IMG/VR virus record: IMGVR_UViG_3300013116_000108
Coordinates: 1-64,000 of that record
Reading direction: 5' to 3' (one strand)
DNA: 64,000 bases
In this document: positions 1-64,000 of the stretch, one piece after another
How the letters are laid out: each line of letters begins with the position of its first letter
Position numbering within the stretch: position 1 is the stretch's first letter
The notes under the pieces: model-generated
Told to the model about the DNA's origin: nothing
What the model saw: only the letters and a program-made list of their open reading frames with translations
Databases searched by the model: none
Made by a program: the position numbers and the translations under genes

Positions 1-42
1 TATCTTTTTTGGTTTTTTAACAGTAATTAACCAGGAGGCATA

Positions 43-3000
43 ATGCTATCAAAGTCAATCAAAGGTATATTAATAAGTTCATTAATATTTCTGCTAACTG
101 CTTGTGGAGGCGGTGGAGGTGGCGGTTCTATAACTTTAAATACTCCAACAAATCCAGATACCCCAATAGACACATCTTTTGGTAATACTGCTACAAGTAG
201 TATTAATGCTATTAATAATGGACTTCAAGTTTTAAATAATTCAACCGGCATGGAACTTAGTGCCATAAGACAAATTAAAGATAAAGATAATCTTAAAACT
301 GTTTTGGATAGTTTTAAAGCAATCGGTACTCTTAAATCCACATGGGACGGATTTGATGCTGAAACTAAAACTGCCTTAAACAGTTTGTTTACTGTTACAT
401 TTACATTTAAAGAAGGCGGTGCTAGTAAAACAGTTAACATGGGTACAGCAATTAATATTGCCCATGGAATGTATACAAGGTATTATGAAGGTCATGAAAC
501 ATTTTGGAATGATGCTGTTAATACAGGTCAGTTTGACGATACTGATTCTAGTTATACTTCTATTAAAAATAATGTTGAAACAGATTGGAACAAGAGTTCA
601 GAAGATTTATTAGATGAGTTTGATAACGGTTCTACAAAAAATGTTGTAGTAAATACAACCGAAACTGTTAGAGTAATAGTTGAAACAAATGCTACAAGAA
701 CATCATCAACAGAAGCAACTGAAACAGAAACAGTAGGTACTGTAACAAATACCTATAAGGTTACAACTACTGTAACAACAACATACAGTTCATACAGAGA
801 CGACACAGTTAACTATACAAGAACTGATGTTGTAACTACTTACACAAATGGTAAAGTTGAAACTACTACAGGTACGACTACCGAAGCAAGTAGAACTCAA
901 GGTACTGTTGTGGAACACGATGTAACTACAAGCGAATCGGTTAGTAGAGAATTAATAGAAACAGTAGATTCAGCAGAAATTAATATTAACACATTTGGAA
1001 ATAATATTATTCAACAAGTAAAAATTGTTGACAATGCTTTATCTATATTAAAGCAAACTGGCAATATGGTTAGTGCTATGGTTAGTATAGAACAAAGCGA
1101 CTATGTATCTGCTTTAGCAGGGTTTAAAGAAATAGCAACACTAAAGGAGACATTTGACGGATTATCAAATGCTGACAAACTTACACTACAAAGTATGACA
1201 GTGACTATTACATACGGAAATGGTTCATCCGAAACTACAAATCTAGTTGATGCTATCGCTATCGCTGATGGTATGTATAATAGATATTATAAAGGACATG
1301 AAACATTCTGGGAGAATGGTGCTACTAATGGACAAGTGGATGATTCAAGTTCTGACTTTACTAGTTTATCAGAAAAAGTAACTGCTGATGCTAGTAAGTC
1401 TAAAGATGATTTGATTGCTACTTATAATGGAACATACGAAGAACCAGAAGAAGAAACTGTAACTCTAGTTTCAACAACAAGTAATGTAGTAAACACTCAA
1501 GAAACTGTTAGGGTAATTATATCAACAAATGCTACAGAAATTATTACATCACAATCAACTAGTACAGAAGTAACAGGCACTATTACTAAAACTTACAGAG
1601 ACACATATGAAGTAACAAGGACATATAGTTCTTATAGAGATGATACTGTAAGTTATACTAGAACTGATATAGTAAAAACATATAGCGACGGTACAACTAC
1701 AACTACTACTGGTACAACTAGTGAGGTTGCTAGAACACAAGGTAATATAGTAGAGCATGGAGTAACTGATAGTGAACCCGTTCGTGTTAATAGAGAATTA
1801 ATATCAACCGTAGATTCAGCAGAAACAGGTACAGTCAACGAAGCACACTTAGGTACTAAGACTACAGGATTGTCAGATGATGCTGACAGTTTCTTAACAG
1901 GAGAAACAAGAGGTTACTGTGGCAACTGGCAAGGATGTACAGTAGACAACTTAACAGTTTGGACTGAAACAGACATTGCTAATGGCACAGGTACAAGTTA
2001 TCAACACATAGACGCCTCAGGTATTAATGATGCTTGGGCAAAAGGTTGGACAGGTAAAGGAGTTAACATAGGTATTATTGATACAGGTGTTAACATTGAC
2101 CACGATGAATTAGATGGACAAATAGGTGGCGTATATAATAACAGTTCAACAGACTGGAATGGACACGGCTCACACGTTGCTGGTACTATTGTTGCTAAAC
2201 ATGATGGACAAGGTACAGTAGGTGTAGCATTTGATTCTAAATTGTTTGTTGTTAGAACTCCTAGTTTAAGTTATTTAGATCACAACTATTGGAATTATTT
2301 TAAAGAAAATGATGTTGACGTAGTTAATTTAAGTATTAACGGTCGTTGGGATCAGAATGTTAGTTTCGATGATAGTTATGTTGTTGGTAGTGATCCTAAT
2401 AATCAAAACAACACTTATCAATCACTATCACTCATTGATGCTGATAAGAACTTATACAAATGGAATAAGACTATATTCAAAAATGGCGGGTATGTAAACT
2501 TAGATCAAGTTATAGCACAAGATGATAACGGCAATCTTGTTTATGGAGGTATGGATTCAATTAATGCTTTAGCAAGTAATATGGCTAACAGTGATATTAT
2601 ACTTGTTAATAGTGCTGGTAATAATCAAAAGATAGCAATGGCTCCAGGTTGGTATGCTACTGCTACAAACGACGATGGTAGTTTAATGCTAGACGGAAGA
2701 TTAATTATTGTTGGATCTTATGATCCTGCTAGTGGAACGAATAATAGTCATTCTGCTAATGCTGGAAGTATTTGTTGGGACGTAGTAAACGATGTATGTC
2801 AAGATGAATATCATGTTAGTGACTTCTTTATTAGAGCACCAGAGAGTATGACATCATTAGACAACTCCGGTTCTAAATATGTAAACATGAATGGTACTAG
2901 TATGGCGGCTCCAGTAGTAACTGGTAGTATTGCTTTACTTAGACAAATGTGGCCACACATGACCGGTTCTAATACAGTACAACTAATTTTACAAACTGCT

Positions 3001-3909
3001 GATTCAAGTTATGATGGATACAATGTAGGACTTGATGGACACGGTAGATTAGATATGGATGCCGCGACACAGCCAATTGGTGCTGTTGGTATTCCAACAG
3101 ATGGTAGAACAGATGGTGCCACTACTAGTACAACTGGCTACACAGCAGGCGGTAATAGTTTACCTAGTTCACTAAGTTCATTGATAGTAGAAACTACAGA
3201 AATGGGATTTAACAGAGATTGGTTAATACCACTTGCTAATGCTCATGTACCAATAGACACAGCATTTCATTCATTTACAAACTATGCTGGTTTAACAGGA
3301 TATGGTAATAGCGACTTTGCTGTACACTTAAAAGAAAATAGTACAGATAGTATTGCTGTAACACTAGATGGAACTACATTTGGTTACATGAAAGAGGATG
3401 GACAATACTTAGGAAGATACTTTAATGGTATGTTTGATATTGGTGAAACACAAACTGCTTTCTTACAAACAGGTAGAGTTTGGGAAACATCAGCAACTAA
3501 CAGACTATCTGCTAATATAAATTTAGGTTATACAACTGTTGACACAGTTAATGGATCACTTATTAATAGTAGTGACGACTTAATGAGTTATGGTTGGAAA
3601 CTACAAAATGATACAGTACTTAACGATAAGTGGAGTATGTCAAGTTATATTAGTCAACCAGTTAATGTATTTTCAGGTAACATGAATATACATGCTCCGA
3701 CTAGTAGAGGTGGAAATGAACTAAGTTCTAACCAAGTAAGTTATACAGATACAGAATGGAGCCAAACTGCTAAAACTGAAACTGATATCGGAATAGGATT
3801 TAACTATACCGAAGGAGACTTTAGTTGGAGCATAAGCACAGTATCAAGGTTTGATACTGCTGTTGGCAATGATCACAATGTTACCGCTTCATTTAAGTGG
3901 GTATTTTAG
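43..3909 (+). CDS. Lipoprotein S8 (subtilisin-like) serine protease with N-terminal tandem repeats and C-terminal autotransporter-like beta-barrel
   Basis: Lipobox LLTAC then a poly-Gly linker; catalytic triad motifs GIIDTG, HGSHVAGT, GTSMAAP; C-terminus of alternating beta strands ending in Phe (VTASFKWVF). Confidence 0.85.
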   Translation: MLSKSIKGILISSLIFLLTACGGGGGGGSITLNTPTNPDTPIDTSFGNTATSSINAINNGLQVLNNSTGMELSAIRQIKDKDNLKTVLDSFKAIGTLKSTWDGFDAETKTALNSLFTVTFTFKEGGASKTVNMGTAINIAHGMYTRYYEGHETFWNDAVNTGQFDDTDSSYTSIKNNVETDWNKSSEDLLDEFDNGSTKNVVVNTTETVRVIVETNATRTSSTEATETETVGTVTNTYKVTTTVTTTYSSYRDDTVNYTRTDVVTTYTNGKVETTTGTTTEASRTQGTVVEHDVTTSESVSRELIETVDSAEININTFGNNIIQQVKIVDNALSILKQTGNMVSAMVSIEQSDYVSALAGFKEIATLKETFDGLSNADKLTLQSMTVTITYGNGSSETTNLVDAIAIADGMYNRYYKGHETFWENGATNGQVDDSSSDFTSLSEKVTADASKSKDDLIATYNGTYEEPEEETVTLVSTTSNVVNTQETVRVIISTNATEIITSQSTSTEVTGTITKTYRDTYEVTRTYSSYRDDTVSYTRTDIVKTYSDGTTTTTTGTTSEVARTQGNIVEHGVTDSEPVRVNRELISTVDSAETGTVNEAHLGTKTTGLSDDADSFLTGETRGYCGNWQGCTVDNLTVWTETDIANGTGTSYQHIDASGINDAWAKGWTGKGVNIGIIDTGVNIDHDELDGQIGGVYNNSSTDWNGHGSHVAGTIVAKHDGQGTVGVAFDSKLFVVRTPSLSYLDHNYWNYFKENDVDVVNLSINGRWDQNVSFDDSYVVGSDPNNQNNTYQSLSLIDADKNLYKWNKTIFKNGGYVNLDQVIAQDDNGNLVYGGMDSINALASNMANSDIILVNSAGNNQKIAMAPGWYATATNDDGSLMLDGRLIIVGSYDPASGTNNSHSANAGSICWDVVNDVCQDEYHVSDFFIRAPESMTSLDNSGSKYVNMNGTSMAAPVVTGSIALLRQMWPHMTGSNTVQLILQTADSSYDGYNVGLDGHGRLDMDAATQPIGAVGIPTDGRTDGATTSTTGYTAGGNSLPSSLSSLIVETTEMGFNRDWLIPLANAHVPIDTAFHSFTNYAGLTGYGNSDFAVHLKENSTDSIAVTLDGTTFGYMKEDGQYLGRYFNGMFDIGETQTAFLQTGRVWETSATNRLSANINLGYTTVDTVNGSLINSSDDLMSYGWKLQNDTVLNDKWSMSSYISQPVNVFSGNMNIHAPTSRGGNELSSNQVSYTDTEWSQTAKTETDIGIGFNYTEGDFSWSISTVSRFDTAVGNDHNVTASFKWVF
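175..1824 (+). repeat. Two diverged tandem copies (~270-280 aa each) inside the S8 protein
   Basis: Both copies contain GMY.RYY.GHETFW, VVNT.ETVRVI..TNAT, TYSSYRDDTV.YTRTD and end in REL..TVDSAE; approx 175-978 and 991-1824. Confidence 0.9.
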
Positions 3910-3920
3910 GAGAAGAAATA

Positions 3921-4634
3921 ATGGCAAAAAGATTGTTTAGGGTAGACATGGGAATTAACGGAGGCGAATTAATTATTGGCAAAGTTAATGACGAATTTGT
4001 TAGACACTTTGTTGACAAAGACGAAGGGGATTTAATTGATGCTTTACATACAGCAGAGCATGATCCAGAAGAATATGATGGTCCTGAAATATGTGATAAC
4101 TTTTGTGCCTGGAACGAATGTGACGATATTGAACATCTCAATAATTCATATGGAGATACAGAATGGTCGTGGGTAGAGTTGCCTGCAGGTACTAAACCAG
4201 GCACCAGAGACTCAATGGAAAATGAATACGAAGGCGAGAGTTTTGAACCTTTACATTTATTTGATAGAGAAGCATACCATGAAGATAACGATAGTGCCAA
4301 AGATGAACATAATGTTGTTCCTGTACTAGTATATCATACAGGTGAAAAAGGTGGCATGGGTTGTTGGTTTGTTGAAACCGATGGCGAAGACTTTGACCCT
4401 AACAAGTTTTGTTATTCAACAGTAGCAACTAATGTTAGTGAAATTATAGAACAAGCATGGTATGATAAAGAAGAATTAGATCATAACATGGACTGGGCAG
4501 ATACAAGGAGTAAAGGCGATTGGGCACGAGTAGGCTGGATGAACATGGACTGGCATGACACCCGAGAACAACGATTAAATGATGAATACCTTTGGGAAAC
4601 CTATGATGAAATACAAGAAGAAGGAGAGGGCTAA
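3921..4634 (+). CDS. Acidic hypothetical protein
   Basis: Start moved to ATG 3921 after AGGAG; D/E-rich ORF. Confidence 0.75.
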   Translation: MAKRLFRVDMGINGGELIIGKVNDEFVRHFVDKDEGDLIDALHTAEHDPEEYDGPEICDNFCAWNECDDIEHLNNSYGDTEWSWVELPAGTKPGTRDSMENEYEGESFEPLHLFDREAYHEDNDSAKDEHNVVPVLVYHTGEKGGMGCWFVETDGEDFDPNKFCYSTVATNVSEIIEQAWYDKEELDHNMDWADTRSKGDWARVGWMNMDWHDTREQRLNDEYLWETYDEIQEEGEG

Positions 4635-4828
4635 TGGATTGGTACACAACATGGTGGTTACTTGCCGCATATACAATTGGTACAGTATTAGGATATAAAA
4701 TGGCAACTAGACGAAACTATATTATTATTTCTGAAACTATAGATGGTTTAAGAAGAGGTGGGTTTCTAAAAGTTAAAGAAACAGGTAATGACAATTATGA
4801 AATATTAAAGGTAAAACAAAATGATTAA
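4634..4828 (+). CDS. Small membrane-anchored hypothetical protein
   Basis: N-terminal hydrophobic helix; start overlaps upstream stop (TAATG). Confidence 0.65.
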   Translation: MDWYTTWWLLAAYTIGTVLGYKMATRRNYIIISETIDGLRRGGFLKVKETGNDNYEILKVKQND

Positions 4829-5300
4829 GAAGAAAATTTATAGTTGGCATGACGTTGAAAAAATGTGTTCACAATTACTTGTACAACTTTACAACAGTGA
4901 ATGGAGACCTGATTACATTGTAGGTATTACACGTGGCGGGAATGTACCTGCTACAATTTTAAGTAACATGACAGGTATTAGATGTGAGGCTGTTAAGGTT
5001 GCTTTACGAGATGGCGAGTCTGGTAAAACTGGAGACAGTATTGCTTGGATGGCCGAAGATGCTAAAATGGGCAAAAATATTTTAGTAGTAGATGACATTA
5101 ACGATACTGGTGCTACTTTTAAATGGTTATCAGAAGACTGGGGTCTTAATGGTGGGGACAATGTTCGTTTTGCTACATTAACAGAAAACTTATCAAGTGA
5201 TTTCGATGGAGTCGATTATTACTGTGATGAAGTTAACAAAGCCGAAGAAGATGTTTGGCTTGTTTATCCTTGGGAAAATGTAGGTGAATATAATGGATAA
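4821..5300 (+). CDS. Type I phosphoribosyltransferase (xanthine/guanine PRT-like)
   Basis: IVGITRGG, PRPP-binding loop ILVVDDINDTGAT, terminal WLVYPWE. Confidence 0.85.
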   Translation: MIKKKIYSWHDVEKMCSQLLVQLYNSEWRPDYIVGITRGGNVPATILSNMTGIRCEAVKVALRDGESGKTGDSIAWMAEDAKMGKNILVVDDINDTGATFKWLSEDWGLNGGDNVRFATLTENLSSDFDGVDYYCDEVNKAEEDVWLVYPWENVGEYNG

Positions 5301-5559
5301 AGAATACAAAAAATACACTTGTAAGTATAAAGCCGAATGGCCAGTTGATAAATTTGGTAGGATTGGTGGTATGTATAGTACGGCTGATTTACCTGTTCAA
5401 GGTTATGTAGAATTGGAAAGAACGGGCACTTTAGTATCCCAAGATTCCAAACGTGAAATGTACGAAGTACAAGATGGCGAAAGAATGTTTGTAAAGAGGG
5501 TGGTTCCTTTTACAAAAGTCACAGATATAGAGGAAGTCGTTAATGAATCAGATAAATAA
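5293..5559 (+). CDS. Hypothetical protein
   Basis: Operon-packed ORF; ATG 5293 preferred. Confidence 0.6.
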   Translation: MDKEYKKYTCKYKAEWPVDKFGRIGGMYSTADLPVQGYVELERTGTLVSQDSKREMYEVQDGERMFVKRVVPFTKVTDIEEVVNESDK

Positions 5560-5560
5560 G

Positions 5561-5590
5561 TTGACAATCCCATATACTTTATGTTATAAT
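5561..5590 (+). promoter_or_regulatory. Sigma70-type promoter upstream of queD-clpP
   Basis: TTGACA-N18-TATAAT with extended -10 (TGn). Confidence 0.75.
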
Positions 5591-5673
5591 TATAACATGA
5601 TAAACGAGGTCTACAAGGGATCAACCCTCACAAAATATTCTGCCCCCTCTATTAACAATCGGAGGATAAAATA

Positions 5674-6159
5674 ATGGCTAATGCCAAACAAAAAAAATAT
5701 GTTTCAACAAAAACGTACAGACAAGGATTTCCAGTTGCTTACAGACAATGGAGAGCCGACAGTCATTGTAATATAATTCATGGATATGCTTTGAGTTTCC
5801 ATTTTGAGTTTGAGTCAGATGACTTAGATGTAAGAAATTGGGTTATGGACTTTGGCGGTTTAAAACCACTAAAACAATTATTAGAAGATTGGTTTGATCA
5901 TACACTATTGTTAGCACTTGATGATCCAAACTATGATGATTTTAAGAAACTAGGCGAACTAGGACTAGCAAAGATTACAGAAGTTGAAAAAACAGGCTGT
6001 GAAGGTATTGCTGATTTCTTGTATGAATATATCAATACTATTTTCTTAAAAGATTATGGTGAAGCAGATAGAATATGGTGTTCTAGAGTAGAAGTAAGAG
6101 AAACAGATTCTAATATGTCCTACAGACAAGGACATAGAGAAGATGGCGATTTTGAATAA
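5674..6159 (+). CDS. queD: 6-carboxy-5,6,7,8-tetrahydropterin synthase (QueD/PTPS family)
   Basis: [29 protein letters not shown] motifs of the T-fold QueD family. Confidence 0.85.
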
Positions 6160-6175
6160 TAATAAAGGAGATAAC

Positions 6176-6763
6176 ATGGCATTAATACCAATTGTAGTAG
6201 AACAAACATCAAAAGGCGAACGTAGTTACGACATTTATAGTAGACTATTAAAAGACCGTATTGTAATGTTAAGCGGTGTAGTTGAAGAAAATATGTCAAA
6301 TGCCATTGTTGCTCAATTACTATTTTTAGAAAGTCAAGATCCTGAAAAAGATATTACACTATATATTAACTCACCTGGTGGTTCAGTAACTGCTGGAATG
6401 AGTATGCTTGATACAATGAACTTTATTAAACCTGATATCTCAACTGTAGTTATGGGCCAGGCTTGTTCGATGGGTTCATTGTTAGCAAGTTCAGGTACTA
6501 AAGGTAAACGTTTTATGTTACCTAATGCTAGACACATGATACATCAACCCTTAGGTGGATTTAGTGGACAAGCAACTGACGTAGAAATTAGAGCAAACGA
6601 GTTGTTACGTTGGAAGAAAGTATTAACTGAAGTGTATGTTACTAACACAGGCAAAGACTTTGATACATTAAGTAAAGACATGGATCGTGATAACTTTATG
6701 ACAAGTGAAGAAGCGGTTGCTTACGGACTTGCTGATAAAATTATTGCCGAAAGAGAAAAGTAA
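6176..6763 (+). CDS. clpP: ATP-dependent Clp protease proteolytic subunit
   Basis: [33 protein letters not shown], catalytic Ser in QACSMG, His in MIHQP, Asp in RDNFM. Confidence 0.97.
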
Positions 6764-6800
6764 ATTAATGATGTCACTTAAATATAGTAGTGAACCAGTA

Positions 6801-7703
6801 ATGAAAAAAGAAGAGAAAAAGTTTTATTACTCTGAAATATTTCATTCTATCCAAGGAGAAGGTCATTATACAGGTGTTCCTACTGCTTGGATACGGTTCT
6901 TTTTATGTAACTTACAATGTAGTGGATTTGGACAAGTAGATCCAACTAACCCAGATACATATGAACTTCCATTTGAAGATTTTGATGTATCAAGTGTAAG
7001 TCGTGTTGAAGACTTGCCAGTATGGGAGAAAGGTTGTGATAGTTCTTATACATGGGCTAAGAAATTTAAAAGTTTAATGGGCTATGAAACACCTACTACA
7101 CTAGCAAATAAAATTGTAGATGTTTTAAAAAATGAAAGTAATCCACAAGGCTTGTTTTTACATCCGGTAAGTAAACAACATCAACACTTATGTTTTACAG
7201 GTGGTGAACCGTTGATGTTAACAGGACAAATGGCTACAATGGGAATTTACAATGAACTTAAAAGACAAAACAATTTACCAAGTTCAATGACATTTGAAAC
7301 AAATGGAACACAACCATTAAAGCCTGAATTTATAGAATGGGCAAACACTATACCTGAAGAAGTATTCTTTTCGTGTAGTCCTAAATTGTTTACAGTATCA
7401 GGCGAGAAACCAGAAAAGGCTATTAGACCAGAAATTGTAGGCAAGTATATGTCAGCATCTATTAAAGGACAACTAAAATTTGTAGTTGGAGATAAAGACA
7501 GAGAGTGGGATGAAATGGAATCAGCAATACAGAAATTTAGAGATGCTGGTGTTGATTGGCCTGTATGGGTTATGCCCACAGGAGCAAGAGAAGAAGAACA
7601 AACTGCTGGTGCCGGTAAGGTGGCAGAAAAGGCATTTAAACGAGGATATAATGTAGCGGCAAGAGTACACGTTTATTTGTTTGGAAATGCTATAGGAACA
7701 TAA
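6801..7703 (+). CDS. queE: 7-carboxy-7-deazaguanine synthase (QueE-like radical SAM)
   Basis: YSEIFHSIQGEG..G.P..WIRF, CNLQC...GCDS, FTGGEP, FETNGT, SCSPK, RVHVYLFGN; start uncertain (6768 or 6801). Confidence 0.85.
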   Translation: MKKEEKKFYYSEIFHSIQGEGHYTGVPTAWIRFFLCNLQCSGFGQVDPTNPDTYELPFEDFDVSSVSRVEDLPVWEKGCDSSYTWAKKFKSLMGYETPTTLANKIVDVLKNESNPQGLFLHPVSKQHQHLCFTGGEPLMLTGQMATMGIYNELKRQNNLPSSMTFETNGTQPLKPEFIEWANTIPEEVFFSCSPKLFTVSGEKPEKAIRPEIVGKYMSASIKGQLKFVVGDKDREWDEMESAIQKFRDAGVDWPVWVMPTGAREEEQTAGAGKVAEKAFKRGYNVAARVHVYLFGNAIGT

Positions 7704-8009
7704 ATGACTCTAAGAGATATTTGGTATACTGCTGAACAAATTGCTTTAAAATTTACACTAAAGCCTCAAGTACAGAAGTTTGGGGAAGTAACAATTAAAA
7801 TAGCACATACTATTGTTTTACTTGTTTTATGTATATGTGTTTTTATATATCTTGGTTTTACAGCATTATTTAAAATGCTACAAGATAAGTTTAAAACAAA
7901 TGAAATTGAAGATCAGGTTACTGAAATTTCCGAAGATGATTATAAACCTAAAAAAGCAGAATTAGATGAACCTGAATTTGTTAAAAGACTAAGAAAGAAT
8001 GGTATATAG
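7704..8009 (+). CDS. Hypothetical membrane protein
   Basis: Single hydrophobic segment. Confidence 0.6.
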   Translation: MTLRDIWYTAEQIALKFTLKPQVQKFGEVTIKIAHTIVLLVLCICVFIYLGFTALFKMLQDKFKTNEIEDQVTEISEDDYKPKKAELDEPEFVKRLRKNGI

Positions 8010-8017
8010 GAGAATAT

Positions 8018-8380
8018 ATGGAAAATCCATTTAAAAATTTGTTTAGCAAAAAGGCTAAAACAAAAGAAGAGCATAAAACTGAAAAAGATATTGCTACAGA
8101 TAAGCAACAACCTTATGTAAATGTAATAGGATTAAGTTTAGATGATCCTAAGAAACCAGACCAAGGTGCTTTTGAACTTGATTGGAATATTTACTTTGTT
8201 AATCAATTGAGGAAAGAAGGGTACCAAGGTATTAAAGATGAAGATGTTGTTGACCAATGGTTCCAAAAAGTTTGTAGGAATGTAGCATTAGAAACTTGGG
8301 AAAATTACGACGCTGATCCTGAAAACAGAACTACTGTTAATAAGGTAAGGCGAGACGATGGTAAAACTGAGGTTAGTTAA
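8018..8380 (+). CDS. Hypothetical phage protein
   Basis: AGGAG RBS; GAFELDWN motif. Confidence 0.7.
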   Translation: MENPFKNLFSKKAKTKEEHKTEKDIATDKQQPYVNVIGLSLDDPKKPDQGAFELDWNIYFVNQLRKEGYQGIKDEDVVDQWFQKVCRNVALETWENYDADPENRTTVNKVRRDDGKTEVS

Positions 8381-8382
8381 AA

Positions 8383-9411
8383 ATGCATTTTCTAAGTTTT
8401 GGTGACGGCCATGCTGGCGGAGTTTGTAGTTTTACAGACTATTTAAAAGCAAATGATGACGGAGCATGGGTTGGTTTAGAACGTTATCCACACCCTGTGG
8501 ATTCGCAATACAGTTGGACGTCTAGGCTAGCAGAAGTATATTCAGCAAGAAATAAAAGTTTTTGTAGACATAATGCTTGTATAGAATCAATACTACAAGA
8601 AGTAAGTCAAACTTTAAGTATATATGACTTTGATGATTGTTATTATTTTATAGGGCTACCTAGTTGGAAGAGGAAACTGTTTCCTCTTTACGGTGACTGG
8701 GGTAGTGCTAAAGATCACCTCTGGAGTTCTTCTTTACATTCTTTTGGCGTTGACTGTAAAATGGACGGTACGGATTTTGACAGAGAATACGGTAAGCAAC
8801 TTATAATTGAAATGCTTAGAACAAACGGAGTCCGACCAAAAGATACTACATTTAAATCATGGTATGATGAACGGTTTGCTTCTCTTTTAACTCAAAATGA
8901 TTTAAACTTAGGTGAGGAATATGATCCTATGGTTTCATATCATCCAGATGACGATCGTTTTACTAAGATTATAGACATTTGGTTAGATACTTGCGAACAA
9001 GAGTATTTAAAAGAATGTGAAAGAATAGAAAACATAGAAGAAGATGATACTATGTCAAAGAATATTCATTTTATTTTTGATTTAATAGACTTTTTAAAAA
9101 CTGCTAAAGAAACCAAACATAAATTTTATTTTTACTTCACGGAACATACATGGCCATTACCAAATGACGATGATATAATTAAAACATCAACTAAGATCTG
9201 GGGTGATCCAAAGCCAAAAGAATTAGAGGAAGTTATAGTTAAACTAAATTATCCAAATATCCATTGGCTTTGGAATGTTTGTATGACACGGTTTTTTAAC
9301 GAAGATTTAGATAATGCTAGGCCAAAAACAAAGGGCTACTTTAAGCATGAAGACCATTATCAATTTTCAAGACATATGAGAAAACATTTAATCGACAATA
9401 GTTTAATTTAA
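8383..9411 (+). CDS. Hypothetical protein, possibly SGNH-hydrolase-like N-terminus
   Basis: LSFGDGH resembles GDSL/SGNH block I but lacks the Ser. Confidence 0.5.
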   Translation: MHFLSFGDGHAGGVCSFTDYLKANDDGAWVGLERYPHPVDSQYSWTSRLAEVYSARNKSFCRHNACIESILQEVSQTLSIYDFDDCYYFIGLPSWKRKLFPLYGDWGSAKDHLWSSSLHSFGVDCKMDGTDFDREYGKQLIIEMLRTNGVRPKDTTFKSWYDERFASLLTQNDLNLGEEYDPMVSYHPDDDRFTKIIDIWLDTCEQEYLKECERIENIEEDDTMSKNIHFIFDLIDFLKTAKETKHKFYFYFTEHTWPLPNDDDIIKTSTKIWGDPKPKELEEVIVKLNYPNIHWLWNVCMTRFFNEDLDNARPKTKGYFKHEDHYQFSRHMRKHLIDNSLI

Positions 9412-9414
9412 GTC

Positions 9415-9443
9415 TTGACAAGTCGGCCTGAATAGTATATAAT
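9415..9443 (+). promoter_or_regulatory. Sigma70-type promoter for RNase H operon
   Basis: Perfect TTGACA-N17-TATAAT. Confidence 0.85.
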
Positions 9444-9471
9444 ATTATTATATAGGCAATAAGAGGATCAT

Positions 9472-10458
9472 ATGAAATACCTAATAGTAGACACAGCAAA
9501 CACATTTTTTAGAGCAAGACATATCGCCTTTCGTGGTGCTTCACTTGACGAGAAAGTTGGACTAAGCATTCACATTACAATGAATAGTGTTAACAAAGTA
9601 TTCCGAAAGTTTCAAGCAGATCATGTAGTATTTTGCTTAGAAGGACGTAGTTGGCGTAAAGACTTTTACGAACCTTATAAAAAGAATAGACAAGTTGCTA
9701 GGTTGGCCCAAACAGATCAAGAAGCAGAAGAAGATAAAGTGTTTTGGGAAACATATGATGACCTCACATCATTCTTACGTGATAAAAGTAATTGTACTGT
9801 TCTTCGAAATGAAATAGCAGAAGCAGATGATCTTATTGCTAGATTTATTGCTAAACATCCAAATGATGAACATTTCATTATTAGTAGCGACACAGACTTT
9901 ATACAACTAATATCACCTACAGTTAAACAGTACAACGGTATTACAGATGAGTTACATACTACAGAAGGTATATTTAACGACAAAGGTAATAGGGTTCTTG
10001 ACAAGAAGACCAAAGAGCCCAAAGCAATACCAGATCCTAAATGGTTACTATTTGAGAAATGTATGAGAGGTGATACCAGCGATAACGTGTTTAGTGCTTT
10101 TCCTGGTGTTCGTAAAAAAGGTACAAAGAATAAAGTAGGACTATTAGAAGCCTTTGAGGACAAAGATCGTAAAGGTTTTAATTGGAACAACTTAATGCTA
10201 CAACGTTGGGTAGATCACAACGAAGTAGAACACAGGGTGTTAGATGATTATCAACGTAATGTTACATTGATTGATTTGACAGAACAACCTGAAGAAATAA
10301 AAAGTTTTATAGATGAAACTATTGATTCTATAGAACCTAAGAACTTTCCTATGGTAGGGGCAAGGTTCTTAAAATTTTGTGGAAAATATGACTTACAAAA
10401 AATTAGTGAGCAAATAGATAGTTATGCTCACTTCTTACAACTAGGATATAAGGAGTAA
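9472..10458 (+). CDS. rnh: T4-type RNase H / 5'-3' exonuclease
   Basis: LIVD..N.FFRA, EADD, SSDTDFIQL, MRGDTSDNV motifs of the PIN/FEN fold. Confidence 0.9.
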   Translation: MKYLIVDTANTFFRARHIAFRGASLDEKVGLSIHITMNSVNKVFRKFQADHVVFCLEGRSWRKDFYEPYKKNRQVARLAQTDQEAEEDKVFWETYDDLTSFLRDKSNCTVLRNEIAEADDLIARFIAKHPNDEHFIISSDTDFIQLISPTVKQYNGITDELHTTEGIFNDKGNRVLDKKTKEPKAIPDPKWLLFEKCMRGDTSDNVFSAFPGVRKKGTKNKVGLLEAFEDKDRKGFNWNNLMLQRWVDHNEVEHRVLDDYQRNVTLIDLTEQPEEIKSFIDETIDSIEPKNFPMVGARFLKFCGKYDLQKISEQIDSYAHFLQLGYKE

Positions 10459-10463
10459 TATCA

Positions 10464-10961
10464 ATGACAGTTAAGTTAAAAACAATAGTTAAAAATAACT
10501 TTTGGATACTAGAAGAAGATGGTACCAAAGTTGGAACAGTTAGTAAGAAAGATAAAAAGAATTATCAACTTCTTAGTTTACATCAAGATCAACCTGTTAC
10601 TATGACAATGACAGATATCATTAATAAATGGGGAGAGGATTGTTTTAAAGAACCAGTTAAAGTTGATGTAGAAAAAAGTATAACAACTGCCGGTGAAGTA
10701 TATCTACTTTTTGGATATCCTTGTGCTAGTAAACCAACAAATGAAATGTATGATGTACAACGTAAATTGCCTTTGTATACGAAAAATAACAAATCAAATA
10801 GTGTACATTCAGCAGGCTATTACATTGTAAAATATCCAAGCAACGGATGGTCGAGAGGGTTTTGTCCTAAGTTAGTTACATTAGAACGTTATCCGTATAA
10901 AGGCCCATTTAAAACTAAAGCAGATATGTCTTTGGCACTAAAGCAAAGTAGATACGAGTAA
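10464..10961 (+). CDS. Hypothetical phage protein
   Basis: AAGGAG RBS, operon-packed. Confidence 0.7.
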   Translation: MTVKLKTIVKNNFWILEEDGTKVGTVSKKDKKNYQLLSLHQDQPVTMTMTDIINKWGEDCFKEPVKVDVEKSITTAGEVYLLFGYPCASKPTNEMYDVQRKLPLYTKNNKSNSVHSAGYYIVKYPSNGWSRGFCPKLVTLERYPYKGPFKTKADMSLALKQSRYE

Positions 10962-11188
10962 TGAGTTTACATATAGATAAATTTAGACAGTTAGTACAGG
11001 CAAACCAACAAAAACAGGCGTCTAGCACCGTCTTAGACACCCGTACAGCGACGGATTTATTACATAGCATTACTGAACTTCAAACAAAATTAATTAACGT
11101 ACAAGACGAATTAATTAACACACAAAAAAAACTTATAGATAGCCAAACTGTTAATGTAGAATTTGACGGAGAAAATTGGTCTAATTAA
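10961..11188 (+). CDS. Hypothetical coiled-coil protein
   Basis: TAATG overlap with upstream gene; heptad pattern. Confidence 0.65.
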   Translation: MSLHIDKFRQLVQANQQKQASSTVLDTRTATDLLHSITELQTKLINVQDELINTQKKLIDSQTVNVEFDGENWSN

Positions 11189-11227
11189 ATACTCATATAA
11201 AAAGGGTTATATACTCATAGAATAATG

Positions 11228-11234
11228 ATAAATA
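11228..11234 (+). promoter_or_regulatory. T4-late-type promoter motif
   Basis: Intergenic ATAAATA just upstream of AGGAG and GTG 11257. Confidence 0.55.
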
Positions 11235-11256
11235 CTCGTATAATAGGAGTAATCAA

Positions 11257-11547
11257 GTGAGTAGACCAAAACCAGTTGTTATATTAGAACAAACAGATAA
11301 GAAGTCTTATCAGACAATTCAAGTATTAGCCAGTGACGGGATATGGGCAGTCTACTATGAAGACCGCCCCATTAATGTAAAAACATTTAATATGTTAGTA
11401 AGTTATCCTGGACCTAAATATAAAAAGGTGGCATTTTCCAATCCTGGTCATGCTATTAACTTAGCAAAGAAAATGAACTTAAAATACGACACTGATAGAT
11501 TTACCGTAGTGAAGTTAGACCGTGGCGAAAAAGTTCCCCTCCAATAA
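11257..11547 (+). CDS. Hypothetical phage protein
   Basis: GTG start after AGGAG. Confidence 0.7.
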   Translation: MSRPKPVVILEQTDKKSYQTIQVLASDGIWAVYYEDRPINVKTFNMLVSYPGPKYKKVAFSNPGHAINLAKKMNLKYDTDRFTVVKLDRGEKVPLQ

Positions 11548-11908
11548 GTTAGAAATTACTCGAGCATTAATTCAACAATTAGACAATGTATCTGAAGAAG
11601 AAGCATTATCTCAATGGTGGAGAAATACACGAGTAGAATCAGGGTTAAGGCTAACTGAAGTTGGCTTTGAAGTGTTTGTACAGAAACTATTTGTAAAACG
11701 ATATACAATTTCAATAGAGCAATCAATAAAACATATTAGAAGCAATCCTAGGGTATTACTAGACTTGGACAAATATTTAACTTGCCCTTATTACTTTCCT
11801 CCTCGTAAACAGGCTATTGTGTTATTTGGCGAACAAGAAGCAAATATGGTGTCATTATACAACGGTGATATCATGCTTTATATGAAAAACACGTCTGCTT
11901 GGTACTAA
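11522..11908 (+). CDS. Hypothetical phage protein
   Basis: Overlapping operon ORF. Confidence 0.6.
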   Translation: MAKKFPSNKLEITRALIQQLDNVSEEEALSQWWRNTRVESGLRLTEVGFEVFVQKLFVKRYTISIEQSIKHIRSNPRVLLDLDKYLTCPYYFPPRKQAIVLFGEQEANMVSLYNGDIMLYMKNTSAWY

Positions 11909-11959
11909 ATTTAAGGCCAAAAATACCTAAAATCTAAAAAAAGATTAAAAAGCCTTATA

Positions 11960-11972
11960 AATCAATGGTTTA
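11960..11972 (+). promoter_or_regulatory. IHF-consensus site
   Basis: AATCAATGGTTTA matches WATCAANNNNTTR, with upstream A-tracts. Confidence 0.5.
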
Positions 11973-11998
11973 CAAGCGAAAAAAAGACGTCAAAATGG

Positions 11999-12027
11999 TT
12001 GACAAATTGGCCGATAGACTGTATACT
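11999..12027 (+). promoter_or_regulatory. Sigma70-type promoter for MoxR-vWA operon
   Basis: TTGACA-N17-TATACT. Confidence 0.85.
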
Positions 12028-12060
12028 GTAAGTATAGTTAATAAAAAGGAGTAAGAAAAT

Positions 12061-13170
12061 ATGTCAATAACAGAACACAGAACAGTAACTTCCGAGGGTG
12101 CTAAAAGAAGCATAACTAAAGCATTTGCTAAAAAGCGTCCTATTTTCCTTTGGGGGCCAATGGGTATTGGTAAATCCGAACTAGCACAAGGTTTGGTTGA
12201 TTCTGGTGAACTTGGTAATGCTTTACTAATTGATCTTAGAATGGCACTTATGGAACCTACAGATATTAAAGGTATTCCTTTTTATAATAAAGACACAGGT
12301 ACAATGGATTGGGCTCCACCAGTTGATTTACCTAGTAAAGAATTAGCAAAACAATATGACACAGTTGTATTGTTTTTAGACGAACTTAACTCTGCTCCTC
12401 CAAGTACACAGGCGGCGGCATACCAGTTAGTTCTTAACAGACGTGTTGGTAATTATGTATTACCTGAAAACGTTGTTATGATTGCGGCGGGTAATAGAGA
12501 AACTGATAAAGGTGTTGTTTACAGAATGCCTGCTCCGTTGGCAAACAGATTTTTACATTTGGAAATGAGAGTTGATTACGACAGTTGGTTGAACTGGGCC
12601 GTTAACAACGATATTCATTCTGATGTTATTGGACACATTACAGTTCATAAACAAGACTTGTTCGACTTTGATCCTAAAGGTTCAAGTCGTTCTTTTGCTA
12701 CACCTCGTTCTTGGACATTTGTTTCAGAACTAATCGATGATGATGATTTAGATGATGAAACATTTACTGATTTGGTTTCTGGTGCGATTGGTGAAGGCAT
12801 TGCTGTTAAGTTTATGGCAACTAGGAAGGCTAGAAACAAACTTCCTAACCCAACTGAAATTTTAGAAGGTAAGATTAAAACACTTGACAAAGATGTTGAA
12901 ATGTCAGGTCGTTATTCACTTACAATGTCTATGTGTTATGAGTTACGTGAAAGAGCTCAAAAATCAGGAGCAAGTACTCAAAAATATATTGAGAACTTCT
13001 TAAGGTTTATGATGGACAACTTCGATGCCGAACTTACTGTAATGGGAGCTCAGACTGCCATTGTAAGATACGGTATTAATGTTAAGCCTAAAGAACTTCC
13101 GAGCTTTAACGAGTTCCACGAAAGGTTCGGTAAGTATATTAGAAAAGCTCGTTCAATGGATGAGAAATAG
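12061..13170 (+). CDS. MoxR/CobS-like AAA+ ATPase
   Basis: Walker A GPMGIGKS, Walker B LFLDELN, sensor IAAGNR, PLANRF. Confidence 0.88.
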   Translation: MSITEHRTVTSEGAKRSITKAFAKKRPIFLWGPMGIGKSELAQGLVDSGELGNALLIDLRMALMEPTDIKGIPFYNKDTGTMDWAPPVDLPSKELAKQYDTVVLFLDELNSAPPSTQAAAYQLVLNRRVGNYVLPENVVMIAAGNRETDKGVVYRMPAPLANRFLHLEMRVDYDSWLNWAVNNDIHSDVIGHITVHKQDLFDFDPKGSSRSFATPRSWTFVSELIDDDDLDDETFTDLVSGAIGEGIAVKFMATRKARNKLPNPTEILEGKIKTLDKDVEMSGRYSLTMSMCYELRERAQKSGASTQKYIENFLRFMMDNFDAELTVMGAQTAIVRYGINVKPKELPSFNEFHERFGKYIRKARSMDEK

Positions 13171-13176
13171 GAGGCT

Positions 13177-14475
13177 TTGATGTCAAATATTAATCCTACC
13201 GCAAAAGAAGATATCAAACCTGGCTGTGAAGTTGGGTTTGAAACTGACCCTAAGTTAGATCTTAAGGTACGTGAGCAACTAGTTCAAGCAAGAATTGGTT
13301 TGCTTATACTTCATCCTTTTTATGGTAACCTTGCTTTAAGACTTAAACTTGTTAATGCTGATGCTTGGTGTCCAACTGCCGCAACTGATGGCAGACACTT
13401 TTTTTACAATACTAAGTTTATTGAAAAACTAACAGACGGTGAAATACTATTTTTAATGGGACATGAAATACTTCATGTAGTTTACGACCATATGGCTAGG
13501 AACCAAGGACGTAACCCACAGTTATCAAATATTGCCGCTGACTATTGTGTTAATGGTGACTTGGTACAAAACAAAGTTGGTACTCCTATTAAAGTAGTTC
13601 CTATTTTACACGAAACAAAATATTACGGTTGGTCATTTGAAAAAGTATATGACGACCTTTATGAGAATGCTGAAAAAATTGACATGGACGACTTGCTTGA
13701 AAAAATGTTAGATGAACATTTAGATGGTGATAGCGGAGATGGTGATTCAAACGGTAATCAAGAAACTGACGAAAACGGTAACCCTGTTAGTAAGAGCAAA
13801 CCTAAACTATCTGAAAAAGATCGTAGACAAATTAAAGATGAAATGAAAGAGGCAGTATTAAATGCGGCCGCGGCGGCTGGTAATAGTGCTGGTAACATTC
13901 CACAAGGTGTTAAAAGACTTATTGAACAATGGACCGCTCCTAAATTAGATTGGAGAGAAATACTTCAACAACAGATACAATCGACTATTAAGAACGACTT
14001 TACTTTCCAAAAGATTAACAGACGTTCTTGGCACATGGATGCCATTCTTCCGGGAATGGACAATGATGAAAAAATTGATATTTGTCTTTGTGTTGACATG
14101 TCAGGATCTGTTTCAAGTACAATGATAAAAGATTTCTTTAGTGAAGTTAAAGGTATTACTGATATGTACGAAGACTTTAACATTCAACTATGGTGCTTTG
14201 ATACTGAAGTATATGGATATAAGAAATTTGATCCAACTAACATTGATGAATTGTTAGACTATACTCCGTTAGGTGGAGGTGGTACAGAATTTGATGTTAA
14301 CTGGACATTTATGAAAGAACATGACATTGTACCTAAGAAATTAATTATGTTCACAGACGGTTACCCGTGGGGTAGTTGGGGTGACGAAAACTACTGTGAT
14401 ACAGTTTTTATTATTCACGGTGCTAAAGATGTTACTGCTCCGTTTGGTGTTACTTGTCATTACGAGGAGGCTTAA
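13177..14475 (+). CDS. Metallopeptidase-like plus vWA domain protein (DUF2201-type AAA partner)
   Basis: TAATDG, HEILH zinc motif, MIDAS-like CVDMSGS, GGGGTEF, FTDG. Confidence 0.85.
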   Translation: MMSNINPTAKEDIKPGCEVGFETDPKLDLKVREQLVQARIGLLILHPFYGNLALRLKLVNADAWCPTAATDGRHFFYNTKFIEKLTDGEILFLMGHEILHVVYDHMARNQGRNPQLSNIAADYCVNGDLVQNKVGTPIKVVPILHETKYYGWSFEKVYDDLYENAEKIDMDDLLEKMLDEHLDGDSGDGDSNGNQETDENGNPVSKSKPKLSEKDRRQIKDEMKEAVLNAAAAAGNSAGNIPQGVKRLIEQWTAPKLDWREILQQQIQSTIKNDFTFQKINRRSWHMDAILPGMDNDEKIDICLCVDMSGSVSSTMIKDFFSEVKGITDMYEDFNIQLWCFDTEVYGYKKFDPTNIDELLDYTPLGGGGTEFDVNWTFMKEHDIVPKKLIMFTDGYPWGSWGDENYCDTVFIIHGAKDVTAPFGVTCHYEEA

Positions 14476-14645
14476 TGACATTACTATTTTGGGCAGGATT
14501 ATATTTTGTTGTTTATATAGCATTATGGCTTTTGGCCAATATGCTACCAATACTAGGAACCATAATTAAAGGATTGCTTCTTATAGCATCTTTTATATTT
14601 TGGTTCTTTTGGTTTATAGCATTAATTTTAACGGTATTTGGATAA
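14475..14645 (+). CDS. Small membrane protein
   Basis: Two hydrophobic helices; GAGGAGG RBS; TAATG overlap. Confidence 0.65.
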   Translation: MTLLFWAGLYFVVYIALWLLANMLPILGTIIKGLLLIASFIFWFFWFIALILTVFG

Positions 14646-14935
14646 TGGAAAATGTTAACCCACTAAACGTATTAGGTAAACGAGTAGTACCTAATTTACC
14701 CCTACATTTTACTAAAATTAGTATTCCATGCGATTCATGGAGAGTTGGGGACAAGATTAAAGAACTAAAATACTGGATCTATACTTCATTAGAAGGTAGG
14801 TATTGGGTAGGCGAAGCAAGTGACGACTATTCATTTACTACCACCAATACTATTACAGTAGGATTTGAAGATTCAAGCGAAGCCACATATTTTAGTTTGG
14901 CCTATCCACAAGAAGATCAAGAAGATAGATTTTAA
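14645..14935 (+). CDS. Hypothetical phage protein
   Basis: TAATG overlap; start moved to 14645. Confidence 0.6.
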   Translation: MENVNPLNVLGKRVVPNLPLHFTKISIPCDSWRVGDKIKELKYWIYTSLEGRYWVGEASDDYSFTTTNTITVGFEDSSEATYFSLAYPQEDQEDRF

Positions 14936-15022
14936 ACCAGAAATTCATTTAATTGATTCTTTTTTAAGTAAATAATAATAGCATATAATGAAATAGTTAT
15001 ATGTATAACAATGGAGATAATA

Positions 15023-15376
15023 ATGACAGACGATACAAAAAATACTGAAGCAGAAGCAACGACAGAGACTACTGCTCCAGAAACTAAACCAGAAGCACCA
15101 GCAGGTGGTCCTGGATTAACTCTAGGTGATCTACGTTTAGTTGCTAGAATCATTCAGATTTCAAGCGAACGTGGAGCCATTAGAGCAGACGAAATGGCAA
15201 CTGTTGGAGATCTATATAATAGATTAGTACAATGGTTAAACTCAATTCAGCCAGCGCCTAAACCAGAAGGCGACGGAACTACACCAGTACCGGGTACTGC
15301 TGAATTACCAAACGATGAAACACCTACTGAAGAATCAACTGATTCAGATTCCAAGGAAGGAAACACAGGAGAATAA
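15023..15376 (+). CDS. Hypothetical protein with acidic/Pro-rich tails
   Basis: GGAG RBS; folded core LTLGDL..RGAIRADEM..VG.LY. Confidence 0.7.
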   Translation: MTDDTKNTEAEATTETTAPETKPEAPAGGPGLTLGDLRLVARIIQISSERGAIRADEMATVGDLYNRLVQWLNSIQPAPKPEGDGTTPVPGTAELPNDETPTEESTDSDSKEGNTGE

Positions 15377-15377
15377 C

Positions 15378-16013
15378 ATGGCCTCATCAATTAAGCATAC
15401 AGGCACTCACAACGGAAAAAAAGTTGTAGTCTTGTTTAGGCAAACTCCAAACGAAGATCACATGGCTCTAGTAGTTTACAGTGATAGTATGCCATCATTA
15501 ATTCACGATGCCGTTATGGAGTGTGTTCAAAGTGATGTTGGGCAACAAGCAGATAATTTTGCTGATGCTCTACAAAGAAAAACTATGACCGATGGGAGAG
15601 TTGCTTTAACAGTACTCCACCAAGAAGGTTATATTAAGAAGGTCCAAACTAACCAAGTTATAATGACACCTAATGCTAAATCTACAGTAAGATTAGATGA
15701 GCTAAATGATGTTGTTAACAAACTAAAAGAAGGTGGAGAAGCCGCTGAAAGAATGAGAGAACTAGACCAAAATGCTGGTATGGTATCTCCGCAACCTCGT
15801 GGCAGAGACGTAGGCGAACCTATGATTGCTGAACGTACTCAAAATAATTCTGCTCTCGGCGATGAAGACCTTGCTAATAACTTGTTAAATCAGGCTAAAG
15901 GATTTGAAGACGAAGCCGTTAAGTTAAGGGAACAAGCATATGACTTGAATCCTGATCTTAGACCTCGTCGTGGTCGACCTGCTAAAAAGACCACGTCCGA
16001 TGTCAAAGCATAA
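15378..16013 (+). CDS. Hypothetical phage protein with C-terminal AT-hook-like RRGRP
   Basis: AGGAG RBS; PRRGRPAK. Confidence 0.7.
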   Translation: MASSIKHTGTHNGKKVVVLFRQTPNEDHMALVVYSDSMPSLIHDAVMECVQSDVGQQADNFADALQRKTMTDGRVALTVLHQEGYIKKVQTNQVIMTPNAKSTVRLDELNDVVNKLKEGGEAAERMRELDQNAGMVSPQPRGRDVGEPMIAERTQNNSALGDEDLANNLLNQAKGFEDEAVKLREQAYDLNPDLRPRRGRPAKKTTSDVKA

Positions 16014-16329
16014 TGACAAGGAAATTGATTACGATAAAATAATACAATCTCAATGGAGTGATCTGTTATCAGAGATTCCAATGGAGGATGTACCATTAGA
16101 AGTAATTAATAAAGTTTTAATCCATTTTAAGAATGGAAAAATAAAATCTGTCGATATCTCTGGTATAGCAGATTCTGATTTAGATTATAGAAAATTAGAA
16201 TCTGCTTTACAACGACAACTAGACAGATTAGCCGACGAAATAAAAACTGTGGATTGGGTAATTAATAGTAAAAAAATTATTGATACAGTCGAAGATGCTA
16301 AGACTGAATTGTTTAAGGATAAAAAGTAA
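16000..16329 (+). CDS. Hypothetical protein
   Basis: Overlapping operon ORF. Confidence 0.6.
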   Translation: MSKHNDKEIDYDKIIQSQWSDLLSEIPMEDVPLEVINKVLIHFKNGKIKSVDISGIADSDLDYRKLESALQRQLDRLADEIKTVDWVINSKKIIDTVEDAKTELFKDKK

Positions 16330-16358
16330 CTCTGGGGCGGGAGAAACGGTGCTACTAA

Positions 16359-16901
16359 ATGACAGAAACAATACGAATACATAATCCAACAACCTTAACT
16401 AACTTCCTCAAACTATGTAAACATATGGGCTTCGCAAATAACGAAAGCCTTACTGCTTTAAAGTGGCAATGGTTATTAGATAATAAAGGATCTTGGTGGG
16501 GTACAGTTTTAAGAGGTAATATAATTGCTGTAAGTGGCATACATCCTTTTAAAGATGGGTACCGAGCATTGTTTAGAGGAGTACAAACATTTCAAAGACC
16601 AGCAGGATTAAATAAATACCATATGTCTAGTTATGGCTTTGCTGAACACTTACCTGTACAAATAGAGTGGGCTCAGGTTATGTCTAATGACACAGATGTT
16701 CCAATATATATTACTACCAATGTCGACAACGATGCTAGTGGTAAAATGCTTCGAGTAAATAAAATTTTTAGCATTTTAGAGAAGCAAAAAATAGTTGACT
16801 TTGTAGGCGAAGAGGATGTATACTATACTAAACAAAACATATGGAAATTAAACAAGAAAGAATATTATGGATATAGATCTAAAACATTTAAAAAATATTA
16901 A
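16359..16901 (+). CDS. Hypothetical protein, possible GNAT-like fold
   Basis: Beta pattern IIAVSGIHPF..GYRALFRG; weak. Confidence 0.45.
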   Translation: MTETIRIHNPTTLTNFLKLCKHMGFANNESLTALKWQWLLDNKGSWWGTVLRGNIIAVSGIHPFKDGYRALFRGVQTFQRPAGLNKYHMSSYGFAEHLPVQIEWAQVMSNDTDVPIYITTNVDNDASGKMLRVNKIFSILEKQKIVDFVGEEDVYYTKQNIWKLNKKEYYGYRSKTFKKY

Positions 16902-17088
16902 AACAGGCTATTTTAAGCATTTTGCCTATGCTACTTACTTTAACTTTTTAGCATTATTAGTTTTTATTACAGGAACTATACATAGCATTTTTCCATTTGT
17001 ATTCGCTTTTACACCATACAAGTTAGCAAAGAAGATAGTAGATGGAACTGAAAAACACCTTATCAAAAATACTAAAAGAAGGAACTGA
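16867..17088 (+). CDS. DUF6356-like small membrane protein
   Basis: HL....GYFKHF..A.......GTIHSIFPF pattern. Confidence 0.55.
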   Translation: MDIDLKHLKNIKTGYFKHFAYATYFNFLALLVFITGTIHSIFPFVFAFTPYKLAKKIVDGTEKHLIKNTKRRN

Positions 17089-17752
17089 TCTTTTAACTAG
17101 CGGTACTACAGGTGCCCCAAAAGTAATATTCCAAACTCCTGAAAAATTATATCATGCTAATAAGTCAGCAATAGATAGCCAACAACTTACAAAACAATCT
17201 AAAATTTATACAGTATGTAAAATGACACATGCTGGTGGCCTACTGGCTCAAACGTTACCAGGCTTCTCTATAGGTGCTGATATTACCGTTGTAAACTTCA
17301 ATGCTTACGAGTTTAATAAAGAGATAACAAAGTATACACATACTCACTTAACACCTACACACGGGCGTATTTTAGCCCTTACAAAAGGTTTTAAACACTT
17401 AAACTTAACAGGTATCCATGTTACCTGTGGCAGTGATCCTGTACCATGGGAAATGATAGAATCATTTGTTTCTAAAGGTGCTACATTTACTACTAATTGG
17501 GGAATGAGTGAAGTTGGACCTTGTGCTATTAACACCACCTTTACAAGTATGGATCAAGTAGCAGATTATAAGTCTAGAAGTATAAAAGGTGCTACATTAT
17601 TAGGTGATCAAGCATATTGTTCTGTGGATATACGTGACAATGAATTGTATGTCAAAGGTGACATAAGTGTACATGGTAACAAATGGTTTGCTACTGGAGA
17701 TATGATTACTGTGAATAGTAATGGGGAGTTTTATTATCTTGGACGAAAGTAA
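17042..17752 (+). CDS. Minimal AMP-binding (ANL/acyl-CoA synthetase-like) protein
   Basis: A3 TSGTTGAPK, A5 WGMSEVG, A7 TGD, stops right after A8 YLGR. Confidence 0.75.
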   Translation: MELKNTLSKILKEGTDLLTSGTTGAPKVIFQTPEKLYHANKSAIDSQQLTKQSKIYTVCKMTHAGGLLAQTLPGFSIGADITVVNFNAYEFNKEITKYTHTHLTPTHGRILALTKGFKHLNLTGIHVTCGSDPVPWEMIESFVSKGATFTTNWGMSEVGPCAINTTFTSMDQVADYKSRSIKGATLLGDQAYCSVDIRDNELYVKGDISVHGNKWFATGDMITVNSNGEFYYLGRK

Positions 17753-18485
17753 ATTAATATTTGTTAGTTTTGAAAAAGGATGCGGTGGTCACAGTATTGC
17801 TAGAACACTATGTTCGTTGCCAAATGTATATTGGTACAGTAATAAGAATAATGGCATACATCCTTGGAATGTTGCTAGTGCTAAAACTAGTGATATTAGA
17901 CAACGAAAAGTTGCTCCAAAACACTTTGATCGAGAAATGGAAAATGGCGATAGATTGCCTCCTATGTACGATTATGTACAAGACTATATTAATGATATTG
18001 ACTGGTATTTAAGAGCCATCTTTTATCCTGCCATCAAAAAAGCACAGCGACAGACGTCTAAAATGCTTGTTTTTCCGACTCATTTAACCACTTTTCAGTT
18101 AAGGCAGTACTTTGGTACTAGTGCCTGCTTAAACGTGTTATACGACCCCTTAAAAGCGTCTAAACGGTACATTACTACTGTTAGTAAGTTCCCTGCTTAT
18201 GTTAAATTTAACGGTATAATACCTAAAGATAACGAGTATTTAAAATGGTTAGAATCCATACATACCATAAAACCAAAGTTTACAGTAGCAGATGTTTGGG
18301 CTATGAAAAAGCATAATAAACTGTATGATAAACGTTTTGAAGAAGAATATTACAACGAAATACAAACCCAAATGAACGACCGATTAATAGTTCGCGAAGG
18401 TGCTCAAAGGGATAGTACTGTTTGTACTATTCATCAAGATAAAATTGATTGGAAAAAAGTTAAGACTTATTTAAATTCGTTGTAG
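17721..18485 (+). CDS. Hypothetical protein, P-loop/sulfotransferase-like N-terminus
   Basis: FVSFEKGCGGHSIARTL; similar start in ORF 52251-53000. Confidence 0.45.
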   Translation: MGSFIILDESKLIFVSFEKGCGGHSIARTLCSLPNVYWYSNKNNGIHPWNVASAKTSDIRQRKVAPKHFDREMENGDRLPPMYDYVQDYINDIDWYLRAIFYPAIKKAQRQTSKMLVFPTHLTTFQLRQYFGTSACLNVLYDPLKASKRYITTVSKFPAYVKFNGIIPKDNEYLKWLESIHTIKPKFTVADVWAMKKHNKLYDKRFEEEYYNEIQTQMNDRLIVREGAQRDSTVCTIHQDKIDWKKVKTYLNSL

Positions 18486-19477
18486 AATTTAATACTAGCA
18501 AGATTCTTCATTTTGCTTTCACACATAATATCAAAATCTTCAGTAAATGTCCAAGCCCATTCGTTAACAGGCTTGTTCCAGTAGTAATCAGAATGGCCAC
18601 GTAACTTGCCTTTCTTGTAACCACTTTCTAGTAGTTTAGTATAATCGGGTCTTACGTCGATCGGATGATCTACAATATAGTTTTCACGACTAACGCTGTA
18701 ATGACAAGCAGGACGGACACCCCGCCAACTATCAATAACACGTCTAATCCTGTCGTCGGTTGGTTCAATATACTCTCCGGCACTATGAACCCAGTGGTGG
18801 TGTATGTCGACAACTAATGCTACCTCCTTTTCAAGTTCGAGTGAGGCATCGAGGCCCCAACTGTTTTCGTCGTTTTCAATAGTAAGTGTGTTTCGTGCTT
18901 CTGTAGACAATCTTGGAAGGACGGCTTTGATACCGGCTGGACCTTGTCTGCCCGAGATGTGGACGTTACATTTGAAGTCTTGCCAGTTTTTACCGTAACC
19001 CATGTACCTGATGAGATCCGCATGATATTCAAACTCCTCTATACTTCTATTTACTATATCTTCATTGTCGCTGGCTAGTACTGTAAACTGACCAGGGTGC
19101 ATTGATAATCTAATGTTATGGCTACGAGCTAAGTCACCTACCTTAATAAGATGTTGTTGACAATAAGCAATTACATCTGGCTTCTGCCAAAAGTAAGACC
19201 ATTCAGGATGTGTATATACAGGAAGACAATCTGATCCTAAACGTACCATTTGTAGTTCAGTTGGAAGTGTACTCACATATTGTACAAGATTGTAATAAGA
19301 CTGAATATTATGTACCATAATATCCCATAATCGTTCTTCAGCAACATCACGTGTTTGCTTATTGAGCCATTGTACTGTAGTAGATCTAGTATTCAACGGA
19401 CGTTGAATATCTTCTAGTAGTTTTTTCTTTTGTGTTTGATCTGGGTGTAAGTATTTACAAGCGAAACCTATCTTCAT
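18467..19477 (-). CDS. uvsE: UV-damage endonuclease (UvdE/UvsE)
   Basis: KIGFACK, RLGSD, RLSMHPGQF, NVHISG, TIENDE, VDIHHHW, H.S.SR, HSDY, MCESKMKN. Confidence 0.93.
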   Translation of the reverse strand: MKIGFACKYLHPDQTQKKKLLEDIQRPLNTRSTTVQWLNKQTRDVAEERLWDIMVHNIQSYYNLVQYVSTLPTELQMVRLGSDCLPVYTHPEWSYFWQKPDVIAYCQQHLIKVGDLARSHNIRLSMHPGQFTVLASDNEDIVNRSIEEFEYHADLIRYMGYGKNWQDFKCNVHISGRQGPAGIKAVLPRLSTEARNTLTIENDENSWGLDASLELEKEVALVVDIHHHWVHSAGEYIEPTDDRIRRVIDSWRGVRPACHYSVSRENYIVDHPIDVRPDYTKLLESGYKKGKLRGHSDYYWNKPVNEWAWTFTEDFDIMCESKMKNLASIKFYNEFK

Positions 19478-19509
19478 GTATAGTATTACCTAAGTTAAAT
19501 TATAGTATA

Positions 19510-19538
19510 ATTATACTACATTTAAATAGGATAGTCAA
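19510..19538 (-). promoter_or_regulatory. Sigma70-type promoter for uvsE
   Basis: TTGACT-N17-TATAAT on minus strand. Confidence 0.8.
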
Positions 19539-20148
19539 CCAAAAAAGTTTCTAGACCTTGATATGTATCAACACTAAAATTTGAATATTCTTTCCATTCC
19601 TCAGGAACTTTCCAACCCTCAGTATTAATATAAACAAATTGTGTATCAGGATAATGTTTGAAAAGTTTAGCACTATGATAAATCCAAAATTTTGGATCTA
19701 CTGCTTCATCTGTTTTCTTTTTATAACCTAATGTTCCGGAATAAATGTTATTCTGCATATTGTTGGCAGTACCATATAAATCAAATCCTAACACTATAAT
19801 AATTTCGTGTCCTTTTTCACATGCTAATAACATAGAATAATGGCCACTTCCCCAATGCTCTGCCTTGTCGGCTTTATTAGGTCCTAAGTATGGCAAGTCA
19901 GGAACAACTTGTAAATTAGGATCTTTGTTACCATCTAGCCATCTTGCTCTACTGTATATAAAAGAGTTTTTAGTTATTTCTAAATCTGTTGCTTCTTTGA
20001 GCATAGTCTTATCACACGTTACAAGATAGTTAACTGCTATATCTCTGTGAATAGCATTTGATCCGTATGTAACTCCAGCAATGTTTAATCGTTTTAAATC
20101 AAAGCCTGTTCTACTTCTACCGTTACCTATTACAAATGCTGGTCTCAT
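19522..20148 (-). CDS. MptE/DUF115-like nucleotide-binding-fold protein
   Basis: FVIGNGRSR, YGSNA, LVTCD, WGSG, LGFDL; start MRPAF. Confidence 0.55.
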   Translation of the reverse strand: MRPAFVIGNGRSRTGFDLKRLNIAGVTYGSNAIHRDIAVNYLVTCDKTMLKEATDLEITKNSFIYSRARWLDGNKDPNLQVVPDLPYLGPNKADKAEHWGSGHYSMLLACEKGHEIIIVLGFDLYGTANNMQNNIYSGTLGYKKKTDEAVDPKFWIYHSAKLFKHYPDTQFVYINTEGWKVPEEWKEYSNFSVDTYQGLETFLVDYPI

Positions 20149-20149
20149 T

Positions 20150-20341
20150 TTACTCCCCAAACGTATCCATTAAAGTAGGTCCAAATGTTGTAAAGGCATA
20201 CGATAAAGCAACGATTGTTATTACACCAAATATTAACCATTTCATTTTAAAATCATCTACAACCATCTTAAACCCTATAAGTTCGTTGCCTAATACTCTC
20301 ACAGACATTTCAATTTTGCCTTCGTCTTCTTTATTGCTCAT
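20150..20341 (-). CDS. Small membrane protein
   Basis: C-terminal hydrophobic helix; GAGGAAG RBS. Confidence 0.6.
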   Translation of the reverse strand: MSNKEDEGKIEMSVRVLGNELIGFKMVVDDFKMKWLIFGVITIVALSYAFTTFGPTLMDTFGE

Positions 20342-20474
20342 TTAATTCTTCCTCGGTTAATATATTTCCGTAATGTGGCCACCCATAATCATCAGGACTT
20401 TCTCCAACGTATCTCCAACGTATTACTCCTGTGTCTGGATTACGCTCGTAAATTTTTGGTCTTTCTTCGCTCAT
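20331..20474 (-). CDS. Small phage protein
   Basis: MSEERPKIYERNPDTG; ATGA overlap with upstream stop. Confidence 0.55.
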   Translation of the reverse strand: MSEERPKIYERNPDTGVIRWRYVGESPDDYGWPHYGNILTEEELNEQ

Positions 20475-21886
20475 TCGATTTCTCCAAACTTGGCCCAACG
20501 TGTTCTTCCTAAACACACCCAACCAATAGGTTGTCCTATTTGAGGTTGTGTGTTCCAATGTATATCTCCTATTGATCCGTCGATGCCAGGGATATTAGGT
20601 CCCTGTGTAAATCGTCTATCATCTAAGACAGGATTTTTAATAACAGTTGAGTCTTCTGTAATTGTAATTTTAGGATCTCTGTTAACACCTAATTCTAAAT
20701 CGTGTCCACGTCCTGTTCCAACCCAGCCAGTTTTTGCTTTGCTTCTACCTAAAGTAACTTGTACACCTTCGTCCCATATATCTATAGGCATTGTAGGCTC
20801 ATCAGTATTAACACCAATTCTTCCTAGTGGAGAAAAGTATACACTACTTGCTAAACTAGTTTCACCTGAAACTACTAACTCTCGTAATGTTCCAACTGTT
20901 CTTAAGTTAGAATTTATAACAGTATTTCCTAATGCTTGTTCTTCTAATACTACTCGTTTGCCAATAGTTAAACTGCCGCCTTCAGGAATAATACTTTCTA
21001 ATTCAACCTTAGTACTCATGTACTCTACTAAATCGTCTTTAATGCTTTCTGGTAGTTTTATGTTACCTTTAACATCTAAATCTTTCTCTACTGTTACACT
21101 TCCTAATACATTAAGATTACTAACTTGTGATTCGTTAACTACTAACGACTCTGCTGTAATAGATTGTGTATCTACAGATATAAAATTTCCTGTGCCACTA
21201 ACTGTTAATCTTTGTGATTCTATATTTTCTGTTTGTAAAGTTTGATGTACATTTACAACTTTATCACTAATGGTTAATTGTGTGCCAGTTGCGTTATCTT
21301 GTATACCGTCACTTTCAAAACTTTTTATTTTACCTGGATGTACTTGTGATTGATCTAATTTAAACCCTGTAAAATTAATAGCACCATGTGGTATTTGTCC
21401 ATCGTTAAATGTTACATCAATACCATTTAAAAATTTAGCAGGTCCTTTGAATTCGTTTTCACCTTGTGTTGTTAACTTGCCTAACACTAAAGCATCTTGA
21501 TGAAATAATGCTGATTCTGTAATAGATAAATTTTTGGCTTTTGCTCTACCGGCAACATCAATATTATTTTGGAGGGTAATGTTTGTTGCTACTAAAGAAT
21601 CTTCTACTACTACAGTATCATCTAAAATCGTAAGTTGAATATTATTTGATCTGTCCTCAATACCTGGTGTTTCATACGGATCATTAAATCCAATAAAATC
21701 AATTGACTCTGCTTTAATACTTCGTGGAGGGAATGAGTAATTTTGAAGAGATTTAGATAAATGGTCTGAAACTATTTCTTTAAAATTTAAAGTCTTCAGT
21801 GCTTTTAATACAGCATTATTAACTTGCGCCGCTACTGAATCTCTAACTAGCTCTTGGACTACTCCATCTAATAATTGATTTTTCAT
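20471..21886 (-). CDS. Probable virion fibre/structural protein with internal repeats
   Basis: Repeated GI.DxxT..QLTI.D..V and beta-rich L.V.G patterns; SNLRTVGTLRELVVSG. Confidence 0.55.
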   Translation of the reverse strand: MKNQLLDGVVQELVRDSVAAQVNNAVLKALKTLNFKEIVSDHLSKSLQNYSFPPRSIKAESIDFIGFNDPYETPGIEDRSNNIQLTILDDTVVVEDSLVATNITLQNNIDVAGRAKAKNLSITESALFHQDALVLGKLTTQGENEFKGPAKFLNGIDVTFNDGQIPHGAINFTGFKLDQSQVHPGKIKSFESDGIQDNATGTQLTISDKVVNVHQTLQTENIESQRLTVSGTGNFISVDTQSITAESLVVNESQVSNLNVLGSVTVEKDLDVKGNIKLPESIKDDLVEYMSTKVELESIIPEGGSLTIGKRVVLEEQALGNTVINSNLRTVGTLRELVVSGETSLASSVYFSPLGRIGVNTDEPTMPIDIWDEGVQVTLGRSKAKTGWVGTGRGHDLELGVNRDPKITITEDSTVIKNPVLDDRRFTQGPNIPGIDGSIGDIHWNTQPQIGQPIGWVCLGRTRWAKFGEIE

Positions 21887-21894
21887 TGATTTTC

Positions 21895-22677
21895 CTATTC
21901 ATAGTCGATTGAAATAACGTGTTCAAATGTTTTATTAATTAGCGGTTTATAAAATAAGTTTTTATGAATAGTAAATCCTGTACTACCAGAATCGCTACTA
22001 AACTTTGCTAATTGTTTAAAGAACATCGTTCTCCTTTTAGTTTTACTTGCTCCAATTAGTTTATCTTCTTCGATATGTAACCAATTGTTTTCGTAGTTTT
22101 GTCTATCAACCGGATTCCATGTTCTGTGGTTCATAAACAAATTTTGTTTACCATTAATATTTATTGTTAACGGTAAGTCGGCCATCCTACTCTGGCTTGT
22201 TTGATTTTTATAGTCTACTAGACTTGTAATAAATTTACCTTTAGTAACCTTTGCTACTTGGCTTATAAACTCTTTTTGCTCGTCTTCAGAGTTAAAGTAT
22301 GTCATAGTTTGATCTAAACCTAATACTAAATCGTATGTGTTTCCTTCTTTAATTTCATTCTCTAACGTGTGATTAACCATGCCTTCCATAGTGTCTTTAT
22401 AACCATTAACACCTTCGAAAGTTGAAGAAAGAAAATCATGCTGTCCTATAGGACAATATATTGCTCTTACAGTATGTCCTCTAGCCGCTAATCCTGTAGC
22501 AACTAGGCTACAACCTAAACTCAAAACATTATAAGTTTTAGGATGTGTTCCTTTAGCAAAGCCAAGTGCCGTATCGATAATGCCCGTTTTAACGTCTGCG
22601 ATTTCTATTGTTTTCTTGGGGTTTGAAGCGATTACGGTCCTAATAGCGTCGTAGTATTCTGATTGATGATCATTCAT
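21895..22677 (-). CDS. SAM-dependent methyltransferase-like protein
   Basis: NVLSLGC motif I-like, YDLVLGL motif; degenerate. Confidence 0.45.
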   Translation of the reverse strand: MNDHQSEYYDAIRTVIASNPKKTIEIADVKTGIIDTALGFAKGTHPKTYNVLSLGCSLVATGLAARGHTVRAIYCPIGQHDFLSSTFEGVNGYKDTMEGMVNHTLENEIKEGNTYDLVLGLDQTMTYFNSEDEQKEFISQVAKVTKGKFITSLVDYKNQTSQSRMADLPLTININGKQNLFMNHRTWNPVDRQNYENNWLHIEEDKLIGASKTKRRTMFFKQLAKFSSDSGSTGFTIHKNLFYKPLINKTFEHVISIDYE

Positions 22678-22737
22678 ATTTTTATCGATTCCTATTCGGT
22701 TACTGTATTTACCATTTAGAATGAGAATGTCAATGAG

Positions 22738-22813
22738 TGGTGGAGGATACCAGGATCGAACTGGTGACCTCCTGAATGCAAATCAGGCGCTCTCCCATCT
22801 GAGCTAATCCCCC
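22738..22813 (-). tRNA. tRNA-Ala(UGC), CCA encoded
   Basis: 76 nt cloverleaf; acceptor GGGGGAT/ATCCTCC with G3:U70; anticodon arm CCTGA-TTTGCAT-TCAGG; GTTCGAT T-loop. Confidence 0.97.
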
Positions 22814-23190
22814 TATTTTGTATGTGAGTCTAATTCAACTAAACTAGTTTCTCTATCGATAAACTTGTATTCAACTTTTACTGGATCAAATTCTTTCATT
22901 AGATCAAAAATTAATTGAGGATCAAAGTCGGAACAAGAATAAACATCCAATTGAACTAGCCCTGGATTAGATTCATCCCAACAATGTAAAGCAATGTGAG
23001 ATGTTTCAATTATTACCAAACCAGTTAAGCCAGCATTACCAGGAACATCAACGTATGCTGTAATTGGACCTTGGCATATTTTCATGTCTAATTTTTTTAC
23101 TAGATCTGTTAGCCAAGCATGACACCAACTAGGATCGTCTGGAGTTTTTCTAGTTTCTGCCCTTACAATTAGATGTTTATGCTTCGTCAT
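22813..23190 (-). CDS. speD: Pyruvoyl-dependent S-adenosylmethionine decarboxylase-like proenzyme
   Basis: HKHLIV, GLTGLVIIETSHIALHCW, LDVYSC; substrate could be SAM, Arg or Orn. Confidence 0.85.
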   Translation of the reverse strand: MTKHKHLIVRAETRKTPDDPSWCHAWLTDLVKKLDMKICQGPITAYVDVPGNAGLTGLVIIETSHIALHCWDESNPGLVQLDVYSCSDFDPQLIFDLMKEFDPVKVEYKFIDRETSLVELDSHTK

Positions 23191-23402
23191 TTAAAGTACT
23201 TATTTAAAACTTCAATTCTATCATTTTGTGTTGCTATAATATCTAACTCTTTTTGTATTGTTTCCAATATATCTGAGTGTTCACCAATCCCTACTGTCTT
23301 GGCTAGGTACACATCAATATTAGTTTTATGTAATGCTATTTCACCATGAGCGTGGTCAATCAAACCACCAATGATGCGTTCTCTCATTTCCTGTTCAGAC
23401 AT
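23187..23402 (-). CDS. Small conserved-type phage protein
   Basis: Start MSEQEM after AAAGGA; VGIGEHSDI motif. Confidence 0.7.
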   Translation of the reverse strand: MSEQEMRERIIGGLIDHAHGEIALHKTNIDVYLAKTVGIGEHSDILETIQKELDIIATQNDRIEVLNKYFK

Positions 23403-23423
23403 GTTTTTTCCTTTCTTAATATC

Positions 23424-23499
23424 TGGTGCCGGCACACGGACTCGAACCGCGGACCTACTGATTACAAATCAGTTGCTCTACCAACTGAGCTATGCCGGC
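23424..23499 (-). tRNA. tRNA-Thr(UGU), CCA encoded
   Basis: 76 nt; acceptor GCCGGCA/TGCCGGC; anticodon arm ACTGA-TTTGTAA-TCAGT; GTTCGAG T-loop. Confidence 0.97.
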
Positions 23500-23522
23500 T
23501 ATCAATACTTATCCTACAGTAT

Positions 23523-24707
23523 TTAAACACCGTAATCTTCTTGTCCGCCTTCACGTTCAATATCTAGTGTAACACAATGCCATCCTGCGTCCCAGAAGTG
23601 CCTGTGTCTGTTTGGTACATGGATCATGTCAATACCATGTGAGTTGAATGTTTTTTCTAATTCTAAATTCTCAGCATTTACTACTGCTGTTTTTTCGTCT
23701 AGCATTAACAGATTAACATCAAAAACTGTTTCTTCTACAAACCCAACCCAATCGTCTAACCAGGTTTCTACAAAGTCTGTAAACTCAGCATTATCTTCTT
23801 CACCAGGCATCCACCATTTACCTTCGTTATGCTTTTTAATATCTAAAAACGGTCTTACTTGATTTAAGTTGCTTTCTGGTAAGAATATTTTATCCCAACC
23901 TGGGAAAGATTCAGCGTAATGTCCAATATCTTGTGTTGTTAATAATACGCCCGGTTTTAGCACATTAAAAACAGCATCATTATGACCACCAATAAAAACA
24001 CCTTTATAGTTGAACTGCGGATATGCCAATTCCATGTAGTCAGCAATATCTACTGCCTGTTGAGTATCAGCAAAACAAGTCTTTCCTACTCTAGTTAATT
24101 CCGGAGCACAAAACCCTGTCATTCTATCTGTTGTATGTTGCTCTTGTTCTAATTCTAATAATGTGTCAATATCGCTATCTTTAATACCTAACCGACCTAA
24201 TCTATTTCTGTGATTTGCTGTTGTTCTTGTAAACTTCTTTTTATTTTTAACAATGCTCCAATCAAAGTTATCACCAAACCATTTCTCAAGCAATGGAACC
24301 CATGGTTTGGATTCAAAAGCACTTCCAGTCATTACTACTTGATTGCCCATTGTAACAAAATCATCACGCGGATTAAGTGGTGGGACAGGTAGTTGATTTC
24401 TGCCCTTTTCATGTTGACCATGTTTATCACTTCCCATGCCCAACTTACCTTCTTCATCCAAATAGTCCATTATACTTGTTTTGTATCCAAGTTCTTCTGT
24501 TGTAGTAGTATATGTTTTAGCACCGAAGTCTTCTACTACCTTTTTTAAGTTATCTAAATCTTCTAATGTTTCACTAGCAATACGCTGAAGACAATCTCTT
24601 GCTTTAGAGTTTTTAACGTCTTCAAAAAATTCTGGAGGATAAGTTGTACCAATTACTAATTGTTTGAGCGGTTGGAATTCGCTCCATGAGTTTACTTTAT
24701 TTGTCAT
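23523..24707 (-). CDS. Amidinotransferase (pentein; glycine/inosamine-phosphate amidinotransferase-like) copy 1
   Basis: VNSWSEFQPLKQLVIG, PRDD, GGHND, FDVN, AGWHCVTLD. Confidence 0.85.
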   Translation of the reverse strand: MTNKVNSWSEFQPLKQLVIGTTYPPEFFEDVKNSKARDCLQRIASETLEDLDNLKKVVEDFGAKTYTTTTEELGYKTSIMDYLDEEGKLGMGSDKHGQHEKGRNQLPVPPLNPRDDFVTMGNQVVMTGSAFESKPWVPLLEKWFGDNFDWSIVKNKKKFTRTTANHRNRLGRLGIKDSDIDTLLELEQEQHTTDRMTGFCAPELTRVGKTCFADTQQAVDIADYMELAYPQFNYKGVFIGGHNDAVFNVLKPGVLLTTQDIGHYAESFPGWDKIFLPESNLNQVRPFLDIKKHNEGKWWMPGEEDNAEFTDFVETWLDDWVGFVEETVFDVNLLMLDEKTAVVNAENLELEKTFNSHGIDMIHVPNRHRHFWDAGWHCVTLDIEREGGQEDYGV

Positions 24708-25059
24708 TTAATGATTCTCTGTGTTTAGTTAAATCGTCGGGGAAATCCCTGTATAAGAAATGCTGTATTGTTTCCAGTTCAACATACTTGTTAAAGCCGT
24801 GATGCTCGTCTTCAATCTTGTTTTCGTTTGTTACTACACTAGACATGGCATCATCTAGTTGTTGCATATTTTTAAATTCCATATCAATACGAAATTCCGG
24901 TAATTCCATTGAACGAAATCCTAATTTCATTCTTGTAATTCTATATGATTCCATTCGTCCTGCTTGAACTAACTTATCTAAGAATTTAGTCATATATCTT
25001 ATGAATTCATGAGCTGTGACCTCTTCGGTATGATCTGAGTAAATAGTATAAACATCCAT
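24697..25059 (-). CDS. DUF6614-like dimeric alpha-beta barrel protein
   Basis: YRITRMKLGFR..LPEFRIDMEF..MQQLDDAM..LYRDFPD; start moved to MDVY. Confidence 0.6.
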   Translation of the reverse strand: MDVYTIYSDHTEEVTAHEFIRYMTKFLDKLVQAGRMESYRITRMKLGFRSMELPEFRIDMEFKNMQQLDDAMSSVVTNENKIEDEHHGFNKYVELETIQHFLYRDFPDDLTKHRESLNDK

Positions 25060-25125
25060 TTGATAACTTCCTTTTGTATTTAATATATAAGTAATTATCA
25101 GAGCATATAACAGAAAAACAAATTC

Positions 25126-25809
25126 ATGAAAGTTTATTACGATCACATTTACGGAACCATGGAAAACATGGATATCCGTTGTACAGAAATATTAGCAAAA
25201 CACGTTAAACCAGAAGAAGAATTAAAAGCATTAGACATGGGCTTTTTGTGGTCTAAGGTTGCTGACGATGGCGAAATATGGTATAACAGTCGTTCAGTTA
25301 GAGTTGATTTAAGCACCTGGAAAACAAGAAGAAGTAAGCCTGTTTGGAATAATGTAAAAGAACTTAAAAGAACTGATCCTCGCTGGCCTACTATGTACCG
25401 CGATTATATAAAAAGTAAAGGCTTGTATCCGTACCCAGGTGATGACGAACTACACAAAGAAAACAAACTGCTTGGCTACTTTGATGACAATGACAAATTA
25501 TTAGGATTGTCTAAATTACGTGAATATGTGGGAGCCTGGGAGACTTGTGTATTTGTACATGACCATTCTATTCCTAACTTCGGACGTATAACACTTGACC
25601 ATGAAATTCATCTTGCTACTATGTTAGGACATAAACACATTTACATTGGTTCTGGTTATGAGAAAACTTGTATATACAAAGGCAAGTTAAAAGGTTTTGA
25701 ATTTTGGACTGGCGAAAAATGGAATAGCAATAAAGAAGATTACATTAAACTTTGTCAGCGTGATAGTCTTGTTAGGACTTTACAGGATCTTCATGATGTC
25801 TCCAGTTAA
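25126..25809 (+). CDS. ATE1/Bpt-like aminoacyl-tRNA-protein transferase
   Basis: ALDMGF, SRSVRVDL, MYRDY, FGRITLDHEI..A..LGHKHIYIG.GY...CIYK...GFEFW match the ATE_N/ATE_C pattern (SLG...L..I..A...G..Y.YLGY...C.KM.YK). Confidence 0.7.
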   Translation: MKVYYDHIYGTMENMDIRCTEILAKHVKPEEELKALDMGFLWSKVADDGEIWYNSRSVRVDLSTWKTRRSKPVWNNVKELKRTDPRWPTMYRDYIKSKGLYPYPGDDELHKENKLLGYFDDNDKLLGLSKLREYVGAWETCVFVHDHSIPNFGRITLDHEIHLATMLGHKHIYIGSGYEKTCIYKGKLKGFEFWTGEKWNSNKEDYIKLCQRDSLVRTLQDLHDVSS

Positions 25810-26284
25810 CTACATCATCTAAATTTTCTTTACTCCAAACATCATAGTATCCTCTCTTTTTAAGTATACCACTAAACATTTGTATTTTACTCAATCGTTG
25901 CATTAACATAATAGGATATTTCCCATTGTTCATTATTATACCGTTAATGTTTTCTTCTTCATCTGGGTGGTCTTCTAACACCACAAAATCCTGCTCCATT
26001 AAATAAAGTTTATTTGTATTTTCTACCATAACACTTAAATTAGTAGAATTAATATTAGGAACAAAAATACAACATACATCTGTATCCTCATTCCAGCGTT
26101 TTGCTTTTTCTTTAAGGTATGAGTCAATTTTAATTTCACATACTTCAAACTCTACTTTGTTATCTATTATTGCCTGCTTGGCAAAAGGACATGGCGGAAA
26201 GTTGTTTAGGTCTGGATTTGGTTGCGATACAAAATCGTCTATCCATTTTAGGATATAAGTTTGTGCTTCTTCTAAATTAAACAT
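25772..26284 (-). CDS. DUF1415-like protein
   Basis: WI..FV..PN..LNNFPPCPFAK, EDHPD, YPIMLMQRL. Confidence 0.55.
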   Translation of the reverse strand: MFNLEEAQTYILKWIDDFVSQPNPDLNNFPPCPFAKQAIIDNKVEFEVCEIKIDSYLKEKAKRWNEDTDVCCIFVPNINSTNLSVMVENTNKLYLMEQDFVVLEDHPDEEENINGIIMNNGKYPIMLMQRLSKIQMFSGILKKRGYYDVWSKENLDDVVNWRHHEDPVKS

Positions 26285-27194
26285 TGAATGTATCCGAATG
26301 TATTTCTAAGTTAGTGTCATATAACTTTGCTATTACAATAGAATTAGAAGAATACCTAACCCTTGCTATAATAATCATAAGTTCGTTAAATGATGTTGTC
26401 AAATAAGTCATCATAGAAGTTAAAAAGTTTCCTATAAGCCAAACTGTATCAGTTGGATATAATTCTAACTTTTCTTTTAATTCATCTATTGTAGAAAATG
26501 TATCACTATGTTCGTAATCTTTAACAATTGATTTTATATCATCTGTAAAATTTTTGTGATACACAATATTTGTTTTTCCTGAGTTACGGAGTATGGATTT
26601 ATGTGACGGAGATACCTTCCATGGATTTTCTAAATAGATATCTTTGGGGAAATCATCAACAGTCCATTTAGTATAATCTATATCGTTTTGAGAACGATCA
26701 TAAATCATTGTATTATCTACAATAATTTTTAAGTTATTTGCCTTACAGCATTCTTCTATTTCAGCAATATTATTACTTTTATAAACATAACTATAATTAG
26801 GATTTATAATAAAGTACTTGTCGTGGTCTCCCCTAACTAGGCCCCAATCATTACCTAAACTTCCAATCTTATCTACTAAATCGTTTCTAAAAGATATGCC
26901 TAACATTACTCCTGGCTTAATAACTATAATACCATAAGTAGCAATTAAACTAGTATGTGCTGTCCACGATATTCTATGTAAATCATCACCTACGTTATAT
27001 GCTACATTGTCACATGATAAATCATTTGAAGACCCAGGCACCGTACATCTATAATAGTATGCTGTTCTTTGTGCTAAGTTATGTGTTTGTAAGTCAGCAT
27101 GATCGGAGTAAATTAAATATAAGCAACTGCCCTTGTTAGTAGTTGCCTTTTCCTCTATTGTATTTTTAGTATCACTTATTATTGTTAATGGCAC
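26277..27194 (-). CDS. Hypothetical protein
   Basis: 305 aa ORF, overlapping neighbours. Confidence 0.6.
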   Translation of the reverse strand: MPLTIISDTKNTIEEKATTNKGSCLYLIYSDHADLQTHNLAQRTAYYYRCTVPGSSNDLSCDNVAYNVGDDLHRISWTAHTSLIATYGIIVIKPGVMLGISFRNDLVDKIGSLGNDWGLVRGDHDKYFIINPNYSYVYKSNNIAEIEECCKANNLKIIVDNTMIYDRSQNDIDYTKWTVDDFPKDIYLENPWKVSPSHKSILRNSGKTNIVYHKNFTDDIKSIVKDYEHSDTFSTIDELKEKLELYPTDTVWLIGNFLTSMMTYLTTSFNELMIIIARVRYSSNSIVIAKLYDTNLEIHSDTFNV

Positions 27195-27658
27195 ACTAAT
27201 ATCGCTCCTTCTCGTAATGTTAATTTGCTTATGGATTCATTTAAAGAATCTAACCTAGTATTATTTGTTTTGTAAACTAATACATCGCTGTTATCAAAAG
27301 ATGTGATAGTATCTTTTTCAATATAAAATATTTTTTTAAAATTGGTAATCTCAACTTCTTGCGGTAATACTAAATTGTACAATATAATTTTCTTTAATTT
27401 TAAAAATTCAATCCATTGATCTAATATTTTAGTATTATTAAGTTCAACAAGGTACCCTTCTTTACTATTCCATATAACCATACCTTCAGATCCAACTTTA
27501 TATTTCATTGACCTTAATTCTATTATAAGTTTAATATCAAGTGTTTCTACTCTCAAGTGTGAAAGAGTATCTACTTCCTTGATATCAAATTCTTTATCAA
27601 TAGGCTTTGGTGTACTAGTCAATTTTCTATTGACGATTGAAGTTGTTTTGAGTGTCAT
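27185..27658 (-). CDS. Hypothetical protein
   Basis: 157 aa ORF after TAAATA motif. Confidence 0.6.
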   Translation of the reverse strand: MTLKTTSIVNRKLTSTPKPIDKEFDIKEVDTLSHLRVETLDIKLIIELRSMKYKVGSEGMVIWNSKEGYLVELNNTKILDQWIEFLKLKKIILYNLVLPQEVEITNFKKIFYIEKDTITSFDNSDVLVYKTNNTRLDSLNESISKLTLREGAILVCH

Positions 27659-27683
27659 GATTACCTTTATTTTAGGTATTTAT

Positions 27684-28619
27684 TTACGCGGCAATCGGTG
27701 CGGCTTGAAAACGTTTTCCAAAGATATTTTTAGTAAACAATCCCCAATCAGCATCTTTAGGATGCCATTCTTTTTTAGGAATTTCGCCGTTACTAAACTG
27801 CCATAGCCAACTACCAACACAACATGCTTCAGCATAATGCCAAGCACTAGCACCTTGTGTAGCAGGAACTCTAGTGTAGTAAAGTTCATTCTGAGGTTTC
27901 TTAAATTTAGTACCATTAATATTACAAAATATATCTAAGTAACTGTCTGTATGATTATACAAATGTCCTTCTTTACTATTGTGAACAATATCCCTATACT
28001 TCTTGCTCAGATACAACCAATTTAAACTATAATCATGGTTGTGATAAGGCAAATATAATGAGTGGCTTATAGTTTCAGCAATATAGTTTCTACTTCTTAA
28101 ACTTATTTCTGTAAAATGTTCTGTACCACTTTGTACAATATCTTTATATAACCTAGGATCTAAATTAGGAGCAATAGGTGTTCGGCCGTCCCACATATTT
28201 GGATTCATTCCAATATAATAATCAAGTCGGTCAACTGTTGAATATTCTCCTATCATTACTGCTGACATCATATCCATTAAACCTGAAAAAACGCCAATAC
28301 CATCTACTATGTTTTTTCCTGTTCCGTGAAACATGTCTGTTCTATTAATAGTAATAAGTGTATTATGCTCTGTCATAGCATTTGCTAGAGCATGAGTTAC
28401 ACCAAAGTCGCTATTACTAACAATATAATCGTGATTTTTTGTTATATCTTCTGGTGTAAAATTAGAAAACGGTAATGCTCCTTGTGAGAGTGTTTTACCT
28501 ACAGATGTATCATCAAACCAAGTACAAACAACTTCTGTATTAAACCGATTCTTTTGTCTAGTGATAACGCTTCTAATTGCGGATCCTAGTTGGCCGTTAC
28601 ATACTATTGCTACTCTCAT
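27684..28619 (-). CDS. Saccharopine dehydrogenase / carboxynorspermidine dehydrogenase-like NAD(P)-binding protein (degenerate)
   Basis: N-terminal Rossmann MRVAIVCNGQLG, G.GVFSGL.D, YIG pattern. Confidence 0.5.
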   Translation of the reverse strand: MRVAIVCNGQLGSAIRSVITRQKNRFNTEVVCTWFDDTSVGKTLSQGALPFSNFTPEDITKNHDYIVSNSDFGVTHALANAMTEHNTLITINRTDMFHGTGKNIVDGIGVFSGLMDMMSAVMIGEYSTVDRLDYYIGMNPNMWDGRTPIAPNLDPRLYKDIVQSGTEHFTEISLRSRNYIAETISHSLYLPYHNHDYSLNWLYLSKKYRDIVHNSKEGHLYNHTDSYLDIFCNINGTKFKKPQNELYYTRVPATQGASAWHYAEACCVGSWLWQFSNGEIPKKEWHPKDADWGLFTKNIFGKRFQAAPIAA

Positions 28620-28637
28620 TTGATCACCTCTATTTTG

Positions 28638-28650
28638 TATAAATATTTAT
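28638..28650. promoter_or_regulatory. Overlapping divergent T4-late-type motifs
   Basis: TATAAATATTTAT gives TATAAATA on + and ATAAATA on -, between divergent genes. Confidence 0.6.
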
Positions 28651-28700
28651 CGAAGATGTCTAATCAAATATTGAAAAAAGAATTAGGTAGGGAATAATTT

Positions 28701-28862
28701 ATGGATTTGAGTCTTATAGAATTGGTCACTCAATTATGGCCATTATTTTTAGGTTTTATCACATTAGTTATAGTATTAGCAAAAATGCATTCTGCTATTA
28801 CTGTTTTAGAAGAAAAAGTTAAAGTATTATTTGAACTTGTTAACAAAATCAATAGTAAATAA
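28701..28862 (+). CDS. 53-aa single-TM plus coiled-coil protein (missing from ORF track)
   Basis: MDLSLIELVTQLWPLFLGFITLVIVLAKMHSAITVLEEKVKVLFELVNKINSK; AGGGA RBS. Confidence 0.65.
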   Translation: MDLSLIELVTQLWPLFLGFITLVIVLAKMHSAITVLEEKVKVLFELVNKINSK

Positions 28863-28872
28863 AGGGAATATT

Positions 28873-29022
28873 ATGAGTAAAGACGACCAACGTGCTTGGA
28901 ATATGTTTAAAATATCAAACGGTGGACAATTATGGACCAGTTGTGATTTATGTAAAACGTTTTGTCTTGGCTTAATTGCTGGACTTTGTATAACTTTTAT
29001 ACTTGTTGCTATTATTTTGTAG
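28873..29022 (+). CDS. 49-aa Cys-containing membrane peptide
   Basis: AAGGGA RBS; CDLC and C-terminal TM helix. Confidence 0.5.
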   Translation: MSKDDQRAWNMFKISNGGQLWTSCDLCKTFCLGLIAGLCITFILVAIIL

Positions 29023-31111
29023 TAGCAACATACACACCATCCCATTCTTTAGGTGGAGGATTTTTCTTAAATTCTTCAATCCTATCTGTGATGATTTCGT
29101 AATAACTATCTAGAGAACCACTAAACTGCCCCTTAAGATTATCAATACAATCTTTACAATGTTTCCAATCTTGTTTACGATAACTTTTTCTCAATTCTAT
29201 ATGTAGTTTAACAAATTGCATTACAGTTGGTAAGTCATGTATTCCAACAACATCAGGATCTAATACTGTGTAAATAGCAACCGGTTCTGTTTTGCCTTTT
29301 ACAGCAATTTGATCTAGTTCTAAAATTGTATGTTTATCAGATAAACTCCTTGCTGTTTCTTCGCCAAATAATATTTTCACACCATATCCTTTCGTTTGTC
29401 CTTCTAACCTAGCGGCTAAATTAACAGCATCACCTAAACAACTGTAATCAAATCTTTGATCTGATCCCATATTTCCAACTACGGCATCACCTGTATTAAG
29501 TCCAATGCCTATGTTAATTGGTAGTTTATTTTCTGCCGTTAACTGAGTATTTAACTCCTCTAATCCCTTTAACATCAATAAACTGGTATCAACTGCCTTG
29601 TCAGCCTGTTCGTCAACATCTAAAGGAGCGTTCCAAAATGCCATAATACAATCGCCCATGTATTTGTCGACCGTACCTTCTTTTTCCATAATAATATTTG
29701 TCATAGGTGTTAAGAACCTGTTAACTAATTCTGTTAAACCTTGTGGATTAGTTTTGAATTGTTCTGATATAGGAGTGAACCCTCTAATATCGCAAAACAG
29801 CAATGTAAGTTTTCTAGTATCTCCACCTAGTTTTAATAAGTCTGGATCTTTTTGTAATTTCTTAACCATGCTCGGTGCTAGGTAATGTTCAAACTGCTTT
29901 TTGATTTGTTGCTTTAATCTAAACTCTTTTACAAATCTATTAAACACAGCATGGAAGCCAACAATTAATAACATTAATGCCGGCATTGTAGGATCTATTA
30001 ACCATAACTTAGATTGGAACAAATATGTCACGCCATATACTATGCCATTTAAACTAGCAATAATAACAACACCACTAAACCAATAAGGAGCAAAGGCTAC
30101 AATAATAACAAGTAACATGCCCATAGCAATAATGCCACCTAGTTCATATAAATCCGCCCACATAGGACGTTCAACAGTTTCGCCTAATATAATTGTGCTT
30201 AGTGTACTGCCTATAATTTCATGTGGATATTTTTCACCTATAGGTGTACCAACTGGATTGCCTAATCCTTCTGCTGTTAATCCTATAATAACTGTTTTAC
30301 CTTCAATACTTTGTAAACTATCTACAGTATAATCTAATGTAGGAATGTCAGCATTCCAACGTAAAAATAATCTACCCCTGTCATCAGTTTTAATAATTCC
30401 TCTGTTAACAGGAAAACCTTTTACTCTAACACTATCTATTCCATAAGGCGTAGTTTTCATTTGATAACTGTCTACGCCCATCATTACTCTTAGTGTTTCT
30501 ACTGCTATATTAGGATATAAATCTCCTTGTACATTTATAAGCAAAGGAACACGTCTTACAACGCCATCTACCTCTGGTGCTGTAGTTATTACACCTACAC
30601 CATCAACAACGTCTGCTAGTTCTTTTAGAGGCCCTAGCATACCTGAATATGTAAACAAGTTATTAGCCGCATCTTTGTTACCGCCAACCATACTAACACC
30701 ACGTGGTATACCTGTTGTGCTTTTTTGTATGCTACCTGTTTGTGCTATAACTACACCATTCTGGTATAGTGTTTCCATAAATTCCTGATCTTTGAGAAAT
30801 CTATCTGCTTCACTAAACAGTACAGGTAATACAATAACGCCTGCTCCGTTTTCGCGAAGTTCCCAAATAAGATTGGAAATTAAATCTCTTGGCCAAGGCC
30901 ATTGGCCATTTGTTTCGATACTTGCTTCCCCCAATGTTACATAAACAAGATTATTATCTACATAAGGTTCTTCTTTTTGTAATTGATAATCAAAACTTTT
31001 TAATTTTGCTGTTTGTACTACCCAAGGATTTAAGAATACTATATAAGCAATAGCAAATACAGTTAAAAAAGGTATACTCCAATGTGTTAGAATTCTACTT
31101 AACTTCGACAT
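29012..31111 (-). CDS. CHASE2-domain class III adenylate cyclase
   Basis: N-terminal TM, CHASE2 (GQWPWPR, DGVVRRVPLL), 3 TM helices, FCDIRGFT, DKYMGD (ATP-specifying Lys), FDYSCLGDAVNLAARLE. Confidence 0.92.
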   Translation of the reverse strand: MSKLSRILTHWSIPFLTVFAIAYIVFLNPWVVQTAKLKSFDYQLQKEEPYVDNNLVYVTLGEASIETNGQWPWPRDLISNLIWELRENGAGVIVLPVLFSEADRFLKDQEFMETLYQNGVVIAQTGSIQKSTTGIPRGVSMVGGNKDAANNLFTYSGMLGPLKELADVVDGVGVITTAPEVDGVVRRVPLLINVQGDLYPNIAVETLRVMMGVDSYQMKTTPYGIDSVRVKGFPVNRGIIKTDDRGRLFLRWNADIPTLDYTVDSLQSIEGKTVIIGLTAEGLGNPVGTPIGEKYPHEIIGSTLSTIILGETVERPMWADLYELGGIIAMGMLLVIIVAFAPYWFSGVVIIASLNGIVYGVTYLFQSKLWLIDPTMPALMLLIVGFHAVFNRFVKEFRLKQQIKKQFEHYLAPSMVKKLQKDPDLLKLGGDTRKLTLLFCDIRGFTPISEQFKTNPQGLTELVNRFLTPMTNIIMEKEGTVDKYMGDCIMAFWNAPLDVDEQADKAVDTSLLMLKGLEELNTQLTAENKLPINIGIGLNTGDAVVGNMGSDQRFDYSCLGDAVNLAARLEGQTKGYGVKILFGEETARSLSDKHTILELDQIAVKGKTEPVAIYTVLDPDVVGIHDLPTVMQFVKLHIELRKSYRKQDWKHCKDCIDNLKGQFSGSLDSYYEIITDRIEEFKKNPPPKEWDGVYVATTK

Positions 31112-31307
31112 CTGGTTTCCATTGTAATTTTTCTCTTGTTTCTAATTGAGATTTAAATTTATCTGTAACATTTGGGTTATCACAGGCAGATACAAACATC
31201 TTAATTGCTACATATCCATCACCTTTAAATTTAAGCACATTATTTTCGTAGAAAGTTGCTTTGCTTTCCTGTAAATCTAAAGAATATTTTTTATATCTAT
31301 ATATCAC
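31095..31307 (-). CDS. Hypothetical protein
   Basis: Preceded by TAAATA motif. Confidence 0.55.
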   Translation of the reverse strand: MIYRYKKYSLDLQESKATFYENNVLKFKGDGYVAIKMFVSACDNPNVTDKFKSQLETREKLQWKPDVEVK

Positions 31308-31318
31308 GTTAGTATTTA

Positions 31319-32767
31319 CTAATTTTGTGTCACACTAGTTGAGCATCCGGAACTGTTTGTACAATCTTGTGTAAGTGTATAATTTTGGTTTGTACTGCTG
31401 TTTTGGTCTAATGTTACAGTACTTGCTCCTCCCGAATTTGTTACACTTATCCTAGCACCGTGATCGCCTGAGCCTTGCTGTGTTGTTGTAATAGTATGGC
31501 TATTACCGTTAACATCAATATCTAAATAATGGTTTCCTGTATTTTTTTGGTCTAATGTTAATGTATTACTTGAGCCGTCTAGGTCAATAAACAGAACTTT
31601 ATCGGAGTTATTTCGTTGATGTGCTGTAATTGTATTAGAACTTCCTAACACGTCTATATCTCCGTAATGCCCTGAATCAGTGGCACCATCATTATACTGA
31701 TAAAGTGTTACTGAATTTGTATCACCATCAACTTTTAATTTTGCTCTATGTCCGCCGGTGTCACTACTGCCCATTGTGCCTTGCCTAATCATTACTGTAT
31801 TAGTATTACCATCTACATCTATTCCTATACCATTATTACTTGACGATCCTAAACTGTCGGATCCTTGTTCTAATGTTATGTTTAAATTATCTCCAGTAAG
31901 TGTTCCTCTGCTAGACCAATCTGTTCCTTCGATAAAATTATTGTCGCCTGATTGTACAATATCTAAATCTAAATTTGCTCCACTTTGTGTAATTCTAACA
32001 CTATTTCCTGTAATTGTTCTACTCTGTGCTGTAGTTACAGATGTACTTTGAGAACTTGTAATAGTAACTGTTGATGTTTGACTAAGTATTCCTTCTTCTT
32101 CAAGAGTTTCTTCTACAAAAGTAAACACTCTGGTTTCATTAGTGCCTGTCATGTTGAATTGATCTTGGTCAAATGTAATAATAAGTTTACCACCATTTGA
32201 TCCATAATCATACACCGCCCAAGTTTCCCAGATGCTATTGTTCAATGCCAAGGCTGTGCCTCCACTGTCCATATCAAACACAAGGTCAACACCCCATTGG
32301 TTGCTACTGCCTGTTAGTGAGTATTGTGAGCCTGAGGCATAAGATACATATCCTGAACTACTAGATGTGCCATATATTGTTATTGTACCAACACTTAATT
32401 TTGATTCAACTAACTGCTCGATATTGCCGTTCCTGTTAGTTGCGCCACCATCACCTGCAATGATCACAGTACCACCATTACCGATATAAGTTTCGTATGC
32501 TGTTTTACAAGTACTGCCACAATTTGAGCTACCTGCGATATTGATGTGTAAATCTTTGCCTGTGAAATCACTGAGACTGATTGATCCACTGTTGGTTCCT
32601 GTGACTGTAAACCCCATGTCTTCCAAATGGCCTTTGATGTTGGTGTAGTGATTTGATGTGGCACTGGTATAATTGATATGTGCCGTTTCTGCCCAAACAG
32701 ATTGTGGAATAAAAACTAAAGCAAAAAATAATAAACTAATTACCTTGCTGAACGATTGTAACATCAT
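31319..32767 (-). CDS. Secreted protein with N-terminal globular domain and C-terminal curlin (CsgA/CsgB-like) repeats
   Basis: Signal peptide; repeats of Q.G..N...I...G..N...I.Q. Confidence 0.75.
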   Translation of the reverse strand: MMLQSFSKVISLLFFALVFIPQSVWAETAHINYTSATSNHYTNIKGHLEDMGFTVTGTNSGSISLSDFTGKDLHINIAGSSNCGSTCKTAYETYIGNGGTVIIAGDGGATNRNGNIEQLVESKLSVGTITIYGTSSSSGYVSYASGSQYSLTGSSNQWGVDLVFDMDSGGTALALNNSIWETWAVYDYGSNGGKLIITFDQDQFNMTGTNETRVFTFVEETLEEEGILSQTSTVTITSSQSTSVTTAQSRTITGNSVRITQSGANLDLDIVQSGDNNFIEGTDWSSRGTLTGDNLNITLEQGSDSLGSSSNNGIGIDVDGNTNTVMIRQGTMGSSDTGGHRAKLKVDGDTNSVTLYQYNDGATDSGHYGDIDVLGSSNTITAHQRNNSDKVLFIDLDGSSNTLTLDQKNTGNHYLDIDVNGNSHTITTTQQGSGDHGARISVTNSGGASTVTLDQNSSTNQNYTLTQDCTNSSGCSTSVTQN

Positions 32768-33836
32768 TACCTCCTTGGCCACCTAGTTCATAATTGTATA
32801 TTTCTATATCTCCTTGCTTAACATTTATATTATAGTTGCTATCTCGATTAAGTTCTAAGTCAATAGTGTTATTGCCATCTACTCTCCTACTCCAATTCCA
32901 ACTATCTGCTCTAACAATTAACACAATTCCTCTGTCGTCTACTCCTGATTTTTTCTCTTTCTTCTTGCCACTTAAAGCATCCATACTCAATAGTGCTATT
33001 AATTCTTTGTTAACTTGTTCTAAGATATCTGGTAATAGGTCAAAGTCTAAAAAATTAATATCTAGTTCGTTAAATTCTTCTTCTGTTGCCAATAAGTCAA
33101 CATCTAACTCTTTAAACTCTAAAAAGTCTATATCTAGTATGTTTATGATTTTTACTCGACCTGTCTCGTCTTCATCATCTACTAATTTTTTCTTTCTTAT
33201 TAGTAGCATATTGTTAATTAAATTTTCATCTAATTCTAATTGTACAACTGGAGCCGGTGGACGTTCACGTGAGCTAGTATAAGTTGCCTGAAATGCCTGG
33301 TTGAGAATAACAATACCAACATCGGTCTCAACCTCAATTTCGCCAACGTAACAATATCCTGAAATATCGCAAGAGGGAAGTAATATGATAGTACTGCCCC
33401 CGAGTTCATCCACCGACATAGTAAAGTCAGTACCCCTGACTCCGATTGTTGATGTTGGTGTTTCTATTTTTACGTTTTGCCTAAAGTTTTTTGCCAGTTT
33501 GCCTGAAGCGTATCTTATTGTGCCTAATTTTGCCTGTAAATTCAAAGAGCCTTCATTATTACTTGGATCATATACATAATCATCAATAGTAAGAAGTGAC
33601 TGAGGAGTCATATCTACAATCGTCTCGTCTATGAATGTAAGTCTATGTGCTCCTTGAAATGTTTCAATACGGTCCATCATTTGTAATGGAGTATTTTCTT
33701 GTGTTTCTAGTTTCTCTCCAGATTCTCTTTTTAAAGTACCTGAAGATTCTGCGGCTGTTACTATTCCAATTGAATGATCTTCAGCGTTTACCAGCGTCGG
33801 TAAAACGATCAACAATGTTAATAACAGCCTCAGCAT
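32736..33836 (-). CDS. FecR-domain periplasmic protein
   Basis: Signal peptide; D.I.T, LTFIDET.V.M, G.IRYASG, TPTSTIGVRGTDF. Confidence 0.85.
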   Translation of the reverse strand: MLRLLLTLLIVLPTLVNAEDHSIGIVTAAESSGTLKRESGEKLETQENTPLQMMDRIETFQGAHRLTFIDETIVDMTPQSLLTIDDYVYDPSNNEGSLNLQAKLGTIRYASGKLAKNFRQNVKIETPTSTIGVRGTDFTMSVDELGGSTIILLPSCDISGYCYVGEIEVETDVGIVILNQAFQATYTSSRERPPAPVVQLELDENLINNMLLIRKKKLVDDEDETGRVKIINILDIDFLEFKELDVDLLATEEEFNELDINFLDFDLLPDILEQVNKELIALLSMDALSGKKKEKKSGVDDRGIVLIVRADSWNWSRRVDGNNTIDLELNRDSNYNINVKQGDIEIYNYELGGQGGNDVTIVQQGN

Positions 33837-33843
33837 ATTTCAT

Positions 33844-34536
33844 TTAGTCACTCACTGTAATGTCTACGTCATGACTAGCACCTGATGTAATTGTGCTTAC
33901 ATTAGCATCATTTGTACCACTTACGACAACATCGAAGTTACCCGACGATCCTGTATGTTGCATAGTTACACTATGACCAGCACTATCTCCGTCACCGTCT
34001 ACATCTACGTTAAATGTATTAGTAGATCCTGTTACAGTTAAAGATACTGGAGCACTAGCACCATCAATATCAATATTTGCTGTGTTAGTATCACCTGTAA
34101 TCTGTAAAGTAACATCAGAGTCAGCAGAGTTTCTAATTGTTCCTACATCAATGTCAATGTTGTTACTATCACCTGTTGATCCTGAATCGGTTACGTCAAT
34201 ATCTACATTCCAGTTATCACAGTTATAGTTTCCTGTAGCGTCACAATTTAACACAATGTCGTTTGAGTTACCAGTTACGTCAATATCAACGTTAGCACTA
34301 GCACCTTCTACGTCTGCGTCTAAAATGTTACTATTACCTGTTTGAGTTACACTAAATGCCATACTTGAGCCTATTAACGAAATTCTGTCACTACTAGTAC
34401 CAGCAACGTTATTTGTACCATCTTGGACAATATCTAAGTTTAAGTTATCACCACTTTGTGTAATATAGATATCGTTTGCTTTGGCTCCAGTTAACCCTAA
34501 TGCAACTAAAAATGATATTAATATTATTTTTTTCAT
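33844..34536 (-). CDS. Curlin-like secreted protein
   Basis: Signal peptide; NDIYITQSGDNLNLDIVQDG..N and successive ...G..N repeats. Confidence 0.75.
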   Translation of the reverse strand: MKKIILISFLVALGLTGAKANDIYITQSGDNLNLDIVQDGTNNVAGTSSDRISLIGSSMAFSVTQTGNSNILDADVEGASANVDIDVTGNSNDIVLNCDATGNYNCDNWNVDIDVTDSGSTGDSNNIDIDVGTIRNSADSDVTLQITGDTNTANIDIDGASAPVSLTVTGSTNTFNVDVDGDGDSAGHSVTMQHTGSSGNFDVVVSGTNDANVSTITSGASHDVDITVSD

Positions 34537-35519
34537 AATTTATTTTCCTCAAGGTTGAAGTACGAAGAATGTAAATCGTTACCGTCTTTGATATTATTAG
34601 TTTTATCTTCTTGGTTTTGTTTTTCAACTGCTTCGTCAACTTCTGCCCAAGCCTTTTCTTCTTCGGCTCTGGCATCTGCTTCTTGATCCGATATTGTTTC
34701 TTGTACTTCATTCTGTAAATCTAACCCGTCGTTAGATTTAAACGCCCAAAGTTTTTTTTGATTACCACGTTCAATTAAGTCGCATACTGCTAATTCTATG
34801 GCTAGTCTTACAGCCACGTTTACAGGTTCATTGAGTGCTACTCCTACTTCTCCTTCTACAGGTAATGTACCAGCATCAAACCATCTAAATATATCACCTT
34901 GTGTTTTAGCACCAATGATTGTTTTTGTGGTTGTTGATGTTAGTAATATTTCTCCCGATGAAACTGAAACTAGTCTTATGCTAATTGTTACAGAATCTCT
35001 TGTATATTGAGAATTTGCTCCAATGCCTAATATCCTTGCTCCATTTCCACCACTTTCGAGATTGCTATCGTATCCTACTATTGCGCCTTCAATTATCACT
35101 CCAGCAAATAACAATGGTCTTAATTTTTCTTTGTCTTCGTTTAGTTCCCTGGTTTGCCTAATAATTTGTCGTTCTTTTATAAGGTGATCAATTCCTGCTC
35201 TTTCAACTACTTGAAACCAAGTGCCATTTCCTACTTCCTTTAGTGTTTCTATCAAATAAGCATCGGCTCCTTGGGTTACTGCCGAACTTAAATGTGCTAT
35301 ATTCAATCCAGGTTTTCTTTGACCTGTTTTGTCGGAAAACTGATAAACAGCAACCGTCATTGCGGGTCCATCTAACTCTGGATGATTTTTGACATCTTGA
35401 CTAGCATGTTGTACACCGGCTATATTATACTTGTCAGTATAAAGTTTATTATTCTTAGTCGTTGTAGTACATCCTGTTAAGAAGATTACTAAAATTATAA
35501 TTGATAAAATCTGTTTCAT
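34533..35519 (-). CDS. csgG: Curli secretion channel lipoprotein
   Basis: Lipobox LTGC; VAVYQFSDKTGQRK, SAVTQGA, WFQVVER, KERQIIR, EGAIVGYDSN, NEP. Confidence 0.93.
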   Translation of the reverse strand: MKQILSIIILVIFLTGCTTTTKNNKLYTDKYNIAGVQHASQDVKNHPELDGPAMTVAVYQFSDKTGQRKPGLNIAHLSSAVTQGADAYLIETLKEVGNGTWFQVVERAGIDHLIKERQIIRQTRELNEDKEKLRPLLFAGVIIEGAIVGYDSNLESGGNGARILGIGANSQYTRDSVTISIRLVSVSSGEILLTSTTTKTIIGAKTQGDIFRWFDAGTLPVEGEVGVALNEPVNVAVRLAIELAVCDLIERGNQKKLWAFKSNDGLDLQNEVQETISDQEADARAEEEKAWAEVDEAVEKQNQEDKTNNIKDGNDLHSSYFNLEENKL

Positions 35520-35968
35520 TAGAAAGCAAAGTCTCCTACTGGTACTGACATTGTAGTAACTGTTCCATCGGCTTCTGTAATTCTGATATTAATATTACCG
35601 TTTACTTTTTCCCAGTATACTATGTTGCCTTCTATTTCTGCTGTGCCTGAAGTGGCACTACCTTCTCCAAACATATTATCAACTAACTGCTTGGATAATT
35701 GAGCATATATACGACTTTCAACGTTAACTAAGAATTTTTTAACCGTGTTTTGCGATGATTTTCGTTCTTGCTCTTTTCTTTCTGATTCTTCTTTTTCTTT
35801 TATTTCTTTTTCACGAGAAAAGCGAAGTTGCTCTACAGATAACACATGATTACTGTAGCCATTTCCTGAATGAAAACTAGGATTTTTAAACCCAAACGTT
35901 AAGTCTTGTGCTGTCGCACCAACAGAAATTAAACTACAAATAAATGCTATTGTTATAAGTTGTTTCAT
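35519..35968 (-). CDS. csgF: Curli assembly component
   Basis: Signal peptide; QDLTFGFKNPSF..GNG; ESRIYAQLSKQLV. Confidence 0.85.
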   Translation of the reverse strand: MKQLITIAFICSLISVGATAQDLTFGFKNPSFHSGNGYSNHVLSVEQLRFSREKEIKEKEESERKEQERKSSQNTVKKFLVNVESRIYAQLSKQLVDNMFGEGSATSGTAEIEGNIVYWEKVNGNINIRITEADGTVTTMSVPVGDFAF

Positions 35969-35989
35969 TATTAACCCTTCCCATGGTAT

Positions 35990-36232
35990 TTACTCTGATT
36001 CTTTTTGGGTTAATAGTTGCTTATATTCTTCAGATGATACACAAGCGAAATCATATAGCACAAGTTCTGTGTTGTATGCTTCGTTGACGTGATTGTTTAC
36101 AATCGGATAATTTTCCTGAGCAAAACTAATACAAGCCGTTTCATTTTTAAATGAAAGGCTGTCAAACTTGTAGACTTCATAGTCAGTGCCTTCTTGACTG
36201 ACTATTGCCATCAAAATCCAAAATAATTTCAT
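35990..36232 (-). CDS. Small hypothetical protein
   Basis: Late-type motif upstream; two Cys. Confidence 0.55.
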   Translation of the reverse strand: MKLFWILMAIVSQEGTDYEVYKFDSLSFKNETACISFAQENYPIVNNHVNEAYNTELVLYDFACVSSEEYKQLLTQKESE

Positions 36233-36259
36233 ATATCTTCCCTAAAGACTCCTCAACAA

Positions 36260-36266
36260 TATTTAT
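36260..36266 (-). promoter_or_regulatory. T4-late-type promoter motif heading the curli block
   Basis: ATAAATA on minus strand, then GGAG and AGGGAAG. Confidence 0.55.
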
Positions 36267-36271
36267 CAAAT

Positions 36272-36964
36272 CTACTTATCAATTTCCGGTTGTTTTAGGA
36301 GAGGATCTACTAGGTTAAGTTGTTTGAATGCCCATTGCCTTTCATGGCACCACATACAGTCGTAACAATGCCCTTCTTTTGTTGCTGTACAACTATGTGT
36401 TACTTCTATTAATTCTTCAGCATCAAATCTATAAAATAAGTCTACAATATGATATTTGTATAAGTGTAAAAACGGTGTTTTAAGTCCAGGAACATCAATA
36501 TTCCATGGTCTTTGCCCATTGGCCATACCCCTAGATTGTAAAGTGTTAAATTCTTCAGGTATGCCAAAATCAAAGCCTAAAGGAACTTGGTGATTTACAC
36601 CGTCGTACACTAACTTAAATTTCTTTGATCTTACTAAATCACCTGTGGGTTTAGTACTATCAATAGAGTTAGCATTTCCTAATATCTCAGGTGACGGTAT
36701 TCCTGAATCTAGCATAGTTGATATTTTTTTATGTACGTTTAAAGAATGATGAAGAGAATTGTCTACTTCTCTTGGTACACAAAAAGTTTTAATCGTTTTA
36801 GTTGGATTTAATACTTTTAAAGCATAAAACAAAATAGCACTATCCATGCCACCTGAAACCATTACTGCTACTTCATTTACGTCATCGGGTATTTTTAAAT
36901 CAATTAAACGTTTATCCCAATGTGGGCCTACTACAAAATTATCAGGGTATGGATATCTTCTCAT
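36272..36964 (-). CDS. QueC-like PP-loop ATPase (7-cyano-7-deazaguanine synthase family)
   Basis: SGGMDS PP-loop, TPF..LYK..IV, THSC...GHCYDCMWCHER zinc motif. Confidence 0.7.
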   Translation of the reverse strand: MRRYPYPDNFVVGPHWDKRLIDLKIPDDVNEVAVMVSGGMDSAILFYALKVLNPTKTIKTFCVPREVDNSLHHSLNVHKKISTMLDSGIPSPEILGNANSIDSTKPTGDLVRSKKFKLVYDGVNHQVPLGFDFGIPEEFNTLQSRGMANGQRPWNIDVPGLKTPFLHLYKYHIVDLFYRFDAEELIEVTHSCTATKEGHCYDCMWCHERQWAFKQLNLVDPLLKQPEIDK

Positions 36965-36966
36965 GT

Positions 36967-37869
36967 TTATTCTTCAAACAAATCGTCAAAGTTATTTAGA
37001 GGTTCTATTTCCTCACTAGGATCATAATTCATAATTAATAATTCTGTTCTTTCTGGTCTTATGCCAGCCGCATCAGAGCCGTCTTTTCTTACAGCACCTT
37101 CTTCTTTAACTAATCCGTTGTTTGTAATTGTTGTTTCTTCGTGCCAATAATACTGATCACGAGGTAGCATCTTTTCAAGTTCATCAAAATGATAATAACT
37201 TAATGCCCATTTACCTTTTGTTTGTTTAAGTAAATCTAGCAACTCTAAATGATCACCTTTACCAAACTCATCTTCTGTGTAATAACTTTCAAGTTTAAAA
37301 TAAGGAGGATCAACATAAAAGAAAGTATCTTTATGATCATACTTTCTAATTAAATCTCTACAATCTATATTTTCAACTGTTAAATGATTTAGTTTGTCTA
37401 AGTATCTTACTTGCTGAAACTTTTCTGTAAATGTTTTAAACTTTGCTTTATAATTTTTATTATAATACATTTTAGACTTTTCTGTTAAGCCATTTCCACC
37501 AGCAAATATCTGTAATTGGCAAAGCATATACTTTGCCGCTAAATCATAATCAGGAATAGGAAACTGTTGACTGTAAATAGAAAATACTTCATCTCTGTAT
37601 TTTGTAAAAGTATCGCCATCATGTAAATCATTATAATAACTTTTACAAGTTTGTTCCATTTTTTGAGGATCTGTACTGCTACATAAAAATACGTTTGCTA
37701 GGTGTCTGTTAAAATCATTATAAACATTTTTATCTACTGGAAATTTGCCACTCATCCAGTAACACCACATAGCACCACCAAACACTTCTACATAAGTTTT
37801 AGACTCACTAGGAAATAAAGGATCAATCCATCTGCTATGATGTTTTTTACCACCTATATACGGAAACAT
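36967..37869 (-). CDS. D12-class N6-adenine DNA methyltransferase
   Basis: YIGGK, YVEVFGGA, VYND, FYVDPPY, ELLIMNY. Confidence 0.9.
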   Translation of the reverse strand: MFPYIGGKKHHSRWIDPLFPSESKTYVEVFGGAMWCYWMSGKFPVDKNVYNDFNRHLANVFLCSSTDPQKMEQTCKSYYNDLHDGDTFTKYRDEVFSIYSQQFPIPDYDLAAKYMLCQLQIFAGGNGLTEKSKMYYNKNYKAKFKTFTEKFQQVRYLDKLNHLTVENIDCRDLIRKYDHKDTFFYVDPPYFKLESYYTEDEFGKGDHLELLDLLKQTKGKWALSYYHFDELEKMLPRDQYYWHEETTITNNGLVKEEGAVRKDGSDAAGIRPERTELLIMNYDPSEEIEPLNNFDDLFEE

Positions 37870-38969
37870 TATTCACCTATCGTTGAACTTTCGTAAACTG
37901 TGTTTAACTGATTATTAACTTGAATAAATGTAGCACACTTTGAAAGACTTTTTAACATATTAGCACCAACGTATGTACAAGCACTTCTAACACCTCCAAG
38001 TATATCTTGAATTGTATGGTCAACATTTCCTCGATAAGGTACAAGTACTGTTCTACCTTCACTTGAGCGATATTTCTTAAGTCCATCAAAGTGTTTATCG
38101 TTGGCTGTTTTACTGCTCATACCATAGAATTGTACAAATGATTTTTCTTCATAAACTTGTTCAAGTCCTTGAACTTCATTTGTAATATATTTTTTAGTGA
38201 TTATCTCGCCACCGCCTTGATCATGTCCTGCTAACATACCACCAAGCATAACGTAATCTGCTCCGCCGGCAAATGCTTTTGCTACATCACCTGGGCAAGT
38301 ACAACCGCCGTCAGCAATAATATGGCCACCGAGCCCGTGTGCCGCATCGGCACATTCGATAACTGCTGATAGTTGAGGATAACCAACGCCAGTCTTAAGC
38401 CTAGTAGTACAAACACTACCAGGGCCAATGCCCACTTTAACAATATCAGCGCCATTTAATATTAACTCCTGTGTCTGATCTGCTGTAACTACGTTACCGG
38501 CAATAATAATTATACCTGGATACTTTTTATGAAACATATGAATAAAATCTAAAAATCTTTCACTATAACCATTTGCTACATCAATACAAACATACTTTAA
38601 CCTGTCGCTAACTGCCTTATAAACATCATCAAATTTATGTCTATCATGATCTAAAATACCAATGCTCATAGCAACAAAGTTTCCCCTGTCGGGTCTTGAT
38701 GTATCATTAAAATAATTTACTAACTCTTCTACTGAATATGTTTTAACTAAACAAGTAAAAATTCTTTGCTCTGCTAATCTGTCAGCCATTTCAAATGTAC
38801 CAACTCCATCCATATTACTTGCCATAATAGGAATGCCTTCCCACTTCTTCTTACTTTTAAATGTAAATTCTCTTGTAAGTTTTACATCTTTTCTTGAACC
38901 TAATACACTACGTTTAGGTCTCAAAAGTACACTAGAATAATCTAGTTTAATATCCGGCTCAATTCTCAT
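37869..38969 (-). CDS. guaC: GMP reductase
   Basis: [59 protein letters not shown]. Confidence 0.95.
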
Positions 38970-39373
38970 TGTTCACACACCCTTTTTCTCAAATCAGTTG
39001 TACTAAATCTGTGATCTCGTTTGTTGAAATAAATTTGTATATCCCTTGATTTACAAATCTCCTTGCCTGTAAAGTCTTTAGTTCTATATTCTTCACCTAG
39101 TATTCTAATATTAATAGGATACATAGATAAAATATCTTCTAAGTCACGCTCAGTAGCATAAGGTACAATTTCATCAACATACTTTACAGCATCTAATTGA
39201 GAAAACCTTTCTACTAAACTTTGTATTGGTGAATTCTTTTCTGCTCTATCTATACTTGGATCAACTTGTAATCCTACAATCAAATGATCGCAAGTACTTT
39301 TTGCTTCTCTCAGCATTTCAATATGTCCAGCGTGTAATAAGTCAAAAGTTGAACAAGTAAAACCTATTTTCAT
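38966..39373 (-). CDS. Cytidylyltransferase (glycerol-3-phosphate CT-like)
   Basis: [14 protein letters not shown] motif; RDHRFSTT. Confidence 0.9.
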
Positions 39374-39452
39374 TTTTTTGGATCCTCTTTATTCATTTTA
39401 TATAACAAACCTACAGGAATTATAAAACAACACAATGTAAAAATTATGGCTG

Positions 39453-39995
39453 TTACCATCTCTTAGTAACTCCAAAGTGTTTAAATGTTTTCTGAACACA
39501 TTTTGCTTGATAATAACAATCAGCCAAAGCATTATGTAAGTCTTCTTGAATTGCTTTACGCGGATCAACTGGCATTAAATTAAATAAAGTCCTCGAATCT
39601 TGTATTTGCCAAAAGTTCCACGGTGTAGGGGTGTTTAGTTGTCTATATAAATGTTCTAAAATAGCAATATCAAACACTGGTCCTTGAGCCCATATTTTGT
39701 CTACACCAACAAGACTTTTATTAAGTTGTTCTAATACTTGTGTTAAATTTGTACGTCCTTCTTCTGACAATGCTTCGTTTCTTACTTTAGCATCTTGTTT
39801 GCCCCACCAAGCCATTGTATCATCATCTACACTTCTATTTAAATCATTTTGTTCGTTGATGTCTAATTTCAGGTACAAACCATCATAAGGTTCGCTATCC
39901 GAATATGGATCAAACTTTATAGCACCTAGAGATGTAATAACACAATCTGGTTTTGTTCCAAATGTTTCTAAGTCGATCATAGCATGAACAGACAT
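39453..39995 (-). CDS. DEDDh 3'-5' exonuclease (DexA-like)
   Basis: MIDLET, WAQGPVFD, DSRT, HNALADC. Confidence 0.85.
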   Translation of the reverse strand: MSVHAMIDLETFGTKPDCVITSLGAIKFDPYSDSEPYDGLYLKLDINEQNDLNRSVDDDTMAWWGKQDAKVRNEALSEEGRTNLTQVLEQLNKSLVGVDKIWAQGPVFDIAILEHLYRQLNTPTPWNFWQIQDSRTLFNLMPVDPRKAIQEDLHNALADCYYQAKCVQKTFKHFGVTKRW

Positions 39996-39997
39996 TG

Positions 39998-40306
39998 TTA
40001 TTCCTTTTCTATTTTTACTTGTAATGGGAAACCTCTGCTTCGAGCAAGTACTGTTACTTCTATTCCTTTTTGCTCAGCAATTTCATAAGGTAATACGGCT
40101 ACTACAGCCATGCCATCCTCGTGGATTTTTACTGTAATGCCTTCAGCGTCATCTGGATTGTAATCAAATATGTCTAATAATGTTTCAACAACAAATTCCA
40201 TTGTTGTTAATTCGTCATTCATATAAATGACTTTATACAGGCCAGGTTCAGTAACTTTTATTCGTGTTACTGTGGACGGTTTTTCTTTTATTTGTGTGTC
40301 GCTCAT
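39998..40306 (-). CDS. clpS: N-degron adaptor ClpS
   Basis: PGLYKVIYMNDELTTMEFVV, VHE/IHEDG.AVV, EIAEQK, FPL. Confidence 0.93.
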   Translation of the reverse strand: MSDTQIKEKPSTVTRIKVTEPGLYKVIYMNDELTTMEFVVETLLDIFDYNPDDAEGITVKIHEDGMAVVAVLPYEIAEQKGIEVTVLARSRGFPLQVKIEKE

Positions 40307-40330
40307 AGTTACCTCTTGTTAGTAACTGTT

Positions 40331-40359
40331 ATTATAACAAAAATTGAGTATGTTGTCAA
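40331..40359 (-). promoter_or_regulatory. Sigma70-type promoter for clpS operon
   Basis: Perfect TTGACA-N17-TATAAT. Confidence 0.85.
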
Positions 40360-40365
40360 GAAAAA

Positions 40366-40400
40366 AGATAGGATTAGCCAAAATAAACTAACCCTATCTT
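40366..40400 (-). terminator. Probable intrinsic terminator after hsp20
   Basis: AAGATAGG...CCTATCTT inverted repeat with T-run on minus strand. Confidence 0.6.
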
Positions 40401-40416
40401 CAATTGTTAACTAGAA

Positions 40417-40845
40417 TTATTTGATACTAATTGTTCTTGGCTTTTTGGCCTCAGGAACAATTTTCTCCAATGATACTTTTAGTAAGCCATCTTTTAATTC
40501 CGCCCCATTTACAACTACGTCATCAGCAATAGTGAAAGATCTCTTGAATTGACGTTTTGAAATTCCTCTGTGTAATACACTTGGATCTTCGCTTTCGTCT
40601 TTTTCACTTTGAACTGAATTAACAGTTAGATTGTTATCAGCATATTTTACTTCAATGTCTTTTTTGCCAAATCCGGCTAAAGCCATTTCGATGTCATATG
40701 TGAAGTCACCTGTTTTTACGATATTGTATGGTGGAAAATTCACTTGTGGCATATCTGTCATACGTTCAAATGTATCGAACATATCGTCGAAGCCTACTGT
40801 GAATGGTTTAAGGTTATTAAAGATAGATAGTCTTGCGTTTGTCAT
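40417..40845 (-). CDS. Small heat-shock protein Hsp20/IbpA
   Basis: FPPYNI, MALAGF, LHRGISKRQF.RSF, LKDGLL, PEAKKPRTI. Confidence 0.95.
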   Translation of the reverse strand: MTNARLSIFNNLKPFTVGFDDMFDTFERMTDMPQVNFPPYNIVKTGDFTYDIEMALAGFGKKDIEVKYADNNLTVNSVQSEKDESEDPSVLHRGISKRQFKRSFTIADDVVVNGAELKDGLLKVSLEKIVPEAKKPRTISIK

Positions 40846-40903
40846 TGTTTTCTCCTTATATTAAGCAAGTTAACTTTGTGTACCCGACCTTTCGGCGTAC
40901 AAT
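40846..40903 (-). promoter_or_regulatory. ROSE-like RNA thermometer in hsp20 5' UTR
   Basis: UUGCU opposite SD AAGGAG with bulged G; upstream GAAA-capped hairpin. Confidence 0.55.
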
Positions 40904-40925
40904 AGTATTTAGCATACTATACTAT

Positions 40926-40955
40926 ATTATATAAGCATTAATGATAAAAAGTCAA
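40926..40955 (-). promoter_or_regulatory. Sigma70-type promoter for hsp20
   Basis: TTGACT-N18-TATAAT; also TAAATA at 40906-40911. Confidence 0.65.
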
Positions 40956-40980
40956 GTCTTTTTTGGAAATAAATCCAAAA

Positions 40981-41006
40981 AAAATCCCCCAATTAAGGGG
41001 GACTTT
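40981..41006 (-). terminator. GC hairpin terminator
   Basis: TCCCCC-AATTAA-GGGGGA followed by a long T-run on the minus strand. Confidence 0.7.
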
Positions 41007-41070
41007 GAATAGTGTGGGATTTTAGTTTTTTTAGAGCTCAAAAATCCCCTGGAAAGTTGCTCTTGTGTTG

Positions 41071-41403
41071 TTAGGAATAAATGGAATTATCCCCAACCAC
41101 TTCTCCGTCCTCTACTTCAAACATCGCAAGTATTGGCGAATTCAACCACTGATTTAATCCATCACTAAATTGGATCTTATCAGCAAACTTTAACTTATCT
41201 ACTGGCTTTCTAAATGAACGCTCTAGTGCTTTCATCTTAGTAGCCTGTTCTAATGTAACTTTAACAATTTCGCCGTCATCTGTTTTAACAGTATCTAGCG
41301 GTTTAATATTTTCTTGTGAATCTTCAATTTTACTAAATTGGACAAACATTTTCTGTTGCTTGTAACCCGGACCAAACTCATCATTGTCAATCTTAAAACC
41401 CAT
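41071..41403 (-). CDS. Hypothetical protein
   Basis: GAGG RBS; own promoter. Confidence 0.7.
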   Translation of the reverse strand: MGFKIDNDEFGPGYKQQKMFVQFSKIEDSQENIKPLDTVKTDDGEIVKVTLEQATKMKALERSFRKPVDKLKFADKIQFSDGLNQWLNSPILAMFEVEDGEVVGDNSIYS

Positions 41404-41435
41404 TTAGAACCTCACTTTTATTATTAATACTATGT

Positions 41436-41464
41436 ATTATACACTCTTTATATCCAAAAGTCAA
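41436..41464 (-). promoter_or_regulatory. Sigma70-type promoter
   Basis: TTGACT-N17-TATAAT. Confidence 0.8.
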
Positions 41465-41470
41465 CCAAAA

Positions 41471-42097
41471 TCACGTCTTTTTTCCACCTTTTTTACCAAC
41501 TATTAATTTAAAAATAGCATTATGTCCTTGCTGTGTGTAAGTATAATCGTAGTTATAATGGCTATTTGTGGCTATCAAATCCTCGATTTTAGCGTGGTTT
41601 TCTGTATCTATGCCATATATGTTACACCAGCGAATAAACTGCTCAGATAATGAATATTTGTGAAAATATGGGGTCATAGTAGTCTCTAATAGTGTTTCGC
41701 CTACACACGGGCGTATTTGAGCCCACTCTGTAACGATTTTAACGTCTTTTCTTATAGTTTTAATAGCATTATAAAACCCCATATTATGCTCAACCAAACT
41801 ATCCGGAGTATGTGTCATTAATAACATATCACGTCTACGAGTAAAGTTCACATCTAAGTAATTGTCATTACTCCAATTATATACAAAATTTCCTATTTTT
41901 TGATGTACAAAATCAGGAAACATTACTATTATATTCTTATGGTCTTTTTGATGTTTAATAAATTGTTGAAAGGTATCTTCGTTAGATTCTGTAACTATAA
42001 CTTTAGGTTCTTCTTTGTAATGGTCTGCTAATTGAAGAACCCAATGTCCTTCGCCGTGATTGGTTATACTAACTGTGTCATTACCTATTACTAACAT
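41471..42097 (-). CDS. Hypothetical protein, degenerate SGNH-like
   Basis: LVIGND start and C-terminal HY....QQGH..IF. Confidence 0.4.
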   Translation of the reverse strand: MLVIGNDTVSITNHGEGHWVLQLADHYKEEPKVIVTESNEDTFQQFIKHQKDHKNIIVMFPDFVHQKIGNFVYNWSNDNYLDVNFTRRRDMLLMTHTPDSLVEHNMGFYNAIKTIRKDVKIVTEWAQIRPCVGETLLETTMTPYFHKYSLSEQFIRWCNIYGIDTENHAKIEDLIATNSHYNYDYTYTQQGHNAIFKLIVGKKGGKKT

Positions 42098-42884
42098 CTA
42101 TCTTCTCTTTTACTAATTTAGCAAAGTCTTTGTTAGTTTTTGGGCCAGGATGTTTACCATCAGAACCATATTCTTGTGTATTATCTAACAACTCTAAAAT
42201 ACCTGTTTCTAGCCAGTTAGTTTTGTCAATTTTATTTGCTAACTGCTTTACATTTAGTAACGGTCCATCTTCTATTTCACTTAAAAAAGTTAAGGGATGC
42301 CACTCTCCCCAATCACCTGGATACTTAAAATCGCCTGTATAAAACCAGTCTCCTCCATTTACAAACAAGTAAGGTTGCCCTATATCTTTAAAATAGTTTT
42401 GTAAGACATAGGCATTTTTAATTAAACTTAAAAAACTAGTTGCTGAGTCTTCTAACAAAACATACTGCCTACCTCTATTGCTATCTACCCAACTACCATG
42501 TTCTATACTAGCATAACCTGTTGGACCGTTATCTACTGTCCAAAAATTTTGAGTACCTTTAACTCTAGAATGTGTCAACGTTTCATAATTACCATCTATA
42601 CTACTTTCAGTTAATTGTGTTTCGTCAGTTTGCTTTTGAATACCTATTGTTTCCCAACGTGGCAAGCCTGTCCATTGAACGACAACCATTTCAGGCTTAT
42701 AGTGTTCACAGTAACTCCATGCTCTTCTGGCTATAAAATCATTAGAACTTCCGCATACACCGTGGTTAACTACTTTAGAAAAACCCAAGTGATTGGTCCA
42801 ACTATCTTTATAACTATCTAAATAATGGTAATGGCTGTTACTACAGCCTGATATGTAAACTGTGTCTATTAGAGGTTTTGCCAC
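42081..42884 (-). CDS. SGNH/GDSL-like hydrolase
   Basis: ISGCSNS, NHGVCGSSN, VVQWT, DGKHPG. Confidence 0.65.
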   Translation of the reverse strand: MAKPLIDTVYISGCSNSHYHYLDSYKDSWTNHLGFSKVVNHGVCGSSNDFIARRAWSYCEHYKPEMVVVQWTGLPRWETIGIQKQTDETQLTESSIDGNYETLTHSRVKGTQNFWTVDNGPTGYASIEHGSWVDSNRGRQYVLLEDSATSFLSLIKNAYVLQNYFKDIGQPYLFVNGGDWFYTGDFKYPGDWGEWHPLTFLSEIEDGPLLNVKQLANKIDKTNWLETGILELLDNTQEYGSDGKHPGPKTNKDFAKLVKEKIDVSNR

Positions 42885-42894
42885 TAGTACTCAC

Positions 42895-43200
42895 CTAGTA
42901 CATTCTCTTTTGAGAAAATCCCCATTGTGCTTCTTGTTCACGTTGTTTCTTTAACCAACGATTACGGCCTGCTTTTTTGGCTAGTCTTTTCTTTTCGCTA
43001 GGTTTTATAAAATACTGCCTATCTCGACATTCTTGTAAAGTATTGTCTGCTTGGAGTTTTTTCTTTAGTTTTCTTAATGCCTTTGTGACATCATTGTTGT
43101 GAACTATAACAGTTGTTCCACCTGTTAAATCTTGAGCTCTTTTAGGTTGATTTCTATTACCAAAGCCTGCTCTGTTATTGCTTTTTCTATTTACAAACAT
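42895..43200 (-). CDS. rpsU: Ribosomal protein bS21
   Basis: V.V.NNDVTKALRKLKKK....E...RQYF.KPSEKKR. Confidence 0.88.
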   Translation of the reverse strand: MFVNRKSNNRAGFGNRNQPKRAQDLTGGTTVIVHNNDVTKALRKLKKKLQADNTLQECRDRQYFIKPSEKKRLAKKAGRNRWLKKQREQEAQWGFSQKRMY

Positions 43201-44363
43201 TAAGCCTCCTGTACGTCTGTGTCATTAATAATTACTTCCTTTCCTTTAAGTTGATCTAACTCGTAATAGTATTCAAGCAAAGTATTTTCTAATATACCTT
43301 TTAATGCTCTAGCACCTACCTTATATTGTAACGCAAGTTCGACTATTTTGTCAAGTGCTTTCTCCGAAAATATCAAACTAACATTATCTAAATCAAAATA
43401 GAACCTAGTTTGCTCAATTAGGTTATTATCAATATCAGCCAATACTTGTTTTAATTCATCTTTGGAAAGTTCTGTTGTTTGAACAACAACTGGAAAGCGA
43501 CCAATAAATTCAGGTATCATTCCAAAGTCAATTAACTCGCTTGAAATTAGTTTACTTTGGCCTCCGTGTGTTTCTCCAAACCCAATAGTATTTGTTTTTT
43601 GGCTGTCCATTCCAACAAATGCTCCACTTCCAATAAACAAAATCTTACTAGTATCTACTTCAATCATTTCTTGCTGTGGATGTTTTCTTCCACCTTGTGG
43701 TGCTACTCTAACAGTTGTACCTTCAACTAATTTTAACAATGCTTGTTGTACACCTTCGCCTGAAACATCTCTAGTAATTGAAACGTTCTCACTTTTCCTG
43801 CCAATTTTATCAATTTCATCTAAAAATACAATACCTTGTTCTGCTCTTGCTACATTGTAATCTACTTTCATTAGCAAAGAACTAATAATACTTTCAACAT
43901 CATCACCAACATACCCACTTTCAGTTAAACTTGTAGCATCAGCAATTACAATAGGCACATCTAAAAACTTAGCAATTTGTTTTGCCATAAAAGTTTTACC
44001 ACTACCAGTAGGACCAATTATTAATTGATTATTCTTTTCAATAGTACCTTTTCTATCATACATTAATCTCTTGTAGTGATTTACTACACCTACTGCCATA
44101 TGACGTTTTGCTTTATGTTGTCCAACTACTGTTTCGTCTAAAAATGCTACAATCTCTTTTGCTGTTTTGGGTTCTAATTCCTTTGCCCATTGCTTTGCCT
44201 TTTCATCTGTGAGGACTTTACTACACAAATCTATACATTCATCACAAATACCAACACCTTCTGCTACAATAATCTTGTATACTTGGTCTTTTGTTTTGCC
44301 ACAAAAATTACACTGACTGACTGAACGAATTTGATCTATACTAGTTGATTTATCATCTGTCAT
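43200..44363 (-). CDS. clpX: ATP-dependent Clp protease ATP-binding subunit ClpX
   Basis: Zinc finger CNFCGK..CDEC, GPTGSGKT, GYVG pore loop, DEIDK, RDVSGEGVQQALLK, RKH loop, IGF loop; start 44363 or 44393. Confidence 0.96.
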   Translation of the reverse strand: MTDDKSTSIDQIRSVSQCNFCGKTKDQVYKIIVAEGVGICDECIDLCSKVLTDEKAKQWAKELEPKTAKEIVAFLDETVVGQHKAKRHMAVGVVNHYKRLMYDRKGTIEKNNQLIIGPTGSGKTFMAKQIAKFLDVPIVIADATSLTESGYVGDDVESIISSLLMKVDYNVARAEQGIVFLDEIDKIGRKSENVSITRDVSGEGVQQALLKLVEGTTVRVAPQGGRKHPQQEMIEVDTSKILFIGSGAFVGMDSQKTNTIGFGETHGGQSKLISSELIDFGMIPEFIGRFPVVVQTTELSKDELKQVLADIDNNLIEQTRFYFDLDNVSLIFSEKALDKIVELALQYKVGARALKGILENTLLEYYYELDQLKGKEVIINDTDVQEA

Positions 44364-44730
44364 TTGAGAGCCTTTTTTGTAATATCCAGTCAACTGGAAC
44401 TGTTAGTTTTCTATTATTTAATGAATCGTAATTCTCTTCATGATGTATATCATCACACCACCAAACGTTTGGCATAGACATCAAGTACCCTGTAACAATT
44501 TTATTTTCATATTCATTGCTTACAATAACTACAGATGATCTAGTTGCTGTATTAACAATCCAATCAACTTTGCTATTTTGTTCGCCTATGTGTAAACTAT
44601 AATCGCCGTATTTAGGTAATTCCTTAATATATTGCTCAACTGTCCAGTTATCACAACCTACAAGGAATACACTTTCTTGTTTACCAAACCAATAATCTGG
44701 TTCTGTTACTACTGTTACATTATTGTCCAA
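44353..44730 (-). CDS. Hypothetical protein
   Basis: Operon-packed. Confidence 0.6.
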   Translation of the reverse strand: MDNNVTVVTEPDYWFGKQESVFLVGCDNWTVEQYIKELPKYGDYSLHIGEQNSKVDWIVNTATRSSVVIVSNEYENKIVTGYLMSMPNVWWCDDIHHEENYDSLNNRKLTVPVDWILQKRLSNDR

Positions 44731-45295
44731 GGACGTCCCTTCTTGTTAAGTAATTTGATACAGCCGTTTTTTCTTCAGCACTCAAGTCGTCAACATCTTG
44801 AGTATTTCTTGCTAACTGATCCACTAAGTGTTTAATGTAATCATTTGTTAAGTATGCTGATGTTCCATCTTTGTCTACATCAATCCACTTATTGCCATTC
44901 CATTTTTTAAGTTCATGTGGGTATACATTTGTTAATGTATGTAGTTGACCTTTTTCTGGATCTGCTGGAAAACTATCACCATACGTTGCTTTAACACCTA
45001 AGTTTTCTTCTTCCTCTTTTATTTTTGTTTTATCAATAAGATCGTATTTTTGACTTATTCTTTCAATAGCCTGATCTCTACTTGCTACTTGAGTTTGTAA
45101 GTCTATAATATCTCTGTTAAGTGAATCAATGCCCGAAGTATCTTTGATAATTACTTCTTTCTCAACTTCAACTTCTTTTATTTCAGGTGGTTTGTTTTCT
45201 AATTCTAACACTTGCGATTGTAGTGCTTGGTTTTCTTTTTCAAGTTTGGCAATAGTACTCGTTGCTTTCCTTGTTAGGTCGTCAACTTCATCCTT
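44720..45295 (-). CDS. -1 frame C-terminal extension of the upstream coiled-coil membrane protein (or separate ORF from GTG 45211)
   Basis: Open -1 frame from the A9 run reads KDEVDDLTRKATSTIAKLEKENQ..., continuing the coiled coil. Confidence 0.65.
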   Translation of the reverse strand, partial: KDEVDDLTRKATSTIAKLEKENQALQSQVLELENKPPEIKEVEVEKEVIIKDTSGIDSLNRDIIDLQTQVASRDQAIERISQKYDLIDKTKIKEEEENLGVKATYGDSFPADPEKGQLHTLTNVYPHELKKWNGNKWIDVDKDGTSAYLTNDYIKHLVDQLARNTQDVDDLSAEEKTAVSNYLTRRDVLGQ

Positions 45296-46908
45296 TTTTT
45301 TTGAAGGCTGGAATACTCCTTCTCTAACTCCGCTTTTTCTTCTGTGAGAGTGTCGTGCTCTTTTTGAAGAGAAGCCAATTCCGCTTTAGTCATTTTACCA
45401 CTTGCTATTGCTCCGTCAAGTTGTTCTTCTAACTTTAGCAGAAGGTCTGTATGCTCTTGTATTTTCATTTCAAGTTCCCTCTCTCTTTTTGATTGCTTTT
45501 TTTTTGATTCTGTTGGTTCTGGTTCTTTAGGCGGATGCCAAGGTTTGTGGCCTTTTTGTTGCCTCGCCCAACTTATAGTTTGAACACCTGCCAGCACCAA
45601 CATAATAGCAAGTGGGTCAAATACTAATACAATAATAATGATAACCCAACGTACAGCACGTTCGAGTAATTCGGTATCTGCTTTTTCACCATAAACAAAT
45701 TCAGCAATGTACTTAATTGGTCCTACTTCTGCTTCTAGTTTTCTATACTCTTTTTGTATATCAAACTTTTCATCAATTAGGGTATCAATCTTATCATTTG
45801 ATTCTTTAATCTTTGCTAACTGTTCATCAATCAAAGCATCAGCAGATTCAGTTGTGCCTTGCCCTAGTTGAGAACGTAATCTTGTAATAACTTCATTAGC
45901 ATTTCTAATTTCTTCTTCTGCTATACCACGTAAACGTTTAATTTCTTCTCTAGCATTGTTTATAATATCATTGTCAACGCCTGTGTTAGACTCTTGTGCT
46001 TCTGCTGTTTCTCTTAAACGTTGCTTTTCTTTATTTGCTTGTACAATAGCATAATTAAATTTTGCTCCATCTTTAATCTCTTTAATTTCTTCTAGTACTT
46101 CTAATCGTCTTGCTGTTAACTCATCTTTAAATTTCTTCAAAGCCGTTCTAGTAGCATAACCAAACTTGCCATCAGCATTAACACCAATTAGTGCTTGTAG
46201 TTCTTTAATCTTATCTTCAGCAGGCCAAGTTTCTAACTTGTTCATCTTCTCGTCTATTACTTCTATTTCGTCTAAGTACGGTTGAATTGTATCTGCTAGT
46301 TTCTGCTCTTCTCTTTCAATAATAGCATTTTGCTCATCAATAGCAGGCTGGATTCTTTCAAATGCTTCGTTGACTCTGCCTAGTTCTTGGTCAATAATTA
46401 ATTGTTGTTGATCAATAGCAGGTTGCTGTCTAGCATAAGCATTATTAATACGTTCTTCTTCTGTTGCTATTTGCTCTTGTATTCTAGCATCTTTATTATC
46501 GTCTTGATTTTCTGCGGCAACAATTTTTTCTTCCGCTCTAGTAATAATAAGTTCAAACCTGTCAATTTCAGATTCAATTCTTACTAACTGTTGTTGGTTT
46601 TCTTCACTTTGTGATGTTTGTTCAATATGTGCTTTAGATAAGAAACCAAAGATACCCATACTCGTAATAAACATAATGATTATTACTGCGGCCGCTAGGT
46701 AAGTTTTCATCCATTTTTTAGAATCAAACCAATATTGATGTAGCCAGACTGTTGTTACAATTTTACCAACTTCTAAAACACCACCCATAATAATTACAGG
46801 AACAACTGCGGCGGCAAAAATAGCCGTTAATCCTATTATTGAGTAGTATGCGGCAACACCTGATATACATAGTGCTACAAATAAAATGAAAAGTCCGAAT
46901 ATCATCAT
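45274..46908 (-). CDS. Multi-TM, long coiled-coil protein (contains short peptidoglycan-binding-like DGKFGYATR motif)
   Basis: Three N-terminal TMs, heptads, EAEVGPIKYIAE, VFDPLA TM, basic tail ending at an A9 run. Confidence 0.8.
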   Translation of the reverse strand: MMIFGLFILFVALCISGVAAYYSIIGLTAIFAAAVVPVIIMGGVLEVGKIVTTVWLHQYWFDSKKWMKTYLAAAVIIIMFITSMGIFGFLSKAHIEQTSQSEENQQQLVRIESEIDRFELIITRAEEKIVAAENQDDNKDARIQEQIATEEERINNAYARQQPAIDQQQLIIDQELGRVNEAFERIQPAIDEQNAIIEREEQKLADTIQPYLDEIEVIDEKMNKLETWPAEDKIKELQALIGVNADGKFGYATRTALKKFKDELTARRLEVLEEIKEIKDGAKFNYAIVQANKEKQRLRETAEAQESNTGVDNDIINNAREEIKRLRGIAEEEIRNANEVITRLRSQLGQGTTESADALIDEQLAKIKESNDKIDTLIDEKFDIQKEYRKLEAEVGPIKYIAEFVYGEKADTELLERAVRWVIIIIVLVFDPLAIMLVLAGVQTISWARQQKGHKPWHPPKEPEPTESKKKQSKRERELEMKIQEHTDLLLKLEEQLDGAIASGKMTKAELASLQKEHDTLTEEKAELEKEYSSLQKKRMKLTT

Positions 46909-46922
46909 GTATTTATCGCCTC

Positions 46923-48317
46923 TTAGATGTTATTAAGCATATTTTTCAACTTGCTCGCCTGTACATCTGCTGTAATTTTAGGTTCTTCTGTAGTGTCCTC
47001 TTGACCGCCTACAGTTGATCTAGTTTTAAGTTTTTCCACAACATCACTTGTATGCTGTTCTGGTTGATGGTCTTCGCCTAAATCTAATATTCTTAAACTG
47101 TTTATATCAAATCCTAGTTCAACCTTTTGTCCAACACCTGAACTACTTCTAGTTTTCATAAGTTGTAACTGATACTTGCCACGTTCTCTCATTGCTCTAC
47201 TTGTAAAGATACCAAATACATTGTCTGCTGTATTAATCTTACTAATACCACCAGCAATATGAGAGTGGTCAAATTCAATTTCTTCTACTGCTCCTCTGTT
47301 TAACTGCGAAGCCGTTACAAATAATACATTAAGTTCTTTAGATAAGTTTCTTAGTTCTTCACTAACATACTTGTCTTTAATAAACTGATCATTTGGACTT
47401 ACTTTAACACTAACAGGACTTAACAAGTCTAAATAATCAACTAGCATAAAGTCTAGTTTGTTTCCTGTTTTAATTTGTAGTTCTTTACAATATGCTCTAA
47501 TATCATTAATTGTACTTTGTGCTGGCATATACTTAATTCTTAAGTTACCTGCTTTCTTGCCTACCATTTTAACTTTAAAGTCTAAGTCATCTAAATCTTT
47601 AAAAATATCTTTGCTTGGAATATCTGTAAGCATACTATCAATTCTCATAGAACATAAGTTCTCACTTAATTCTAGTGTTACATAACAACCATTCAATCCT
47701 TTTAATGCCCAGTTACATGCCAAGTTCTGTAAGAACAAACTCTTACCAGATCCACTACCACCAGCAAATATATTAAGTTCACCTTTACTCATACCGCCAA
47801 ATAGTTTTCTATCTAGCATTGGCCAACCTGTACTTACTTGTCCGTTGTTATCTTTTAATGCTAACAATCTTTGCTTAGGTTCTAAGAAATAATCTGTACC
47901 TAAGTCTCTTGTCAAACTAATTTGTACAGCATCTTTGATTAATTTTTCTACTGGAGCATAATTGCCCTTCTCTAAATGATCAGCACTTTTTAAAATTGCT
48001 CTTTCTAATTCTTGTCGTCTTGTAAAGTTTTCAAACTCTTCAAAGAACCAACTGTAATGTCCATCTTGTAATTCTGGAGTTGCTTTTAAATTTGTATTAG
48101 CAAAAGCATTTACTTGTTCTAGTGTAGGCATTGTACTTTGCTTTTCAGCATGATCAAAAATAAATTCAGCCGCCTTCCTCAAACTTCTATCAAAGTTTTC
48201 AGCATTAAAAATATTTTGTACTCTGACATAACTCTGAGCATCATTAACCATCATTTCTAAAAATAGTTTTTGAAGTTCTACTGTATAATCAGTTATTTTA
48301 TTTTCTTCAGTTTCCAA
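46923..48317 (-). CDS. DnaB-like replicative helicase (T4 gp41 type)
   Basis: AGGSGSGKS, LELSE, VDYLDL, TASQLNR, KINTAD, MKTR. Confidence 0.93.
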   Translation of the reverse strand: METEENKITDYTVELQKLFLEMMVNDAQSYVRVQNIFNAENFDRSLRKAAEFIFDHAEKQSTMPTLEQVNAFANTNLKATPELQDGHYSWFFEEFENFTRRQELERAILKSADHLEKGNYAPVEKLIKDAVQISLTRDLGTDYFLEPKQRLLALKDNNGQVSTGWPMLDRKLFGGMSKGELNIFAGGSGSGKSLFLQNLACNWALKGLNGCYVTLELSENLCSMRIDSMLTDIPSKDIFKDLDDLDFKVKMVGKKAGNLRIKYMPAQSTINDIRAYCKELQIKTGNKLDFMLVDYLDLLSPVSVKVSPNDQFIKDKYVSEELRNLSKELNVLFVTASQLNRGAVEEIEFDHSHIAGGISKINTADNVFGIFTSRAMRERGKYQLQLMKTRSSSGVGQKVELGFDINSLRILDLGEDHQPEQHTSDVVEKLKTRSTVGGQEDTTEEPKITADVQASKLKNMLNNI

Positions 48318-49311
48318 GTTTCTTCCTTGCTAATTGTATTTTTAATTTGTTACGTTGTGTTGCTTCTAAAATACTACTTAACGTAAATAATTTACCATAT
48401 TTCAAAACAGCATCACTAACATCTTTCACATCATCATGCCAGTTTGGAAAACTTACTCCCCAACCATATTCTAGAGCACTATCAATTAACTGCTCTCCTG
48501 CTTTATCTCTATCTGGCACTACTATTACTTCTTTACCAATGCTATCAATAATATCTGCTTGTTGCTCGTTAATGTTACTTCCTAACACACCAACACCATC
48601 AATTGCTATAGCATCAAATACTCCTTCAACTACTATTATACACTCTCTACTACCAGTTTGTCTATCAGAATTAAAAACATATCCAGCAGGCCTATGAGCC
48701 ATATATTTTTGCTTTATATTATCAACTACTGCCCTTGCGGCATATCCAACAATTTTATCCTTCCACATAAACGGTATAATAACTCTATGCTTCATTAATG
48801 TCGAATTTGACCAATACGTTGGCCATTTGTAATTTGGATCTCTATCTAACAAATATTGGCAACATTCAGTAAACGGCTCAATGTCGTTTTCTGATAACTT
48901 GTCACCCCAATCGTTAATTTCCAAACTACCTTCTGGTAATTCATATTCATCAAAATTAACTTCAACTTCGTGTTGTACTTCTTCAAGTACACCAACTTCA
49001 TCTTTAACCCTTACTGCTTCAATTACTAAACGTTGTATTTCACCGTCATTAGCACCAAGCCAAGTAAGTAACTTCCTCATCTTGTATCCAAGATGTCCTC
49101 CAGGTTTCCAACCAGTTTTAAAATTACAATTAAAACAGTGGTAAGAGATGGCACCGTCACCTTGGGCAATAATGCCACCTCTACCACGAGTATCTTGGCT
49201 CTCGCCATTATGAACACAGCACGGAGCATTGAAACTTGTCCAGCCTGACGGTGTAGTCTTGCGACGAGGAGGAAGAAAGGATACTACACTATCTTGTATG
49301 CTTGTGTTCAT
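48307..49311 (-). CDS. DNA primase (T4 gp61-like)
   Basis: CC.H...CFNC zinc finger; VVEGVFDA; VPDRD Toprim. Confidence 0.88.
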   Translation of the reverse strand: MNTSIQDSVVSFLPPRRKTTPSGWTSFNAPCCVHNGESQDTRGRGGIIAQGDGAISYHCFNCNFKTGWKPGGHLGYKMRKLLTWLGANDGEIQRLVIEAVRVKDEVGVLEEVQHEVEVNFDEYELPEGSLEINDWGDKLSENDIEPFTECCQYLLDRDPNYKWPTYWSNSTLMKHRVIIPFMWKDKIVGYAARAVVDNIKQKYMAHRPAGYVFNSDRQTGSRECIIVVEGVFDAIAIDGVGVLGSNINEQQADIIDSIGKEVIVVPDRDKAGEQLIDSALEYGWGVSFPNWHDDVKDVSDAVLKYGKLFTLSSILEATQRNKLKIQLARKKLGN

Positions 49312-49318
49312 AGTTATT

Positions 49319-49348
49319 ATTATACTAGAAGTAGTACTTTAAAGTCAA
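49319..49348 (-). promoter_or_regulatory. Sigma70-type promoter for primase-helicase
   Basis: TTGACT-N18-TATAAT. Confidence 0.7.
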
Positions 49349-49352
49349 CCTT

Positions 49353-50015
49353 TTATTTCGATTGCTTTAAATATATATAGATTTTTTTCAGTAGTCTCTT
49401 AATTACTGGATTGGAGGCATCGTAGTTAAAAAGAGAAAAGTATGCTAATAAGTCTGGACTCAAAAAATGTCCTATCTCTGTTTTAAATTGTGCTGTCTTT
49501 TTAGCCATTCTCAATAGTTGGAATGCTCCATCTTTTCCAACGTGTCTTGTTAATTCATCTGCTATGTTCATAGCATAGGCTTCAATTTCATCCGGGCGAC
49601 TCATGTATTCGTAATTGTTATCACGTTGGTCGTAACCTTCTCTACCTGGATGGAAATCTCTCATTCTGTGTTGACTTAAATGTAGTAGTTCGTGCTTCAT
49701 TACATCTTGTAACTTATAAAGAAAAAACTTTCTACCTTGCTTTGTCCATTCAAGTTCGTCATCATCTTTATTACTAAACATTAAGTCTATATGTATTGGC
49801 AATCTACCTTCCTCATCAGCATCTGGATCATAATGAGCACCTATGTTCATTGAACCTGAGTCTATTTTAGGTGTAGTATGTACATCGACAGTTGTCATTG
49901 GAAAATGTTTAGCAACAAGTTTGGCTATTTCACTATGGGTTTGTGTTCCTCGGATTTCTTTTGCTAATCCAATTAACTCTACTTGACTGGGTTTTGTTAT
50001 TTCAAACAATCTCAT
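49353..50015 (-). CDS. Putative zinc metallopeptidase (HExxH), probably late/virion
   Basis: KHELLH, Y...PDEIEAYA; ATAAATA at 50021-50027. Confidence 0.6.
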   Translation of the reverse strand: MRLFEITKPSQVELIGLAKEIRGTQTHSEIAKLVAKHFPMTTVDVHTTPKIDSGSMNIGAHYDPDADEEGRLPIHIDLMFSNKDDDELEWTKQGRKFFLYKLQDVMKHELLHLSQHRMRDFHPGREGYDQRDNNYEYMSRPDEIEAYAMNIADELTRHVGKDGAFQLLRMAKKTAQFKTEIGHFLSPDLLAYFSLFNYDASNPVIKRLLKKIYIYLKQSK

Positions 50016-50023
50016 AGTAATAT

Positions 50024-50665
50024 TTATTTCATGAATGTGTGGTTTCCTAAAGTACCAATAAATGTTTTAGTATCAGCCCAATTAGGATATACTAAATTGT
50101 GAGCATAATAATATACTGCTCCGTTTGTATTATCTTTTATTGACATTGTGCCAACTTCAAGAATATATATTGCTACTTCAACTGCTTCTCGCCATGCCCT
50201 AGCATTGCCTTCAATTGTTTGTCCAGTTTTTTCGTAGTTTGCCCAGATAACATCTGCTTGTCCATCACAATACCAACTAAATTGACATCTGTGTTTTCTA
50301 GGATAATAAACTCTTTCTGAATCTGGTAAATCGGCGTGTTGTTTAGTCTTCCACGATTCTCTTACAGGACCTTGTGTAACAACATCACAATAAGTTGACG
50401 GCCATCTTTTATCTAAAACTCTGTTTCTAGTAACATTACCTACTGCCGCCTTACCTGAAAAACTTTCTGCTCTTGCTTCAAAGTAAATATTTTCTGCTAG
50501 ACATTGTACTTCTGGGTGATGCTTATTTTGAACTCCTTCTGATGCTAGTATTTGCCAAAGGATATGTTCTGCTTGAGATGTTAAACTTGCTCCTGTAGTT
50601 GCCATTGCTGGCATAACACTAAAAGTTGTTAGCATTACTACTAACCCCGCCATTAGTTTCTTCAT
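50024..50665 (-). CDS. SleB-like cell wall hydrolase (Hydrolase_2)
   Basis: Signal peptide; CLAENIYFEARAE, CQFSWYCDG, YYYAH, GNHTF. Confidence 0.9.
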   Translation of the reverse strand: MKKLMAGLVVMLTTFSVMPAMATTGASLTSQAEHILWQILASEGVQNKHHPEVQCLAENIYFEARAESFSGKAAVGNVTRNRVLDKRWPSTYCDVVTQGPVRESWKTKQHADLPDSERVYYPRKHRCQFSWYCDGQADVIWANYEKTGQTIEGNARAWREAVEVAIYILEVGTMSIKDNTNGAVYYYAHNLVYPNWADTKTFIGTLGNHTFMK

Positions 50666-50699
50666 AATATGCTTCTTTCTTTATTGTTAATATAGTAAT

Positions 50700-50728
50700 A
50701 TTATAGCATATTTTGGCCAAACTGTCAA
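50700..50728 (-). promoter_or_regulatory. Sigma70-type promoter
   Basis: Perfect TTGACA-N17-TATAAT. Confidence 0.85.
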
Positions 50729-50778
50729 CCAATATTAGGGGCAGGTTTGTTGTAATAATGCAACAAATCTGTTAATTT

Positions 50779-51207
50779 TTATAGTTTTACTACACCTTCA
50801 CGAATTAATTTATCTCTATTAACAAGGTGCTTTGCTTGTATTTCTTCTTTAGATCCACCGAAGTATGCTACAGCATGACCTTCTTCAACAAGGATGTCAG
50901 TAACCATTTTACCGTTTTCAGTAACAAAGTCTCCTAAGACTCTACCAAACTTACCTTTCATGTCCTCGCCTTTTTTATTAATTTGAGTTTTTAGAACTGT
51001 AGTTTTACCTAACAATTCTTTAAGTCTGGTCTTTGATGCTAGTCCAAATTTCTTTTCTACTTTGTCTCTAGTTCTTGACTCCGGTGTGTCAATGCCCATT
51101 ATTCTAACTCTTTCATTGTTCAGCGAAATGCCAAACCCTAAATCAATGTCCACATCAACGGTGTCACCATCTACAACTTTTATAACTTTTGCTCTATATT
51201 CGTACAT
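50779..51207 (-). CDS. Thermonuclease (SNase-like)
   Basis: KVVDGDTVD, RIMGIDTPE, GKFGRVLG. Confidence 0.9.
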   Translation of the reverse strand: MYEYRAKVIKVVDGDTVDVDIDLGFGISLNNERVRIMGIDTPESRTRDKVEKKFGLASKTRLKELLGKTTVLKTQINKKGEDMKGKFGRVLGDFVTENGKMVTDILVEEGHAVAYFGGSKEEIQAKHLVNRDKLIREGVVKL

Positions 51208-51210
51208 TAT

Positions 51211-52251
51211 CTATTCTCTCCATAGTTCGCCGAAATCGAGATCGTCTTTTCTATTAAAGAGATCTTCAATGTTGCTTTGTCTTTCTATATCAAAAGTAAC
51301 ACAATGACTACCACCGTCCCAAAAATATTTGTGTCGCAAAGGACAATGTATTACTTCAATTCCATTTGTATTTAACAATCTTGTAACACTATCGTTTACA
51401 TGACTAGTAATAACAGTCTCAGGATTAATATGTAACATGTTAACTTCAAATGTAGTTTCTTGACTATAACCAATCCAATGTGTTAGATACTGCTTAATAA
51501 AATCTACTGCTTCTTGCTGTGGCTCGTTAACTAACTTAAAACTAAAATCTTCCCATAATCTATGATAACGTTCTAAATCGTTTGGCATATAATGAGGGAG
51601 TTTATGTATTTCCCAACCTTTGAACGTATCAGAATATTGATCTACTTCATAACGTGTTAGTAATAATCCAGGCTTTATAGGACATACACTACTATCACTA
51701 TGTCCCCCAATACTTGCTGTATGTATGTTTACATCTAGATGGACCAACTCTCTATATTTCTTTATCCATTCAACAAATGGCAAGTTTAATTTATTTTCTG
51801 TATCTATTAATAAATCTTTACCTAACCTAAAAACATCACTAGCACAAAAGTAATCAAAAAGTATAACATCATCTTTATATGATGCTAGTGCTTCTTTGCC
51901 ATAATTTTCCCAGGCCCAATTAGCACCAACAAATATTTTATCATGCCAACGTAATAAATGATTTCTTACAGCAAACGGTTGTCCTGGTAATTGTTTACGT
52001 TCTGCTATTGTTTGTTCAGCAAGAGTAAACCCTTCGTTATCCATGTATGTTTTAACGTCTGGTCGTACCACCTTAACACCTTGCGATTTTAATACCGAAC
52101 ACATGTTGTTTAAATCTTCTTGTGTTTCTTCTGTAATTTGTACTAGACAATTTTTTATTTGGGCAGGCAGTCCCTCGTAAACACTTGTAGGTAAAACGTC
52201 ACCCACTAATACTTTAGATAACTCTCCCCAATTATGAAAACAATTTTCCAT
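51211..52251 (-). CDS. Amidinotransferase copy 2
   Basis: WGELSKVLVG, AVRNH, GGHSD, FEVN, GGSHCVTFD. Confidence 0.8.
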   Translation of the reverse strand: MENCFHNWGELSKVLVGDVLPTSVYEGLPAQIKNCLVQITEETQEDLNNMCSVLKSQGVKVVRPDVKTYMDNEGFTLAEQTIAERKQLPGQPFAVRNHLLRWHDKIFVGANWAWENYGKEALASYKDDVILFDYFCASDVFRLGKDLLIDTENKLNLPFVEWIKKYRELVHLDVNIHTASIGGHSDSSVCPIKPGLLLTRYEVDQYSDTFKGWEIHKLPHYMPNDLERYHRLWEDFSFKLVNEPQQEAVDFIKQYLTHWIGYSQETTFEVNMLHINPETVITSHVNDSVTRLLNTNGIEVIHCPLRHKYFWDGGSHCVTFDIERQSNIEDLFNRKDDLDFGELWRE

Positions 52252-53000
52252 TATTCTAAACCCTTTATCAATTTTTTGTTTTCTACATTATACCATCGAA
52301 TTGAATTTACAATATCCTCATCCGGAATAACTGGTTCTAGTTTATAATAATCATCCACTTCTTTAAAACAACTAATATCACCATCAATTAAATCATCATA
52401 GTTGAAAATTATGTCGGCATATTTTACTTCTAAATCCATAATATTTCTAATTTTTAATCTTTCTATATGGGGTATTGGTAATAATTCCTTAGCACCTAAT
52501 TCTAAAGGTGAAGGCCCTTCTTCATGCCAAATTTCTTTTTCTCTGATATCCATATTTTTATCGTCACGTAAATCAAAGTGATCTTTCATTAATGATTTTA
52601 CATCTCTTAACTGACGACAAAACAATGCTGTCTTTATATTCTTTGTTGTGAGAAAAATATTAGGACATTCAATTCCTTTTACTTTTTTCATTGACTCATT
52701 TAAATTTGGAAAAATTTGATGGTCAAGTATAAAAGAATTTGTGTTTGGAACTTCAAACGTTTCTAGATATTTTTCTAATACTGTTGAGTCATAATGTTTA
52801 GTTTCTATCCATTCTTCACCATACTCTAAATCTATCTGTAACCTAGGCATTTCTGGTAGGCGCCAATATGTTTCAGGGAAGTGATATTCATTCCAGTAAC
52901 TATTAGATTTGGGCTTGTTTACAAATCCCCATCTCCAAAATAAAAGTCTTTGAAAAAAATGACCACCCATACCAGGTTGAAAAGAAAAGTATGCTATCAT
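52251..53000 (-). CDS. Hypothetical protein, P-loop/sulfotransferase-like N-terminus
   Basis: YFSFQPGMGGHFFQRLL. Confidence 0.45.
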   Translation of the reverse strand: MIAYFSFQPGMGGHFFQRLLFWRWGFVNKPKSNSYWNEYHFPETYWRLPEMPRLQIDLEYGEEWIETKHYDSTVLEKYLETFEVPNTNSFILDHQIFPNLNESMKKVKGIECPNIFLTTKNIKTALFCRQLRDVKSLMKDHFDLRDDKNMDIREKEIWHEEGPSPLELGAKELLPIPHIERLKIRNIMDLEVKYADIIFNYDDLIDGDISCFKEVDDYYKLEPVIPDEDIVNSIRWYNVENKKLIKGLE

Positions 53001-53016
53001 ACTAGTAATTATTCAT

Positions 53017-53054
53017 AAAAAAAAGCAGACACCATCTTAATGATATCTGCTTTT
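53017..53054 (-). terminator. Probable intrinsic terminator after porin
   Basis: AAAAGCAGA...TCTGCTTTT inverted repeat with T-run. Confidence 0.65.
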
Positions 53055-53074
53055 AAGATAAAACTACAAATAGT

Positions 53075-53983
53075 TTAGAATGAGTATTTAATTCCTAATG
53101 CCATTTGTGTAGTATCAGTACCAGAGTCAACATCAGTTAACTGGTACTCAGCGTATGTTGACAAAGATTCAGATAAGTCACGGCTAACTCCCGCTGTGTA
53201 GTAGTTGCCTGTACCTTCTTTATCTTGTAAACTAACAGCAATCGTGTTTCCAGCGATTGAAGTAGATGCTGAGTATTCAAGACCTGTTAAGTCTGTAGTT
53301 GCTGTATCTTTGTACGAGTATGTACCTGCTAGTGTAATACCAGCAACGTCAATACTTGCAGAAGCAATGTTGTACTTAACAACATTTACTTTGTCATCAA
53401 CCATAGCACCAGAAAGTGCTACTGGACCTACGTCCATTGAAGCAGATACATCAATAACATCAAGACCATCCTTACCTGTAGAACCATCAATTACTGCCAT
53501 AGCATTAATTGTAACTGGGCCTACTGAGTTAGAATATTTTACAGAGTTTGAACTACGGTCAGCATATTTAAATGTGGCGTTTCCACCATAGACGTTAAAT
53601 ATGTTAGTTTTACTAACTCCAGCACCTGGATTTGCTTGTCTACCAGCCGCTACTGAACCTAAAGTACCTGCATCTACACCAACGTATGCTAGTCTAGAGT
53701 CAAATGTATCAGATCCTGAATCATCGGCGTCAACGCCAACCTCTACTTTACCGAATCCAGTAAGACCGCCTTTTTCGTTGCCCTCAGCATCAACTAATGT
53801 TTCGCTAAATTCAACACCGATCTTAGATCCGTTGTTTTGTGCCTTTAAGTGTGCCTTTCCTGTAGAATCATCATCGTTAGAAACCATGTAATTTACAGAA
53901 CCATAAACGTTAACATCAGCAAGTACCGGAGCACTTAAAAATGATAAGCCTAAAGCAACTGTGGCAATTAGTATATTTTTCAT
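53075..53983 (-). CDS. Gram-negative trimeric porin
   Basis: Signal peptide; VNVYGSVN, SKIG, SRLAYVG, GRQ, SVKY; ends LGIKYSF. Confidence 0.9.
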   Translation of the reverse strand: MKNILIATVALGLSFLSAPVLADVNVYGSVNYMVSNDDDSTGKAHLKAQNNGSKIGVEFSETLVDAEGNEKGGLTGFGKVEVGVDADDSGSDTFDSRLAYVGVDAGTLGSVAAGRQANPGAGVSKTNIFNVYGGNATFKYADRSSNSVKYSNSVGPVTINAMAVIDGSTGKDGLDVIDVSASMDVGPVALSGAMVDDKVNVVKYNIASASIDVAGITLAGTYSYKDTATTDLTGLEYSASTSIAGNTIAVSLQDKEGTGNYYTAGVSRDLSESLSTYAEYQLTDVDSGTDTTQMALGIKYSF

Positions 53984-54037
53984 ATTTTTTTCCTTTACAT
54001 ATATGTAAAGACCCTCGCCACTAGAGGCGAGAGCCCT

Positions 54038-54341
54038 CTTCTAGAAGATTTCTGTTGATAGGCATCTTCCAAACCCCGAGCAACTATGCCGCTAAGGCAA
54101 AGTCCTCATGAAACACATTATCGTTTGCGTTTATACGTTTTGTTCGCGTTAACCGAGCTTACATCCGGGCAACTCCACTCTCCTAATAACTACCTGTCGA
54201 TCCTTTTTCAACCCCATCATAAACACATTCATATAATCACACCAAAATCTGTGTTGTTACTTTTGGAATGTGTTTATGGTGGAGTTGCTGGGTACCGCCC
54301 CCAGGTCCAGATTAGCGTTTGAATAACTTCATCGTTACGAC
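54038..54341 (-). ncRNA. ssrA: Circularly permuted two-piece tmRNA; acceptor piece ends CCA at 54277, coding piece starts at 54215; tag ANDNVFHEDFALAA (54128-54084)
   Basis: ...GGCGGTACCCAGCAACTCCACCA precedes GGGGTTGAAAAAGGATCGAC; acceptor GGGGTTG/CAACTCC with G3:U70; 13-bp inverted repeat bounding the intervening segment; outer ends approximate. Confidence 0.93.
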
Positions 54342-54345
54342 ATTA

Positions 54346-54374
54346 TTTATAACATAAAGTAGAAAAAATGTCAA
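54346..54374 (-). promoter_or_regulatory. Composite sigma70 and late promoter for tmRNA
   Basis: TTGACA-N17-TATAAA whose -10 extends to TATAAATA. Confidence 0.8.
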
Positions 54375-54410
54375 GAAAGTGATTTGAAAAAACGAAGGAA
54401 AACATAGGTT

Positions 54411-55652
54411 TTATATGTCGTAATCGGTTTGCTCACCAACTCTGTGTATATCTAATGTGTTACAATGCCAGCCTCCGTCCCAAAAGAAACGATGCCTTAA
54501 TGGAACAAAAATTGGTGTGATGCCTCGTTGTTCTAATTGATCTTTTAAATTTTTATCGTTACTATTAATGACAACGTGCTTTTCGTCTAATACTAAAACG
54601 TTAACATCAAAAATAGTTTCGTCAACTTGTCCGTGCCAATTGTCTAACCATTTGTTAATAAAGTTTTCTAGTTGTGGATTCTCTTCGACTTCCGGTGTCC
54701 AGTAACAACCTTGATTATTATGTCTTAAATTAATTGCTGATTTAACTTCCTTGCCCCAACTTGGTTGATCAAACCAAATAATATCCCAACCTTTAAAAAT
54801 GTCAGCATAAGGTTTGAACCAAGGAGTAGCAATTACTAATCCAGGACGAACTACACTAAACACACTATCGTTATGTCCGCCTATAAAAATTTTATGAAAG
54901 TCAAAGTTTTTGTAATTAGGTTCTAAAAATTCTTCTACTACTTCTGGTGTTTGCCACACATCTACTAAAACTTTATTTCCTAGTCTTGTTAAGTTTGGAG
55001 CACACCACCCATTAAGCGGTGTAGAGTCTTGTAACTTTTCTAACTCGTCCATGTCCTCAACATCAATAGACAAGTGATGTCTCTCTGCCCAACTTTTAAC
55101 GTTTTTAATACTACGTCTAAAGTTAATATTCTTTTCATATATGCTATTATCAACCACAGCATCGCCAAACATTTCTTTATACTTTATAGCAGATAGGTTA
55201 GTACTGTATACATGAGCCTGTGTAATTAATATCTTATCTCCCATTACAAGAGCATCATCTCTTATTGCTAATGGCGGTTGTGGTATTCCTGTACTAGAAT
55301 CGCGTGATAAACGTATATTACGATGGTTTACACCAAAGTTACTTGCTTCTGGAAAGTCTTTTATAGGACTACTAACACCTATTTCACCTGTTTGCCAGTT
55401 AGTGTAGTCTAGTATACTATCTTGGTATCCTAATTCTTTTGGAGTAAGTTGTATTACATCAATGCCGTGGCTTAATAATGTTTGCTTAAAGTATTCAATA
55501 TCTTCTCTTGTTTCTCGAAGTATCTTTGCTAAGCCGTTTTTAATAGTTGTATTTTTAATACCGTCTAAGAAACTATCCTCAAAGACTGACCCTACCATTA
55601 CAGTTTGTAGTGGTTGAAATTCATCCCAAGAATTGACAGTTAACTTTGTCAA
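54411..55652 (-). CDS. Amidinotransferase copy 3
   Basis: VNSWDEFQPLQTVMVG, IRDD, GGHND, FDVN, GGWHCNTLD. Confidence 0.85.
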   Translation of the reverse strand: MTKLTVNSWDEFQPLQTVMVGSVFEDSFLDGIKNTTIKNGLAKILRETREDIEYFKQTLLSHGIDVIQLTPKELGYQDSILDYTNWQTGEIGVSSPIKDFPEASNFGVNHRNIRLSRDSSTGIPQPPLAIRDDALVMGDKILITQAHVYSTNLSAIKYKEMFGDAVVDNSIYEKNINFRRSIKNVKSWAERHHLSIDVEDMDELEKLQDSTPLNGWCAPNLTRLGNKVLVDVWQTPEVVEEFLEPNYKNFDFHKIFIGGHNDSVFSVVRPGLVIATPWFKPYADIFKGWDIIWFDQPSWGKEVKSAINLRHNNQGCYWTPEVEENPQLENFINKWLDNWHGQVDETIFDVNVLVLDEKHVVINSNDKNLKDQLEQRGITPIFVPLRHRFFWDGGWHCNTLDIHRVGEQTDYDI

Positions 55653-55655
55653 AGT

Positions 55656-55988
55656 TTAGTTTGCTTTTGTTTTTAGTTTTTCAGGGTTACTAGTAGTAGC
55701 CATAACTAGACCACTAGTTGTTTGTAAATAACTATCTGTAACATTCTTGTTTGGAACACTAGCAGAAATAATTGCTGACTTGTTATAAGAAATTTCAGCA
55801 TTTTGATCTACTGTTACCATAGCAGGAACCATTACAACACCCTTAGGTCCATTAACTAGTGCTAATGGTTTTGATACTGTGTATGTAGTATCTGATTCTG
55901 CTTTTAGTTTTGCTACAATTTCTTCGCCTGTAGTAATTCTAAAACAGATAATATCGTTTTCTTTATATGAACTTGTTGTTACTAACAT
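55656..55988 (-). CDS. Sm-like-fold phage protein
   Basis: CFRITTGEEIVAKL. Confidence 0.55.
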   Translation of the reverse strand: MLVTTSSYKENDIICFRITTGEEIVAKLKAESDTTYTVSKPLALVNGPKGVVMVPAMVTVDQNAEISYNKSAIISASVPNKNVTDSYLQTTSGLVMATTSNPEKLKTKAN

Positions 55989-56251
55989 TCTTCTTCTCCT
56001 TGAATTTGTTCTACTCTTTCATTGATTTGCTCTGTTGATAATCTAACTAGTTCGTTGGCACCGCCGGCAACTAATAATTTTTTACCTACAAAAATTTGAG
56101 GTACTGATCTAAGACCTTGCTCTACTAAAAAGTTTCTGCCATCTCTATCTTCTTCTATATTGATTGTTTCGTATGCTATTCCTTTCATGTCTAAAAAGTT
56201 TTTTGCTTTGACACAATAAGGGCAAACATTCTTTGTATATACTGTTAACAT
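55982..56251 (-). CDS. Glutaredoxin
   Basis: CPYC, SVPQIF, GG. Confidence 0.93.
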   Translation of the reverse strand: MLTVYTKNVCPYCVKAKNFLDMKGIAYETINIEEDRDGRNFLVEQGLRSVPQIFVGKKLLVAGGANELVRLSTEQINERVEQIQGEEEC

Positions 56252-56260
56252 AATTTCCCT

Positions 56261-57394
56261 TTAAAGTTTGAAGCCACTGAATGTTTCTTCAGTAACATCT
56301 TGTTTTGTTCCTCCAATAATGTAAGAACTTATTTCTGTTTCTTGTGGTGCTACTTGTACGTCACTTCCTGCTATCCATTTTTCTGTCCACGGTAGAGGGT
56401 TTGCTCCTGGTACTTTAATTGGACTAGGTAAATTAACTGCTAGTAATCTTCTATGAGCAATCCAATCTACATACTGATTTAATAGTTCAGCATTTAATCC
56501 AATCATTGATCCATCTCTAAACAAATAGTTGGCCCAATCTTTTTCTTGCTGTACAGCATCCATGAACATATTAATACATTCTTGTTCTGTTTCTTTTGCG
56601 ATCTTTTTAAAGTCAGGATCGTCATTTGGCAATAACTTCAATAATGTTTGTGTACTTGCTAGGTGAACATTTTCATCTCTAGCAATAAACTTAATAATTT
56701 TAGCATTACCTTCCATTTTCTTTAGTTCAGCAAATGCCCAACTACAAGCAAATGAAACATAGAAGCGAACACCTTCAAGTATATTTACACTCATTAAGCA
56801 CTTCCAGAGTAACGTCTTGAGCTCATATATTTTGATAACTTCTTTTTTACCATTAATGGTATGTGTGCCTTCACCAAATAATTCGTAAATTTTAGACTTA
56901 TAAATCAATTCGTCGTATGCTTCAGTAATGCTGTCAGCACAATCTACAATTTCCTTAATGTCTAACATTTCATCAAAAATAAGACTAGGATTACTATAAA
57001 TGTTACGAATAATATGTGTATAACTGCGACTATGAATTGTTTCACTAAATGTCCAAGTTATAATCCAGTTTTCTAATTCAGGTAAACTGACAATAGGACC
57101 AAAGGCTTCTGCTGGTGCTCTACCTTGAACACTATCCAAAAGAATTTGACGTTTTAAGTTTGAGGTGAAAATATGTTGTTCCCATTCGCTCAACTCTTTA
57201 AAGTCTTTGGAATCTTTAATAACATCAACTTCTTCTGGTCGCCAGAAAAAACCTAATTGCTTATCTGTTAACTTGTCAAATTGTCTATATTTTAATGTAT
57301 CGTAACGTTGTATTGCTACGCCACCTGCTGGATCTAAAAATGCTAAACTCTTTGTATGATCCTTTTTACCGTCGGTTTGAAAAACTGTCTTCAC
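56261..57394 (-). CDS. nrdB: Class Ia ribonucleotide reductase beta subunit
   Basis: FFWRPEE, QILLDS, ETIHSRSY, EGVRFY, DENVH, VAPQE.E..SY. Confidence 0.97.
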   Translation of the reverse strand: MKTVFQTDGKKDHTKSLAFLDPAGGVAIQRYDTLKYRQFDKLTDKQLGFFWRPEEVDVIKDSKDFKELSEWEQHIFTSNLKRQILLDSVQGRAPAEAFGPIVSLPELENWIITWTFSETIHSRSYTHIIRNIYSNPSLIFDEMLDIKEIVDCADSITEAYDELIYKSKIYELFGEGTHTINGKKEVIKIYELKTLLWKCLMSVNILEGVRFYVSFACSWAFAELKKMEGNAKIIKFIARDENVHLASTQTLLKLLPNDDPDFKKIAKETEQECINMFMDAVQQEKDWANYLFRDGSMIGLNAELLNQYVDWIAHRRLLAVNLPSPIKVPGANPLPWTEKWIAGSDVQVAPQETEISSYIIGGTKQDVTEETFSGFKL

Positions 57395-57443
57395 TCTATT
57401 ATTTCCTTGATTGTGTTGTTTCTAGTTGTGAATGTGTACTTAG

Positions 57444-59777
57444 TTAAATAGCACAAGATTCACAATATTCGTCATATTCGGCGTCACTGCTGAACTCATT
57501 CCTCTCTAGCATTGTAACTTCTTCAGCCTCATTGACCATGTCTTTGATTTCAATTTCGCCAGCACCGTCATAAGTGTTAAAGTAGTATAATTGCTTTCCG
57601 CCGTACTTGTAAAAAGTTAATAAATGTCCAAGCATAGTACTCATTGGAATTTTTTCATCTTCATGATGTACTGGATTATAACTTGTATTAACACTAATAC
57701 CTTGGTCAATATACTTTTGTAATATTGCCATAATCTTAATATAACCCTCAGGAGACTTTTGATCCCAAAGTAATTCATACTTGTTTTTTAATTGGTGTAT
57801 ACCTGGTACTACTTGTTTTAATACACCGTGCTTACTTTGTTTAACACTAACAAGACTACGAGGAGGTTCAATGCCATTAGTACTGTTACTAATTTGTGCT
57901 GATGTTTCAGCAGGCATAAGTGCCATTAGTGTTGAGTTTTTAATACCAGTTTCTTTAAGTTGCTTTCTTAAACTTGTCCATGCCATACGTTCTTTGTGTG
58001 GAACTAATTCATCGACATCTTTTTTATATGTGTCAATAGGTAGCAATCCTTCTCCGTATTTTGTTTCGTTAGTACCCGGACAAGCACCTTGCTCTACAGC
58101 CAAATCGGCACTTGCTTTAATTAAGTAATAACTCCATGCTTCTGCCCATCTATCAATTAATTCTAGATTAGGCTCACTGTATGTCATATTATTTTTGGCC
58201 ATCCAATAAGCAAGATTAATAATACCAACACCTAATGGGCGTCTTTTCATTGTACTATTTTCTGCCGCTTTAACAGGATAATTTTGATAATCTAATAAAG
58301 CATCTAATCCTCTTACTGCTAATTCACAAGGCATTTGAAAATCTCTAGGATCTTTTATATTGCCCCAATTAATTGCGGAAAGAGTACATAAAGCAATTTC
58401 ACCTTCCTCGTCACTAAAATCATTTAGTGGTTTAGTAGGTAAGTCAATTTCACAACATAAATTACTTTGCTTGATAGGTGCGACATCTTGTTTAAATGCT
58501 CCATGCTCGTTAGCATTGTCAACATTCATTAAATAAATTCTGCCTGTGTTTTTACGTTCTTCCATAAAATCACCAAACAATTTAGAAGCGGGAATAGATT
58601 TTTTACGAATTTTAGTAGACCTTTCTGCTCGTTCATACAGTTCTTTGAACTTGTCTTGATCGGCAAAAAATGAATCATAAAGCCCTGGAACATCGTGTGG
58701 GCTGAACAACGTAATGTTACCACCTTCGATTAATCTTTCGTACATAAGTTTATTAAACTGTACACCATAATCCATGTGTCTAACACGGTTGTCTTCTGTT
58801 CCTTTATTGTTCTTTAATACTAATAAATCTTCAATCTCGTAATGCCAAACAGGATAATAAAGAGTGGCGGCACCATTTCTTACTCCGCCTTGACTACAAC
58901 TCCTTGTCGCCGCTTGAAACATTTTATAAAAAGGAACGACACCTGTATGATAAGCATCGCCCTTTCTAATTGGTGACCCTAAAGCACGAATAGAACCTGC
59001 GCCAATCCCGATACCTGCCTTTTGACTAACGTACTTTACAATACTACTTGTTGTAGCGTTAATCGAATCTAGGCTATCACCTGTTTCAATAAGAACACAA
59101 CTACTAAATTGTCTTTGTGGTGTTCTAACTCCTGCCATAACTGGCGTAGGTAAACTTAAATCAAAATTGCTAATAGCATCATAATAATTTTTTACCCATC
59201 TTAATCTTGTTTCTTTAGGATACTTGCTAAACAAAGTTGCGGCAATTAGCATATAAGTCATTTGAGGTGTTTCTTTAAGTTCCCCAGTAACTCTATTTTG
59301 TACTAGGTACTTTCCTCTAAACTGCTCCATTGCGGCATAAGTTAAATTTTCATCGCGGTCGTGTTTGATGAAACTGTTAAGTTTATCCCACTCGTTTTCT
59401 GTGTATGTTTCTAATAATTCTTTATCGTAATATTCTTCAGCAACATTTTTCTTAACTAGATCTAAAATGTGCCATGGTTCAAACTGTCCGTAAACCATCT
59501 TTCTTAAATGATATGATATTAATCTTCCTCCAACGTATTGATAGTTGGGCGTATTTTCACTAATTAAATCTGCGGCGCTTTTAATTAATGTTTCTTGAAT
59601 TTCTGATGTTGTCATTCCGTCGAAAAAACTTAAATGACTATTAATTTCTACTTGACTAGCACTTACGTTTGCTAATCCTTCACAAGCAAAAAATACAACC
59701 TTATGCATCTTTTCTAGATCTAAAGGTTCGTTGACTCCGTCTCTTTTTTTAATTTGAATTTGTTTTACTGCCACCAT
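57444..59777 (-). CDS. nrdA: Class Ia ribonucleotide reductase alpha subunit with ATP cone
   Basis: KKRDG ATP cone, PTPVM, FSSC, SNLCCE, MPAETS, C-terminal CESC; start moved to MVAVK. Confidence 0.97.
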   Translation of the reverse strand: MVAVKQIQIKKRDGVNEPLDLEKMHKVVFFACEGLANVSASQVEINSHLSFFDGMTTSEIQETLIKSAADLISENTPNYQYVGGRLISYHLRKMVYGQFEPWHILDLVKKNVAEEYYDKELLETYTENEWDKLNSFIKHDRDENLTYAAMEQFRGKYLVQNRVTGELKETPQMTYMLIAATLFSKYPKETRLRWVKNYYDAISNFDLSLPTPVMAGVRTPQRQFSSCVLIETGDSLDSINATTSSIVKYVSQKAGIGIGAGSIRALGSPIRKGDAYHTGVVPFYKMFQAATRSCSQGGVRNGAATLYYPVWHYEIEDLLVLKNNKGTEDNRVRHMDYGVQFNKLMYERLIEGGNITLFSPHDVPGLYDSFFADQDKFKELYERAERSTKIRKKSIPASKLFGDFMEERKNTGRIYLMNVDNANEHGAFKQDVAPIKQSNLCCEIDLPTKPLNDFSDEEGEIALCTLSAINWGNIKDPRDFQMPCELAVRGLDALLDYQNYPVKAAENSTMKRRPLGVGIINLAYWMAKNNMTYSEPNLELIDRWAEAWSYYLIKASADLAVEQGACPGTNETKYGEGLLPIDTYKKDVDELVPHKERMAWTSLRKQLKETGIKNSTLMALMPAETSAQISNSTNGIEPPRSLVSVKQSKHGVLKQVVPGIHQLKNKYELLWDQKSPEGYIKIMAILQKYIDQGISVNTSYNPVHHEDEKIPMSTMLGHLLTFYKYGGKQLYYFNTYDGAGEIEIKDMVNEAEEVTMLERNEFSSDAEYDEYCESCAI

Positions 59778-59811
59778 ATTCCCTACTTTCGTTTGATATT
59801 CACTATTTTCT

Positions 59812-60264
59812 TTATAAGTACGTCTCTGTTCTAAGTTCAACATAATTGTATCTCCAAATTCTACTATTGGAACTATTTTCTACTACTGAAGTATTTACAA
59901 CGTCGCCATTACTCCAATTAAGAGTATATTTGTTGTAGACATCAACAGTAGGGGTTAATGTTGAACTTTCTTTATTGTTATATATTACTACATCTAGGTC
60001 CCGTTTGTCAAATCTATTTGTCAAAAAAAGTGTATAATATATTCCTAATGTTTTCCCTACGTCATCAAAAGCATGGTATGACATTAAGTCCCAAGGCTGA
60101 GGCCAAGTGTCCGGCAAATCGTAAGCCAAATGTGGCATGGCTATTGGTGCCATTGCCCACAAAGTCGCTGTGCGATTTAGTATAACATCTCTATCCAGCC
60201 AAGAAACTTCTAGGCGAAAATTACGCCATGCTCTGACTTTCTCTTGATACGAAAGGTCAAACAT
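59812..60264 (-). CDS. Hypothetical phage protein
   Basis: WPQPWDL motif. Confidence 0.65.
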   Translation of the reverse strand: MFDLSYQEKVRAWRNFRLEVSWLDRDVILNRTATLWAMAPIAMPHLAYDLPDTWPQPWDLMSYHAFDDVGKTLGIYYTLFLTNRFDKRDLDVVIYNNKESSTLTPTVDVYNKYTLNWSNGDVVNTSVVENSSNSRIWRYNYVELRTETYL

Positions 60265-60279
60265 TCTTTGTATATGTAA

Positions 60280-61839
60280 TTAGTAATTTTGTTCTATTTT
60301 ATAATAGAAATCGGCAGTACTGCCCTGATTGTTTGTTGTATAAAATAATTTTGTATCACTTCCGCTTCTATCTAATGTAAAAGTAACACCTACATCTGCT
60401 TCTTCAACAAAATCATCCTCAATAGAACTATCTGCGGTTGTATTGGTTATCCACATATTACCATTTCTCATACGAGCGCCTCTGCTAATACTATAGGATA
60501 TTTTTATACCTGTGTCTGCTTGTCTGTCTAAAGAAATACCAGTTGTTATTGCTGAAGTTTGATTATCTGCTAACACAATTTTTTTACCAGCAAATTCTTT
60601 TGAATATCCGTATCCAATAAAGTTATCTGCTAACGTTGAATAAACTTCATTACCATTATGTTCTACCCTAGGAAACGTTTTAGCATCAGCATCATTTCTA
60701 TCAAACCAATCACCAAAAGCACCATTGCCGTTTTGACTAAATTCAATAACAGGTACTATAGGATTTCCTGCTCCTACATTATTTGTACCACAATCTAAAT
60801 AAGTGTTAAATGCTGACGTAACTGCTTTGCCATTAAAAATGTAAAGAGCTCTGCCTGTAATTTTATCAAATTGTGAATTTTGTACTCTTAACCCTTTAGG
60901 ATATTGCCCACTAGCAATATTTTCACCTATTCTAAATCCTTCATACAAATAAGAGAAAGAACAAGAATCAAATACAACGTTTGTATGTGCTACATCTGAA
61001 ATAACACCTATGTCATTAAATGTAAAATCACACCCGTCAAATACAACATGACTTGTAACATGTGTATTAGTTTGATCTATTTTAACACAAGAATATTTGT
61101 TGCCTAATAATGTTGGAACTGCTGACAGCCTTCCTTTAAATCCTACATTATTAAATCTCACTTCGTTACATTGTTCAACAAGAGCAACGTCATGCCCTGT
61201 TGTATTCCATAATGTTATTCCTGTAACTGTAATGTATCTAGGTGTTATTGCTGTGCCTGTACCAATACTAGAAGATACATTTTGATCACTGTCTGCTGTT
61301 CTAAGAACTGTTTTGCCGCCTGCTGTTTGTTGTTTAAGGATAGTTTTTTCTTGGCCAGCACCTATCATATGAGCGTATGGTGGAACTTTTAATTCGTCTG
61401 AATTTAATAAGTAAGTTCCTGGTGGGAAATACAATATTCTTCTTGTAATTGTACTTGTATCTTGTACACAATACAATTGGTATAAAGCATTATTAATAGC
61501 CACTGTATCATCTGTAGCACCGTCTCCTTTGGCACCAAAGTCTAATACACTAACTAGTTCGTCTAGTTTTGCTTGTAGACTTCTTGCTGATGTGCTACCT
61601 GCTGTGTAACCTGCTCTAGCACCTTTATAAGTGTAACTACTAGCACCTTCTAAAATATTACTATGTTCAGTTAATACTTCAGTATTACCTATAGTTGGTG
61701 CTCCTTCTACAGTAGAACCGTTACCTATATAAAGTTTACGTTGATTTATAACCCAGCCTAACTCTGCTGATGATAGTTGAGGTAAGTCGTCACTTAACCC
61801 TCGTCTGTGTTGGATTCTAGATATTTGAACTACAGCCAT
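60280..61839 (-). CDS. Virion tail/baseplate protein with pectate-lyase-like beta-helix
   Basis: MAVVQISRIQHRRG..LPQL..AELGW....LYIGNG; SVLDFGAKGDG.TDDT.AI; YFPPGTY. Confidence 0.75.
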   Translation of the reverse strand: MAVVQISRIQHRRGLSDDLPQLSSAELGWVINQRKLYIGNGSTVEGAPTIGNTEVLTEHSNILEGASSYTYKGARAGYTAGSTSARSLQAKLDELVSVLDFGAKGDGATDDTVAINNALYQLYCVQDTSTITRRILYFPPGTYLLNSDELKVPPYAHMIGAGQEKTILKQQTAGGKTVLRTADSDQNVSSSIGTGTAITPRYITVTGITLWNTTGHDVALVEQCNEVRFNNVGFKGRLSAVPTLLGNKYSCVKIDQTNTHVTSHVVFDGCDFTFNDIGVISDVAHTNVVFDSCSFSYLYEGFRIGENIASGQYPKGLRVQNSQFDKITGRALYIFNGKAVTSAFNTYLDCGTNNVGAGNPIVPVIEFSQNGNGAFGDWFDRNDADAKTFPRVEHNGNEVYSTLADNFIGYGYSKEFAGKKIVLADNQTSAITTGISLDRQADTGIKISYSISRGARMRNGNMWITNTTADSSIEDDFVEEADVGVTFTLDRSGSDTKLFYTTNNQGSTADFYYKIEQNY

Positions 61840-61865
61840 TTTTAAAACTCCTTATATAGAAGTAT

Positions 61866-62549
61866 TTATGCTGATTGACGATAGTATGTTTGGACTCTGT
61901 TTAACCAATGTTCAGTAAAAAGTTCAAATTCCTCACCTTTTAGCACCCATTTTTGGAATTCAAAGTCTTTGCTACACATTAAAATAACACCTTGTTTAAT
62001 GTTAGTTTCGTATACTTCATTGTGTGCTAAGGCATAGGCTACTAACTGTGTTTTATAATCATCTACCCATTCGTCTTTTTTAGGTTTATTTGTTTGTTTA
62101 AAATCAATAATACTAGGTTCGCCGTTAAAAACACCTACAGCATCAGTTGTACCAGCATATAATTCTGGGAAATACATAGGAACTTCTGTTCCCCATATTT
62201 CATCAACATCACACATACCTTCATCAATAATAACTTGTGCCATTTTATTTGCTTGTTGGCTAAATGGATTAGATCCAGGAGAATTTAATACACTTTCAAT
62301 ACAATAATCTTCTAGGTATTTGTGCATCCTAGTACCGCGTCCTGCCGCCTCAGTAACAATTTCTTGTGCTTTTGCTTCACCTACACGTTTTTTCCAATTA
62401 GCAAGTGCTTGACGCTTTTCCTCGCTTTTAGTTTTATCAAGTATAGTCGTAACACTAGGAACGGCTGTGCCGTTAGGAGTCGTGTAAAGGCGTTTGCCTT
62501 CAACACTATTTCGTTTTAATTGAGTGTATTGGAACTTTTCTGTGATCAT
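61866..62549 (-). CDS. PD-(D/E)XK exonuclease (Cas4/MGME1-like)
   Basis: PSVTTIL, RGTRMH, E.P, AGTTD, IIDFK, QLVAY. Confidence 0.88.
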   Translation of the reverse strand: MITEKFQYTQLKRNSVEGKRLYTTPNGTAVPSVTTILDKTKSEEKRQALANWKKRVGEAKAQEIVTEAAGRGTRMHKYLEDYCIESVLNSPGSNPFSQQANKMAQVIIDEGMCDVDEIWGTEVPMYFPELYAGTTDAVGVFNGEPSIIDFKQTNKPKKDEWVDDYKTQLVAYALAHNEVYETNIKQGVILMCSKDFEFQKWVLKGEEFELFTEHWLNRVQTYYRQSA

Positions 62550-62555
62550 TTACAA

Positions 62556-62584
62556 AGTATAACAGGTTTACAACCTGCTGTCAA
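62556..62584 (-). promoter_or_regulatory. Sigma70-type promoter
   Basis: TTGACA-N17-TATACT. Confidence 0.85.
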
Positions 62585-62601
62585 GTCTATTTGACTTTAA
62601 T

Positions 62602-63060
62602 TTACCACTTACGACAACTCCAGTACCTTGCTTTTGTCTTAGGTCCTGGATTATCACAGTTATGCCTTGCTCTAAATGATTTTCTTGCTTTAGGATTATT
62701 CTTTCTAATTTTCATAGCCTTGCCCTTAACACTAGAACCGCCATGACCAAAGTTTACTTTTTTAACATTTCCTGTTTTAGGATCTTTAACATAAACTTTA
62801 AATTTCTTAACGTCACCTTGCATTGGCTTGTTAAGTTTTACTTTACGACCTTGATACTCTGCTTCAAACGTATCACTTTCATCAATACTATAACCTAAGT
62901 ATCCGTAGTCTTCAAAAAATTCGTTATCACTATCGTATGAATATTCAGTTTCGCTAACTTTTACACAGTTATTAACACGTTTACCTTTGTTTTTTCCTGT
63001 GCCGGGTTTAGTTCCTTGTTTTTTGTAACCATCCCAACAATCTATTTCACTTATTCTCAT
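62602..63060 (-). CDS. Probable head-associated protein (basic modules split by an acidic spacer)
   Basis: CWDGY..NNCV, KKVNFG, RKSFRARHNC..YWSC motifs typical of marine T4-like phages. Confidence 0.65.
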   Translation of the reverse strand: MRISEIDCWDGYKKQGTKPGTGKNKGKRVNNCVKVSETEYSYDSDNEFFEDYGYLGYSIDESDTFEAEYQGRKVKLNKPMQGDVKKFKVYVKDPKTGNVKKVNFGHGGSSVKGKAMKIRKNNPKARKSFRARHNCDNPGPKTKARYWSCRKW

Positions 63061-63064
63061 AAAT

Positions 63065-63397
63065 TTACCTTCTTTTGTTTAATGCTCGTTTGGCCATATC
63101 ATCTACTTTTTTATCAGCATCTATTTCTGGCTCTTCAGCGTCGATTGAATCATTGTCTATTTCATCAGGGGATTTTAGTATAATACTATCCTGATTTATG
63201 TCAGCGATAAGGTTTTGTAAATTAGGATTTTCGTCGTATGCTTTTTTAATAGCAGGATAACTTAAAGGTATTCCCATTTTTTGACCCATAGCAATAAAGG
63301 CCTTCATAGGCATTTCTTTGTTGTCACCTTCTATTTTGTTGGCTAGGAAAGCCATTAATGAAGATAATTTAGTAGGAGCAAACTCAACGAGTCGCAT
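63065..63397 (-). CDS. Hypothetical late protein
   Basis: MRLVEF start; acidic tail. Confidence 0.65.
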   Translation of the reverse strand: MRLVEFAPTKLSSLMAFLANKIEGDNKEMPMKAFIAMGQKMGIPLSYPAIKKAYDENPNLQNLIADINQDSIILKSPDEIDNDSIDAEEPEIDADKKVDDMAKRALNKRR

Positions 63398-63981
63398 TAG
63401 CGTTCCTCTCTGTCTAACCCCGGTTCACCTTCAGTTCCGCCTTCTGGAGCATCTAAGTCCATAGCAGGAATTTCAGCATCTAAATCTAAATCGCCTGCTG
63501 GTTCCATAGCATCAGCACCATCTTCAGGTTCAGCACCTAAGTCAATACCTGTTTCTTCACCAGTTAACATTCTAGCGGCACTATCCATTCCACTTCTTGC
63601 TGATTCAACAGCACTTAAACAAGTTTCAATTGTTCCTTTAGCGGCATTTGAGAATCCATCTGCTTTATCTTGGCCCATTTCATCTCTAATAGCATCTACT
63701 AATGGTGGAAGGTTTTCATTTTGTAATTCGCCTAGTTGCTCTTGCATTTTTTGAAGTTGGTCAACCATATCTTTAGCGGCTAATACTAATTCTGCTGATT
63801 CCATTTCGCCTTCTTTTAAAATGCCTTCTTTAATTTTTAACATTCTTTTACTTCTTTTATCTAACTGTTGCATTATTCTAACGTTAGATAAACTTGCTGA
63901 CATAACGTTTTCTAGTAAGTCTAGTAATGGAACTAGACCTTCCATAAAGTTTGCCGGAACGCTTTTACCTGCTTTTGCCAT
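63397..63981 (-). CDS. Hypothetical late protein with acidic low-complexity tail
   Basis: LNESE-like segment KEGEMESAELVLAAKDMVD; start uncertain. Confidence 0.6.
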   Translation of the reverse strand: MAKAGKSVPANFMEGLVPLLDLLENVMSASLSNVRIMQQLDKRSKRMLKIKEGILKEGEMESAELVLAAKDMVDQLQKMQEQLGELQNENLPPLVDAIRDEMGQDKADGFSNAAKGTIETCLSAVESARSGMDSAARMLTGEETGIDLGAEPEDGADAMEPAGDLDLDAEIPAMDLDAPEGGTEGEPGLDREER

Positions 63982-64000
63982 CTTAAGGGCATTTATGGCT

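Follow-up and report, generated by a model that had tools for sequence, protein, structure and literature searches.

A conserved run of nine A's joins two reading frames of a membrane-anchored coiled-coil gene in marine giant-phage genomes and probably acts as a recoding site

The analysed window, a stretch of 64,000 nucleotides representing positions 1 to 64,000 of the IMG/VR record IMGVR_UViG_3300013116_000108, contains on its minus strand a gene for a membrane-anchored coiled-coil protein, located between a DnaB-like helicase gene and a ClpX-like ATPase gene, with a primase also among the neighbours. The coding sequence is divided over two reading frames which meet at a run of nine A's (Table 1). 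In the frame of the upstream ORF the run reads C-AA AAA AAA A-GG, so that the heptamer A_AAA_AAA is in phase and followed by AGG, whereas the -1 frame reads K-DEVDDLTRKATSTIAKLEKENQ... and continues as coiled coil. The predicted products are therefore a short form of 544 aa and a long form of 729 aa (538 residues + 191). An earlier note, based on the sequence alone, had proposed a candidate programmed -1 frameshift or transcriptional slippage at this place, and each of its statements on the sequence was confirmed.

Table 1. Features of the two-frame gene and its immediate surroundings (coordinates of the window)
Feature	Coordinates	Strand	Description
Zero-frame ORF (short form)	45274..46908	-	544 aa; three N-terminal membrane helices, a long coiled coil with a weak peptidoglycan-binding-like motif, a fourth membrane helix, then a basic coiled-coil tail
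Fourth membrane helix	45571..45660	-	Residues about 417-446, motif VFDPLA
Second A9 tract	45497..45505	-	In frame (TCA AAA AAA AAG); a slip here would truncate the protein after 8-9 codons; A9 only in the closest relatives, A8 or shorter in the others
SD-like AAGGAG	45316..45321	-	14 nt upstream of the heptamer
Invariant block	45292..45306	-	CTTCAAAAAAAAAGG; longest invariant nucleotide run in a 2.2-kb alignment of 10 distinct genes whose synonymous sites are saturated
A9 tract, the proposed recoding site	45294..45302	-	Contains the in-phase heptamer A_AAA_AAA (45301..45295)
-1-frame continuation	44720..45295	-	191 codons plus stop (44722..44720); a coiled coil followed by a C-terminal domain
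Zero-frame stop	45274..45276	-	TAA, 6 codons after the tract
First ATG/GTG/TTG of the -1 ORF	45211	-	GTG, 28 codons after the run
C-terminal domain	44723..45013	-	About 95 aa, four strands plus two helices; phage-specific
Conserved downstream gene	44353..44730	-	125 aa; TTG start inside the invariant CTTGGACAATAA, overlapping the end of the -1 ORF

Such an arrangement is far beyond chance. The window holds only two A9/T9 runs, both in this gene, against 8.9 expected from shuffled sequences, and of the five runs found in the whole 204-kb record only this one joins two long ORFs. The tract was also recovered independently, since a DNA contig from another sample spans 44914-45412 at depth 44 without any difference and no indels were reported in two DNA runs. 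All 17 distinct relatives retrieved from IMG/VR and independent metagenomes, at 55-94% amino acid identity, have CTTC-A9-GG, and the 16 whose downstream sequence is normal have the C-terminal ORF in -1, with a zero-frame stop (TAA or TAG) at the same place. A pattern scan of IMG/VR allowing A7-A11 between these flanks returned only the three known relatives, all with A9, plus chance matches. No close DNA relative was found among deposited phages, in which the C-terminal piece has no tblastn hit either.

Several lines of evidence indicate that the -1 frame is translated from the tract onward. Its dN/dS is 0.09-0.20 with dS above 1, and the changes located just after the tract are synonymous or conservative in -1 but non-synonymous in frame 0. 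No relative has a start codon upstream of the tract in the -1 ORF; the relatives L004 and L005 have none anywhere in their 196-200 codons, and the partial relative L039 has none in the 94 codons present. The N-terminal ORF in 21 clusters is 453-558 aa long, mostly 543-549 and never about 730, and the C-terminal ORF in 33 clusters is always called separately at 163-181 aa. Conversely, more distant homologues carry both parts in one ORF, among them the representatives P0180 (738 aa), P0165 (710), P0163 (727), P0124 (648), P0125 (624) and about 60 others, and 31 of 152 family genes are fused in frame, making the long form a natural architecture. The nearest outgroups, P0030 and P0069, have no C-terminal domain downstream, although the gene of P0030 ends in its own A9 with a 92-codon -1 ORF. 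P0123, considered as a possible free-standing tail protein, is a fragment at a contig end.

The distribution of A-runs over the family points to the length of the tract rather than to its phase. In the 152 family genes, coding-strand runs number 51 for A7, 15 for A8, 44 for A9 and 3 for A10, whereas the flanks (939 kb) hold 298, 54, 6 and 0, respectively (Fisher p = 4e-14 for all genes and 4e-10 for representatives of 70% clusters). All 47 A9/A10 tracts lie after the fourth membrane helix, in codon phases 1, 2 and 3 (11, 19 and 17, respectively). Among ORFs running at least 50 codons past the stop, 19 of 51 in the -1 frame had an A9 in the overlap, against 0 of 20 in the +1 frame (p = 7e-4). 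L082, a family gene in frame, has A8, while its close relative L080, which needs -1, has A9. The recoded state requires at least 11 changes on a FastTree tree.

The core of the earlier interpretation, a programmed net -1 change of frame giving a short and a long form of the protein, is thus strongly supported by the comparative evidence. By contrast, the SD-like AAGGAG, which the note had likened to the internal SD of dnaX, is not conserved, the relatives having AAGAAG, AAGGAA, ATGGAG or AGAAGA at that place. No conserved downstream structure was found either, the RNAalifold consensus being -3.3 kcal/mol with no covariation term and the z-score -0.08. The anatomy of the site is therefore not that of a dnaX-type stimulated ribosomal shift. 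An upstream nascent-RNA hairpin (GAAGG/CCTTC) abutting the tract was also considered, but the stems are weak (-0.7 to -5.2 kcal/mol), slide out of register between relatives and do not exceed background windows of the same genes, in an analysis where the pairing constraint was not fully enforced.

The pile-up of tracts at length 9 in any codon phase and one A10 contig from an RNA library tip the balance towards slippage of the RNA polymerase, which the note had given as the alternative and which we favour, although only somewhat more likely than not. In this reading, the polymerase, presumably that of the host, would slip while copying the T9 template and add a non-templated A to a fraction of the transcripts. 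Unslipped A9 mRNA would give the short form, A10 mRNA, and A13 mRNA if it arises, would put the downstream 191 codons in frame, and A8 or A11 mRNA would also end within a few codons; ribosomal -1 slippage of Lys-tRNAs on the in-phase heptamer probably adds to the long form. Runs of 9 A or T give efficient slippage by bacterial RNA polymerase, as used in Thermus dnaX, and A_AAA_AAA is much less shifty than A_AAA_AAG in E. coli (PMC5009743). Nine nucleotides is also the length at which selection against runs appears in many genomes, and conserved 9A in conserved overlapping ORFs was the criterion retained for functional slippage (PMC1088944); the conservation of the tract, the single-ORF homologues and the scarcity of 9-nt runs in the window and in the flanks of the family genes all fit these criteria. 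In addition, an 82-nt contig of the metatranscriptome run X17 matches 45354..45294 and then continues with an extra A before GGATGAAATT..., and so carries A10. This single contig, at word depth 2.3, comes from a related strain whose own DNA is not known, and it could reflect a reverse-transcription, PCR or sequencing stutter, DNA in the library, or a rare A10 strain. Moreover, one study reports that E. coli RNA polymerase slips less readily on A runs than on T runs (PMC6260861). No phage RNA polymerase was found in the 204 kb of the record, which is however only 56% complete, and the T7-type search had no positive control.

Programmed -1 ribosomal frameshifting as the main route, with two Lys-tRNAs slipping back on A_AAA_AAA, possibly helped by a pause at the following AGG codon, and with transcripts essentially all A9, is less likely but remains possible. 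Any A9 contains an in-phase A_AAA_AAA, so that ribosomal shifting is never excluded, and the direction is always -1. In the clade of the window, A9 could also be explained by the heptamer plus conserved Q and K residues, and the SD-like AAGGAG is present in the window. Furthermore, three relatives (L081, L085 and L138) join the frames at CCA AAA AAG, which has only six A's, on which RNA polymerase should not slip efficiently, and which is the classical ribosomal heptamer, so the family appears to use ribosomal shifting in places. On the other hand, besides the lack of conserved stimulators and the weakness of A_AAA_AAA in E. coli, ribosomal shifting does not explain why tracts pile up at exactly 9 in all three phases when 7 in-phase A's or A6G would suffice, nor does it explain the truncation-type A9 tracts, and an A10 contig is present in an RNA library.

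Two separate genes, the downstream ORF being initiated on its own at the GTG at 45211, at a non-canonical codon, or by termination-reinitiation after the zero-frame TAA, are very unlikely. Gene callers do annotate a separate ORF in all relatives and a GTG exists at codon 28 in the window and in several relatives, but no SD-like sequence was seen by eye before this GTG, the 28 codons preceding it are conserved as protein, some relatives have no start codon in the -1 ORF, homologues have both parts in one ORF, and the invariant A9 is left unexplained. Finally, a homopolymer assembly error (true A10) or a decaying gene is effectively refuted by the A9 shared by all 17 distinct assemblies from different studies with dS above 1 between them, by the contig at depth 44, by the purifying selection on both halves and by the tract being the most conserved nucleotide block of the gene, even though homopolymers are error-prone and the relative L041 (3.9x coverage) shows A8 at the other tract and a broken frame.

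Among known systems, the site is close to Thermus thermophilus dnaX, where tau and gamma arise by transcriptional slippage on a 9-nt A/T run: both have a nine-nucleotide A tract in the coding strand without flanking stimulators, and two forms sharing the N-terminal part and differing in the C-terminal part. The polarity is reversed in the window, where standard decoding gives the short form and the slip, which has not been shown experimentally here, would give the long one, in a phage membrane protein and not a replicase subunit. The family nevertheless also contains truncation-type tracts working exactly like dnaX, the long ORF being in frame and a slip giving the short form. Escherichia coli dnaX shares the in-phase Lys-Lys heptamer, the -1 direction and, in the window, an SD-like element at a similar distance, but its heptamer is A_AAA_AAG, it has a stem-loop, and its shift truncates the protein rather than extending it. 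As L081, L085 and L138 use A_AAA_AAG itself, related genes thus appear to use the ribosomal or the transcriptional route, as described for dnaX. The IS-element transposase genes and mapW described by Baranov et al. 2005 (PMC1088944) present conserved 9A in the overlap of two conserved ORFs, a fusion product by +1 nt in the mRNA and single-ORF homologues, and slippage in Shigella mxiE (9-T run) also affects the next gene downstream, as may happen here through the overlapping TTG start; they belong to a different gene family and biology, and here the tract recurs many times within one protein family. The -1 frameshift of phage tail assembly chaperones (G/GT) also yields a short and a C-terminally extended form in a fixed ratio, but the present gene is not in a tail module, its site is a homopolymer rather than of the G_GGA_AAG type, and its product is an integral membrane protein.

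Searches for a function of either part were negative. The N-terminal part gave only sub-threshold hits to tetraspanin, tape-measure and peptidoglycan-binding models, the latter seen only in relatives, and the ESM Atlas returned unnamed viral clusters. The C-terminal domain, which many distant homologues carry in frame, has no Pfam family and no PDB fold match, and searches of AFDB, BFVD and Atlas gave family members plus partial matches, with TM below 0.5, to small beta motifs of tail-fibre proteins. Prediction of a complex between this domain and the downstream 125-aa protein gave no answer, neither for nor against. From hydrophobicity and charge, the coiled coil between helices 3 and 4 is inferred to be periplasmic and the tail after helix 4 cytoplasmic. 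The two forms would then share the membrane and periplasmic part and differ in whether the cytoplasmic tail carries about 190 extra residues ending in a small phage-specific domain. The overlap of the -1 ORF with the start of the downstream gene, also seen in relatives, makes translational coupling of this gene to the long form possible.

A broader reading, which remains speculative, is that the A9 tract would be a recurrently evolved isoform switch of a whole family of marine large-phage membrane scaffold proteins. Lineages would repeatedly gain or lose a 9-A tract in the cytoplasmic tail, which either extends or truncates this tail in a fraction of molecules, and a mixed population of short and long anchors would be the selected trait. 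In the clade of the window, where the long form's ORF would also be translationally coupled to the next conserved gene, upstream of a ClpX-like ATPase, polymerase stuttering would then set the dose of a small membrane-tethered module.

Conserved recoding in phages is documented almost only for tail assembly chaperones, and our literature searches found no report of this gene family or of recoding in it. Gene callers split the gene or mislabel its halves as two hypothetical proteins, and about 30 clusters of the 163-aa “ORF” exist in public data. The finding marks an abundant, uncharacterised envelope-spanning phage protein whose two forms invite functional study. Moreover, related genes appear to use an A9 tract, an A_AAA_AAG heptamer or a plain in-frame fusion, which makes the family a natural system for asking when evolution chooses polymerase slippage over ribosomal frameshifting, and what run length the polymerase of a marine host tolerates.

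An ATG-initiated ORF of 544 aa was found on the minus strand, near the end of which the text reads CTT CAA AAA AAA AGG ATG AAG TTG ACG ACC TAA and thus includes a run of nine A's (A9). The -1 frame is open from 83 nt upstream of this tract and, starting at the last two A's, reads K-DEVDDLTRKATSTIAKLEKENQ... for 191 codons, its first ATG/GTG/TTG being a GTG located 28 codons after the tract. The coordinates, frames and product sizes of the earlier note, which had proposed two forms of 544 and about 729 aa, are all correct (538 + 191 = 729 aa). The window holds only two runs of nine A/T, both in this gene, when dinucleotide shuffles give 8.9, and the whole 204,100-bp record has five such runs and none longer, among which only this one lies at the junction of two long ORFs. 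Another coding A9 (GTT CAA AAA AAA AGA), located just outside the window in a 388-codon ORF, has the same TTC-A9-AG context, but both other frames close within 12-16 nt, so that a slip would truncate that protein.

Coordinates of the features, in the window unless a locus is named (L-numbers designate loci of relatives)
Feature	Coordinates	Strand
Zero-frame ORF	46908 to 45274	minus
A9 tract at the junction	45302..45294	minus
Zero-frame stop	45276..45274	minus
First ATG/GTG/TTG of the -1 ORF (GTG)	45211	minus
Stop of the -1 ORF	44722..44720	minus
SD-like AAGGAG	45321..45316	minus
Second A9 tract	45505..45497	minus
Downstream conserved gene	44730..44353	minus
ClpX-like ATPase gene	43200-44393	
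Permuted tmRNA gene	53993-54369	minus
A9 in a 388-codon ORF, just outside the window	G000:C1:65766-65774	minus
A8 at the upstream tract of L041	L041:2341-2348	
Shortened region in L043	L043:1661-1730	
Homologues of the downstream conserved gene	L056:4432-4830, L059:3072-3464, L062:571-945	
Translation and proteostasis genes in relatives	L053:5729-6602, L056:4785-6348, L062:1034-2175	
L080, compared with the L082 tail	L080:4272-4280	
-1 junction region of L060	L060:380-700	

The window is the first 64 kb of an IMG/VR viral record (34.7% G+C, 56% complete according to CheckV), for which no close DNA relative exists among deposited phages. A primase gene and a DnaB-like helicase gene lie upstream of the gene, the helicase being about 50% identical to those of jumbo phages PA5oct, Atu_ph07 and XaC1, and a conserved 125-aa gene and a ClpX-like AAA+ ATPase gene with a zinc finger lie downstream. 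In relatives, translation and proteostasis genes (IF3, ribosomal protein S21, HSP20, ClpS and ClpX-like) are likewise encoded next to this gene. The record also carries two tRNAs and a permuted (two-piece) tmRNA reported by ARAGORN, with the tag peptide ANDNVFHEDFALAA. Pelagibacter phage Mosig, which has a short homologue of the membrane protein, also carries ssrA, and this may hint at an alphaproteobacterial host. A 194-kb contig that carries a member of the window clade (L050, MDTB01062307.1) is deposited as part of a Flavobacteriaceae MAG (TMED171), and is probably a phage contig binned with a bacterium, or a hint about the host. The protein has hydrophobic segments at about residues 3-23, 25-47, 68-90 and 417-446, with a 330-residue coiled coil between the third and fourth segments and a strongly basic stretch after the fourth. 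By the positive-inside rule, the long coil is inferred to be periplasmic and the tail that carries the tract to be cytoplasmic, which fits sub-threshold peptidoglycan-binding hits and source annotations in relatives.

The tract was retrieved in an independent DNA assembly and in relatives. Logan's contigs of another sample (run X2) include a 499-nt contig at depth 44 covering 44914-45412 with no difference and no gap, and no insertion or deletion was reported in two DNA runs. Three IMG/VR and fifteen metagenome loci encode proteins 55-94% identical to the 544-aa ORF and give 17 distinct junction sequences. All 17 have CTTC-A9-GG, and the 16 whose downstream sequence is normal also have a zero-frame stop six codons later (tail QKKR.K...) and the C-terminal ORF in the -1 frame. 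The low-coverage contig L043 (2.3x) keeps CTTC-A9-GGACGAA but then lacks almost the whole -1 ORF, its zero-frame tail ending ...LLGQ like the normal C-terminus, and it may be a deletion variant or a chimeric assembly. None of the relatives has a start codon in the -1 ORF upstream of the tract, L004 and L005 have no ATG/GTG/TTG anywhere in their 196-200 codons, and the partial L039 has none in the 94 codons present. Protein searches agree, since the 21 nearest clusters of the N-terminal ORF are 453-558 aa, mostly 543-549 and never about 730, and the 33 clusters of the C-terminal ORF are always called as separate 163-181-aa genes.

The -1 ORF evolves under purifying selection, with dN/dS of 0.09-0.20 for dS of 1-2, and most comparisons of the 28 codons that precede any candidate start give 0.11-0.39. 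Directly after the tract, substitutions are synonymous or conservative in -1 (GAT/GAC, CTA/TTA, GTT/ATT), whereas in frame 0 they change the residue (M/T, T/S). The selected frame therefore switches at the tract. Moreover, the block CTTCAAAAAAAAAGG (15 nt) is the longest invariant nucleotide run in a 2.2-kb alignment of ten distinct genes in which only 44% of columns are invariant.

A profile of the C-terminal piece, searched against 1.84 billion representative proteins, found 514 hits and revealed that its last roughly 90 residues form a widespread phage domain. About 60 of the best 150 hits also match the N-terminal membrane/coil part in the same polypeptide, for example the representative proteins P0180 (738 aa), P0163 (727), P0165 (710), P0124 (648) and P0125 (624), so that the long form is a natural architecture. 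The model of the domain has four strands and two helices (pLDDT 82) and no Pfam or PDB match, and structure libraries return only family members and weak partial matches.

Diverse family members were then fetched with a family alignment and with a DNA pattern for the conserved VGPIKYIA motif, giving 152 distinct complete genes. Of these, 31 carry the C-terminal domain in frame, 96 lack it, 22 have a -1 ORF of at least 50 codons joined at an A9 (21) or an A10 tract (1), and three (L081, L085 and L138) are joined at CCA AAA AAG, the classical A_AAA_AAG heptamer with only six A's. The junction tracts occur in all three codon phases: C-AA AAA AAA A-GG in the window clade and L066, xxA AAA AAA AAG in L053, L059, L060, L080, L134, L209, L219, L222 and L259, and AAA AAA AAA in L096, with A10 in L095. 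In the distant relative L060, where the junction reads CTA AAA AAA AAG, the -1 ORF runs only about 57 codons and the C-terminal domain is a separate gene with its own ATG, after a 61-aa ORF. In a first census of 124 genes, 19 of 51 -1 ORFs extending at least 50 codons beyond the stop had an A9 in the overlap, while none of 20 such +1 ORFs had any A-run (p = 7e-4).

On the coding strand inside these genes the run-length counts are A6 223, A7 51, A8 15, A9 44 and A10 3, whereas in the 939 kb of flanking DNA they fall monotonically (1155, 298, 54, 6 and 0; Fisher p = 4e-14, or 4e-10 with one representative per 70% cluster). All 47 A9/A10 tracts lie 35-266 residues after the FDPL motif of the fourth membrane helix. 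Some extend the protein and others would truncate it, as in Thermus dnaX. This is the case of the second tract of the window, which is in frame (TCA AAA AAA AAG, including A_AAA_AAG) and where both other frames stop within 8-9 codons, so that a slip would give a form of about 475 aa ending just after the fourth membrane helix. This second tract is A9 only in the closest relatives (L037, L038), A8 in L003 and L004, and absent in L005. In L041, a relative 92% identical to the window (contig coverage 3.9x), A8 at this place breaks the frame, and is either a homopolymer assembly error or a natural length variant. On a FastTree tree the recoded state needs at least 11 changes, and recoded genes are sisters of in-frame fused ones (L134/L115, L059/L118+L126, L081+L085/L086, L219/L210+L207; local support 98-99). 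Among close relatives with N-terminal branch lengths of about 0.1, L082 is a single 531-aa ORF with TCT AAA AAA AAG (A8), while L080 has CCA AAA AAA AAG (A9) and a 2-nt difference just downstream, and needs -1 to read the same tail.

Nothing around the tract looks like a ribosomal stimulator: there is no conserved structure downstream, the upstream GAAGG/CCTTC stem is weak and not above background, and the SD-like hexamer varies among relatives. What is conserved is a homopolymer of exactly nine, in any phase. Nine is the length at which bacterial RNA polymerase slips efficiently, Thermus dnaX using such a run (PMC5009743), and at which selection against runs becomes visible in many genomes, conserved 9A in conserved overlapping ORFs having been the criterion for functional slippage (PMC1088944). 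Furthermore, A_AAA_AAA is much less shift-prone than A_AAA_AAG in E. coli (PMC5009743). The RNA evidence is weak and consists of an 82-nt contig of metatranscriptome X17 that aligns to 45354..45294 with two mismatches, then continues with 21 letters that begin with one more A, followed by GGATGAAATTAGCGAGTTAA, the downstream sequence of relatives such as L005 and L037. That contig therefore has A10, but its word depth is 2.3, it derives from an assembly rather than reads and from a related strain whose DNA is unknown, and its end, exactly 20 nt after A10, is where a variant path would rejoin if k=31 is assumed. Against a DNA origin, none of the DNA assemblies examined has A10 at this site.

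We consider it very likely that this is a real recoding site giving two forms, and polymerase slippage is favoured, with moderate confidence, as the main mechanism. A mainly ribosomal shift remains possible, although less likely. Every A9 contains an in-phase heptamer, the A6G sites show that ribosomal shifting exists in the family, E. coli polymerase is reported to prefer T runs over A runs (PMC6260861), and neither the host nor the polymerase is known, all of which speak against slippage as the sole mechanism. Assembly error, pseudogene and two separate genes are excluded or made very unlikely by the independent DNA assembly and by the conservation and selection described for the tract and the -1 ORF.

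The site would work like Thermus dnaX, the 9A IS elements and mxiE, which rely on slippage, and in part like E. coli dnaX through its heptamer. It fulfils the comparative criteria for a functional slippage site, lacks two defining features of a stimulated dnaX-type frameshift and is not a tail-chaperone frameshift. This kind of mechanism is already known, whereas no report of the gene family, of the phage context or of the repeated evolution of 9-A tracts within one protein tail was found in the limited literature consulted.

The protein is inferred to be a membrane-spanning scaffold whose cytoplasmic tail comes in a short version and in a long version tipped by a small domain. A conserved gene of about 101-132 aa (N-terminal motif M..N[IV]T.VT.PD) always follows the membrane-protein gene, and a complex prediction between the domain and the protein encoded by this gene in the window gave no answer. 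In the window, this next gene starts at a TTG inside the invariant CTTGGACAATAA, which is read in two frames, and overlaps the end of the -1 ORF, and in relatives the homologous gene overlaps the end of the domain-bearing ORF in the same way. Its translation may therefore be coupled to the long form.

What the first reader, a model, noticed from the sequence alone, without database searches (positions are those of the whole stretch)
54038..54374. Permuted two-piece tmRNA with a dual early/late promoter
The acceptor piece (ending CCA at 54277) precedes the coding piece (GGGGUUG at 54215). The 61-nt intervening segment is closed by a 13-bp inverted repeat (CATAAACACATTC/GAATGTGTTTATG). The tag ANDNVFHEDFALAA resembles alphaproteobacterial tags. 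Two-piece tmRNAs are typical of Alphaproteobacteria and some cyanobacteria/betaproteobacteria, so this points to the host. The promoter merges TTGACA-N17-TATAAA with TATAAATA. The ORF track misreads it as a 78-aa antisense ORF.
Basis: partly seen in the sequence, partly recalled or inferred. Interest (0 to 1): 0.7.

Follow-up and report, generated by a model that had tools for sequence, protein, structure and literature searches.

The report
Phage two-piece tmRNA, early-plus-late promoter
A large marine phage carries its own complete, circularly permuted ribosome-rescue RNA (tmRNA) gene behind a promoter that combines host-type and phage-late signals; such phage tmRNAs were already known, and this one says little about which bacterium the phage infects.

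Summary
Window 54041-54374, minus strand, holds a circularly permuted (two-piece) tmRNA gene. ARAGORN gives the tag ANDNVFHEDFALAA. Rfam alpha_tmRNA scores 117 bits (cut-off 50) and tmRNA_permuted 110.6 bits (cut-off 47). Eight syntenic copies show compensatory changes in every tRNA-like helix and an invariant G3:U70 pair.

The window is part of a 204-kb, about 56%-complete marine phage contig related to jumbo phages. The promoter TTGACA-N17-TATAAATA is real and conserved: 64 of 82 members of the phage tmRNA clade have it, against 0 of 128 alphaproteobacterial genes. This genome also encodes a gp55-type late sigma factor and uses bare TATAAATA upstream of virion genes, so the dual early/late reading is well supported but not proven.

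Metatranscriptome contigs end 8-9 nt inside the predicted RNase P site, which fits processing.

The host inference fails. The gene belongs to a phage-only lineage that includes Melnitz, whose host is not an alphaproteobacterium. Its conserved block matches 100 viral contigs and none of 185,579 prokaryote species genomes.

Phage two-piece tmRNAs were reported in 2022, so this is a new member of a known kind. The lineage-wide compound promoter and the nrdB linkage are modest additions.

The parts
54369..54374 (-). -35 box TTGACA of the compound promoter
   Evidence: Read. TTGAC is invariant in 8 syntenic copies. TTGAC[AT] lies exactly 17 nt before TATAAATA in 64 of 82 clade members.
54344..54354 (-). 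TGT-TATAAATA: extended -10 (TG at 54354-54353, TATAAA at 54351-54346) merged with the T4-type late box TATAAATA (54351-54344)
   Evidence: TGTTATAAATA is invariant in all 8 copies. TATAAATA occurs only 10 times in the 204-kb contig against about 52 expected, and 8 of the 10 are intergenic. A gp55 homologue is present.
54338..54339 (-). Predicted transcription start(s): 54338 by the T4 late rule (box at -13..-6), 54339 by the sigma70 rule. Both coincide with the first base of helix 1.
   Evidence: Inference from the geometry in PMC2988020. The Rfam tmRNA_permuted model starts at 54338. The TATAAATA-to-T-arm distance is fixed at 54-57 nt across phage copies.
54277..54338 (-). Acceptor piece (about 62 nt): 5' strands of helices 1-3, T arm (stem 54304-54300 / 54292-54288, loop GGCGGUA), acceptor 3' strand CAACUCC (54287-54281), ACCA (54280-54277)
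   Evidence: Rfam alignment. The T stem and helices 1 and 3 are 100% paired with compensatory changes.
54216..54276 (-). Intervening segment removed on maturation (61 nt). Its 13-bp closing stem (54218-54230 / 54266-54278) stacks under the acceptor stem.
   Evidence: In the relatives the stem is 81% paired, with 5 pairs changed on both sides, while length and loop sequence vary.
54041..54215 (-). Coding piece: acceptor 5' strand GGGGUUG (54215-54209, with G3:U70), GGAUCGAC, 3' strands of helices 3-1 (GUUGC at 54173-54169), small hairpin, tag frame, conserved 3' hairpin with the CAACAGAA loop. The 3' end is approximate.
   Evidence: RNA contigs cover it and end at 54206/54207.
54084..54128 (-). 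Tag reading frame: resume codon GCA at 54128-54126, 14 codons ANDNVFHEDFALAA, stop UAG at 54086-54084
   Evidence: ARAGORN gives the coding part at 242-286 of the gene. GCAAACGATAAT and GC(C/T)(T/A)TAGCGGCATA(A/G) (A-L/I-A-A-stop) are conserved in the relatives, and the tag variants are conservative.
54007..54038 (-). Terminator-like hairpin (13-bp stem) with a weak U tract
   Evidence: -22.4 kcal/mol, z = -4.0. The relatives keep a hairpin here with a different sequence. The strict terminator scan does not call it, and RNA contigs run through it.
53075..53983 (-). Downstream gene for a phage-encoded Gram-negative porin (302 aa, signal peptide, C-terminal ...YSF), on the same RNA contigs as the coding piece
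54086..54322 (+). Spurious 78-aa ORF antisense to the tmRNA gene
   Evidence: It overlaps a structurally validated RNA gene on the opposite strand.

Best explanation
This is a functional, phage-encoded, circularly permuted tmRNA (ssrA) gene of the alpha type. It belongs to a phage-borne lineage and lies downstream of nrdAB in a large marine phage related to jumbo phages. Proposed mechanism, with the status of each step: (1) Transcription starts at about G54338 from a compound promoter. Early in infection host sigma70 RNA polymerase would use TTGACA, the 17-bp spacer and TGT-TATAAA. Late in infection the phage gp55-type sigma would use the embedded TATAAATA, so the RNA is made throughout infection with the same 5' end (inferred). 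(2) The roughly 300-nt precursor folds so that helices 1-3 and the 7-bp acceptor stem join the 5' acceptor part to the coding part, with the intervening segment as a hairpin extending the acceptor stem (shown by covariation). (3) Host RNase P cuts 5' of G54215 and host 3' nucleases trim back to CCA at 54277. This releases the 61-nt segment and leaves a ~62-nt acceptor piece base-paired to a ~175-nt coding piece (inferred from bacterial two-piece tmRNAs; RNA contig ends fit the RNase P cut). (4) Host AlaRS charges it through G3:U70. With host SmpB and EF-Tu (no SmpB in the 204 kb held) it enters stalled ribosomes, and translation resumes at GCA and adds ANDNVFHEDFALAA, whose ALAA end is a protease degron (inferred). 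The likely benefit is to keep ribosomes recycling while mRNAs are being degraded during infection. Transcription partly reads through a weak terminator into a phage porin gene.
For: Identity: ARAGORN and two Rfam models well above their cut-offs. Structure: on 8 syntenic copies 88% of cells are paired and 17 pairs change on both sides (reached by 0 of 500 shuffles), slid controls give 35-44%, helices 1, 3, T and acceptor are 100% paired, and G3:U70 is invariant. Selection on the tag: the resume region and the A(L/I)AA-stop end are conserved and the internal changes are conservative. Phage gene, not host DNA: it lies between nrdAB/grx and a primase/helicase module in a 204-kb viral record, and the block is syntenic in 7 relatives that hold the tmRNA. 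Promoter: the genome has sigma70-like TTGAC[AT]-N17-TATAAT sites (22 of 88 intergenic, in a genome that is 5% intergenic) and bare TATAAATA sites, and only the tmRNA merges the two. A gp55 homologue scores E = 1.8e-24. Bare TATAAATA sites precede a baseplate hub, virion and tail-fibre-like genes. The compound motif is in 64 of 82 clade members and 0 of 128 bacterial genes, and also in Melnitz. Expression and processing: in two metatranscriptomes, contigs (about 96-98% identical) cover 53082-54206/54207 and stop there, with an Illumina adapter abutting in X16. In those two runs no contig of this phage covers the intervening segment, the acceptor piece, the promoter or the upstream gene. Lineage.
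Against: The -10 hexamer TATAAA lacks the T at position 6 that sigma70 normally needs, and the simple sigma70 scan does not call this promoter. The early half therefore rests on the conserved -35 box and the TG extension. No gp33 co-activator was found, though about 44% of the genome is missing. No transcription start, processed end, charging or tagging was measured. The RNA evidence comes from assembled contigs of related strains in one study, ends 8-9 nt short of the predicted site, and cannot detect a 62-nt piece. One contig in X18 spans a relative's intervening segment, which could be precursor or DNA. The terminator is weak and is read through, so the 3' end of the coding piece is undefined. 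The host is unknown.
Confidence: 0.8

Rival explanations
1. The promoter is single-purpose. It is either just a strong host-type promoter whose -10 happens to read TATAAATA, or just a late promoter with a fortuitous upstream TTGACA. The tmRNA would then be made in only one phase of infection.
For: The Melnitz authors read the same element as an early promoter only. TATAAA lacks T at position 6, so the sigma70 scan rejects it, which favours late-only. Late promoters need no -35 element.
Against: Both halves are conserved together at a fixed 17-nt spacing in 64 of 82 phage copies and are invariant in 8 syntenic copies. A late-only promoter has no reason to keep TTGACA. An early-only promoter would be expected to read TATAAT, as this genome's other sigma70-like sites do. 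No bacterial copy has either form (0 of 128).
Confidence: 0.25
2. The RNA is not a rescue factor for the phage's benefit but a decoy or re-targeting device. It would compete with the host tmRNA for SmpB and ribosomes, or attach a different tag so that tagged proteins meet a different fate.
For: A CDS-less mycobacteriophage tmRNA inhibits the endogenous tmRNA (cited in PMC11915505). No phage SmpB is present, so it must share the host's. Phage tags are longer and more varied than bacterial ones, reaching 29-31 aa. Buchholz et al. also suggest selective tagging.
Against: This gene keeps a full tag frame with the canonical ALAA degron, an intact resume context and full tRNA-like geometry. All of these are conserved among the relatives, as expected for ordinary trans-translation.
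Confidence: 0.12
3. It is host DNA: a bacterial ssrA (a common prophage integration site) carried on a prophage end or a chimeric assembly, and so a direct marker of an alphaproteobacterial host.
For: tmRNA genes are frequent attachment sites, and IMG/VR contains prophages. The Rfam best match is the alphaproteobacterial model.
Against: The gene is complete and lies 54 kb into a 204-kb phage contig between phage replication and nucleotide-metabolism genes, with no integrase nearby. It carries phage-type promoter signals absent from 128 bacterial genes. It falls in a phage-only clade. Its conserved block is absent from 185,579 species genomes.
Confidence: 0.02
4. It is a decaying relic with no function.
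For: No experimental data exist for this gene. Distribution among jumbo relatives is patchy: absent from PA5oct, XaC1 and Atu_ph07.
Against: There are compensatory changes in every helix, the identity elements are invariant, the tag frame is conserved, the promoter is conserved and the RNA appears in metatranscriptomes.
Confidence: 0.02

Closest known systems
ssrA of Methylophilales phage Melnitz and Melnitz-like/pelagimyophage contigs (Buchholz et al. 2022, PMC9004378)
   Same: Phage-encoded, alpha-type, permuted two-piece tmRNA from marine phages. Same TTGACA-N17-TATAAATA promoter and the same closing stem on the intervening segment, CATAAACAC/GTGTTTATG. Similar tag (ANDNYVPVDYALAA). Same phage-only part of the tree.
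   Different: Melnitz is a 141-kb T4-like Kyanoviridae phage, and its ssrA sits next to gp33 and the helicase loader and carries a glutamine riboswitch at its 3' end. Ours is in a phage related to jumbo phages (helicase 40-52% identical to PA5oct, Atu_ph07, Phosso and XaC1). It sits downstream of nrdAB, has no riboswitch and is followed by a porin gene. DNA identity is detectable only over 46 nt.
Bacterial two-piece tmRNA of Alphaproteobacteria (Caulobacter; Keiler, Shapiro and Williams 2000; Rfam RF01849)
   Same: Permuted gene order, T-arm sequence GGGGGCGGUACCC, GGAUCGAC, a tag starting ANDN, and the 3' hairpin with the CAACAGAA loop. Processing into two base-paired pieces was shown for Caulobacter.
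   Different: Bacterial genes lack the phage promoter (0 of 128) and have shorter intervening segments (median 27.5 nt; SAR11 7 nt). They have a 5' hairpin that is missing here and share only 59% (median) identity in the coding piece.
tmRNAs of huge/jumbo phages (Al-Shayeb et al. 2020, PMC7162821; Sinorhizobium phage AP-J-162, PMC11242549; Phosso)
   Same: Large phages that carry translation-rescue genes. Phosso, a helicase relative, has a permuted tmRNA at 113 bits.
   Different: Some huge phages also encode SmpB, and none was found here. Phosso's gene has a ~410-nt intervening segment and TTGACT-N18-TAAATA, not TATAAATA.
One-piece tmRNAs of mycobacteriophages and other isolates
   Same: Phage-encoded ssrA.
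   Different: Standard, non-permuted gene form. By the Buchholz survey these are mostly non-marine.

Membership tests
Permuted (two-piece) tmRNA, alpha type (Rfam RF01849 / RF04321) | Score above the curated cut-off of the covariance models | tested here: met
   117 bits against 50, and 110.6 bits against 47.
Permuted (two-piece) tmRNA, alpha type (Rfam RF01849 / RF04321) | Gene order permuted: T arm and CCA end come before the GGGG 5' acceptor strand and the tag frame | tested here: met
   CCA ends at 54277, upstream on the minus strand of GGGGUUG at 54215. ARAGORN flags it as tmRNA*.
Permuted (two-piece) tmRNA, alpha type (Rfam RF01849 / RF04321) | tRNA-like domain: 7-bp acceptor stem with G3:U70, T arm, and helices joining the two pieces, supported by covariation | tested here: met
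   These helices are 100% paired in 7 distinct sequences, 17 pairs change on both sides, and G:U is invariant.
Permuted (two-piece) tmRNA, alpha type (Rfam RF01849 / RF04321) | Tag reading frame with an alanine resume codon and a C-terminal degron (..LAA/..VAA) | tested here: met
   GCA ... ANDNVFHEDFALAA-stop, conserved in the relatives.
Permuted (two-piece) tmRNA, alpha type (Rfam RF01849 / RF04321) | The precursor is cut into two RNAs that stay base-paired | tested here: inconclusive
   RNA contigs end at 54206/54207, 8-9 nt inside the predicted RNase P site, with an adapter abutting and nothing over the intervening segment in X15 and X16. However, one X18 contig spans a relative's segment, and contigs cannot show a 62-nt piece.
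Permuted (two-piece) tmRNA, alpha type (Rfam RF01849 / RF04321) | Alanylation, SmpB binding and trans-translation activity | not testable with these tools
   Needs biochemistry. No phage SmpB in the 204 kb held.
T4-type late promoter (gp55-dependent) | 8-bp TATAAATA box at the -10 position with no -35 requirement | tested here: met
   Box at 54351-54344. Nine other copies in the contig have no -35 box, and 8 of the 10 copies in all are intergenic. Definition from PMC2988020.
T4-type late promoter (gp55-dependent) | The phage encodes a gp55-family sigma factor | tested here: met
   phrog_234 match, E = 1.8e-24, in the 307-aa ORF at contig 162562-163485.
T4-type late promoter (gp55-dependent) | gp33 co-activator present | tested here: inconclusive
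   phrog_254 was not found, but the search rang nowhere in the controls and about 44% of the genome is missing.
T4-type late promoter (gp55-dependent) | The box drives late (virion) genes, with initiation 6 nt downstream of it | tested here: inconclusive
   The downstream genes are a baseplate hub, virion structural and tail-fibre-like genes. No start-site or timing data.
Sigma70 (early) promoter | -35 TTGACA, 17-bp spacer, -10 TATAAT with A at position 2 and T at position 6 | tested here: inconclusive
   The -35 box is perfect, the spacer is 17 and a TG extension is present. The -10 is TATAAA (no T at position 6), and the scan tool rejects it. The conserved -35 box argues that it is used.

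The most novel reading that the evidence does not exclude
Marine phages maintain their own lineage of alpha-type two-piece tmRNA genes, distinct from every sequenced bacterial ssrA. The lineage would be defined by a compound sigma70/gp55 promoter that fixes the RNA's 5' end at the first paired base, by long intervening hairpins, and by a preferred position downstream of nrdB. It would be passed among unrelated phage groups (T4-like Kyanoviridae and relatives of jumbo phages) regardless of host class. On this reading the tmRNA is expressed through the whole infection cycle, not early only as proposed for Melnitz, and here it is co-transcribed with a phage porin.
Probability: 0.5. Interest if true: 0.5.

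Novelty: new member of a known kind. Interest (0 to 1): 0.33.

Why it matters
Phage-encoded two-piece tmRNAs have been described. This case adds four things. First, the gene also occurs in a marine relative of jumbo phages. Second, the phage copies form their own lineage and so cannot be used to predict a host. Third, they share a promoter that merges host-type and phage-late signals, which implies expression throughout infection and revises the 'early only' inference made for Melnitz. Fourth, they are typically linked to nrdB. Together these give testable statements on how phages keep host ribosomes working during takeover. They also give annotation pipelines a reason not to call the antisense ORF, and not to read the Rfam alpha-model coordinates as RNA ends.

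Tried and rejected
- Glutamine riboswitch (as in Melnitz): nothing near the gene, even at E <= 1. The only extra hits are chance miRNA-like matches to the intervening hairpin.
- Phage SmpB (PF01668): none in the 204 kb.
- gp33 (phrog_254): none, but that search gave no positive control.
- Simple promoter/terminator scan: calls neither element, for stated reasons (-10 lacks T6; weak U tract).
- DNA similarity to isolate phages: only a 46-nt T-arm match to Melnitz.
- Using distant homologues of the 413-aa neighbour to date gain or loss: 46 loci lack a tmRNA within 6 kb, but the homologue sits in a different gene context there, so they are uninformative.
- Folding the intervening segments of relatives: my slices cut off the 5' arms, so those weak z-scores mean nothing. 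The pair counts are the valid test.
- SAR11 as donor or host: tags, intervening lengths and tree position do not match.
- Porin gene as a host marker: it shows only that the host is a diderm, because the nearest clusters are viral.
- Searches were malformed requests and carry no information.
The tree is a quick search with SH-aLRT support only, on about 280 columns.

Full report
**1. What is there**

Reading the minus strand of 54000-54400 gives, in order:
- TTGACA (54374-54369), a 17-nt spacer, and TGT-TATAAATA (54354-54344).
- A 62-nt segment ending GGACCUGGGGGCGGUACCCAGCAACUCCACCA, with its last A at 54277.
- A 61-nt segment (54276-54216).
- GGGGUUGAAAAAGGAUCGAC starting at 54215.
- A reading frame GCA...UAG (54128-54084).
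- A conserved 3' region ending near 54041.
- A 13-bp hairpin (54038-54007).
- The start codon of the next gene at 53983.

ARAGORN calls a permuted tmRNA at 53993-54369 (-) with the tag ANDNVFHEDFALAA. Rfam alpha_tmRNA scores 117 bits against a cut-off of 50, and tmRNA_permuted scores 110.6 bits against 47. The 78-aa plus-strand ORF 54086-54322 is an artefact of ORF listing over an RNA gene. The first ~37 positions of the alpha_tmRNA model are unstructured and align to the promoter, so the Rfam start at 54378 is not an RNA end.

**2. It is a real, constrained RNA gene**

Using the upstream 413-aa gene as a probe, I found 53 related viral loci. The seven closest (86-98% amino-acid identity) all have a permuted tmRNA immediately downstream. 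These relatives share the block nrdB-grx-p110-p413-tmRNA-porin-p249-p346-SNase as far as their contigs extend.

In the 8-sequence alignment (A1) I counted the pairs of the Rfam tRNA-like domain plus the closing stem of the intervening segment:
- 88.3% of cells are paired, and 17 pairs change on both sides. None of 500 shuffles reaches that.
- Controls with the 3' partner slid by 1-3 columns give 35-44% paired.
- Helix 1, helix 3, the T stem and the acceptor stem are each 100% paired. Examples of covariation: acceptor AA/UU, GG/CC, GA/UC; T stem CUGGG/CCCAG, GGCGG/CCGCC, CCCGG/CCGGG.
- The G3:U70 pair, the alanine identity element, is invariant.

The resume region GCAAACGAUAAU and the A(L/I)AA-stop end are conserved. 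The tag variants are conservative: ANDNVFYEDFALAA, ANDNVFNEDYALAA, ..ANDNFANEDFALAA, AKDNVFFEDYAIAA.

The intervening segment varies from 40 to 71 nt and in sequence, but keeps a closing stem (81% paired, 5 compensatory pairs). In the window the acceptor stem plus this stem fold at -33.5 kcal/mol, z = -5.9. The hairpin after the gene changes sequence in each relative but remains a hairpin. In the window it is -22.4 kcal/mol, z = -4.0.

**3. The genome**

The window is bases 1-64000 of a 204,100-bp IMG/VR viral record that CheckV estimates to be 56% complete. G+C is 34.7% and about 95% of the record is coding. It comes from marine or seawater metagenomes.
- Neighbours are nrdA, nrdB, glutaredoxin, a nuclease, a cell-wall hydrolase, a primase and a DnaB-like helicase.
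- The helicase is 40-52% identical to those of jumbo phages PA5oct, Phosso, Atu_ph07 and XaC1. This is a relative of jumbo phages, not a Melnitz-like T4 relative.
- The contig holds only two tRNAs besides the tmRNA and no SmpB.

**4. The promoter**

In this genome TATAAATA occurs 10 times against about 52 expected from base composition. Eight of the ten are intergenic, although only 5% of the genome is intergenic. Nine of these sites have no -35 box. They precede a baseplate-hub gene, several virion structural genes and a tail-fibre-like gene.

A separate class, TTGAC[AT]-N16-18-TAnnn[TA] (mostly N17-TATAAT, often with a TG extension), is also enriched between genes: 22 of 88 matches are intergenic. 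These sites lie in front of replication and other non-structural genes.

The genome encodes a gp55-family late sigma factor (phrog_234, E = 1.8e-24). T4 late promoters are an 8-bp box whose first base is -13, with no -35 element (PMC2988020).

The tmRNA promoter is the only site in the contig where the two classes are merged. The 31-nt pattern occurs once in the window and never in 100 shuffles.

Both reading rules give practically the same start: 54338 for the late rule and 54339 for the sigma70 rule. That is the first paired base of helix 1 and the first position of the tmRNA_permuted model. The 5' end of the acceptor piece would therefore need no processing. This is an inference.

The weak point is that TATAAA lacks the T at position 6, so a strict sigma70 scan does not call the site. 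The argument for sigma70 use is the conservation of the -35 box, which a gp55 promoter does not need.

**5. The promoter is a property of a phage lineage**

A T-arm pattern found at least 119 viral contigs. A block specific to the phage copies (GAGTGGAGTT-N4-GGATGTAAGC-N3-GT) found 100 viral contigs and no match in one genome for each of 185,579 prokaryote species. The same T-arm pattern does find many Alphaproteobacteria, and I added 30 Pelagibacterales genes.

| Measure | Phage copies | Bacterial copies |
|---|---|---|
| Coding-piece identity to ours, median | 68% | 59% |
| Coding-piece identity to ours, maximum | 76% (outside our own clade) | 63% |
| TATAAATA at the fixed position | 67 of 82 | 0 of 128 |
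| Full TTGAC[AT]-N17-TATAAATA | 64 of 82 | 0 of 128 |
| Intervening segment, median length | 61-65 nt | 27.5 nt (alpha sample), 7 nt (SAR11) |

In a maximum-likelihood tree of 247 distinct mature-piece sequences, ours falls in a set of 82 rows that are all phage (SH-aLRT 98), and the set stays phage-only up to 106 rows. The nearest bacterial rows, MAGs labelled Kordiimonas and Emcibacter, are at path distance 1.2-1.3. The nearest unrelated phage is at 0.42.

Melnitz has the identical promoter layout and the same closing stem on its intervening segment. Its authors described only an early promoter and inferred early expression.

Of 100 other loci in the clade, 46 have an NrdB homologue in the fetched flank. 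In all 46 the tmRNA is downstream on the same strand, and in 30 it is within 3 kb. Ours is 1,984 nt downstream. The gene therefore has a preferred neighbourhood and is not inserted at random. The porin and the 413-aa gene are not shared with those loci.

**6. Expression**

Six metatranscriptome runs hold 12-16% of the words of a 3-kb stretch around the gene. Laying four of them (assembled contigs) gave the following:
- In X15 and X16, contigs about 96-98% identical to the window cover the porin gene, the hairpin and the coding piece continuously. They end at 54207 and 54206.
- In X16 the contig runs straight into Illumina adapter sequence, so many cDNA fragments end there.
- In those two runs nothing from this phage covers the intervening segment, the acceptor piece, the promoter or the upstream 413-aa gene. 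This argues against DNA carry-over. One X16 contig does touch the T-arm at 54270-54310, but it runs on into unrelated sequence and belongs to another phage-type tmRNA.
- The end is 8-9 nt inside the predicted RNase P site (G54215). That shortfall is usual for cDNA libraries, which is background knowledge and was not tested here.
- One X18 contig joins a relative's coding 5' region, a different 72-nt intervening segment and the acceptor 3' end. This could be precursor or DNA.

The RNA is therefore made, an end lies where the coding piece should begin, and transcription continues through the weak terminator into the porin gene. Two-piece maturation is likely but not shown.

**7. Host**

The tag starts like alphaproteobacterial tags: 95 of 106 begin ANDN. 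Its ..EDFALAA end is commoner in phage copies (11 of 107) than in bacterial ones (2 of 106). SAR11 tags are 9 aa long (ANNKLALAA and similar).

The downstream gene is a Gram-negative porin of a largely viral family (TM 0.85-0.91), so the host is a diderm. Nothing here identifies its class. Melnitz shows that this cassette works, or is at least maintained, in a phage whose host is not an alphaproteobacterium (PMC9004378).

**8. What is known already**

- Buchholz et al. 2022 reported the Melnitz two-piece ssrA, 53 two-piece tmRNAs among isolate phage genomes (50 of them marine or aquatic), and permuted tmRNAs in 17 of 47 Melnitz-like contigs.
- The 2025 tmRNA database lists 79 phage sequences.
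- Huge phages with tmRNA and SmpB were reported in 2020. Among the jumbo phages nearest to ours, Phosso has a permuted tmRNA, while PA5oct, XaC1 and Atu_ph07 do not.

The finding is therefore a new member of a known kind. What I did not find described in the papers read here:
- the lineage-wide compound promoter;
- the phage-only clade and its absence from bacterial genomes;
- the nrdB linkage;
- the read-through into a porin gene.

**Verdict**

The tmRNA and promoter interpretations are supported, the promoter by comparative evidence only. The host inference is not supported. Interest is modest.

Noticed in passing
window 53075-53983 (-): The gene after the tmRNA encodes a 302-aa Gram-negative porin (signal peptide, C-terminal ...GIKYSF). 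It belongs to clusters that are 89-100% viral (TM 0.85-0.91 to Porin_1/Porin_4 models), and Pfam misses it. It lies on the same metatranscriptome contigs as the tmRNA coding piece, at the highest depth seen (30.9 in X16).
   Followed up: partly
window 54169-54178 and 54279-54288 (minus-strand RNA): GUGGAGUUGC in the coding piece is perfectly complementary over 10 nt to the acceptor 3' strand GCAACUCCAC. Only GUGGAG/CUCCAC is conserved in relatives. GAGUGGAGUU is the block that marks the phage lineage and is absent from bacterial genomes. It could form an alternative pairing in the precursor, or be a protein-binding internal loop.
   Followed up: no
whole contig (G000:C1): TATAAATA is about five times rarer than base composition predicts (10 against about 52) and is almost confined to intergenic DNA, which suggests selection against the late-promoter word inside genes.
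   Followed up: partly
G000:C1:120558-120948 (site at 120662 +): A bare TATAAATA follows a terminator-like hairpin in a 391-nt gap, with no plus-strand ORF downstream for 5.4 kb. This may be an unannotated small RNA or small gene.
   Followed up: no
G000:C1:162562-163485 (-) and 163489-163532 (+): The gp55-like late sigma ORF is 307 aa (T4 gp55 is 185 aa), and only residues matching profile positions 36-147 align. Just beside it, a divergent gene has a sigma70-like promoter (TTGACT-N18-TATAAT) followed 7 nt later by TATAAATA. That is a tandem early-plus-late arrangement, not a merged one.
   Followed up: no
window 54411-55652 (-) and 51211-52251 (-): Two paralogous genes (413 and 346 aa, 25% identical, phrog_25854, function unknown) bracket the tmRNA-porin pair. 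The 346-aa one has a sub-threshold C-terminal match to arginine deiminase (22.3 bits, cut-off 22.8). Homologues occur in many viral contigs in other gene contexts.
   Followed up: partly
loci L038, L055, L065, L075, L306, L307, L310, L336, L365: Some phage tmRNAs of the same lineage encode unusually long tags of 29-31 aa, for example ANDNALSNVTFVDFSAPVTAVNEDFALAA. These end like ours (..NEDFALAA) and repeat a VDFS/FVDF motif.
   Followed up: no
L428 (Sinorhizobium phage Phosso, PV764938.1 349596-350198): The permuted tmRNA has an intervening segment of about 410 nt, far longer than any other seen here. ARAGORN does not detect the gene, but Rfam tmRNA_permuted does (113 bits).
   Followed up: partly
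G000:C1:176399-189427 (+): A single ORF of 4,342 aa lies in the structural-gene region of the contig.
   Followed up: no
L263 (genome contigs): A MAG labelled Bdellovibrionales carries the alpha-type tmRNA T-arm pattern. This could be mis-binning or a transferred gene.
   Followed up: no
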